Source of the DNA: Eledone cirrhosa
Taxonomy: Eukaryota
Length of the DNA stretch: 64,000 bases
NCBI GenBank assembly: GCA_964016885.1
Contig: OZ024745.1
Span: forward strand, 63,488,001-63,552,000
Direction of reading: 5' to 3'
The notes below the pieces were generated by a model. The model saw only the letters and a program-made list of their open reading frames with translations, was not told the origin of the DNA and made no database searches. Position 1 is the first letter of the stretch; each line of letters starts with the position of its first letter. A program made the position numbers and the translations under genes. Below are positions 1 through 64,000 of this stretch, one piece after another.

Positions 1-97
1 GTACCGATTGTGTTGTTATTTCTGTTTATCTTTTACATACACACACATATATATATATATATATATGGGTGGTGTATGTGTGTGAGTGTGTGTGTGC

Positions 98-166
<69 letters not shown>

Positions 167-2873
167 TGTGTGTCTACACACACACATATATATATATATA
201 TCCAAAATTAAAATTAAGGGTTGTCATGTCTGAGAGACATGCGCCATATCCACTGTAGAATAAGCTCAAAGATTAGATCCGAGCATTACATATCAACTAG
301 AAATAGATTGACATATATATATAAAATAAACACATGAAACAATCTCAGGGAATAATTTGTAAAGAATGTAAGCACACATAGCTAGGTAGGTAACTAATTA
401 AAGTTTAACTAGAACTTCAAATATAGATACCTTTTAAATTGATTAATCTCCTTTGTATATATTTCTTTAAGTAAGAAATATATTTCACCTATTAATCTGT
501 AAATCACAGCAGTTAAATTCTTGGATGTTCACCAAAGGAGAAGAAGATAACATTTTGCGTTTACAAAGCAAATGCAAATCTGTGAATGACTCGAACCACG
601 TGTTGCATTTTTTTTAAAATACTCACATTGCCCAACGTCATCCCAGTGGCGTTTTATATATATGTGTTTATTTTATATATATGTCAATCTATTTCTAGTT
701 GATATATATATACATATATATATATTTCGTAGTTTAATTGATACATATGTATTAAAATACCTTGCATATCCAAAGTGTTAATAACTTAGCATGGTAATAC
801 CTACCATTTCTCAGGTAGAAGATAATTTTTGTTTCCTATACGACGGATTTCACGTTGCACGCCCTATTCTGCATGCCTTGAGCATTGACATGTCAGTGAT
901 AGGCACTTTCATAAAAAATTATATCAATAATTAGTGCAAACCTATTTGTTTATGACGACTAGTAAATTTTGCCTACACCTGTTTTAACTTTTGGGAGAAA
1001 GTGGGTAACGCATGATTTACTCAAACTTGTTGTGGTCATAGAGAGTAAAGTTTGACTGTTCATAGTATTAAAAAATCTATTTAAAGGCGTTAGTGGCTAA
1101 GGCATTATTGTAATAAGTGGAGCTTTATCAAAGATATTTTTAGGGGCGGTTAGTTATGTTAGCTTTTGTTAGTAATGAAATATTCTTAAACTATTGGTGA
1201 GCGCAAAAATGCCTATTAATATATATTTTAACTTCTCAACAGCTTTATGAAAAACAAGTATACATTATCTTTTAGATTTAGTGTGATGACTATAAAGCTT
1301 TGATACTTTGATAGCTTTCCGTCAGTATTGCCCCAGGCCATGTCCAACGTAATAGCACCACCTGGCGAAGTCTTTCAAATCAAAATTCACACTTCAGTCA
1401 TGCTTTGGTTCCTCTTGGCCCACGTTGTAGAGAGACACCGCCTTTGGAGACATATCCGGGTGGACAAGGTTTGTCCGGAATTTCTTGGTGGAATTTGTCC
1501 AAAGACATTTTGAATTTTATAGGATCTCTTGGTTTTTTTTTTTAAGTATTCACTAAAATTCAGTGAAATTCTCTGAAAGAACCGTGTTATAAATCAATGC
1601 TAAAATTTAGAAACTTACTAGTTTAATTTGTCCAGAAAATACAAGCCGAGCAGGTCACATGTATTTGCCATGAAATGATGTTATACTATCGACAAATAGT
1701 ATTACGGTTCATTTTCTTTTTTTTTTTTTTTTTTTTTGCTACCCAGGCAGGGTTTGTACTGCAAAAATAAGATTGTTTTTGCGATCAAAAATTATTTCTC
1801 ATTCAATTCCATTAATTTTTCCGTATTACTAGGTGAAATCAATATCTTTATCTTGAAGAGATCTGGATATTGTGTGAATAAAACTCCACAACATCGACTT
1901 GGGTAGATTTGGGTCTATTCTTACATTTAATGTTTCTAAATTACCTTAATACGATGTCACTCTGAGACCCTTATTATAAACAAGTCTTATTTCTAATAGT
2001 AATATTATATTTATCAGTCTGTCTTTGCTACTTATGTTTCGTTCTGACTGGTTAATGTGTTCGCTCCAATAGATATTAGCTAAACATACTTTGTTGTCTT
2101 TCAATGTGATGAATAACTCCCGCTTCGCTAGACATTCAATTCTTTTATCTATATTTATATTCTTAGCAATGAATGTTGTCAGTTCATTTATTTCGTTATA
2201 TGTATGTGGATTTTCCTTTTCTATAATTATTGGTTATTTATAATTAATAAGACATGATTATATTTATCGTTGTTTAGTTCGTCTTGTATGATATACATTT
2301 CCCTCTAATCATGAATATAGAATTTTTTAATAGACGATACATGGAGGTTGCCTATTCCTGTTCTAAATATATGAAGAAATAAATCACAAAGAAAAATACC
2401 ATTCGAGACTTCCAAGGAAGTATCTAGTTAGTCGTATAAATGACATCCTTAATATTTTACGCAATATATATATACATATTAATCAAGAATAACAAAATTT
2501 AGTAGATAAATTATGTAATATTCATTCATTATTTATTCAAATTTGCCTTTCATCCTTACGGGGTCGATAAAATACAGTACCAGTAATGTACTGGGTAATT
2601 GCTGGCCTTGTGCAAATAGTAGAAACAATTATTTATTCAAATTAATCCAACTTATTTTACAAATGGGATAAAAAAAATAAATTCTGGACGCAGTGCCGCA
2701 CTCCTTACTTTATTATAGTTTAGATTCTCTAAAATAACATTACACGGTATAGGATTATAAGTTTCTTTAGTTTTTGATTTGGCATAATATCAATCTTTGA
2801 TCTAAAACCTTTGATCTAAATATAATAATAGATATATCATCGATATAAAGTCACACATATTATTTATTCACGT

Positions 2874-3062
2874 TTGTTTCTATTTTGGGCGCAAGGCCAG
2901 CAATTATCCCAGCGCATTACACGTGCTTTATTTTATCGACCGCGTAAGGATGAAAGGCAAAGTTAACCTCTGTGGGATTTGAACTCAGATCGTAGAGTTC
3001 TGTAACTCTACACTGCAAAGCATGGCGTCCGACCCTCTACCGTTACTGCCAATACACCGCCC
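2874..3062 (-). mobile_element. tRNA-derived SINE (family A)
   Basis: Reverse-complement match to 61454-61675; partial plus-strand copies at 2543-2631 and 5441-5500. Confidence 0.85.
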
Positions 3063-3063
3063 T

Positions 3064-3197
<134 letters not shown>

Positions 3198-3385
3198 ACG
3201 AAGGAAATGTGGTAAGGAACCAGGTGGACAATAACGCACGAAAGTACTCAATACTTAAGGTAGTAGAGTGGGTAATAGGAACAAGTAAGACCCCGACGGC
3301 TGAGCTCAAGCCGTTTCGACGGCTAATTCTGTACAGAATTAGCCGTCGAAACGGCTTGAGCTCAGCCGTCGGGGTCTTACTTGTT

Positions 3386-3390
<5 letters not shown>
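3198..3390 (-). mobile_element. (TA)n-embedded pLTR-like remnant ending in a perfect 116-bp palindrome (3275-3390)
   Basis: Palindrome centred on 3332/3333; homologues at 16255-16446 and 24452-24590 + 28016-28059. Confidence 0.8.
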
Positions 3391-3431
<41 letters not shown>

Positions 3432-3788
3432 GTAGTTAAGCAAAACAAGACCACAAATTCACTTAGAAGACATTAGTCACAGAGTATCAACATTAAGTGC
3501 AGTTTAATATAGAAAGGGGATATTAATGTCAGTTTACAATTGTTTCACTACTCCATATAATGTTTCTGGATCAATCAATGGTAAGAGAGTTATTATATAA
3601 GTAACATAGAATAATATTATGGAGCAGATCTTCGGAACTTGGGGAAAGATAATGAGATTATTACTATATATAAAGCAGAAATCAAAATAAAGATGAAATA
3701 AAGATGAAATATAAATAAAAATAAAATGGGAGGGTTATGTGTCCGTAAAGAATTCTCAGATTAGCAACTCCCTAGATGGGGCACCATA

Positions 3789-3859
<71 letters not shown>

Positions 3860-4039
3860 ACTAACTTCTAGCTTCATATACTAAAAAACAAACAAACATT
3901 ATAGATTTTCTTATATTCTTATTAACACCACTGAAAAGGAAAAAGGAGGAATATAACAAACAAAGAACCAAGAACCAAGAAGAAATTCGGAAACAAAGTT
4001 CATGACGATGAATAGTGGCACTGCGTCGGTTACGACGAA

Positions 4040-4292
4040 GAGTATTCCTGTTGATACGATCAATGGAACAGCTTGCTCGTGAAATTAACGTGCAAGTGGC
4101 TGGGCATTCCACAAACACGCGTGGAGATTCAACGTGACAAGGATGGCCCTTAGAATTACAGGTACAACTTATTTTGCCACTTGTGTGGACTGGAGCAACG
4201 TGAAATAAAGTGTCCTGCTCAAGGACACCGCGTTCCGTCGAGAACCGAACTCACGACCATACGATCGTGAGCCGAATACCCTAACCACAAAA
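4040..4292 (-). mobile_element. tRNA-derived SINE (family B)
   Basis: Minus strand reads tgtggttagggtattcggctcacgatcg...gagttcggttctcg...gtgtccttgagcaggacacttt. Confidence 0.7.
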
Positions 4293-5011
4293 GCCTTCAC
4301 ATATGATGGAGAATAATATAAAACTACTCATTCATGAGAGGTAAGGGAGGCTATCGTTAAATATTGTTATCTCCCTTGTTTGTTTTAGTAAAAAATGTTA
4401 ATAAATAATCTTGTCTCCCCAAACAAAGATTTTATGCCGAAACCTTGATTATATTAGGCTCACTAACTCTAAACTGATCTATGATTTCTTCCCTGTATTT
4501 TCTTGATAAAACCTAATGTTTATGGTTTCTGTGCAGAGATTATCAAAATTCCAATACTTTCAAATATTAGATCGAATATCTGAAGAGCAAAAACATTTCA
4601 AAGACGAAGTTAATAAAAAATGTTTTAAATAGGATACACAATGTCAGTTATTGTTTGGTTTGAGCTTCTTTACCTTTAATTACTGCATCAATACGTTTTG
4701 GCATATAAGGAAAACCAGCCTGTGATATTGGTCAGGTTGATGGAATTATATTGGTCTCCAAATACAACCTACAACTCCGCCTAATTGCAGTAATGCAAGA
4801 TGGCCATTCTATTTTTAGTATAGTTCATATATTCTCTATGGTGTTCAGATGACGTGAGTTACCTGCACGGTTTGCTGGTGCGGTTATTTATTTGACTGTG
4901 TGCAGGTGCCACATCGCGCTAGAAAATTTAAATCTACAGCACCGATCACCTTTACGGGTGATTGAAGCACAGAGGTCTCCAAAATTTCTTTATAAGTTGC
5001 TTGCTACTTTA

Positions 5012-5520
5012 CAGGGGCGGTGGAAGCATTTCTGAATTTGGCGGGAGAGGTGGCAGATTTGGACATTTTAGTTGAGGTGATTAGCTTAGCTCATTGCACT
5101 CTAAAATGGTCAGAAAACTTCGATGTGCGATGAACATGACAAGTACATAAATTGTACACAAATAAATGTGTGTTTTGATAGTTTGAGGAGAAAATATAAT
5201 TATTGGAGGGAGGCATATATATAATTTAAAAAAAAGCGGCCTGTGCCCTTTTCTAAGGGGTTACTATATCGAGCTTCTTCGCATTTGGTAAGAAATTGGA
5301 ATTATACCCAATTTATTCATCTCCCATATATAGAGAGAGCAAGAGTGGGGGGCTCATTCTATCGACATGGCTTTAAAAAAAGGCTTGTTTGCATAATTGC
5401 AAACGAATCGAATATTATTATTAATATTCGAAAATAAAATAAAGTAGCAGTAATGTACTGGTTAATTGCTGGCCTTGTGCCAAATGTAGAAACAGTTATT
5501 AATATTCGAAAAACTCAGAT

Positions 5521-5589
<69 letters not shown>

Positions 5590-6294
5590 TTATTTATTAT
5601 GACTATTGGTGAGCTTTCTTACTCTAAAGTTTCACCTTCGCACTCACAGTTTCACCAGTCTTGCCTGGTAAGTACGCAGGCGAGACTCCAGAGTAACAAG
5701 GTTTAGCCATAATAAATGAATATCTAAACTCTACTTCGTTATTGAGTTTTCATTCTTACGCCCGTCAATAATTCACGCACTCTCAGGTCTTAAATAATGC
5801 TCCCACCCCCACCACCACCACTTATTAATTTCTAATACACGGAACTATCTTCCAATTCCCCTCTCTGTTTCTACTACATGGAACTCCCTCTCATTCCCTC
5901 TCACTCTATCACTACCAAACTTTCCGACTCTCTATATCTACTAAACGGAACTCTCTTCCAATTCCCCTCTCTATATCAAGTAACGCCAAACCCTTGCTCT
6001 CTGTATATCTACTACACGGAACTCTCTTCAAATTCCTCTCTCTATATCATTAAACAGCAATCTCTCCCCCCTTTCTATATCTAATATACAACATACTCTC
6101 CCAACCTTCCTCTCGATATCAATTACCACCAAACTACCCCCCTCTCTATATCTATATCTATCTCTCCCATCTGTCTCTACATAACATGTACATAAATGGT
6201 ATCGCATATAGAAAAAGATGTGTGTTTTGGTAGTTTGGGGAGAAAAATATAATTATTGGGACGAGGGGCATGCCTCCCAGATCCACCGCCCCTG
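5012..6294. mobile_element. Possible non-autonomous DNA transposon with 13-bp TIRs (CAGGGGCGGTGGA), interrupted by later insertions
   Basis: caggggcggtgga at 5012 and tccaccgcccctg ending at 6294; ~50-bp internal duplication 5166-5216 / 6219-6270; no clean TSD. Confidence 0.5.
5830..6180. repeat. Degenerate pyrimidine-rich minisatellite (~35-38 bp unit)
   Basis: Recurrent ctactacacggaactctcttccaattcccctctctatat. Confidence 0.75.
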
Positions 6295-7039
6295 ATTTAC
6301 TGTTATCGTGAAGAAACACAATATTGAAAAATAAGTATATGAAATAGAATCCGAAACAAACACGGGCCGTTACCGAGATCTTAGAAATACTTCCCTGGGA
6401 TTTGAACAAACAATCTTTAATTTAAACTCAGGGTGTTTTTTTAGTAACACGTACATTTCAAGGCCCATTACTTGATTAGCATTATGGTTGAGCAATTAAT
6501 AGCAAAACAACAGAAAATATGGAAATATTTGTCAAGTCATCAACGAAGACTGTCGTCAAACAATACATCAGTTCTCTCCTTTGATAGGAATCAGTTATGG
6601 AGACTGCAAGAAAATACTCGTAGTAAAACTACTATTGCAATCATGCTATGCTCTTCAGTATCCACACTCACCCGTTGAGTTTGTGTGTATGTGTGCATAT
6701 ACGTATATATTTTGTACAATGGACACACATAAGGATCCCTGTTGTATCCCACTGCGTGACATCTTGAGAAAGTGTTTTTTTATGGGGGTGGGGGTTACAT
6801 AGCCTCGATTCTACAGAGGTCGGGTAATGAAAGAAATATAATAATTCAATGTTTAGAGAACGAAAGCAGAAGCAAATATAATATAAAGGAAAGGGAAAGG
6901 AAAAACAAAAAAAAAGGAAAAGAAAAAGAAAAAAAAGAAGAAGCAGTTAGCACACACTTCTGGGACCACATTCGACAAAAGGTGGGAGAAAGGGGTGGAC
7001 AACCGAGCCACTACCAGAGTAAAAGATAACAGTATCGTA

Positions 7040-7250
7040 ATTTTTGAGGTATGCCAGCACGCTCTCGGGGTTACTTCGGGTGATGGCGAGGCTGATGTGC
7101 CAACCAAGCGTCCTTCACGAGCTTCACTGGAATCGCGCAGTCAATCGCCCGACTCCCCAAAACGTCTCGAACGCCACTGGCTGGAAAATGTAGTTGGCCG
7201 GCTACCTGTATATAGACTGAATCTTCTTTAATATTGTAGCTCACCTGGAA
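7040..7250 (-). mobile_element. Probable C-terminal remnant of a CRE-like (restriction-like endonuclease) non-LTR retrotransposon
   Basis: Frame with stops reads NYIFQPVAFETF.GVG...HISLAITRSNPESVL, resembling the F.P.A.ET.G...ISIAIQRGNA..VL tail of CRE-clade elements as I know it. Confidence 0.5.
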
Positions 7251-8664
7251 ACTAGTCCTCTATGTAGACATTTTTGTGGGGGGGGGGATTCATGCTTATT
7301 AATTTTTATGTAACCTAAAGAAAACTTCGACTTTAAGCAATGCTATTAAGTTAATTGCAGTTTCAGTCGACATTGAGTGAATAACTCGTTTTGGTTGCAG
7401 TTGTCTGAACTAAGTAACAACGTTGATAATTAACAAAAGGGATATAACTCGTATAATACTAATATCTATAAGGGAGATAACTGAAAGGGGAAATAATTCT
7501 TTTAGAGAATTTAAAAACAATTATTTCATGTTGAATACTATTTTCCCGCTGAACACAAATATGTACTTCATTCTTCCTTGAGGCTAACTTGGTTACAGTT
7601 ATATACGCCGTACAGAAAATGAAGCTTCGTATTAATTAAATCTCATTCATTTCCGTTGCAAACATCGCCAGAATGACGTGACCATTATAACTTGTTGAAA
7701 GAAATAGGAAAAAAATTTACTGAATGAATTAGATTGACAATTATTTGTTTAGTTTGACTTTTTGAAATTTTAAATTGTTTTAAATTTTTTTTTTTTTTTT
7801 TTTGTATGAGGTCGGCGGGATGGTGGCTTTTTTCCTCCCCTACCTTTTTGGGGGTTTTCATATTTATATAAATTTTACCGTCAGACTGTCATCTGAAAAC
7901 GGTTTTGTTTTTCGTTGTTTTTTATGAAATACATTTTTTTTCTATCAATTACTTATTAGGATTAAGGAATTTACAGGTGGAAAGCTTTGTTTGTTTGTTT
8001 TTGTATACGAAAAGCATTTCGTTTCGTTTGTCTAAATATATTTTGTAAGCATTGGAGACCATAGGATGTTTCATATTCTAAAAGTTTTAAGTATAAATTT
8101 ATATACAAGAAAAGTTATTACTGTTGCCAATCCCATATATCTAATTATATACAAGAAAAGGTATTTCTGTTGGCAATCCCATATGTCCAATCAATTTTGT
8201 TATCTATTATTATCTTTTCATGATTCTGTTTCTCTGATCTTTGATAAATAAAAATCCTAAGAGTTAAAAATACAAAACCATCACAAAATAGTTAGAGTGT
8301 GTGGTAAATATCAATACTGAAATGAGAAATGTCCCCAAAATGTTTGAAACAGTTTAGTCTACTAATTACTTTTATTGGGTTTGCAAAGTAATTTCATATG
8401 ATGAAATATTGTAATATTGTGTAATTGGTTTATTATCATTTATATATATATATATTATTAAAATAACAGATTAAAGTTTAAGTAAAGAATAGCTGCTTTC
8501 ACCCTTAACAGGATCTTCTGAAACTAAAAAAATCAATCTGTGAATGCAGAAGTAATATACTTATATATATATGTATGTAAAAAGTAAACAGAAATAGGAA
8601 CACAATCGGTACAGTATATGGAAGGTATATATTAGGTTAACACTTGATATATTCAGCAAGAGGG

Positions 8665-8700
8665 TCTTAACGTTTCGGACGCTAGTCCTTCATCAGAAGA
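8665..8700 (-). ncRNA. 36-nt minimal hammerhead in a pLTR remnant (~8560-8705)
   Basis: ucuu CUGAUGA a ggac-uagc-gucc GAAA c GUU aaga; AACGUU palindrome. The downstream part matches window positions 1-37. Confidence 0.8.
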
Positions 8701-8702
8701 AA

Positions 8703-8768
<66 letters not shown>

Positions 8769-8959
8769 TCATCATCGTTTAACATCTATCTTCCACGCTA
8801 ACATGGGTTAGACTATTATATATATTATATATACATAGCGACGAATTTAGGGCACAAGCGGAGATGCATCAGGTTCTTAGATCCACCCCTGTTTATTATC
8901 ATCCTGCAATCCATAATGAAGAGTTGGAAACTGGCTGGCCAGGGCAACTTCTAGATTCC

Positions 8960-9240
8960 AATGATATAAACACTCATAGGTAAATCCATGAAAACTGGGC
9001 CTTGATTCTTTCAGGGAAATGGCCTTGCTCTGTGTGTATGAAAGGAGGGGATAGTAATTCCATCCTATGTCACAGATGTAATCTATGGATCTCAGGCAGG
9101 CTAGCAAGAAATGTAGGTTTTACATGTGCTAGATGCACAGGAGCAGTAAGCAGCATGAGATTACAAGTAACAAGCTCTATGGGAAGTCTTATATACTGAT
9201 GATATAACCCTCATAGGTGAATCCATCGCAGAATTAAAGA
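8960..9240 (+). mobile_element. RTE LINE fragment (PHD-like finger)
   Basis: SGKWPCSVCMKGGDSNSILCHRCNLW...GFTCARCTGA, homologous to 13924-14226. Confidence 0.8.
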
Positions 9241-12200
9241 TGAAATTCTTGACCGGGGAGAAAAGCTTTCAATTAAATATGGTTATGTGTTGTTTCATTA
9301 ACACAGGGACAGGTTAATATCGGAAGGATTACTAAAATCAAAGATATACTTTGTTCAAGACAATGAGGAATATATGACTATTGCATGCTTTCATTGGTAA
9401 TTACAAACACTTTAAGAATATATATGCAAACATACTTATTATTGCTGACAAAGAAAGTGTGGAAAATAAAAGGTTCCATGCAAAGTACTTTTTTTAAATT
9501 TTACATGGCCTCGATATAACACATTTTCTTTCTCATGTTTTAGCTTCCAGAAATATTTAATTAGATGAGTTATTTTCCTTCTGCAGCGACAAAACCCAGT
9601 TTTTTTCATAATTTTCCCTCACCGTAAACAACAATGGAATCTCAAAGTATATATAATCATCAATGTTCTATATAAATATCATTTGATGCTATTGAATGTT
9701 TATAATACAGGTTATCATGTAGTTTAAGTGCAACAAGTGAAAGCTTTGTGGCTGAGTGACATCCAAATGAATTATAAATCTATTAAGCCAATACATAGGA
9801 GCAAAAAGTAATTTAGAGAGAATTTCGATCAATTATAACTAAATGATATTGTATAGTTGATACAAAGCATTATGAGATATGTAATAAATGACTGATAAGT
9901 TTCAAAAAGCTAATACAATGCCGTAGGAATATATAAAGCGCAATATTACTTTGTTTTGTTTGATTTGTCATCCTTTGCCCATTATATATTTCTACTGCAT
10001 CATACCACAGCTTTTTAAAACTTATCAGTCATTTATTAAATAATTTTATTTCTTAACATAAAAACTGTTTTCAATATCAATCCAAAATAAATATATGATT
10101 TTGTGTGTGAAGCACAGTAGTTCTCCAAATTATTTGGCTCTACATTAAATATGCTCTTCTAGCACAATTGGAAACCTTAACTTGCTTTTTGTTGACAACT
10201 GACTATTTCACATTTTTGCAATTTCTCTTTTTATATTTTTCATTTACAATAACCAAATAATTTCTATGGTGGCTTAATCTTTAAAAGATAACAGCTTTTT
10301 CTCTCTCAACAAATAGTAAATATTAAGTCATACAACCCACTTAAGTATAAATTCTTCAAAATTAGCATAATGCCAATATGTGAATTAACAGTAGATAATT
10401 TATTAAACTATTTGTATGAAAGAGGAAGCCTATATAATGATTAGAATATATAATTTTTCTTTTTACTTTTAAGTCAGGCTGCAGAATGAAGTCCTTAACT
10501 ACATGAGATAAGCCCTTTCTCAGCAATGAATCCTCTCTCCATAAATTGTTGAAATATTTGTGAGTAAATTGTTAAGTAAATGTGTTAAATTGTACACTCA
10601 TTCGCATGCAGCAAGAGATATACTGAGATATAATAATATTAATCATCAACTAATATTTCTTCATTTACTTATATGTTATGTTCATCCCATTCTACAAGAG
10701 GAATCTAAAAGGGTTGGCACCATGAAAAACTTCCATATACAATAAATTGAATCAAAAATGATGACTTGTTGAGAAATGAAGCTTGTCATGGGGAAAGTTA
10801 AGAGTAACATCTGCTTCAGTAGAGAAAATCAAATGATAAAAGGGTTTTTTTTTTAATAATGAAGCACACATACAATGAATTAATTTCTCCTGTGTTTTGG
10901 GATCTTGTGTACCCACCTAAAAATAAATAAAGAAACAATGACCACTGCGAGATTTGACCAGAGATGATTCAAAACTCTTTAAGATATTTTTATTTAATTA
11001 TTTATTTTTCTGATTTTGGCAGCTCACAGTGTTAAAAACGACCCATCCACTGTAGCAAACAGGACAACATTTACATTCCTGTTAGGTCTCTTCCCTTTTA
11101 TAAATCTGCTACTCTGTTGAACAAGCTCTGCTACCTTGTGAACCATCCTATATATAAAATGGACCCAATAAACACAAAAAAAACACACACTACACTCTGT
11201 TATATTGTTGAGGGTAAGGAAAAGTATCTAAATATAGAAATCATACCAAAAATGGCATGTATAACCCTTTAGCATTCACATTACTCTATATATACTATTA
11301 TATTTTCATAGCAAAGGCTTTACCTCACATAATTATCTCACATAATATCGAATCAATGAGATTTTGAAAGTATTTATTTTGAGAACAATACCTTAACATC
11401 AGTTCGAGCGACCAGTTATAGCCAGTTTCAACAGAAAGAGGTAGAGAATTCTGGCCAGTTTGAACATTAAAGGGTTAAACAAGGTGTAAGCTTGGAAAGA
11501 GGATATATAAGAGTGTTGAAATTAATGAAGATGATGTTTCATATATTTCCAATTGACATTTTTGTTATCAAGGTCTAGAAGAAGCAAATAAGCTTCAGAT
11601 GAAAAATATTTTCATGGTCCTGTGGTTATAGAGAGAAAGTGTTTAGGGTATTCTTATCTGGTTATACAGAAGTAGTGCTTGGGGTATTCTTATCTGGCTC
11701 GCGAATGATTTTTGTCCGGCCTGCCAACAGGTTTTAATCTTAGGCTAAGCATTCCCTGAAAATGTGCTCTGAATTATTTTAGATGAGAATACCGACTAGA
11801 GAACATGTCTAGCCACAAGACTCACTTGGCTGAACATAATTTTTTGCATGACAAAAAATCAAACTCAGACAGATAGAATAGTCAGTATTATTAAAAGTAA
11901 ATTTTTTCATCAAACAAATGGCAACCACAGTTTATTAAAAATATTGTAGTATTCTATCACATTTCTGTATTCGTTTTTACATATGTTCTAATCATTTATT
12001 TCTCCCAAACAATTATTGTACTCAAGACACTGCATATCTATGTGGCCCACCAATGAGACACTGCATAGTAATGTGGTTTAAAAGAAACACAACAGTATTA
12101 CAAGCTTGGTTATTTACTATAAAACTATTTGAACGAGCCGTAAAATGCATGGCATTAGAAAGAGCATTCTGTCATACAAACCATGCCAAAAATGGAATGT

Positions 12201-12601
12201 ATGTGTATTCAAATATTAGTACATGACATGGCAACCCACCTAACTCATGTCAGCATATAAAATAGATGATATAAAATAGATGATATATATTCAGTTTGGC
12301 TTTATTGCACAAAATCTATATTTACTCTGAATTTTTTAAGCTGTCATTATACGATACAAAATTGTATTTCCAGCTGATGTTTCATATGCAAAAATAATAC
12401 AGTTGTCCTGCAATCAAAGCTGTAAATAATTGCAGGAAGACTCTTGCATATTTATTATACATAAACATATCATATATGCTTTCATATACACCCCCATTAT
12501 GAATTACACTATGTTAGAGCTAAGATATATATATATAAACCCATGCAAGCGTGGAATATGGACGTTAAACGATGATGATGATGATGATGATGATGATGAC
12601 G

Positions 12602-12661
<60 letters not shown>

Positions 12662-12662
<1 letters not shown>

Positions 12663-13057
12663 GTAATAATAATAAATTTGAAGACTAAAATCCAAAGAGG
12701 GCTCGATAAGGATAAATATATATCAAATATATAAGAACCGTTGAGCAAATATTTATTAAAATAACAGATTAAAGTTTAAGCAAAGAATCGCTGCTTTCAC
12801 CGTTAACGGGATCTTCTGTCTTTGCGCATAATTGTTTTTCACCGCTCCTATTAATGACGTATTATATTCATTTTTTCCCGTTCTTTGCCAGAGAACGTTT
12901 CCATGAACCAAAGTATCGTCTTCCTGTCTTCTTCCGGTTGCAACATTTTTTAAATATCCACTTCTGCGTTTACAGATTGACTTTGTTAGTTTCAGAAGAT
13001 CTCGTTAAGGGTGAAAGCAGCGATTCTTTGCTTAAACATTAATCTGTTATTTTAATA

Positions 13058-13060
<3 letters not shown>
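12662..13060. mobile_element. Same pLTR-like family, fold-back copy
   Basis: High identity to 22898-23367; (TA)n flanks. Confidence 0.8.
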
Positions 13061-13108
<48 letters not shown>

Positions 13109-13293
13109 AACTTACAAATAGTTATTGCTCTACATGGCTGAGTACAATAAATGTAATCTGAGTTTTTCAAATATTAATAATAATATTCGATTTGTTTGCA
13201 ATTATGCAAACAGCCTCTTTTAAGCCATGTCAGTAGAATGAGCCCCTCATTCTTGCTCTTGTGTTGGCATGTAAACAGAACTGTTTACATATA

Positions 13294-13345
<52 letters not shown>

Positions 13346-13424
13346 AAAATATATATATATATATATATATATATGAATATACATGTGTAAACATATATGT
13401 ATATGCTATCTAAAGCTGACATAT

Positions 13425-15845
13425 TTCAATGGGCAGGGTGTCATCATCTTAGACAGGTGTAATTGTGCAAAGTCAGCTTTAATTACCTCATCCCAAATCT
13501 TCCTAGGCCTACCCACTACCTTCTGGCTACTGTCAAGCTTAAGCACTCTACACCTATTTATACAGCTGTCATCCTTCATACACATCATATATACATACCA
13601 ACGCAATCTCCTCTCCTGCACACTGCATCAGATCCCTCTTATGTCTAATTTCTCACACAGTACATTTATTCTTTGTCATTCACATATATTACTATTGCAC
13701 ATCCATCAAAGCATGGAGGATTCATTTCTTTCCAATCTTCGCAGTTCCTCTGCACACAGTGCCCAGGTCTGACTGATGTGCAACATTGTTGTTCATATAC
13801 ATGTATCATACAGTCTGCCTTTCATTTTGTATTTAGTTAGCATCAGTAGTATCTCCCTGAACTTTCTCCAATCTATTTCACTCTGGCTACTGTGCTTTCA
13901 GAACACCCTCCTCTACTGCTAATTTAGTCACCCAGGTAATAGAAACCATTTACCACTTCTGCAGAGCCCTCTGGGCATTTGAAGGAGTGTGTATCCTGAG
14001 TTATCATGCTACTTACTGCCCCTGCGCACCTATCACATGTAAAACCTACATTCTTTGTTAGCCTGCCTGCGATCCCACTACATCTCTTGTGTACCCAAAA
14101 TTTGCATTTAGGATAAAGGATGGAACTTCTACCTACTCCTTTTCTGCACACTGACCAGGGCCATTTCCCTGAGGAGATCTGGGCCCTGTTTTCCTTTCTA
14201 CCTATGAGAACTTCAGTCTTTGACAAGTTGAATTTAAGACCTTTTGATTGTAGACCATGCTTCTAGGTCTGGAATTTCATCTCTACTTCAGTTATAGATT
14301 CAGCTATAAGGGTTAGGTCATCTGCATTCAGGAGTTCCAGTCTTAAATTCCTCTGTTATTGCCTGTAGGACGATAATAAACAGGAGAGGGCTAAGAACTG
14401 AGCCCTGATAGACACCAAACTGCATGCACATTCTTCGCTATATCATCATCATCCTCGTATAATGTCTATCTTCCATGCTAGCATCGGTTAGACGATAGTC
14501 ATTGTTAATTCTGACTTTGTAGACTGTTCCTCTATACATGGCTTATACTGCACTCACAAGCCACTTGTCTACTCCTAGTTATCTAAGAGCACACCAGATA
14601 ATGGAATGGGAAACTTGTCGAAAGCTTTTTCCACGTCCACAAAAGCCAAGTAGAGTGTTTTAACTTTAGCTAGGTACTTTTCCTGCAGTTGTCTTACAAG
14701 GAAGAGGGCATCTGTTGTACTTTTACCTGGTACAAATCTAAACCTTATCTTATTTAGGTTAACTCATTCCCTAATCAGCTGTGCTAGGATTCTTTCTGTA
14801 ACCTTCATAACCTAGTCAACCAACTAAATAGTTTTCTCAATCTAGAGCATTGACTTTGCTCTTGTAGTAGCTCACAATGATGCTGCTTTGCCAGTCATTT
14901 GGTATGACACCATTTTGTATTACTTGGTTTGCAATTCGGGAGACTATGGTATGGCCCACCATTCTTGATGCTTTCAGCATTTCAGCAACTATTCCTCAGG
15001 ATCCAGCTGCCCAACCTGACTCCATATCCTTGATAGTCTTACATACTGTACTAATGCTGATCTGTACAGCCAGTCCCCTATTGGGTCGACATGGGGCAAA
15101 CTTTATTCTTCCTACGCATTCTTCTCCTTCAGTAATATTATGTAGTGGTACTTTTCAGTGTCAGTGAGGGCAAGTTCACCAAAATCATTTTGGACACACT
15201 TCTCCTACCAACATTACAATTTTCCTTGACACACTGTCTGGTGATCCCGAACACCTCAAGACTTTGATTCTCACGCTGCAAAACATGCTTAATTTTTTTG
15301 TTTTCTGCTTCTCTTCTTGCAAGGTATCCTTGTTACCTAGCTTCTCTCCTAGCATTCTGGTAGACTTCTCTACTACCCTCATTTTGCAAATCCTTCCAAG
15401 TCAGTCTTTTGGCTTTAATTGTTTCATCTATCTTACTATTCCATCAGCAAGTCACTCTCCATCTCCCTAGAGACAAACTCTCACCACAGATTTCATCTGT
15501 TGCATTCAGTAGGTTATCTTTCAGGAATTCCCTCTGTTCCTCTATATCATATGTCCCTATTTGCTCTTCCTTACTGTTGAATGTGTCAGTCAATATATTT
15601 CTAAACTTGTTACTGTTTGATGGGTCTTTTAACTTTCATATTCTTCTCCTCCATGGCGTCTTGTGTTGGCAGGTTCTTCTAGCCCCGGCTATAAGGTCAC
15701 TAATTACTAAGTTATGTTGGATGGGGCATTTTTCACTAGGCAGGGACTTAGTGTTCACAACAGTCACTCTGTCATGTCTTCTGGTAAGAATGAAATCTAT
15801 CAGGCTGCTGTGCTCACCTGATCTATAAGTGATTAAATGGTTGTC
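13425..15845 (-). mobile_element. Degenerate RTE-clade LINE (APE remnant, RT, PHD-like insert, C-terminus)
   Basis: IDFILTR (~15790), LYLAFVDVEKAFD (~14617-14655), GVYQGSVLSPLLF (~14380-14416), LNADDL (~14320), KTEVL...GKWP.SVCRKGVG...CKFWVHKRCSG...CDRC...FYYLGD, MQERRLRWY...GRPRKIW; several stops and frameshifts. Confidence 0.9.
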
Positions 15846-15849
15846 TCGT

Positions 15850-15880
<31 letters not shown>

Positions 15881-16198
15881 GCATTTTAGAGAGATAGAAC
15901 AAGTGAACAAAAGAACTTTACAACCTTTTATTTGTTGATTTGTACAATTACTGTTGCCAATCTAAACCAAACAGTGAGTGTGTTCTATTATTATTTCTGG
16001 TAATATTATAACAATATGACCCTCTCCAAATATAACAATATATATATATAGAAGATCCCGTTAAGGATGAAAGCATCTATTCTTTGTTTAAACTTTAATC
16101 TGTTATTTTAATAAATATTTGCTGTACGGTTTTATATATTTATATACATTATCTTTATCGAGCCCTCTTTGGATTTTAGTCTTCACATTTATTATTAT

Positions 16199-16254
<56 letters not shown>

Positions 16255-16256
<2 letters not shown>

Positions 16257-16446
16257 CAAGGAAGGTGTGGTAAGATACCAGGTGGACCATGACACACCAG
16301 AGTACTCGATACTTGGGGTAGCAGAGTGGGTAATATGAATAGAATCAGGGCCCTGATGGCTGAGCTCTAGCCGTTTCGACAGCTAGATCAGATCTAGCTG
16401 TCGAAGTGGCCAGAGTTCAGCTGTCGGGTACCTGATTCTTTTCATA
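16255..16446 (-). mobile_element. Diverged copy of the 3198-3390 palindromic element
   Basis: Same leader (aacaaggaaggtgtggtaag...) followed by an imperfect palindrome. Confidence 0.75.
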
Positions 16447-16456
16447 TATATACACA

Positions 16457-16491
<35 letters not shown>

Positions 16492-16516
16492 GTATATATG
16501 TGTATATATGTATATG

Positions 16517-16547
<31 letters not shown>

Positions 16548-16905
16548 GGTTCATAGTAATAGTCAGGCTACTGTCTTATTAGCACCCACTCCTCACTGAT
16601 TGACCTCGATGTCACGTGATTGATTCTTTTGAATTTGCCACCGACCAAGTAGGCAGTGATTTTTTCAATGTCCTGGAATTTAGTCCTCGCTTGCTTTTTT
16701 CCATCCACTGAATTATTTTTGTATAAGTTCCCTGTGTCCACACATTGCCTGGGAACTTAGCTGAGAATAGACCTCCCTGATGACGAAAGGATTTTTCTCC
16801 ATGTTGTTTCATTCAGAAACCATGTTTATTCCCTTTCAGAAACTAATTAGTTGGAGTGAAATTTTAGTAAGTAAGTTAATTTTTATAATTTTCTTATTTT
16901 ACGTC

Positions 16906-16960
<55 letters not shown>

Positions 16961-17054
16961 CAACAGCAATTGTACAAATCAACTAATTTGTCAATTCTTT
17001 TGTTCACTTGTTCTATCTCTCTAAAGTGTGGAATCTTGAGTGAATGTTGCACCA

Positions 17055-17370
17055 TGATGATGATGATCATCATCATCATCATCATAACATTCATCATCAT
17101 CTTTCAGCTTTTTACATCCGTTTTCTTATTGCAGTGGCATTGCATCTTCCAGTAGTCTTCCTCTACTTGTCACATTTCTTTGTCATTTCCTCAGTGAAGT
17201 TCAGAAGAAAAAGTTCAATGTTTTGCAATTTTCTCTTGCTACTTATGCACAGATCTTCCTTGGTCTTCATCTTTTACAGCTTCCTTACACTGGCACTTCT
17301 TTACCCAACAAGCGTCATCCATATGCATCACATTTCAATTCCATTTTGGGCTTTTCTGCTCCACACTGTA
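17055..17370 (-). mobile_element. RTE LINE 3' end with (GAT)n tail
   Basis: MHMDDACWVKKC...RPRK-like frame followed by gatgatgat. Confidence 0.6.
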
Positions 17371-17984
17371 TTTGATGCATTAATACTCAATTATTATTTT
17401 TTATATGTGCCTGCTAAGAACTAAGCAATTTAATATACAACTTTCAAAATAAGAATAAGTTTCACACATAAAAGCAAAGATAGGAAAACAGAGGAAAATC
17501 TAGAGTAGTAGGTTATGGAAGCTATGACCTCTTTTTTCAATATAGATTCAGAAAAGATCTACAGGAAGTATAAAATGAGAGCAGAAAGTTTCCACAAGAC
17601 AACCAGCTGCAAGCAACTGATATGAGACAAGTCACTGAGACAACTTCAAGAAACATTCCTAGCTTTCAATGATCTAGAGAAGATGAATAGCCTGTTAGAG
17701 TAGTGCATGTGATGTGAGGGTAATTAATGAGTTAGGAGTGGAATCGCATGCAGCAAGGTGATCATCAAGGCTCAGTGCTAAGCCCTCCGTTTATTATCGT
17801 AATTTAGGCCATAATAATAGTTTCTGATTTAGGCACAAGGCCAGCAATTTGAAAAGGAGGGGCAAGTCGATTAAATTGACCCCAGTGCAATACTGGTGCT
17901 TTATTTATTGAACTCGTAAGGATGAAATGAAAGCTAACCTCAGAGGAACTTAGGGTTAGAACCAAATCTAGGTTGGAAATTCTT

Positions 17985-18820
17985 GACACTCCTAGACAAA
18001 CACTTTCTTAGATTGTAAAGAAATGAAGAATTCATGTTTCGTAATATACATGAATGGCAAAGTATAAATAAACAGTTAGAGAAACCGAGCATGAGAGGAA
18101 TCAGATGCAGCAGCAAGCAGGAGAGGAGATTGTGTTGGTATGGACATCTGATACATATGAAGGATGACAGCTGTATTAAAAGGTGCAGAACGCTCAAAGT
18201 TGATGGAACCTATGGAGTAGGAAAACCTAGGAAGACGTGAGATGAGGTGATAAAAGCTGGCCTTGCATAATTGAACCTCTTAAAGGTGATGACAGAAGAT
18301 TGTGATCTCTGGAGTTATGCAGAAATATAATGTGCACGGGTTGAGGCGTACATCTAGTATGTATCACCTTCCTCTCCAACACCCCTTCTATACACTTCCC
18401 ACGTTGTAACACCGCAACCACGTCCTAACAATCCACCCCGTCACAACATCCCACCACTCACCCCATGTACCTCCCCCATCCAAGTTCCCGGCCCACACTG
18501 TAAGGAGGTTGTTTTGATGCCACGACGAAAAGCTCTCTGTCCACACAGTAAAGTGGTCGTGTTGGAGACAACAGAAGGTGCCCAGCCCACACTGTAAAGT
18601 GGTTGTGTAGTTGTAATGACAAAAAGAACCCCGTACACACAGTAAATCTGGTTGGCGTTAGGAACGGTATTCCACCGTAGAAACTAAGCCCAAAACAGTT
18701 TTGTATGAGCCAGACATGTTCATCTGACCTGAGTTTTCCCACAGTGGGCCAGCTGATGTTACCCATGCTAGCGTGGAAAATTGACGTTAAACTGTGATGA
18801 TGATTATGATGATGATGATA
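17985..18820 (+). mobile_element. RTE LINE 3' end with (GAT)n tail, interrupted by a ~48-bp minisatellite (18490-18645)
   Basis: QERRLCWYGHLIHMKDDSCIKRC...GKPRKT; tail acccatgctagcgtggaaaattgacgttaaac(gat)n, also seen as short stubs at 8765-8812, 12540-12606 and 14442-14495. Confidence 0.8.
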
Positions 18821-18988
18821 TGGCTAAATAGTGAGTCTTGTTACTCAGGAGTTACTTCAGGCGAAACTCCAGAATAACAATATACACTTTTTTAGCCTTA
18901 TTATTAATGAACATATATATATATATAAACATTAAAGCACATTTTACCTTATATTACAAAACATGCTAGCATTAATTTTACAATACTA

Positions 18989-19337
18989 GGGCGATGGGTT
19001 GGGGGTATCGGTAGCGCGTCGGACACCGTACTTTGCAGCACAGGGTTACGTCTCTTTACGTTCTGAGTTCAAATCACACCAAGGTTAGCTTTGCTTTTCA
19101 TCCCTACAGGGTCGATAAAATAAAGTACCACTAACGCACTGGAATCGATTTAATTGACTTTCCTCACCCCCAAAATTGTTGACCTTGTCCCTAAATCAGA
19201 AACCATTAGAGGTTAGCTTTGCTTTCCATCCTTACGAGGTCGATAAAATAAAGTAACAGTAACGTTCTGGGGTCGATTTAATTGACTTTCCCTTTCCCCA
19301 TAAATTGCTGGCCTTGTGCCTGAATCTGAAACCATTT
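18989..19337 (+). mobile_element. tRNA-derived SINE (family A) with tandem duplication of its 3' ~125 bp
   Basis: Body and tail occur twice (19082-19207, 19210-19337). Confidence 0.85.
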
Positions 19338-19806
19338 ACGAGAAACCAATACTACTAAAATAAGGGACACAACTTAATTTTGTTGAAAAAAACGAACAAC
19401 TCATCTATGTCTATGATATATTCTTTTATTTCTTAATTTCTTCTCAGTTCGTTTTATTTGGTACATACTAAGACAAATATTATGCTTATCATTTAGATTA
19501 AATTATTTAATAGTGGCTCAGCGGATTCAACGGGGATATGAAGAGATCGAATACTACCTAATTGATACGGTCTTGATTAAATATGATTTGACTTTTTCGA
19601 TAATACAGGGAGCTAACTCCGATTTTTCTCACATAATTGTTTAGCTGTTTTGAACGTATATTTAAATACCTTTACAAGAAATCTAATAAATATTATTCTT
19701 TAATATACTTTATAGAACTCCTGTTTATCATTTAATGAATTCTGCATAATTTATACTTAATTTCATTTTTCATTTCATTTTAAATTAGAGAAAAGTGGCT
19801 AACTGT

Positions 19807-19836
19807 CTTCTTCTTCTTCTTCTTCTTCTTCTTCTT

Positions 19837-19866
<30 letters not shown>
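19807..19866. repeat. (CTT)n microsatellite
   Basis: Direct reading. Confidence 0.95.
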
Positions 19867-19867
<1 letters not shown>

Positions 19868-19966
19868 TTCCACAGAGGGTCGTCGGGGCAGATTCCTCAA
19901 TCACCTCTTCGACAGCGTATCTCATACTACACAACTACAAGCTTATATTTGTGTATCTATCATTTA

Positions 19967-20027
<61 letters not shown>

Positions 20028-20029
<2 letters not shown>

Positions 20030-20855
20030 GTACATACATATATGTATACAGACGTACAGTAGTATGTATATATATACATACATGCACACACATATATATA
20101 TATCTACGTATGGGTTTACCGAACATTCAATATAATGCTCGGTTTGTTTGAATTAGGCCGTACAGTGTTCAGGCAACCATCGTCGCCTTTTTGTTCAACA
20201 CTGACACAGGAACGATGTACTAGTTTCAAGCTTATTAGCTATCGTAAGCGTCGTATACCTTCCTGCCAGATGATTGAACGTCTGAAAGTATATACTTTCC
20301 TTATGCATATTAACGGCTGAGCAGCCTAATTTGCATATCGAGTGAGTTAATCGGCCGGGCGCACCGAAAACGATAAATGGAAAAGAATGAAATGAAATGA
20401 AATTTCTCACTCTTAGTACGGCTGATACTTAAATGTAAGTATGTATGTATACGTACATACATATATGTATACAGACGTACAGTAGTCTGTATATATATAC
20501 ATACATGCACACATATATATATGTACGTATGCGGTTACCGAAGGTATACGATGCTGACGATAGCTAATAAGCTTGAAACTAGTACATCGTTCCTGTGTCA
20601 GTGTTGAACAAAAAGGCGACGATGGTTGTCTGAACACTCTACGGCGTAATTCGGGCTGTTTGTTTACAAACAAACCGAGCATTATTATAAATGTTCGGTA
20701 AACCCATACGTACATATATATATGTGTGCATGTATGTATATATATATATACATACTACTGTACGTCTGCATACATATATGTATGTACGTATACATACTTA
20801 TATTTAAGTATCAGCCGTACTAAGAGTGAGAAATGAAATTTCGTTTCATTCTTTT

Positions 20856-20860
<5 letters not shown>
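20028..20860. mobile_element. Diverged member of the same retrozyme family: ~1.2 units on minus (20028-20540) joined to ~0.75 unit on plus (20541-20860)
   Basis: Colinear similarity to the 420-bp unit; embedded in (TA)n. Confidence 0.88.
20548..20590 (+). ncRNA. Minimal type I hammerhead ribozyme
   Basis: acgaug CUGACGA u agcu-aaua-agcu u GAAA cua GUA caucgu. The minus-strand copy at ~20213-20255 has a damaged core (CUUACGA). Confidence 0.9.
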
Positions 20861-20891
<31 letters not shown>

Positions 20892-21193
20892 AATGAAATA
20901 AAAACAAAGGACAGGTTCCTTATATTGAAAAATTCATCATTTTACGATCATTTCTGGGATATATATGTGTGTTGGTATGTATATCATGTTAAAGATCTAT
21001 GTAAAAATTATTACAAATTATCAGAGGAGATATACATACCTATATATGCCATCTTCAGAAATGATGAAGTATGTTTATTGAAAGAATTAATACAAAAATA
21101 TACCACCAACGCATCAAAACAACCATAATAATACTAAAATAAACCAAAAAAAGACCACCTTCTTCTTCACCTATAATAAACTCCACACCAATT

Positions 21194-21810
21194 TTGACTA
21201 ATAATCTCCAAAAGAAACAGTACTCTACTAGCTACACATCCCCTAAACTATCACCCACCAACAACCTGTCTAACCATACTAACCTAATTACAACCCATTC
21301 TAAACCATACATTAATGAAAATAGTAACACTAAAACCACTATAGGTAACACAATTAACTCTCTTGATACAATATTTATGAATGGCTGTAACTGTAGAATC
21401 AAAAGAAATTGCCCATTAAAGGGAAATTCTCTTATTAATAACATAGTCTATAAATGTGTAATTATTACTAAGGACTCCACTCAATCCTATATAGGAGCTA
21501 CGTCTAACCAATTTAAAGTAAGATTTAATACCCACAAACATAGTTTTAAAAATGTCGCATTAGCTAATACAACCTCCTTGGCTGAAGCAATTAATAATTA
21601 TAGAAAGAAGGATATTGCTTACAACCTAACCTGGAGTGTGCTCAAAAGGGCCACCCCTTATCAAAATAGCAGATATGAGTGTAGGTTATGCTCCCAAGAA
21701 CTATTTGAGATCATGAAATCTAATGATATCCTATTAAATAAGCGACAGAAGTAATTATATCATGCAATCATAGAATTAGAAAAACCTTCAAATATTATAA
21801 ACTTAATTAA
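21194..21810 (+). pseudogene. PLE GIY-YIG endonuclease fragment with a 1-nt frameshift near the C-terminus
   Basis: CNCRIKRNCPLKGN, NIVYKC...SYIGATSNQFKVRFNTHKHSF, CRLCSQE, LLNKR, continuing in another frame as EVIISCNHR...KLN*. Confidence 0.88.
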
Positions 21811-22527
21811 TATATACCTCACTCTTATATTTTACAAATTATTATAATTAATTTCTAAAAAAATTTTTAATTTAGTGAACCTCTCATTAAATATTTACTA
21901 CAAAGAATTTCATAATTTTATTTCCCTCTTGCAGCTCACTTTACCTAAAGTTATCTTTAACCTCACTACTTCTTTTAACTGCATCTCCTATCTATCACAT
22001 TTAATACCTAGGATTAGTAAATATAATTAATATCTTTAATATTATGGATATTTAGATAGAAACAATACTTTTTATAAAAAAAATTTCTATTTCAGTTTCT
22101 CTCTCTCTATATATATATATATATTTTTTTTTTTTACTTCTTTATTTATCACATTCATAAGAATTAATATAATTTTAACTCTGTAAGTATACCTATCAAT
22201 TAATTTAATTTCCTTTTATGTTATCTAGGTTCCTTGAAATTTAAACAGGAGTAGTATTTCTCACTAACACTCTCATCCCACAAAAAATTCTTTTCCCTTC
22301 GCTTTTAAGAGCATTCTTTAATAACATCCTTCACTATCTCATTGACTTGACATCATTTCTCTTCCTCATTGTATTCTTTTCATTCAAAGCATAAATTTAC
22401 ATTCCTCCACTCCTAGCATAAAATTTCTACTACTGTTATTCTATCAACTTGACCTCTAACTTTTTCTATTGGTCAATTCAAAACCGACTTTTTGTATTAA
22501 TACTTTGTTTCTTTCAATAAACATACT

Positions 22528-22668
22528 TCATCATTTCTGAAGATGGCATGTATATGTGTAGGTATGTATATCTCCTCTGATAATTTGTAATATTTTTTTA
22601 CATAGATCTTTAACATGATATACATACCAACACACGTATATATCCCAGAAACGATCGTAAAATGATGA
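22528..22668 (+). ncRNA. Type I hammerhead with ~100-nt stem II in pLTR (inverted copy at 20934-21067)
   Basis: ucaucauuu CUGAAGA u gg...cc a GAAA cgauc GUA aaaugauga; 9-bp stem I; palindrome ACGAUCGU. Confidence 0.9.
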
Positions 22669-22863
22669 TTTTTTTTCAATATAAGGAACCTGTTCTTTGT
22701 TTTTATTTCATTGTTTTTATTAATTGATCTTGTCTCTGTTTTCCTATGATTTTTATCGTTAAATTTTGAATGCATTTTCTCTTTTCATGAAATCTTCTAT
22801 ATTTGGATTACATTGAGTTCTTCATACGGATTGGACACTACCGTTTATTTTGGTAGATTGATC

Positions 22864-22897
<34 letters not shown>

Positions 22898-22902
<5 letters not shown>

Positions 22903-23362
22903 TGAAATAACAGATTAAAGTTTAAGCAAAGAATCGTTGCTTTCACCCTTAACGGGATCTTCTGAAACTAACAAAGTCAATCTGTAAACGCAGAAGTGGA
23001 TATTTCAAAAAACATTGCAACCGGAGGAAGACAGGAAGACGCGCGTAATTGTTTTTCAACCCTCCTATTAATGACGTATCTTATTCGTTTTTTCCCGTTC
23101 TTTGCCAGCGAACGTTTCCACGAACCAAAGTATCGTCTTCCTGTCTTCCTCCGGTTGCAACGTTTTATGAAATATCCACTTCTGCGTTTACAGATTGACT
23201 TTGTTAGTTTCAGAAGATCCCGTTAAGGGTGAAAGCAGCGATTCTTTGCTTAAACTTTAATCTGTTATTTTAATAAATATTTGCTCTACGGTTCTTATAT
23301 ATTTGATATATATTTATCCTTATCGAGCCCTCTTTGGATTTTAGTCTTGAAATTTATTATTA

Positions 23363-23367
<5 letters not shown>
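22898..23367 (+). mobile_element. pLTR-like fold-back repeat with hammerhead-like CAGAAGA motif (23206-23256)
   Basis: 22898-23040 is an inverted copy of ~23136-23278; homologous to 12662-13060, 8455-8550 and 16050-16200. Confidence 0.8.
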
Positions 23368-23459
<92 letters not shown>

Positions 23460-23633
23460 ATATTAAATAAATGGAAACTATATTTTTAAAACCATATTTA
23501 TTCTATTACATATATTTCAAGGCTACTAAAACTTTGCCACGCTTTCATCAGATAAAATGCGAAGTATGTTTTATAAATTTTGACATAACCAAGGAAAATA
23601 CCTTAACGGTTCAAGTTTTCCTTACACACTTCG

Positions 23634-23694
23634 TATTTTATCTGATGAAAGCGTACCAAAGTTTTGGTACCCTTGAAATATATATAATAGAATA
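23634..23694 (+). ncRNA. Type I hammerhead in a pLTR remnant (23455-23820)
   Basis: uauuuuau CUGAUGA aagc guacc-aaaguuuu-gguac ccuu GAAA uauau AUA auagaaua; inverted partial copies at 23460-23570. Confidence 0.8.
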
Positions 23695-23832
23695 AATATG
23701 GTTTTATAAATATAGTTTCCATTGAATATTATACTCCAGAAAACTGTCGAGTGCTCTGAATCAGTTATAAACATTTATATTTGTTGAATTACCAACAACT
23801 TGAATATCCCTTCTGCTTATATATATATATAT

Positions 23833-24378
23833 AAATTAATAAAATAATGAATAAACAAAGAAACAGTTCCTTATATTAAAAAAATTCATCATTTTACGAT
23901 CGTTTCTAGGATATATATGTGTTAGAGTTGGTATGCATATTCTATAGATCTATGTACAATATTTATACAAACTATCAGAGGGAATATACATACCTACACA
24001 TATATAAACAGACCTATTGTATTGAATCTTTGTTTTTTTTCAATAAATAAATATCATTATTTCTGAAGACAGCATATATATGTGTAGGTATGTATATTCC
24101 CTCTGATAGTTTGTATAAATATTGTACATCGATCTATAGAATATGCATACCAACTCTAACACATATATATCCTAGAAACGATCGTAAAATGATGAATTTT
24201 TTTAATATAAGGAACTGTTTCTTTGTTTATTCATTATTTTATTAATTTATCTTGACTCTGTTTTCCGTTTATTTTTCACCGAAAGTAGTTTTTGAATGCA
24301 TCTTCTCTTTTCATATCCGGATTACATTGAGTTCTTCATACGGATTGGACACTACCGTAAACGTTTGGTAGATTTATC

Positions 24379-24382
<4 letters not shown>
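23833..24382 (+). mobile_element. Solo pLTR related to 22497-22868, with 5' inversion; hammerhead at 24055-24194
   Basis: CTGAAGA 24063, GAAACGATCGTA 24175-24186; 23833-24005 is an inverted copy; same 3' end sequence as 22790-22868. Confidence 0.85.
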
Positions 24383-24451
<69 letters not shown>

Positions 24452-24453
<2 letters not shown>

Positions 24454-24588
24454 CGAAGGAAATGTGGTAAGGAACCAGATGGACCATAACGCACCAAAGT
24501 ACTCAATACTTAGGGGAGTAGAGTGGGTAATAGGAACAAGTATGACCCGACTGCAGAGCTCAAGCCGTTTCGACGGCTAATTCTGAGT

Positions 24589-24590
<2 letters not shown>
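24452..24590 (-). mobile_element. Left part of a third copy of the palindromic element; right arm at 28016-28059
   Basis: 24548-24590 is the reverse complement of 28016-28059 with one mismatch. Confidence 0.8.
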
Positions 24591-24631
<41 letters not shown>

Positions 24632-24778
24632 TATTTTCCGTTGTGTTGTAATATAAATATTACACACAGTAGATTATCAGCTCACGTAGAGTTTGCTCGA
24701 CGGTTCCAGTTGTAGTTCCAAAAGTAATCCGGAGAAAAATAGAAAGATTTGAATGGATACAGTTTAGTTGAAAGGAAT

Positions 24779-24898
24779 TTATTGACACGTGTTTCTATAA
24801 CAGTTACATAACCTAAAACAGCTGCTATCTACAAACTTTTAGTTATGCAGACATTCAACATTTCAATGTTATTATTTACTGTCATTTCATCAGAATAA
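24779..24898 (-). ncRNA. Type I hammerhead with long stem II in PLE pLTR
   Basis: uuauu CUGAUGA a augacagu...acuguuau a GAAA cacgu GUC aauaa; palindromic stem III ACACGUGU. Confidence 0.85.
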
Positions 24899-25454
24899 TA
24901 TTACTGAGGACCTATTTAGTTTTTATAGAGAATATTAGGAGGGAGGGGTGAAGTTGTTAGAAGAATAGTTGAAGGAGTGGTTTTTCGATAGCAGTGAGAA
25001 TTCTTGGTGGCAGTGAGTAATTAGATTCCCATCTGTTGTTTTGACATTTTTTATAGAATATATTATTGGTTATTTTTCTAAATCTATAGAAGGATTAGAG
25101 ATAGTAAAGATATGCGTGGTTGGTTTTGTGTTTGCACTTAATTAACATTCAGACTTAAATTTTTCTTTCAAGTGTACGTATCCTTTCACCCACGCATTCA
25201 CAAACAAATATATTTGCACACCTCTACAAAATACATATACTCACAATTCACATATTCATACTTACATATATATACACATGCATACACATATATATACACA
25301 CATGTATTCATGTACATACATACGCGCTCATGTGTATACATTTTCATACTCAACTTACCTTTATATACACACGTATAGACACACACATATATACATACAT
25401 ACTCTAGTCCATGTGTACACACATACACATACATACACATCCATATACACATAT

Positions 25455-25537
<83 letters not shown>

Positions 25538-25804
25538 CACTTTAATACATGAATACACTTACATCTAACTATACACATCAAACATATATATATATTTACT
25601 TATTTATATACATTTTCACATATATATACATACTTATGGACGTTTTTAGACACATTCATTATCGCATATTTGTACCTATTCTCATCAGCATATCTTTCCA
25701 TTATTAGTGTGGTAATTTAAGGTTATTAATATATGTTGAGAAGAGATTGTTTTTATATTTTTCTAACTAGATTAAGGTTTATATAGTTGGGGGATGTCCC
25801 TCTT

Positions 25805-27360
25805 TTATGTAATGTTCGGCTTGTAGTGGGAAAAAAGGGTTTTAGTTCTGTGACGGCAGAATAATGTTCGTTCAATTCTGTTATTCAGCAGTTTCTTCTT
25901 GTGTGTGATTATGTAATAAATCTCAAGATTACACAATTTGCAGAAATTTTGGCTCCTGGAAAAGCTTTGGGTTTTAGCTAATTTTTCCCATTTTAGGGTA
26001 AACTTTTGATCGCTATCCCTGAGCGTCCAAGCTTTTTCTGCTAAAGTTGTTACATTTCTTTGGCTCTGGTGTTTTATTGAGTAAGAATGCCTATACAATC
26101 GAGATTTAAACGATGTTGCCGTTGATCCCACGTAATACCACTCGTTGCCTCCGGATTTAATGGTACACTTATAAATAATATTTTTTTCCAGGCAGTTATT
26201 GCCGAGGGGGCAGTTGTCAGGATAGGTGTAGTTACAGTTGTGTACGTTGGGTTTTCTCTGGAGTAGTATTGCGGACGAACTTAGGTGTGGTTTATTTATG
26301 TTCTGTAGTGTATTGTTTACTGTTTTTTTTGTGTTCTTTGTACTTAAGTTCTCAGTGTTTTCGTTTAACCTTCTAGTATTGATCTTTTGTATGTGTTGTT
26401 CAAGGTTTAACGCTGTAGAGTATGACAGTCTTATAGTGGTAGGGTTTAGGATTTTGTGGTATTTGTGTGATGTGGGAAAATGTCTTTTAATTATTTTAAA
26501 GAAGAGTACTGGTAAATTTGTACTAATGGAACTATTGTATTCGGGGTTATACCATAAGTACTCTTTGCATCGCTTTCTATTAGTTTTGTTTGTTGGTTTA
26601 CTGGTGTGCATACTATGGTAGTAAGTGTGGTTTGGTGTTGTGTTATTATATCTACCTATGTGGGATTTATTTTGGGTGTTTTGATTGTTCCCATCTATGT
26701 ACTCTATTTTGTTGAGGTAGCCTGCTTTACTAAGGGCGTTATCGTAGTACTCGGCGTGTTCCTTAAATACTTGTATGTTAGAAGATAGACCCGAGATTCT
26801 AAGGGAAATATTTTTAGGGATAGATTTAATTATAGAGATGGGGTGGTTAGACCCAACATTTACGTATTTGAGATTTTCATTCAATTTATGAAACGGTTTA
26901 ATCAAACCAGAGTTTAAATTGAGTGTGACATCCAGGAAGTTAACTACTGTAAGGTTGTATTCATATGTTATAGTTAGTCCTATTTCGAGTAGTAGTTTTC
27001 TTATATCTTTGCGTAGTTTTTCTAGTTTTTGGTTATTAAGGTTTTTAGCTAGGAGGAGAACATCGTCGCGGTATATTCCGCCGTGGAGATTGCTGAATTT
27101 TTCCTGGAGTCTAAAGGCGATAAATAACCCCACAATATCAGTTATTTCCGCCGAATCGTTAGAGCCCATTGTTATGTCAAAGTTAGAGGGTCTATCTTTA
27201 CGTACCCAATAACTGTTCTCAAATTTGACTATAGTTTTCCTAGCTTCTAATATAATCTTAATTTCATCGTTTGTAAGGTCAGAGTTATCCTTAGCAAACT
27301 TAATGGCTCTATTCAAAGTTTCAGGTGATATCGATGAGTAATATTCATCGATATCAAAAT
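25805..27360 (-). CDS. PLE reverse transcriptase + GIY-YIG endonuclease (N-terminally truncated at RT motif A)
   Basis: FDIDEYYSSI, ITMGSNDSAEITDIVG, GIYRDD, VNFLDVTLNL, YVNVGSNHP, CPLGNNCL, NIIYKC...YYVGST...FKSRLYRH, CKLCNLE, LLNNRIE..CRH. The ORF-track start codon comes from the inverted pLTR. Confidence 0.95.
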
Positions 27361-27808
27361 GAAAATGTATACACATGAGCGCGTATGTATGTACATGAAT
27401 ACATGTGTGTATATATATGTGTATGCATGTGTATATATATGTAAGTATGAATATGTGAATTGTGAGTATATGTATTTTGTAGAGGTGTGCAAATATATTT
27501 GTTTGTGAATGCGTGGGTGAAAGGATACGTACACTTGAAAGAAAAATTTAAGTCTGAATGTTAATTAAGTGCAAACACAAAACCAACCACGCATATCTTT
27601 ACTATCTCTAATCCTTCTATAGATTTAGAAAAAATAACCAATAATATATTCTATAAAAAATGTCAAAACAACAGATGGGAATCTAATTACTCACTGCCAC
27701 CAAGAATTCTCACTGCTATCGAAAAACCACTCCTTCAACTATTCTTCTAACAACTTCACCCCTCCCTCCTAATATTCTCTATAAAAACTAAATAGGTCCT
27801 CAGTAATA

Positions 27809-27928
27809 TTATTCTGATGAAATGACAGTAAATAATAACATTGAAATATTGAATGTCTGCATAACTAAAAGTTTGTAGATAGCAGCTGTTTTAGGTTATG
27901 TAACTGTTATAGAAACACGTGTCAATAA
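27809..27928 (+). ncRNA. Inverted-pLTR copy of the same hammerhead
   Basis: CTGATGA 27814-27820, GAAA 27912-27915, GTC 27921-27923. Confidence 0.85.
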
Positions 27929-27960
27929 ATTCCTTTCAACTAAACTGTATCCATTCAAAT

Positions 27961-28017
<57 letters not shown>

Positions 28018-28311
28018 ACTCAGAATTAGCCGTCGAAACAGCTTGAGCTCTGCAGTCGGCTTAATACGGGATGTTTGTTTAGAAACACTCCGAGCATTAT
28101 AATAAATGTTCGGTGAATCCATACGTACATATATATATGTGTGCATGTATGTATATATATATACATACTACTGTATGTCTGTATACATATATGTATGTAC
28201 GTGTACACACTTATATTTAAGTAACAGCCGTACTAAGAGTGGGAAATGAAATTTCGTTTCATTTTTCCTGTTTATCGTATTCGGTGCACCCGGCCGATTA
28301 ACCCACTCGAT

Positions 28312-28319
28312 ATGCAAAT
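28312..28319 (+). promoter_or_regulatory. Octamer motif ATGCAAAT in the retrozyme unit (also 28732, 29156, 29998; mutated at 29576)
   Basis: Exact octamer about 73 nt upstream of each hammerhead core; also present in the diverged copy near 20327-20334 (minus strand). Confidence 0.45.
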
Positions 28320-28385
28320 TGGGCTACTCAGCTGTTAATATGCATAAGGTAAGTATATACGTTCAACAATCTGGCAGGAAGGTAT

Positions 28386-28428
28386 ACGTTGCTGATGATA
28401 GCTAATAAGCTTGAAACTAGTACAGCGT
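28386..28428 (+). ncRNA. Minimal type I hammerhead ribozyme, array unit 1
   Basis: acgttg CUGAUGA u agcu-aaua-agcu u GAAA cua GUA cagcgu; palindromic stem III ACUAGU; predicted cleavage after 28422. Confidence 0.92.
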
Positions 28429-28805
28429 TCCTTTGTCAGTGTTGAACAAACGAGCAACGATGGTTGCTGGACACTACGGCTTAATACGGGATGTTTGTTT
28501 ACAAACACTCCGAGCATTATAATAAATGTTCGGTGAATCCATACGTACATATATATATGTGTGCATGTATGTATATATATATACATACTACTGTATGTCT
28601 GTATACATATATGTATGTACGTGTACATACTTATATTTAAGTAACAGCCGTACTAAGAGTGGGAAATGAAATTTCGTTTCATTATTCCTGTTTATCGTAT
28701 TCGGTGCACCCGGCCGATTAACGCACTCGATATGCAAATTGGGCTACTCAGCCGTTAATATGCATAAGGTAAGTATATACGTTCAACAATCTGGCAGGAA
28801 GGTAT

Positions 28806-28848
28806 ACGTTGCTGATGATAGCTAATAAGCTTGAAACTAGTGCAGCGT
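28806..28848 (+). ncRNA. Hammerhead, array unit 2 (GUG triplet, predicted non-cleaving)
   Basis: Same motif, but ctagtgcagc instead of ctagtacagc. Confidence 0.85.
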
Positions 28849-29229
28849 TCCTTTGTCAGTGTTGAACAAACGAGCAACGATGTTTGCTGGACACTACGGC
28901 TTAATACGGGATGTTTGTTTACAAACACTCCGAGCATTATAATAAATGTTCGGTGAATCCATACGTACATATATATATATATGTGTGCATGTATGTATAT
29001 ATATATACATACTACTGTATGTCTGTATACATATATGTATGTACGTGTACATACTTATATTTAAGTAACAGCCGTACTAAGAGTGGGAAATGAAATTTCG
29101 TTTCATTTTTCCTGTTTATCGTATTCGGTGCACCCGGCCGATTAACCCACTCGATATGCAAATTGGGCTACTCAGCCGTTAATATGCATAAGGTAAGTAT
29201 ATACGTTCAACAATCTGGCAGGAAGGTAT

Positions 29230-29272
29230 ACGTTGCTGATGATAGCTAATAAGCTTGAAACTAGTACAGCGT
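29230..29272 (+). ncRNA. Hammerhead, array unit 3
   Basis: Intact motif, cleavage after 29266. Confidence 0.92.
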
Positions 29273-29649
29273 TCCTTTGTCAGTGTTGAACAAACGAGCA
29301 ACGATTGTTGCTGGACACTACGGCTTAATACGGGATGTTTGTTTACAAACACTCCGAGCATTATAATAAATGTTCCGTGAATCCATACGTACATATATAT
29401 ATGTGTGCATGTATGTATATATATATACATACTACTGTATGTCTGTATACATATATGTATGTACGTGTACATACTTATATTTAAGTAACAGCCGTACTAA
29501 GAGTGGGAAATGAAATTTCGTTTCATTATTCCTGTTTATCGTATTCGGTGCACCCGGCCGATTAACGCACTCGATATGCTAATTGGGCTACTCAGCCGTT
29601 AATATGCATAAGGTAAGTATATACGTTCAACAATCTGGCAGGAAGGTAT

Positions 29650-29692
29650 ACGTTGCTGATGATAGCTAATAAGCTTGAAACTAGTACAGCGT
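29650..29692 (+). ncRNA. Hammerhead, array unit 4
   Basis: Intact motif, cleavage after 29686. Confidence 0.92.
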
Positions 29693-30071
29693 TCCTTTGT
29701 CAGTGTTGAACAAACGAGTAACGATGGTTGCTGGACACTACGGCTTAATACGGGATGTTTGTTTACAAACACTCCGAGCATTATAATAAATGTTCGGTGA
29801 ATCCATACGTACATATATATATGTGTGCATGTATGTATATATATATATACATACTACTGTATGTCTGTATACATATATGTATGTACGTGTACATACTTAT
29901 ATTTAAGTAACAGCCGTACTAAGAGTGGGAAATGAAATTTCGTTTCATTTTTCCTGTTTATCGTATTCGGTGCACCCGGTCGATCAACCCACTCGATATG
30001 CAAATTGGGCTACTCAGCCGTTAATATGCATAAGGTAAGTATATACGTTCAACAATCTGGCAGGAAGGTAT

Positions 30072-30114
30072 ACGTTGCTGATGATAGCTAATAAGCTTGA
30101 AACTAGTACAGCGT
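30072..30114 (+). ncRNA. Hammerhead, array unit 5
   Basis: Intact motif, cleavage after 30108. Confidence 0.92.
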
Positions 30115-30377
30115 TCCTTTGTCAGTGTTGAACAAACGAGCAACGATGGTTGCTGGACACTACGGCTGAATACGGGATGTTTGTTTACAAACACTCCGAG
30201 CATTATAATAAATGTTCGGTGAATCCATACGTACATATATATATGTGTGCATGTATGTATATCTATATATACATACTACTGTATGTCTGTATACATATAT
30301 GTATGTACGTGTACATACTTATATTTAAGTAACAGCCGTACTAAGACTGGGAAATGAAATTTCGTTTCATTTTTCCT

Positions 30378-30433
<56 letters not shown>

Positions 30434-30452
30434 GTATATACTTATATATATG

Positions 30453-30492
<40 letters not shown>

Positions 30493-31749
30493 CATATATA
30501 TATTTATATATATATATATATTCATGTATGCATATGCATACATTCTAGATTTTGTAGTTGTTGTCATTATGTGCTGTTCAATTTCATGTTAGATAAACAA
30601 AAGGAAAATAAAAGGAAGTAGAATGTTAGTCCTGCCAGCCTCCTCACGCAGCTCATCTGCTGTATTGGCGCAATTTTCTTGTTGTAGAAGCGTTAGTTTA
30701 CTGCATGAAAGCTAAAAATATGGTATTGTCGCGTAATCGTATGAAGTGACTGCCTCACTTCACTAGGATAACTATTTGTAAAATAGGCAGTTTAAAAGAT
30801 GGAGGAATAGATTAAGACCAGCAAGAAGAGGAGGCTCAAAGGAGAAGAGATAGTCATTGAGGAGGTCAAACAGTGTGAGAATAAAATATCTTTTTCAAAC
30901 TAACGAATAACTAGTAATAAAGATAAAGTGAAAGAGTGAAAAGTATGTGGTGCGTTTGTTTCTTTTTATTGGCAATACTGGCAACATGATTATCCCAAAA
31001 TAAGACACACACTCACACACACACACTAAAGAATCTATAAGAACGCAGGAAATGGCTAGCGTGGCTCCTCCCTAGCTTTTCCCATTTATAAGGGTATTTT
31101 ACCCGATTTTCTATACTGTGTTTGCAGCTAAGAATAGAGTATATGTCAACAATTCCAGGATCATTACTTAGGAAAACATCTGTGAAGACATCAGAGACAT
31201 CACTAGGTCTGTTTATAAAGACGATATTCGAACCGTCAACATGTGCCTAAAACTTCAAGGATTCAAATGGGAATCATTTGGAACGTGTGCAGTAACCCTG
31301 GAAAGAAACATTATAACATACCATACTCTATATTGTTTTTCAGCGGATTAAATAAATATACTCAGATTTTCATGAATGTTTGTCTAAAACTGAATAATGT
31401 AGACAAAGATGAAAACGGAACCGCACTGTTACATATATCATATGTATATAAAAGTATTAATCTATGTGATGTACATTTATATGTATGAGGACGTATTGTG
31501 TGCGATTATTGGAATTGCACATATGTTTGTGTGTGTATGTGTAAGCGCATGTGTTTCTATTTTACTCCTACCTCCGTTCTTACTATGACCAAGTGCTGAA
31601 GCTGGCGCATTTGTGATACAGCTTCACCCATTCTAACATTCAATTCAGCCTCTTGCATCCAATCAATCATTCGTGAAAACGGCCTTGAGATACTTCAGTG
31701 TAACTAACATCACATGCATCACATGGAAAGTGCACGGCGCAGGCTTTCT

Positions 31750-32190
31750 TTACCATCGAATGCTTTTGCGTGGTTCACAAAAAAAGCATACGCTTTCTGG
31801 CAATGCTCCCAAGATTTCGTAAGCACTATTTCTAAAATGAATATTTGGTCGGTGGTGATACGACAGAGGCAAAAGCTAGCAGGGATTCGTCTATAACCTT
31901 ACATTTCCTTCCCTGACACTTAGCATAGACATTACTCGGGAGATTTAACATGGAGATCCCTCTCTAATTAGAGCAATCTCTCTTATCTCTTTTTTTGAAA
32001 ATCGTCATTATCACTCCCGATTGCCATTGCTCTATGTCGCCTTTCCAGAGATCCAACCCTCACAGGACACACGAGTCCACCTTCTCTATTTAAGGCTTTT
32101 ATCATCTCGGGCCGAGTTCCATCTTCCACAGAAGTCTTGCCACATTTGAGTGCTTTAATTGCTCTAGTGACATCTCCGCGAGCTTAGCTT
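31750..32190 (-). mobile_element. Old RTE-clade LINE RT fragment (different family)
   Basis: AIKALKCGKTSVEDGTRPEMIKAL, WQSGVIMTIFKKRDK.DCSN*RGISMLNLPSNVYAKC, TTDQIFIL...KSWEH....AFFVNHAKAFD. Confidence 0.75.
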
Positions 32191-33589
32191 TCACCCTAGA
32201 TGGAGTTCATATCCCACCAAGGTTTCCATCGTGTTTTATCTTTTTTGGTAAATATATAACGTTCCAGTTCAGTAGCGGGGTCTATTTCCTTTCTTTCTCA
32301 TTTCTACTCTCCCTACATCCTCCTCCATTTCTCTCGTTTATGTTCTCTCTACATCTCTCTCCCCTCTCTTCCACCATGAATCTCTTCATCTCTCCTCTCA
32401 CTTTTCCTCTTCATTTCACTCTTTATCTTTCTTTCTTAATTCTTCATGTAACTGATACATTGTGTCACAATCATTCAGACTGAGAATTGCGCTGACAGTA
32501 TACGTGACACTGAAACAGTCACCCGCACGTTTCTTCATCTGGACTTTTACAGGCCAATGTTTCGTTGAACATTTCGACAGAGAGAATACTTCAGACGATA
32601 AGAGTTCTGGGAGATTGTAAAGTATTTTTAATATAGAGTTGAGGGATAAGAATAAATAGGAATAAAGTACGTAGAAAAGGTGGTTTCATTGTTTATGTTT
32701 GGATGGTAGTGGTCACGAACAACAAATTCAGCATTTTGTTTTTATAGCTTAGTCATAGTACCTTCTGGACTAGTGTTTTCTGGTGGAAAGGAAGAGACCA
32801 TGATTCAGGATGTATGTATTTAGTCATCCCTAGATAGGAGATCTAATTCGAATGTTTTAAAGAGAATGGATTGGTTACAAAGGTCAGCAAGTAGTATTAT
32901 ACATGAAAACGAGTTGCTTATATCTAAGAACCAGTACTGTGAAACCGTCGGAACAAAGGTCTAGTAGATTTAAGATCAAAATCGTTCGAGCCATGACCAT
33001 CCTGCACTTTTAGGTATATCTAGAAATCTATTGTCTAATATATATTTACTTTTAAAGAAAGTTTTGTAGGAAATGCGTGTTGCATAGCTGCGAGTCAGGT
33101 CGACAGAATAAACTTACAATCAAAAGTGTTCCGTCAGTGTCTATATTGTGTTTTCCTCCAGGGACTACACGACTCACCGTGCTATTTATTTTTGCCCCAT
33201 AAGATAGAGTAGCGGAGGATTTCGGAAAATTTGGCTGAGATTTCTAGAAGAGTGAGAAACCGCTTTGAGGCTCCATTATTAGTTTATCTAAGACAGTACA
33301 GTCTAGAATCTGTAGTGAGTTGTATCTGTTTGATAAGTTTCTTAAAATTCGTGAAACTGTACGCTAATGTTGTTGAATAAATCTAGGTTGCCATGTCCCT
33401 GTAGCTGAATATTTTACAAGCTTTCTTATCCTGTTACGAATGTCATGTGATATGTTTTGATTTAAGACACTTAACTCTGCCCCGAAGAGCTACTCGTAAA
33501 TATCCTTAGGAACGGTGCGATAGAAGTATAACAATTATCCATCATGAATTTTAGAACTTAAGTCCACTTTTTCTCTCCATCTTTCTGCC

Positions 33590-33706
<117 letters not shown>

Positions 33707-34130
33707 TCGCTTTCTCCTTCTCAGCATCGGCTACTTTGCGCTTTGGAAACCATTAAGAGCATCAATTTCTTTATAAATGGGGAAATACTAGGCGAGAACT
33801 AGCCAATTATTTTATAGAAATACTGATATACTGCTGGAACTGTCCAAGGAAGGACGGGTGTTTAGTATGGAACTGGATAAAAGTAAAGAAGATGCTGTCT
33901 AGCGACCATTTTATAGACCTTGATATTCAGACATCGATAAGTAAAAAGTTGTGTACTGAAGTTGTCCGAAAGAGAATGGAAAATCAATAATCTCAACTGC
34001 AAAACCACTATCTGTGTTCTCAGAAACATATATGGTGCCGTTTATAACAGACATAGAGTTCTGTGGTATTGAACTAGAGGGTGGCAGATCTGAATTCCTT
34101 AGACTGTAATTCGAGGAATCTATTTAAAAT

Positions 34131-34315
34131 AATTGTTTCTACTTTTGGCACAAGGCCAGCAATTACCCAGTACATTACTGGTACTTTATTTTATCGACCC
34201 CGTAGGAATGAAAGGCAAAGTTAACCTTGGAGGGATTTGAACTCAGTCCGTAAAGGGACGTAACTCTATGCTAGAAAGCATGGCGTCCGACCCTCCACTG
34301 ATACTGCCAATCCAC
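34131..34315 (-). mobile_element. tRNA-derived SINE (family A); further partial copies at 17816-17945 and 36309-36400
   Basis: Same head, body and tail sequence. Confidence 0.85.
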
Positions 34316-35327
34316 TAATGGCATGTACTACACAAAACCGACACCCAACGAAATGCGGAGTACTGAATTTCAGGAAACAATATATGAAGGCAGGCGTTAA
34401 TATTATCCATTAATTTTTCAACTAAAAGCATTCGTTCTTCATGCCCTACACGGCAGTAATCGAAGATAGCTAGCAATTCGGTTACATTAGGGGCAAAATA
34501 ATTATCTCAAGAAATTCGAACGGCTAAATTTAAACATAATCCAGCATCAAAAATAAACAGAATGATAACACAGGTTAAGCGCAGTGAACAATCATAAAAA
34601 CCTCCCCTTTACGGGGCCAATAATTTCGTACACCTGATGTGCCTTATGTTTATTAATATATTTTAAAATATCCCGAGTCTGGATGCAAAAATCATGTTTG
34701 AAACGGTAGCAGAAGTCAACGAATCTCAATTGCTTTAATAAAACACTATTGTATAGCCCCATCTAATTTAGGACATGTCGATGTGAGCAATTATGAAACT
34801 TTAGCATACAAGCAAATCGCATTCAGACATGGTTCTCTGTGGTGAAAGTTGAAACTAGCTTATTGTTTCTCACCAAAACAATAAAAAAATTGTGTATGAT
34901 GTCCAGAGGATAGCTAAAAAGGTTAGGGTAAACAATAAGGCTTTTAAGAAGTATGTCTATGATCCCGTTTGTAATTGGTATAATTGAAGTCACACTTCAT
35001 CACTACTATATGATCATTGACAAATTATATATAAAGATAGTCATAAATCCGTTTCATTGTTAGGTTATTCTCATACATTTGTTAAATTTGAATACTGCTA
35101 TGCATCTTTCCTGGCATGTAAATCATTCTTGCCTCCAGTGGCGACATTTTGATGTATTTCTCAAGAGGAAGAATTTAAATCAGACCGCAACATTACTTAT
35201 ATTACACAAAACGACATTTCGAGAAACAACAAATATCTTGCGAAAAAAACGGTCTATCTGAGGTTACATAACTTGATAGAGAGTCAATTAAATGATCCAG
35301 TGTTAATAATATCACCACTGTGCAAAG

Positions 35328-35328
<1 letters not shown>

Positions 35329-35398
<70 letters not shown>
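35329..35398. repeat. (AAT)n microsatellite
   Basis: Direct reading. Confidence 0.95.
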
Positions 35399-35399
<1 letters not shown>

Positions 35400-35956
35400 A
35401 ATGAAGAGAAAGAAGCAAATTGACTAAAACATGGAAATTTAAATCTGACACAGTCAGAGAAATCAGAGAATTAGCACAGACCACCCATGCAAATAACTAG
35501 GAGTAAATTAAATTAATAAAAATGCAGCACACAGAAATGAAAAACAAAAATTAGAAAAGAGTACTACATAAGTGTAAGACTAAATTTAAAACTGAAATTT
35601 ATGCTAGAAATAAGACAGTAAGTATAAACGCACAATCCATCTAAGTGATAAATTAGTTTTAACATAATATATTGAAAGTTACGTGAATTAAATAACTTTG
35701 ACAGAACAGACAAGAAACTCCCCAAACTGAAATTTATATAGAAAAGAAATAACTGTCTCATAAACGGAGAGGACTGAGTCTAATGCAAATAGAAAACAAC
35801 TACAAAGCGATTAGAATGGGACTAGAAAACATATTTAGAAAAAAGTAAAGGAAGCTTATTAGTGCATAGGATACATCCACCGTAACTTTGGACACACTAA
35901 GGAAGTAGATTTTTCCTTGTCCATTTAACACTTTGTGAATAGTTACCCCCCCCCCC

Positions 35957-35989
<33 letters not shown>

Positions 35990-38327
35990 GGCGTGATTTG
36001 CGCCTTTCATTACATACAATGACTTGTCACTTTTCATACCAATCTTTCAAGTCGAAACCTCTTCCATCCAAGGAATATTGTAGAACTTATGTTTCGGTCA
36101 CACCACAGCCTGCTTTAAAACTAGACTAAAATGTCAACTCTTTGAAAAATCAAAATTATGCGTCAGTAGGATTTGTATGCTAAACTGATTATTCAAACTG
36201 ACATCTCTAGTTATGCATTCTCTTTAAGGCACGACTTGTTTGCTTGTTCTTTATATACTAGAGAATTATGCACTCCCAAGATATTTGTCATTTAACCTAA
36301 TATTAATTAATTGTTTCTACTTTAGGCACACGGCCAGCAATTACCCAGTGCATTACTGGTACTTTATTTTATCGACCCCGTAAGGATGAAAGGCAAAGTC
36401 ATAATTAATACTCACAAAACAAATGCTCACACATCATTACATATCTATTTATAAAGTTTAATTGGTATTTGATTCATAGTTTACATTACGTTTTTAACAT
36501 AATAATATTAAGATAATCTTATGTAGTGTGAATATTAAATTGTGTTTTGTACCGTCTTTCTTGCTTGCTTATTTAAAAGACTGTCTTTTAGCTTTCGTTG
36601 CCCCTCACATTTAAGTTTTTCTTGTACATATTTACCATATAATTTGGTGTCCCCGTACATCAACTGATTCAGCACGACATCTATATAATTCGGTGGGACC
36701 TGGTGCTCGCTGGCACATAATGTGGTGATAGCATAAGAATGAGTGTCTTTGTTTTCTGTTTGGCCTTAAAGCTGTTTTTTATCTATAAATACTGAAGAAA
36801 TTAATAATTTGATATTATGTTTTTAATATATGCTAGCATCTTTGAATTTAAATATATGTTGTAAACCGTTTAGCACAATAGATATTTCGATGGTTTAATT
36901 CTTTCAGTCTGCAGACGGTTATGTTGCGAAGGAAAACTTAATAGGGGTTTGAACTCGTTGTTCTTAAAAGGTCAAAGTCGTTTCATCTGGGAATCCTAAG
37001 AAATATTACGTCTGGAATTACTTGATGATATTCAAAGACAAACATTTGAAATTCATAGACGTTAGGTTATCTAACTACATATCTATATCTATAACTTATT
37101 TTGATAGGTTTCTAAGTTTTTGTTACCAAGCATGTTAGTCATTTCTAATCATTATTCAGGCAAACACCACGTCTAAAGTCAGCATTTTACAGATATTGCT
37201 AAACCAATTTTAAAACACAAGGACTTGTACCGTAATATATTATAGTATTGCACATGTTCCACCTGATTTTTTTTCTTAACATCTTAGATTTAAAATGGCT
37301 TAAGAACAATTCAATCACATGCTGGAATTATACATAATTCGTCCATCATCTAATAATTGTTCTTTTTTCCTCCACTTGGTTTCTAAAGAAATTCCGATGA
37401 ATGACACATTTGTAGCCATTATCGCATGTGAAATTCTCACACTGTTCCAGACAAGTTCGACACATACATGATTCACCTCCTCGTTAAATGGAGTCAATAT
37501 TTTTCTTCCAAAATCAATCTTATTAAAGCTTACAAGAAAATACCTCTTGAACTCAATTAAATTGTAAAAATTCGTTTGAATACCCTTCGAGTTATAGACC
37601 GCTACTAAAACATTTAAGCGGTCTGTAGATGGAGTAACTAACAGACTCGACTTCACTTTCGCATACGTTGTCGATATAAAGATCGTAATTTTCCAAAAAA
37701 ACACCATTTTCCCCCCCCCCCCCATTAATAACTGTTACTCGCTATCATCATTATGACATTGTGTTAAACCTTGACAAATATTTGCTCATGGTGTCCTCCT
37801 TGACTTTGCCTGGATACGCCTGATAAGCAAGGAATTTGACGGATGCAAGAGGATATAAAGCTCTTCGTGACTTTCTCTTACATTGGTTTTCAGAGGGAGT
37901 AGCTAATATCACAGCAAGGAGGGAATCATTCGACAGGTTTGGTAGCTGTTTCTAGAAATATAAACTATGAAAGCCATGAACGCAATATACTCCTACAAAT
38001 CAAAGCTATAAAACAAAATATTAGTGCTATAGTACTGGAATCTACTGACGAATCCCATCAACGAGGACTTTATATTACATTGCTATTTGCAATAGCTGAT
38101 GTTATGAGACACAGTGTGCGAGTATTGACATGGCATGTTCGCCTAAGCGTCCAGTAGAGTGAATGGTTGTAGTGAAAATAGGGCCCGTGTATGAATTATA
38201 CATATAAATCACTTCTCAGATAAAATTCTATAATGATCGTATTCAGGCACAAATAAATAAAACAAACAAATGAACAAATATATGTGCCATCAATATTTTT
38301 TATTCACTGATAAATATGCATGTTCAC

Positions 38328-40285
<1,958 letters not shown>

Positions 40286-40462
40286 AACATTCAAAACAAA
40301 AAAGCGGTTGAGGGGAGGTTCGGTTGCTGCTCTGGTTTGGTCCAGGGAAGTCTGGTTTGAATTAGTCTATTTTTTTTTTTTTTATTTGCAAACCGAATTG
40401 ATGATGATGATGATGATGATAATAATAATAATAATAATAATAATAATCATAATAATATTATT

Positions 40463-40502
<40 letters not shown>

Positions 40503-41009
40503 TGTTAATATTGATATTTGTAGTACTGGGGAAAATAATAATAATAAAAATAACTTAGGATTTTACAAATACAACAACAGCAGCAACAACAAAAACATTA
40601 ACAGATATATGCTGCAACATACGGCTTTGTTGGAATAGGAAGAGGTTAACTTGTGGTAGCTGTGATGGTGTTGGTGGTGGTTGTGTTGTTTGTAGTAGTA
40701 GTAGTATTAGTAGGTGTGTATGTATGTATGTATGTATGTATGTATGTATGTCCGGGAGAGATGACCCCTTAGCCTTTGTCAAGGCAGAATTCTAGGAGAA
40801 GGAAAACTCTGATATAACACCTGCAACCCTGATGGTATCCAATGATGTTGACTTGTTCTTCTTTATGGTAAATATCTTCTTGGTTAAGAGAGTGGGACTG
40901 GCTTTGTGCAGTGCCTTTGCTCACTATAAAAGCTTCACGGCACAGGCATTGCATTATATCTGGAGATCTCTCTGCACTTGTCGTCACATGGTACCATGGG
41001 CCCAGCACT

Positions 41010-41160
41010 GTATGTCAATATTTGTCACAAGTGTAGTGTTTGTACCAGAGTTTTCAAGTCGCTGGCTGGACTAAAAAGTCACACTCGTCTAGCGCATCGG
41101 TAGGGGTTCTCCTACATGGATATAAAGTAGAGGCCGTACTCGAAAACGAGTTGGCAGCCA
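41010..41160 (+). mobile_element. LINE 3' end encoding a C2H2 finger; second copy at 46113-46290
   Basis: HKCSVCTRVFKSLAGLKSHTRLAHR* ending at 41103; the ~180-bp block (40983-41160) is repeated at 46113-46290. Confidence 0.6.
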
Positions 41161-41953
41161 CCATGTATGTGTGTATATATGTGAATGTATGCAAATATAT
41201 GTTCGTATGTATATGTATGTTAATGTGGAGATAAATTACAAAAATAAAATTTCCACAAATAAATATTTTTTCTTTGCATTGAAAGAAGGCAGATGAAATA
41301 AAAAGATTGTTTAAAAAAAAAAATTATAATTTGTTAAAATCTTTCTTTTTCTGTTTTTGTTTTGTCTAGTTGTGTATGCGTGTGTGTATGCGTGTTTAAT
41401 CTTTGTGAATACTTGTGAATGCTTTGTGAATGCTTGTGAATGCTTGTTTAATCTTTCGCCTTTACTTTCTTATTTTTGTTTTACTAGTTATTCTATGTGT
41501 ATATTTGTTTGTGCTCCATAAATAAAAACTAAACCAGCAATTTGTGATTAGCATGTATTTTGTTTTGTTTACGTTTCTATGTATTTTTTAATACTGGAAT
41601 TGGAAACTACTGATAAAAAGGAAAAAATATATAATAATACAAAAAGCATTCCAATGGTGAGCACTTTGTGTTTTCTTTTTTTTTTTCACTTTTTTATTGT
41701 ATTAGTTCATCATATACTGTCTCATGTCAGCTTTCATCATTCAGATAGATCTAAGTTGTCTTTTTGCGTGACTCTTAAATTATCAGCTATCATATAAATA
41801 TGTCGTTTTAAATGTTCTTTTTCATTCTCTCTATCTGCCTTAATATTTTCTTTATTTCCTTCTTTCTTTCTGTCTTTCTGAGTTTTGTGTAGTGTTGGGT
41901 TAAAGGGGGTGTTATTTCCAGAAGTTTCCTCTTCCCGCAAATGGCATGTTAAA

Positions 41954-58935
<16,982 letters not shown>

Positions 58936-59067
58936 CTAAAATATAAAAAATAACGAAACATATAAGTCAAAACGATTCCCAGATATAAACATTCGATCAA
59001 ATATTTTCAAATTTATTCAATTATGATCTCTCACTTCCTCATTCTCTTTCTCTTTTGCTCTTTTTTT

Positions 59068-59170
<103 letters not shown>

Positions 59171-60128
59171 CACATATATATATATATATGTGTGTATTGA
59201 GAATATGGAATATGTGATCTTAAGAACGCTTTGCTCTCCATTTTGAAACGTTGAATGGCCGTTTTCGCGTACAAATTTTTTTATAACCGCTGAAGCTCCT
59301 TCATTGGCTCATAATCTCACATGTTAGGACGCGTAGACGTTGATTTAAATCAAAAGCAAAAGTAAATTCACGACTTAATTAAATTGCCGTGAAAAGATTA
59401 CATAAAGTTTTAATGAAAAGTCTTCGACAGAGTCACTTAAACTTCCAGATATCTGTGACGAAACTTCCTTGACTAAAATACTTGTCTTAGAAAAGGACCT
59501 CATAGACCCAGGTATACTATGTTTAAATAAATGTCAGAAGGATAATAGCTAGAGTGTCTTTATCAGCTGAATCAGAGCATACTTGGAATTAAAAAACAAA
59601 AGCAATACTGAAAATATTTCATTACTATAGGTCACATTTAATCTGATAATTTATATTCGTTGGTGTGGATACTGGTGAGCACCAAACCAAAATGACAGAG
59701 TGGTATTATGACTGTTGTCGTTTAGCCAAAAATCAGGCAGATTTAATCAAAGCTATTATCAATAGTGTTCCACCTATATCCCATATATATTTTAATCGAA
59801 TCACGCTATGTGATGTGACTTTCTTTTTCTAATATAATATGGTGTAGTATAAAAGAAAGTTAAAAACATATTTAGGAACCAGTGAAACCTCTGTTGTTGC
59901 TTTGAACGGAAATATTGTATATTAGACTTGTTTGTCATGTGACCAATACTTTAGAAGTGTACTGATCTCTCATTTTACAGTTTGCCTTCTTGGGAGTAAA
60001 AAATACAAGTAGTTGAATCAATATATATATAGAAGTGGTTACACAACAGTTAGTTCACCATACCGAGAACAATTGTTTCACCTTAGCGAATCCTCAGCTC
60101 GTACGGATATTACTTTCCAGTGTTCTAC

Positions 60129-60212
<84 letters not shown>

Positions 60213-60213
<1 letters not shown>

Positions 60214-60470
60214 TATTGGTGCTCTGAAATAGCGATGTATACATGAATGTATGTATAGTATATTTGGCAATATACCGTATGTTTAATTGAAAACATTTAG
60301 AAGACCATTCACTATAAGTTTTAAAGTAGTGACTATGTCACTTACCTATTCTCGGCAAAAGAAAGCGGCCGACAGACTGTCTGTTTCTCGCTTGTGAGCG
60401 TTTATCAATACCACACACTCAGTTGCCTTTACCGAGAATTATAGAGGCTGGATTCTTATAGAATTACAGT
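60213..60470 (+). repeat. Dispersed repeat homologous to the rearranged copy at 63163-63587
   Basis: Shared attggtgctctgaaatagcgat...gaagaccattc, with further inverted similarity. Confidence 0.75.
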
Positions 60471-61166
60471 AATAATCAGGAGCTACATATATGTGTGTGT
60501 GTCTGTGTGTATGTGTATATAAGTGTGCATATGTGTATGTGTATCCCTTCTATCCTTTACCAAGATCCGCTACATCATTATTAAGATGAATATATCATGG
60601 AATACGAAACATAAGTACTTTGGATATTGGAACTCTTTTGCAGAAATCTACAGAGTTTAATATCGAATAATAATAATATTATTATTGTTCGATAGAAATC
60701 TCACGAATGCCTTTACGTATCTGCTATATCAGAGCGAAAACCTATATTCTAATTTTGTTTTTAATTTTCGGCAAAGCCAGCCGTAAAATCGCTCAGTATG
60801 CAAATTAGGCATATCAGCCGATACATACTTTAGAGAATACTATATATTCTCAAGAGCTCTTATGTGCGACAGAAGAGAAATACACAATCTTGACAAAGGA
60901 GAATAACCCAGAAATAATAGTAGTGTCGGTTGTTTCTCCCTTCATCTTTGCTATAAGCTATAGAAGCTGAATTCTTATTGAATTCGAATTTTTTTTATGA
61001 GCTGTTGAAACTCATTTGCATACAGACTCCAGCTGCATTTTCAATTTTTTTCCTTATTCTTTCACCCGTGTAGGATATCCCATTTTTCTTTTGTTTCTTT
61101 GAAAAATAAAATAACCTCATTTTCAAATATATATATATATTATATATATTATTATATTTATATAAT

Positions 61167-61270
<104 letters not shown>

Positions 61271-61453
61271 CGTGTGTAAGTGTACGTGTGTGTGTGTAGT
61301 GAGAGAGAAAGAGAGAAAGAAATACATATATATATATACATATATAAACACATGCACATGTTTAGACGTGTACTTGTGTGAGATTGCTTTGTGAATATAC
61401 ACATATTCACAAACATTTGAACACAAACAATAGGCAATATTATAAATGTGCAA

Positions 61454-61675
61454 GGGCGGTGGATTGGCAGTATCGGTAGAGAGTCGGACGCCATGCTTTG
61501 CAGCAAAGAGTTACGGCCCTTTATGATCTGATTTCAAATCCCGCCGAAGTTAACTTTGCTTTTCATCCTTACGGGGTCGATAAAATAAAGTACCAGTCAC
61601 TCACTGGGGTCGATTTAATCGACTTTCCCCTCCCCCAAAATCACTGGCCTTGTGCCTATATAAGAAACCAATATT
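61454..61675 (+). mobile_element. Full-length tRNA-derived SINE (family A)
   Basis: A box tggcagtatcgg, B box-like ttcaaatcc, body tttcatccttacggggtcgataaaataaagtaccagt, tail ggccttgtgcct...agaaac. Confidence 0.88.
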
Positions 61676-62010
61676 ATAAATGTACATTTTTCATAAAGAA
61701 GTTGCTTAAATCTTTATGACAGTTAAACGTATGTATCTTTATATTTTTTTAATACACAATTTTTTATCTGATTATATTTGTTTATGTAAGAGTTTTTCCA
61801 GTTTTTCTGTTTTCATATTCTTTTCCGTTCTGTTTAACAAAATTTTTCTTTTTTGGAGGTCATCAAAGTACATTGACAAACGAACAACCACATAACGCAG
61901 ATACGGACATATGCTGTTGCATACGCACACTTATTTGAATATGAATATTACAATATATATCCTATCAGTGGGGTTAAGAACCCTCGGAGAAATGGAAAAA
62001 GATGAGTATT

Positions 62011-62076
62011 GACGTACATGGGAGTCGAACACACATCTTTGGTTATCCAGACCACTGTGCTACCATTTACACCAAC
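62011..62076 (-). pseudogene. tRNA-like sequence (pseudo-tRNA or SINE head) inside 37-bp inverted repeats (61967-62003 / 62093-62129)
   Basis: tggtgtaaatggtagcac (A box/D arm), tggt-ctggata-acca arm, gttcgactcc (B box); acceptor stem not convincing. Confidence 0.55.
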
Positions 62077-62226
62077 ACATTTTTTCAACAAAATCTTTTT
62101 CCATTTCTCCGAGGGTTCTTAACCCCACTATCATGCTAAATAATTTCTTTAATTTCTTTAGTCAAAATACGGCGATAACATTTATAATAATTTCAAACCC
62201 GCTCGCCGATTCTAAAATATTATTAC

Positions 62227-62304
<78 letters not shown>

Positions 62305-62429
62305 CGTATGCCATGGCTATGTCAGGGATTCGTATATATATATAATTGGTGTGGGATGCTTAAAGTGTTCGTATGCTGTAGGCCGTTTGAGCACTCGATG
62401 CTCTTACAGAGTAGATTATAATATCACAT

Positions 62430-62623
62430 AAGAAACGGAGAATCGGTGGTGCGACAAATTAAAATTTATTAGATATATATATTACAATCGAAATGTCTCT
62501 GAAATCGCAAGATCCTCAGATACGTCTCGATTCTTTGAAGCAGAGTTTCCAAATGGTCGGCAGAGAAACGATTGTAATATGTTTAATAAATTTTAATTTG
62601 TCGCACCACTGATTCTCCGTTTC
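62430..62623. repeat. Fold-back repeat containing a hammerhead 3' half (GAAACGATTGTA)
   Basis: agaaacggagaatcggtggtgcgacaaattaaaatttatta and its reverse complement. Confidence 0.75.
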
Positions 62624-62651
62624 TAATTTGATACATATGCATATATATGAT

Positions 62652-62764
<113 letters not shown>

Positions 62765-62847
62765 TAACGGAGTCATAGACTCGCGTTAGTCCCTGTAAAT
62801 TATGTGCTCAAAGGAAAAGGAATCCTAGGTTCTTCAAATATAAGATG

Positions 62848-63138
62848 TAGAAAAGATAACACACGAGAGAGAGAGTGTGTGTTTATCAATGTACAGGGAA
62901 AACCACCAGTGTATGGAATCTATAAACTACGAAAGGTGAGGTAGGCGCATAATAATTAAAAATATAAATCAGAATGAATTTACCCACCTTTATAACAATA
63001 GTTATAAAGGTGGGAAAATTCATTCTGATTTATATTACCTCACCTTTCGTAGTTTATAGATTCCATACACTGGTAGTTTTCCCTCTACATTATTAAACAC
63101 ACACACCCTCTCTCTTTCTCTCGTGTGTTATCTTTTCT
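62848..63138. repeat. Long fold-back inverted repeat (~140-bp arms)
   Basis: Centre cacctttataac-aata-gttataaaggtg; arms end in tagaaaagataacacacgagag / ctctcgtgtgttatcttttcta. Confidence 0.88.
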
Positions 63139-63580
63139 AAATATATATATATATATAAAATTAGAATTGGTGCTCTGAAATAGCGATATATATATGAATG
63201 TATATACAGTGTATTTTGCAATACACTGTATGCTTAATTAAAAGCATTTTGAAGACCATTCCCATATGTATCGCTTTTTCAGAGCACCAATTCTAATTTT
63301 CAATTTCTGCTGGACCGGCGACCGCTCTGTATAATCAGTTCCTGATTGTTACTGGAATTCTATAAGAATCCAACACACATAATTTTCAGCAGACAGGGAG
63401 AGTAGTGAGCTTTGATAAGTACCAAAAAGTACGAAACAGAGCTCTGTCAACTTATCTCCCCTTGTTTGCTGAAACTTTAAGTAAGCGACATAATCACTAC
63501 TTTAAAACACTAGCGTATGGTCGTCAAAATGCTTTTAATTAAGCATACAGTGTATTGCAAAATACACTATATATACATTC

Positions 63581-63636
<56 letters not shown>

Positions 63637-63680
63637 TATATATATTATATATATATATAATATATATATAATATATATAT

Positions 63681-63770
<90 letters not shown>

Positions 63771-63780
63771 ATATATATAT

Positions 63781-63811
<31 letters not shown>

Positions 63812-63957
63812 ATATATATATTATATATATATATATATAATATATATATCTTATATATATATATATATATAATATATATATAATATATATATAATATATA
63901 TATATATATATTATATATATATTATATATATATTATATATATATATAATATATATAT

Positions 63958-64000
<43 letters not shown>
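63581..64000. repeat. Long imperfect (TA)n tract
   Basis: Direct reading. Confidence 0.95.

Follow-up and report, generated by a model that had tools for sequence, protein, structure and literature searches.

How does an animal retrozyme RNA return to DNA as two arms that lie back to back? This question is raised by an insertion at positions 20028–20858 of the window, the 64,000-nt stretch of a contig of Eledone cirrhosa (OZ024745.1) that was analysed here. A minus arm of 1.2 units and a plus arm of 0.75 unit of a ~420-nt type I hammerhead repeat are joined in it. We consider it probable that this is one animal-retrozyme insertion with fixed arm ends in TA repeats, for which a borrowed Penelope-type enzyme started reverse transcription at both cut ends of the DNA, using a different fixed point at each. 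Taken by itself, the locus is ordinary, and its value is the family-wide rule described below.

Layout of the insertion at 20028–20858

Unit positions are numbered from the first base 3' of the predicted cleavage site. The inverted arm (20028–20542, minus strand) spans ~1.2 units, from unit position 109 to 420 and then from 1 to ~203, and its left (3') end belongs to a class of ends that we call S1. The direct arm (20540–20858, plus strand) spans ~0.75 unit, from 376 to 420 and then from 1 to ~270, and its 3' end is of the S2 class. These arms confirm the coordinates and the inverted layout of the original prediction. The arms meet head to head at 20540–20542, where they share a 3-nt microhomology (GAA). 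Both outer ends adjoin (TA)n, with the left tract at 19971–20028 as the putative target of the S1-primed arm and the right tract at 20859–20888 as that of the S2-primed arm. A target-site duplication is unreadable here because the flanks are pure TA. The S1-to-S2 segment (20803–20858, plus strand, ~57 nt), with a hairpin at 20830–20850, forms a tail on the direct arm, and the 3' end of the inverted arm stops short of it. The S1 end at the left (~203) lies ~10 nt inside the main S1 peak.

Each arm carries a hammerhead motif. That of the direct arm (20548–20590, plus strand) is intact in sequence, with stem I ACGAUG/CAUCGU, core CUGACGA, a stem II of U-U plus AGCU/AGCU, stem III AC-UA-GU and predicted cleavage after 20584. 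In the inverted arm the motif (20212–20254, minus strand) is decayed: G5 is replaced by U in its core, CUUACGA, and stem I contains a C-A mismatch. A tandem array at 28057–30383 (plus strand) contains 5.5 units of ~420 bp of a younger subfamily of the same retrozyme family; it is single-armed, ends at S2 and is partly ABAB-periodic. Its stem I is ACGUUG/CAGCGU and its core CUGAUGA, and the predicted differences between array and plus arm in both elements were found as described. The plus arm was also said to end at almost the same unit position as the array; it ends ~4 nt before the array end, and both are S2 ends.

The retrozyme family and its hammerhead motif

The family consists of short non-coding tandem units in high copy number without LTRs, as in the 5.5 repetitions of the 420-bp unit in the window. 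Consecutive units adjoin directly in head-to-tail order with a period of ~420 nt, and no ORF for a reverse transcriptase plus GIY-YIG is present. An exact search of the 3.0-Gb genome with the 25-nt ribozyme core gave 12,525 matches (control, 0), a minimum for the number of cores present, and a second motif gave 27,368, including longer subfamilies of 466–502 nt.

A type I hammerhead is found in each unit, with a stem I of ~6 bp, a stem II of 4 bp and a short palindromic stem III, and over 72 distinct copies 95.9% of the cells are paired. The motif agrees with the layout given for canonical metazoan type I hammerheads in the accessible part of PMC4209133, in which stem I has 6 bp, stem II 4 bp and stem III 2 bp with a palindromic loop. 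The canonical G10.1-C11.1 pair at the base of stem II is absent. Most copies have U-U there, and an older subfamily (L184, L194, L196), which has U at position 17, has C-A or C-G. The axolotl ribozyme HHR_Amex2 has the same U-U and still cleaves, weakly, according to the available text of PMC7229834. Among 100 cores, CUGACGA is the majority state (86/100) and CUGAUGA occurs in 4/100, so that at this position the array at 28057–30383 has the minority state of that sample. Among the 150 of 207 matches listed in an Rfam scan of the window, no hammerhead family was found, and the miRNA-family matches were rejected as TA-repeat noise. The predicted circular monomer is highly self-paired, with z-scores of −5.7 to −8.9 against 40 dinucleotide shuffles each for three references, one of which is a composite of the two arms of the 20028–20858 locus.

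A sister retrozyme family (L154–L183, L076, L018, L050) has a unit of 466 nt and is 69% identical to the ~420-nt family. It is very young, as many copies are 100% identical over 186 nt; it retains the same stem III palindrome and has compensated stems I and II. Related sequence also occurs in contigs of two other organisms. Among rare variants family-wide, sense-strand A-to-G changes exceed T-to-C changes (100 vs 63, p 0.028), which we regard only as a weak hint of RNA editing scars.

Arm ends cluster at two fixed sites

The main sample was made of the first 100 core matches along one contig, which represent 73 loci taken in order of position and regardless of their ends. Arms shorter than 40 nt, below 75% identity or cut at the edge of the fetched DNA were excluded. 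The 3' ends fall at two sites, S1 and S2, ~57 nt apart and with a hairpin between them. Among 117 arm ends, 50 are at S1, 53 at S2 and 14 elsewhere. The last informative base lies at 195–212 for S1 and at 246–272 for S2, and the true ends at ~203–217 and ~264–273, respectively. The exact position of S1 is blurred because it lies at the edge of the TA-rich part of the unit. The two windows cover ~14% of the unit and hold 103/117 ends (binomial p 6e-72), and 92/103 of these ends run into (TA)n, compared with a background of ~15%. The 3' ends that were expected to be non-random are therefore confined largely to two windows in this tabulation. Other sets gave similar fractions at S1 or S2, namely 23/26 and 38/45 in two sets chosen by similarity and 39/46 in a set chosen by another motif. 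Single-armed loci make up about half of the total, and most of them have no (TA)n at the 5' side (37/60).

The original prediction assumed one preferred priming site on the RNA, selected by annealing to a (TA)n target. It is partly supported. Non-random 3' ends, (TA)n targets and short microhomology at the junctions are borne out; the number of sites is not, because there are two of them and an inversion takes one of each. The proposed mode of selection fails as well. The longest TA runs of the unit (127–136 and 150–161) are rarely ends, accounting for 4/117 calls at 126 or 149, and S1 and S2 provide no more than ~2–6 nt for annealing. Therefore, position rather than best annealing sets S1 and S2.

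The explanation closest to that prediction is L1-style twin priming, in which one preferred 3' site is used and a second primer anneals wherever the RNA is TA-rich. The location of S1 at the end of a TA-rich hairpin, the microhomology of 2–6 nt at junctions and the displaced left end of 20028–20858 all agree with it. However, besides the disuse of the longest TA runs, single-armed loci of the position-ordered sample use S1 and S2 equally (13 vs 15), and 38/41 S2 arms extend past S1, with scattered 5' ends that do not halt at the other primer. Moreover, stubs of Penelope-like elements (PLEs) without such TA runs have the same two ends. We accordingly regard twin priming of this kind as very unlikely and favour priming at two fixed sites.

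Inverted loci pair one S1 end with one S2 end

Inversions with the tail outward make up 38/73 loci of the position-ordered sample. Three sets together contained 61 inversions, of which 43 combine S1 with S2, one combines S2 with S2 and 17 have an end elsewhere; a further set chosen by another motif gave 11, none with the same site twice, and three with an end elsewhere. Two local duplicates, found in L062 and as L210, and a doubtful arm of 24 nt in L066 were dropped, and the final count was 51 S1+S2 loci against one same-site locus among 52 classifiable inverted loci (p 1e-14). At least one end lies outside S1 and S2 in 20/74 inverted loci (17/61; 3/14). The sister family follows the same rule. 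All 13 distinct inverted loci with both ends readable pair S1 (228–233) with S2 (301–302), one further inverted locus having run off the fetched DNA.

The tail layout with S1 and S2 in 51/52 inverted loci supports the idea that the inversion at 20028–20858 is of the PLE type. As a family-wide rule, S1+S2 pairing offers a solid and testable lead on how Penelope elements and retrozymes integrate.

Origin of the two arms

When all arms are ranked by haplotype, the partner arm of the same locus has a median rank of 1.9% and falls in the top 10% in 33/40 cases. Rare variants are common to both arms ~11 times more often than between loci. The close haplotypes and the common rare variants indicate that both arms of one locus come from one source. 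Later gene conversion may also have made the arms alike.

A common haplotype would equally be expected if a single priming event had occurred and the first cDNA, or an antisense template, had then been copied into the second arm by fold-back or self-priming. For rotifer PLEs, the accessible part of PMC3846280 describes self-priming as a proposal based on palindromic junctions. At 24/41 loci one arm could nest in the other, and short fold-back arms are found in L008, L035, L040 and L066. However, at the other 17/41 loci, 20028–20858 included, neither arm can be templated by the other, since each holds sequence that the other cannot supply. The arm lengths are uncorrelated (rho 0.004), and the sister locus L173 has target microhomology at both element ends, where a 13-bp duplication and the element share 5 nt (S1) and 4 nt (S2). 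Fold-back as a general route is thus contradicted by the non-nested loci and is unlikely, and it may account for a minority of short arms. Separate priming of the two arms on one source remains our preferred explanation.

Target-site duplications are visible only in interrupted targets, where they measure 13–14 bp, and they were found in 4/59 true flank pairs compared with 0/394 swapped pairs. At several insertions an interrupted TA tract carries on to the left and to the right of the element; therefore, those targets existed before the insertion.

The 5' ends of the arms are scattered and are not piled up at the cleavage site, where 5/120 lie in a sample biased by selection on the core and 0/59 in further copies. 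A linear cleaved monomer is therefore not supported as the template, and either a circle or an uncut multimer is indicated. Both forms fit the data alike, as do one RNA and two RNAs of one source.

Selection on the RNA of transposing copies

The difference in stem I between the two loci had been taken as covariation caused by selection on ribozyme structure. Among the 72 distinct copies, this pair is A-U in 30, U-G in 28, G-U in 9, C-G in 1, U-A in 1 and unpaired in 3. These pair states are subfamily states and hence represent few events. The count of pairs changed on both sides was 3, not above the 2.8 of shuffled data (282 of 500), and single-pair covariation was rejected as proof of selection. 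With the core left free in the pattern, subfamily-level variants were seen by eye at N7, 10.1/11.1, loop II, H17 and stem I.

Broader tests of pairing gave a different result. Common inherited variants keep pairing in 16/22 cases, compared with 112/435 for rare variants (Fisher p 1e-5); the structure used was folded from one real copy, of which one failure is an artefact, and CpG decay to G-U inflates the figure for common variants. Common variants are also rarer in paired columns (16/147 vs 27/126, p 0.02). The pair 240/301 is A-U in 41 copies, G-C in 33, G-U in 4 and other in 4. Between the sister family and the 420-nt family, 48 predicted pairs are common, of which 8 have changed on both sides, 2 on one side and 38 on neither. 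Taken together, the broader tests and the sister family point to selection on the whole RNA of transposing copies, and this selection seems to act on the whole fold across subfamilies. Of the predicted selection on ribozyme structure, pairing-preserving change in the family is supported; the stem I change is a subfamily marker. Since the ribozyme of the minus arm of 20028–20858 is decayed, selection acted on the source elements and not on this genomic copy.

A process at the DNA level would need no RNA template. In such a process, recombination or slippage between TA tracts would spread and trim a satellite-like repeat, and the inversions would be secondary. The ends adjoin microsatellites that are able to erode junctions, some arrays have a period-2 structure, and local duplicates exist (L058, L062, L210). 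However, the process leaves unexplained an S2 end that is fixed although no more than TTTAT overlaps there, the occurrence of the S1+S2 rule in two families, the target-site duplications and the pairing-preserving change across the unit. We consider it highly improbable and retain an RNA-templated insertion.

Penelope-like neighbours and the candidate enzyme

A Penelope-like insertion of the same layout lies directly to the right of the locus (20889–22866, plus strand). It comprises an inverted arm (20889–21098), a GIY-YIG-like frame with a CxCX5C linker (21152–21751) and a one-sided tail (22716–22866). Co-insertion of 20028–20858 with this element was ruled out because the PLE has its own inverted arm and tail. 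Three more inverted stubs with one-sided tails follow at 22895–24381 (22895–23366, ~23455–23815 and 23831–24381), with (TA)n between them. The region 20889–24381 thus contains four successive inverted one-tailed Penelope-like insertions separated by (TA)n, as in a chain of elements inserted into each other's TA flanks. In the fetched DNA, each of the five inverted pairs of PLE stubs has one short and one long end.

The family of the neighbouring PLE is abundant, with 55,889 first-look candidates. Its translations have traits of the Hydra clade as described in the available sections of PMC8557442, namely the CxCX5C linker, CxxC and CxH flanking E and N, a C-terminal GIY-YIG and insertion into (TA)n. 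Pfam gave GIY-YIG only (E 0.027) for this element and no match for its reverse transcriptase part. A comparison of the unit with 19 PLE loci of one family gave no sequence homology, apart from a retrozyme fragment inserted in L107, and the partner enzyme is therefore deduced from layout and target. The unit bears a weak likeness to PLE tail hairpins (TACT..GAGTG), which the sister family retains only poorly. According to the accessible text of PMC8557442, families of both the Hydra and the Naiad type in octopus target (TA)n. The partner enzyme of the retrozyme family is probably a Hydra- or Naiad-type PLE.

Comparison with known systems

Metazoan non-LTR retrozymes and their proposed link to PLEs have already been published (Cervera and de la Pena 2020, PMC7229834; Li, Clavereau, Pollet 2026, bioRxiv 10.64898/2026.07.22.740005). 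As far as the available portions of these papers go, the present family resembles those retrozymes in its tandem units, which are non-coding, a few hundred bases long and equipped with a single type I hammerhead, its thousands of copies, its self-paired predicted circle and its co-occurrence with PLEs. In the same portions, mobilisation by PLEs is proposed without insertion anatomy, whereas the E. cirrhosa family shows fixed paired ends, inversions and (TA)n targets. The words 'inverted', 'microsatellite', 'octopus' and 'cephalopod' are all absent from the text of PMC7229834 that was available. In contrast to the Xenopus families, the ~420-nt unit gave no match to a PLE terminal repeat among the PLE loci compared.

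Insertions of endonuclease-positive PLEs have an inverted pLTR and often a tail at one end, according to the accessible parts of two studies (Craig et al. 2021, PMC8557442; Arkhipova et al. 2013, PMC3846280). The retrozyme shares with the insertions described there the head-to-head, inverted 5'-truncated arm, the tail at one end, the microsatellite targets and a similar duplication length. It differs from them in having no ORF, in a tail of ~57 nt (~70 nt in the sister family) compared with 30–40 nt in PLEs, and in arms that are circular permutations of one unit and often longer than one unit. The one-sided tail, termed 'often' or 'optional' in those parts, is a counted, near-strict rule in the retrozyme.

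For the anole Poseidon PLE, the sections available of an in vitro study (Frangieh et al. 2024, PMC11167929) report that two internal start sites define the tail, that both strands are cut and extended and that a dimer is predicted. They also report AT-rich targets and insertion without a need for hammerhead cleavage. In those experiments the start sites did not differ between the strands, and cut DNA and start site had no homology; in contrast, the two ends of a retrozyme insertion take different sites, with short microhomology.

In the openly accessible literature that was searched, which for PMC7229834, PMC11167929 and the bioRxiv preprint meant the main text, neither the ends of retrozyme insertions, nor a retrozyme from a cephalopod, nor a count of S1+S2 pairing was found described. 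Retrozymes, one-sided tails and two start sites are already published; the S1+S2 pairing rule was not found in that literature.

A model for two-ended integration

The literature, in the parts available, leaves two questions, which are the origin of inverted one-tailed PLE insertions and the return of animal retrozyme RNAs into DNA. The insertion anatomy supports the proposal that retrozymes use Penelope machinery, and the following course may be envisaged. Source copies would be transcribed into a highly self-paired RNA, either circular or an uncut multimer, as the predicted fold suggests. The reverse transcriptase-endonuclease of a PLE, probably of the Hydra or Naiad type, would make a staggered cut in (TA)n. 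At the observed positions, and in the observed combination, one target 3' end may anneal over a few bases to S1 and the other likewise to S2, with the tail hairpin between them, and prime there. The two cDNAs, whose lengths vary and which mostly cross the cleavage site, may then be joined head to head by microhomology. This course sits less easily with the inverted loci that have an end outside S1 and S2, the one S2+S2 locus, the many single-armed loci, the lack of homology to the PLE loci compared, the blurred position of S1, the missing G10.1-C11.1 pair and the in vitro behaviour of the anole enzyme.

More tentatively, and with somewhat less than even confidence, we suggest that a Penelope dimer sits on one circular retrozyme RNA at the tail hairpin with one target end on each side, and that both subunits copy the same circle with strand displacement. 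If this is true, such two-ended rolling-circle retrotransposition would explain retrozyme tandem arrays as well as inverted one-tailed Penelope insertions in general. With its two mapped start sites, of which an inversion almost always takes one each, the 420-nt non-coding unit is a small and exact in vitro substrate for both questions.

Other observations

The inverted arm contains the putative octamer-like motif ATGCAAAT at 20329–20336 (minus strand), which is kept in the retrozyme family and the sister family. At that place and in every array unit, TATGCAAATT is found; it is present in 126/148 segments and in the sister family. We assume that TATGCAAATT may be an octamer-type promoter element, a role for which a literature search gave no support.

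Period-2 (ABAB) variants are strong in one array (L058:1283–3219; odd-lag difference 3.8%, even-lag 0.5%) and partial in the array at 28057–30383. Every second unit of L058 has a stem I mismatch, as expected of a dimer circle cut at one ribozyme only. Such arrays were rejected as proof of a dimer circle, since the pattern is clear in L058 only, weak or absent in six other arrays, and explained equally by DNA duplication. The array unit at 28841–28842 has G at position 17 (GUG), presumably a poorly cleaved triplet. At its 5' end the array is joined to ~40 nt of another repeat (28017–28058; also at ~24445–24590, minus strand), which adjoins retrozyme ends in L008, L021, L050, L087 and L118 as well. 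The similarity between 24545–25200 and 27500–28057 does not mark an empty site of the array, a reading that was ruled out by the differing flanks on the right.

A separate, minimal hammerhead-like motif at ~8660–8700 (minus strand) lies beside a (TA)n tract and is probably another PLE end. SINE-like repeats occur at 19000–19340, and we take those of the window to resemble octopus SINEs. A tRNA-family Rfam match at 62010–62081 (minus strand) scores above the gathering cut-off.

Follow-up and report, generated by a model that had tools for sequence, protein, structure and literature searches.

The window considered here, a stretch of 64,000 nucleotides, contains two retrozyme loci that lie close to Penelope-like elements (PLEs), and it raises the question of whether this neighbourhood reflects a relation of helper and parasite or a common target site. 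We consider it likely, at a rough probability of three in four, that the retrozyme was inserted into (TA)n in trans by the reverse transcriptase (RT) and GIY-YIG endonuclease (EN) of Hydra-clade Penelope elements, and that the adjacency to PLEs is a by-product of the common target.

In the region 19970-30521, eight elements that insert into (TA)n have piled up, each of them bounded by (TA)n. The pile-up opens with a (TA)n tract (19970-20027), followed by retrozyme copy A, which consists of an inverted arm on the minus strand primed at the short start site (20028-20542) and a direct arm on the plus strand that ends at the long start site (20540-20857). A (TA)15 tract (20858-20888) separates two primed 3' ends, the long one of copy A and the short one of PLE1, a Hydra-type remnant on the plus strand (20889-22866). 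The two-armed elements C (22899-23365), D (23455-23817) and E (23834-24381) lie on the plus strand as well. Element C is a 3' end of another Hydra-type family and matches sequence located 760-790 nt behind an EN at four other loci (95-97%). Element D is a pLTR-like end with a hammerhead at 23642-23686 (stem III TATATA) and matches sequence behind an EN at three other loci (75-80%), and element E is a pLTR-only relative of PLE1. The long arm of element X (24453-24590, minus strand), the 3' end of an abundant repeat with 21,854 long ends at TA genome-wide, precedes PLE2, a young Hydra-type element on the minus strand (24629-27963). Beyond a (TA)26 tract (27964-28015) lies X' (28016-28059, plus strand), a 44-bp inverted counterpart of 24547-24590 that is either the short arm of X or an inverted copy of flank; PLE2 lies in the TA stretch at the middle of the palindrome formed by X and X'. 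X' meets the retrozyme array (28057-30381, plus strand; 5.5 units of 420-424 nt in one arm, with the long end at (TA)n) via a CGG microhomology, and a (TA)n-rich tract (30381-30521) forms the right edge.

This layout agrees with the original prediction in that all elements have (TA)n targets, that copy A lies one (TA)n tract upstream of the plus-strand PLE, and that inversions occur, the arms being those given above for copy A, 20889-21098 versus 22489-22715 in PLE1 and 27359-27963 versus 24744-25347 in PLE2. The array had also been thought to adjoin the minus-strand PLE directly, but (TA)26 and X' intervene. Nor do the retrozymes meet 5' ends of PLEs, as had been proposed: the PLE ends that face them are the primed 3' ends of inverted arms. 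Moreover, the geometry is unlike at the two loci, as the 3' end of copy A faces PLE1 and the 5' end of the array faces PLE2.

Both loci belong to a retrozyme family, a non-coding hammerhead repeat that is abundant in the genome. The repeat is tandem, with a period of 420 and units of 420-426 nt, and neither locus contains a frame of at least 150 aa. Exact matches to the hammerhead core number 9,994 genome-wide (control 0). Copy A represents an older subfamily, its direct arm differing by 7.4% from the array unit. The hammerheads of the window were identified by motif and pairing. The type I motif of copy A (20554-20584, plus strand) has a stem I of 6 bp, a stem II of 4 bp after a U-U pair, the stem III CTAG and a predicted cut after TA; in the inverted arm, the core is altered (CTTA for CTGA). 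Motifs in the array start at 28392, 28812, 29236, 29656 and 30078 (plus strand), of which four are intact and the one at 28812 has TG at the cut site. Pair 3 of stem I is conserved in 69 of 71 copies, via five pair types, and the G10.1-C11.1 pair is replaced by U-U. Folding of the retrozyme hammerhead was no better than that of shuffles (z -0.6 to -1.3). Among the 150 of 194 matches listed by an Rfam scan of 19000-31500 there was no hammerhead family; these matches, to microRNA and pestivirus families, fell short of the gathering thresholds and reflect the TA-rich sequence. No A-to-G excess indicative of RNA editing was seen in 30 young units (5 of 84 substitutions).

The PLEs had been assigned to the Naiad clade. 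Judged by their motifs, the PLEs of the window belong to the Hydra clade: each Naiad-defining feature tested against the description by Craig et al. (2021, PMC8557442) fails, and the Hydra features are present. In Naiad, the EN is expected N-terminal to the RT; the 785-aa family ORF of PLE2 (locus L193) has YRDD at 364 and GIY-YIG at 662, which is the single ORF with C-terminal EN of Hydra. Among the matches listed, the EN lies behind the RT in 95 of 120 homologues, an order scored by motif with GIY-YIG found in 96 of the 120. The same ORF contains RWK at 49 and, where Naiad should have DKA, DKT at 133. RWK occurs in 86 and DKT in 102 of the 120 homologues among the matches listed; this result covers the PLE2 family, the PLE1 copy having no RT. 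The CCHH finger expected for Naiad is absent, with a single Cys in the GIY-to-YIG interval of PLE2, and CxxC and CxH stand around E and N as in Hydra (CKLCNLE and CRH in PLE2; CRLCSQE and, in another frame, CNH in PLE1). The linker CX2-5CxxC of Naiad, Neptune and Nematis has no match in the three proteins, and Neptune and Nematis were rejected on both this linker and CCHH; the linker found is CxCX5C (CNCTYPDNC in the PLE2 family, CNCRIKRNC in PLE1). Furthermore, canonical hammerheads should be lacking in Naiad, whereas the pLTRs of PLE1 and PLE2 both carry hammerhead motifs and, again as in Hydra, the elements insert into (TA)n. The predicted YRDD, CxCx5C and CxxC motifs do exist, but YRDD is confined to PLE2, and in the PLE2 copy of the window Tyr replaces the second linker Cys.

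The two PLE copies are incomplete. PLE1 retains the linker and GIY-YIG only (frame 21143-21754, with a frame break close to the C-terminus) and a hammerhead motif at 22537-22659. PLE2 is truncated at its 5' end at RT motif A, such that its ORF (27358-25805) corresponds to residues 269-785 of the family ORF; its hammerhead motifs lie at 24893-24784 (minus strand) and 27814-27923 (plus strand). In Pfam, the PLE2 frame had no match, and PLE1 matched GIY-YIG weakly (E 0.027). The palindromic stem III that had been proposed for all these hammerheads holds (CTAG in the retrozyme, CGATCG in PLE1, CACGTG in PLE2), but the PLE hammerheads are not minimal, with stem II spanning 104 nt in PLE1 and 91 nt in PLE2. 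At other loci, the PLE2 family has intact ORFs, with many open 785-aa Hydra frames in the genome, and at one locus its tandem period is about 3.6 kb. Among contigs of three organisms, both elements were found in one and only traces in the other two.

How the retrozyme was inserted can be read from its ends. On its 3' side, the repeat stops at either of two fixed positions, which are separated by 55-60 nt and joined to (TA)n, and its 5' ends are scattered. A small sample of 40 retrozyme loci was selected by the exact core and taken in order along one contig, within its first 23 Mb. Of their 59 outer ends, 51 fall at the two sites, and TA then follows in 44 of the 51. Two arms, placed head-to-head, are present at 18 of the 40 loci; where both ends are at the sites, the arms always pair one long with one short end (13/13, binomial p=2.4e-4), the other five loci having one end elsewhere. 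In the top-hit set, one of nine two-armed loci was scored long+long (52-bp arm). The long+short rule also applies to PLE2 (21/21), PLE1 (3/3), X (26/26), C (6/7) and D (2/3). Of 81 retrozyme arms, 66 run through the site at which the ribozyme cuts, and none has its start 5 nt or less from it. Two RT start sites that give rise to a "tail" have been stated to be unique to PLEs (Frangieh et al. 2024, PMC11167929), and the end pairing of the retrozyme is this tail signature. Because the same two-site end rule applies, Hydra-type Penelope enzymes likely copy the retrozyme. A start signal common to the retrozyme and the PLE tails was not seen by folding, by eye or by local alignment. In addition, locus L084 contains a 2-unit retrozyme inside a Hydra ORF, part of which has been re-copied in the inverted arm of the host PLE (820 bp, 97.2%); retrozyme sequence has thus served as a template in cis for a PLE enzyme. 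Target duplications, expected to be longer than 4 bp in non-LTR retrozymes, are hidden in (TA)n, apart from one of 9 bp at a non-TA site, which flanks the insertion at L084.

According to the mechanism that we propose, the endonuclease would cleave a (TA)n tract on both strands, each of the resulting DNA ends would prime cDNA synthesis at one of the two internal start sites of an uncut multimeric or circular RNA, and the two cDNAs would be joined at their truncated ends. The template is probably an RNA circle. Every insertion would leave flanking TA tracts for later insertions to reuse, so that piles would form, in which the PLE copies of the window would be later arrivals beside the retrozymes. 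One candidate source of the enzyme is the PLE2 family, which has intact ORFs and matches the youngest retrozyme insertions in age. Hence, the end rule supports the general idea of the original prediction that PLEs supply RT and endonuclease in trans, but not the role given to these two copies, which cannot be helpers because PLE1 has no RT, PLE2 lacks the first 268 of 785 residues and both look younger than the retrozymes beside them, with less arm divergence.

The rival that survives best, although improbable, regards the repeat as the truncated pLTR of an unrecognised autonomous PLE that was moved in cis, with arrays formed by later DNA recombination. Truncated ends of this kind are represented by elements C, D and E, a preprint derives Xenopus retrozymes from pLTRs (10.64898/2026.07.22.740005), and one contig harbours satellite-like long arrays of at least 48 units that are 5-8% apart. 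However, inspection by eye of the 5' junctions of 53 loci revealed neither a common upstream sequence nor a same-strand ORF, the nested L084 excepted. Furthermore, the arms continue unit after unit, and where a single insertion carries several identical units in each of its arms, post-insertion recombination does not readily account for them. Aligned to the five pLTR-type ends of the window, the retrozyme scored no better than shuffles, and among 57 sequences behind EN hits, which sample part of the PLE families of the genome, it had no match save one neighbouring copy.

Twin priming is known from L1, and an even smaller chance is left to a LINE-type enzyme (RTE, CR1 or L2) that would move the repeat; the inversions would then be due to ordinary twin priming and the preference for (TA)n to convergence. 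LINEs have been given as alternative helpers (Cervera and de la Pena 2020, PMC7229834), but both retrozyme arms begin at fixed internal sites without a poly(A) or repeat tail, and pairing of long with short ends is the local PLE rule.

The adjacency itself was judged by counts of neighbours. With a PLE ORF or a PLE1, PLE2 or E pLTR within 500 bp defined as a PLE neighbour, 4 of 40 retrozymes have one. The corresponding figures are 12 of 132 for TA tracts from the stretches that hold these retrozymes, tracts inside one stretch not being independent (p=1.0), 3 of 68 for TA tracts from control stretches placed at even spacing (p=0.42), 4 of 71 for copies of X, C or D (p=0.46) and 13 of 720 for points picked irrespective of TA (p=0.01). 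Conversely, a retrozyme lies within 500 bp at 1 of 40 PLE2 loci, X at 5, C at 5 and D at 4; for PLE1 loci, flanks of 1.5 kb were covered. In a genome-wide count that sees TA gaps of about 11-42 nt, which cover 7 of 23 sampled PLE2 short ends, a PLE2 short end was faced by the long end of a retrozyme in 5 of about 7,750 cases (twice the forward count, as reverse matches overlap) and by that of X in 4 of 21,854. This leans to an excess (odds ratio 3.5, p=0.059), although the retrozyme-facing ends are 5 of 1,488 PLE2 short ends. When the element order of the pile-up was shuffled, both retrozymes came to lie next to an ORF-bearing PLE in 7,680 of 40,320 orders (19%). The adjacency predicted to exceed a (TA)n null is thus not above that of other TA tracts, and the caveat that a (TA)n preference in common could explain it has proved right. 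That the retrozymes lie next to two PLE remnants likely follows from the common target and not from a functional link, and neighbours in (TA)n piles are uninformative on a helper/parasite relation. The least probable of the rivals, a physical link in which retrozymes come to PLE 5' ends by co-transcription or co-insertion with an enzyme-supplying PLE, can appeal to an ORF-bearing PLE within 100 bp of both loci, the common strand of copy A and PLE1, the genome-wide odds ratio and L084, where the nested retrozyme can ride in the PLE transcript, but it is opposed by the counts in both directions and the shuffle, the unlike geometry and the intervening X', PLE copies that lack a whole RT and look younger, and the flanks of seven young-array loci, screened on three insertions and two further arrays, in which no PLE was found.

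The relative ages fit later arrival of the PLEs. Arm divergence is about 6% in copy A versus 2.4% in PLE1, and the array units are 0.7-1.9% apart versus 0.17% (1/604 sites) for the PLE2 arms, with the reservation that retrozyme arm divergence may overstate age where template units differed; both PLE copies look younger than the retrozymes beside them. Across the family, PLE2 arms diverge by 0-0.6% at 19 of 20 loci, the remaining one being an 18-nt alignment. A retrozyme burst older than PLE2 was considered and dropped, as the youngest retrozyme insertions show 0% divergence and identical units in both arms. Arms of identical units agree in 6/6, 5/5 and 11/11 non-simple columns. Moreover, A-B-A-B alternation of units was found in three arrays, that of the window (two columns), C777 and L086, the last with 15 alternating and 0 private columns. 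Unit identity across arms, which bears on the question of a circular template, and the A-B-A-B arrays fit copying round monomer or dimer circles. It is conceivable, at somewhat less than even odds, that the insertions record rolling-circle reverse transcription by the telomerase-related Hydra RT round one retrozyme circle. Two enzymes would then be primed from both sides of a (TA)n break at the two fixed start sites, monomer circles giving arms of identical units and dimer circles of two unlike units giving A-B-A-B arrays. This reading can be tested in vitro, as the same genome has a young PLE family with intact ORFs; the published in vitro PLE assay could be used directly, given retrozyme insertions of zero divergence and the abundance of open 785-aa Hydra frames.

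The mobilisation of retrozymes by PLEs is a proposal already in print. PLEs have been put forward as strong candidate helpers, with circles as templates, for the metazoan non-LTR retrozymes (Cervera and de la Pena 2020, PMC7229834), which likewise consist of non-coding tandem units with one type I hammerhead each, dispersed in thousands. Those units measure 170-400 nt, as compared with 420-426 nt here, where U-U also stands in place of G10.1-C11.1; the (TA)n target and the two fixed PLE-type ends are features of the present repeat, seen at the DNA level. Li, Clavereau and Pollet (2026, 10.64898/2026.07.22.740005) describe animal retrozymes as non-autonomous partners of PLEs on the basis of co-distribution and pLTR homology, mostly in vertebrates and with no mollusc among the classes named, whereas here no pLTR homology was found among the window ends and post-EN sequences compared, and the evidence is the insertion footprint. 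In the published literature cited here, both the helper enzyme and the circular template of animal retrozymes have so far been proposals, and a Hydra-PLE-like end rule is genomic evidence on which enzyme moves them. The local PLEs resemble Hydra-clade PLEs (Craig et al. 2021, PMC8557442) in the C-terminal GIY-YIG, RWK, DKT, CxCx5C, the lack of CCHH, CxxC and CxH, hammerheads, (TA)n insertion and inverted arms, but Hydra elements are "generally" below 3 kb, shorter than the PLE2 period, and the stem II of 91-104 nt and the tail of about 110-150 nt, compared with 30-40 bp quoted for PLEs, also differ. With Naiad PLEs, they share (TA)n targeting, inverted arms and a tail; the N-terminal EN, DKA, CCHH, CX2-5CxxC and lack of a hammerhead described for that clade (PMC8557442) do not hold here. 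A further parallel is the Poseidon element PAc of Anolis (Frangieh et al. 2024, PMC11167929), which belongs to another clade and has its start sites inside the ORF, but in which two internal RT start sites likewise give rise to the genomic tail, both strands are cut and extended, and uncut RNA serves as the template.

The segment 19970-30521 of the window, which lies at G000:C5:63488001-63552000 in a genome of 3.0 Gb, consists of eight elements in succession with (TA)n tracts between them; four of the elements had been described in the original prediction. Retrozyme copy A (20028-20857) is followed by PLE1 (20889-22866), the elements C (22899-23365), D (23455-23817), E (23834-24381) and X (24453-24590), PLE2 (24629-27963), X' (28016-28059) and the retrozyme array (28057-30381). 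C, D and E are ends of Penelope-like element (PLE) families without coding sequence. Element C matches sequence 760-790 nt behind a GIY-YIG endonuclease (EN) at four other loci (95-97% identity in three, 91% in one), D resembles sequence behind an EN in three loci (75-80%) and E is akin to the terminal repeat (pLTR) of PLE1. Thus, the pile neighbours of any element are likely to be PLE-derived. Three further copies of C are present in the window (8455-8553, 12664-13062 and 16050-16200). Repeat X, in which neither a hammerhead nor an ORF was found, recurs at 3198-3387 and 16258-16385 and at the sampled locus L199 (4394-5764). Most X arms halt near one 5' position, and the L199 copy continues for about 600 bp beyond it. 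Moreover, inverted repeats with a TA tract in the middle occur at L094 (7324-7835), L098 (3457-3690) and L171 (2954-4385); they measure 86-527 bp, and the one at L171 has a different hammerhead motif inside.

The arms differ by about 6% substitutions in copy A, 2.4% in PLE1 and 1/604 in PLE2, the array units are 0.7-1.9% apart and X differs from X' by 1/44; for retrozymes, arm divergence is an upper bound for age. Within the X/X' palindrome, PLE2 occupies the TA centre; X', rather than PLE2, is the element to which the array is joined. The simplest order of insertion would be X, array and PLE2 on the right side and copy A followed by PLE1 on the left.

The original prediction regarded the position of both retrozyme loci at the 5' ends of PLEs as a candidate helper/parasite system. 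Exact copies of the retrozyme core occur 9,994 times in the genome. Of the first 41 distinct loci on contig C1, 40 were sampled with flanks of about 5 kb (one locus was removed for overlap and three stretches were moved to prevent it), together with 40 evenly spaced control stretches. Adjacency was defined as a PLE ORF or a PLE1, PLE2 or E pLTR within 500 bp, excluding items close to a stretch edge. The counts show no significant excess over other TA sites: a PLE was adjacent to 4/40 retrozymes and to 12/132 other TA tracts of the same stretches (p=1.0), to 3/68 TA tracts of control stretches (p=0.42) and to 4/71 copies of X, C and D (p=0.46). The sole significant contrast with retrozymes concerned points not chosen for TA (13/720; p=0.01). 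At 2 kb, the adjacency figures were 8/40, 22/75 and 9/48. A TA tract was present in only 15/40 control stretches, and therefore TA tracts and inserts cluster. When the order of the eight window elements was shuffled, the observed double adjacency arose in 19% of orders.

In the reverse direction, 40 of 150 listed PLE2 loci were inspected (39 near the head of the list and a later one with a full frame). A retrozyme lay within 500 bp of one, as a fragment in the internal TA tract of PLE2, versus five for X, five for C and four for D; a short retrozyme piece accompanied 1/29 PLE1 loci (1.5-kb flanks). This internal TA/CA-rich tract (25417-25631 in the window) occurs in all full PLE2 3' ends listed, and it contains a retrozyme fragment at locus L197. 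In a genome-wide pattern search, the retrozyme had 3,874 long ends at TA on the forward strand, for a total of about 7,750, whereas X had 21,854 long ends and PLE2 1,488 short ends, long and short denoting the two fixed 3' end sites. A short TA tract separates a PLE2 short end from an opposing retrozyme end in five cases and from an opposing X end in four, which leans to an excess for retrozymes (odds ratio 3.5, p=0.059) and involves 0.06% of their long ends. Because these retrozyme-PLE2 pairs stand tail to tail, each member needs separate priming. The adjacency is likely ordinary (TA)n clustering.

The original prediction had also associated the PLE motifs with the Naiad clade and regarded the PLEs as candidate suppliers of reverse transcriptase. 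The best 150 of 59,637 candidates for the PLE2 EN are all 98-100% identical, many within 785-aa open frames. One such frame (L193) contains RWK, DKT, YRDD, CxCx5C, CxxC and CxH motifs, along with a C-terminal GIY-YIG domain that has one Cys. Among 120 of the 298 homologues found, DKT and CxCx5C were each present in 102, RWK in 86 and two Cys in GIY-YIG in one. RWK, DKT, CxCx5C, a C-terminal GIY-YIG and CxxC/CxH are given as Hydra diagnostics in section 11 of PMC8557442, which describes Naiads as having an N-terminal EN, DKA and CCHH and no hammerhead. Judged by motif, the window PLEs are Hydra-type. Neither window copy could supply reverse transcriptase: PLE1, whose best 149 relatives are 85-94% identical, retains just linker and EN, and PLE2 begins at residue 269 and has lost one linker Cys.

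A motif-and-pairing scan across the entire window revealed type I hammerhead motifs in copy A, 4/5 array units, PLE1, PLE2 and D, all with palindromic stem III; in the second array unit, the cut site reads TG. The description as minimal suits the small retrozyme motif and fails for PLE1 and PLE2, in which stem II measures 104 and 91 nt. These PLE hammerheads (22537-22659 and 24893-24784) lack G10.1-C11.1, and the long stem II was found again in many PLE1 copies. In the retrozyme, stem I pair 3, which is outside the search pattern, is paired in 69/71 copies via five pair types, and U-U replaces G10.1-C11.1, a pair noted as conserved (PMC4209133). The predicted retrozyme hammerhead did not fold better than shuffled sequences. 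Motifs of other families occur at 46396-46450 (plus strand; stem III TGCGCA) and 8696-8673 (minus strand).

The probable link between retrozyme and PLEs lies in their ends. Retrozyme 3' sites fall at unit position ~157 or ~212, each at a short TAT/TATAT continuing into (TA)n, and 51/59 outer ends of the 40 loci map there. Eighteen of the 40 loci are two-armed; both ends lie at the sites in 13, and all 13 combine a long with a short end. The same pairing was found in PLE2 (21/21, ends 113 nt apart), PLE1 (3/3), X (26/26), C (6/7) and D (2/3). A top-hit set of 13 retrozyme loci contained nine two-armed ones, five long+short, one long+long and three with another end. For a Poseidon protein, it has been described that two internal start sites yield the tail, a signature termed unique to PLEs, and that both strands are cut and extended (PMC11167929). 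The 5' ends of retrozyme arms are scattered, with 0/81 at the ribozyme cut site; 66/81 arms read through it and 44/81 exceed one unit. No sequence match among window pLTR-type ends and post-EN sequences singles out a helper family. We conclude that the retrozyme is likely mobilised by Hydra PLEs, with a probability of roughly three in four. The original observation is confirmed in part, and its general inference of a helper role for PLEs is supported.

A two-unit retrozyme is nested inside a Hydra ORF at locus L084 (3406-6463; G000:C1:18484400-18494399), where the insertion site is not TA and the target duplication measures 9 bp. The interrupted PLE was then copied again, its inverted arm now including part of the retrozyme, within additional inverted pairs.

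A four-unit query, biased to long arrays, returned such arrays, and 12 arrays were examined to address the template. Three were two-armed, with long+short ends and zero unit differences in 330 non-simple columns; they comprise 6, 5 and 11 units, and the first two are identical across the whole unit. Such zero-divergence insertions of 5-11 units (L224/L225 on contig C20, L220 on C70 and L221 on C28) indicate that the family was mobile very recently. A-B-A-B alternation of units characterised three more: the window array (two alternating columns, ten private), L217 on C777 (two, one of them imperfect) and L086 (15, none private), where A and B units differ by 4.6% and like units are identical in the compared columns. 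Copying round a monomer circle would yield arms of identical units, and copying round a dimer circle A-B-A-B arrays. However, both groups would also be explained if a master array, homogenised shortly before, had been copied from its linear transcript, and another array, a 16-unit arm with units ~0.1% apart, is a possible master. Rolling-circle copying of retrozyme circles is proposed tentatively, at slightly less than even odds. One array had too few units, and four were satellite-like with units 5-8% apart. Satellite-like arrays of at least 48 copies at this divergence were observed at G000:C28:36058-36079 kb, 43.95 Mb, 45.66 Mb and 110.0 Mb and at C1:97.0 Mb, the longest with a weak five-unit period; hence, DNA-level amplification of retrozyme units occurs too.

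No literature treating retrozymes together with twin priming was found. Mobilisation of retrozymes by PLEs has already been proposed: PMC7229834 suggests that circles serve as templates, with PLEs acting as helpers, and a PLE origin of retrozymes has been argued from co-distribution and pLTR homology (10.64898/2026.07.22.740005). Unlike the present analysis, neither work uses end footprints in the portions considered, and the end footprint is the evidence added here.
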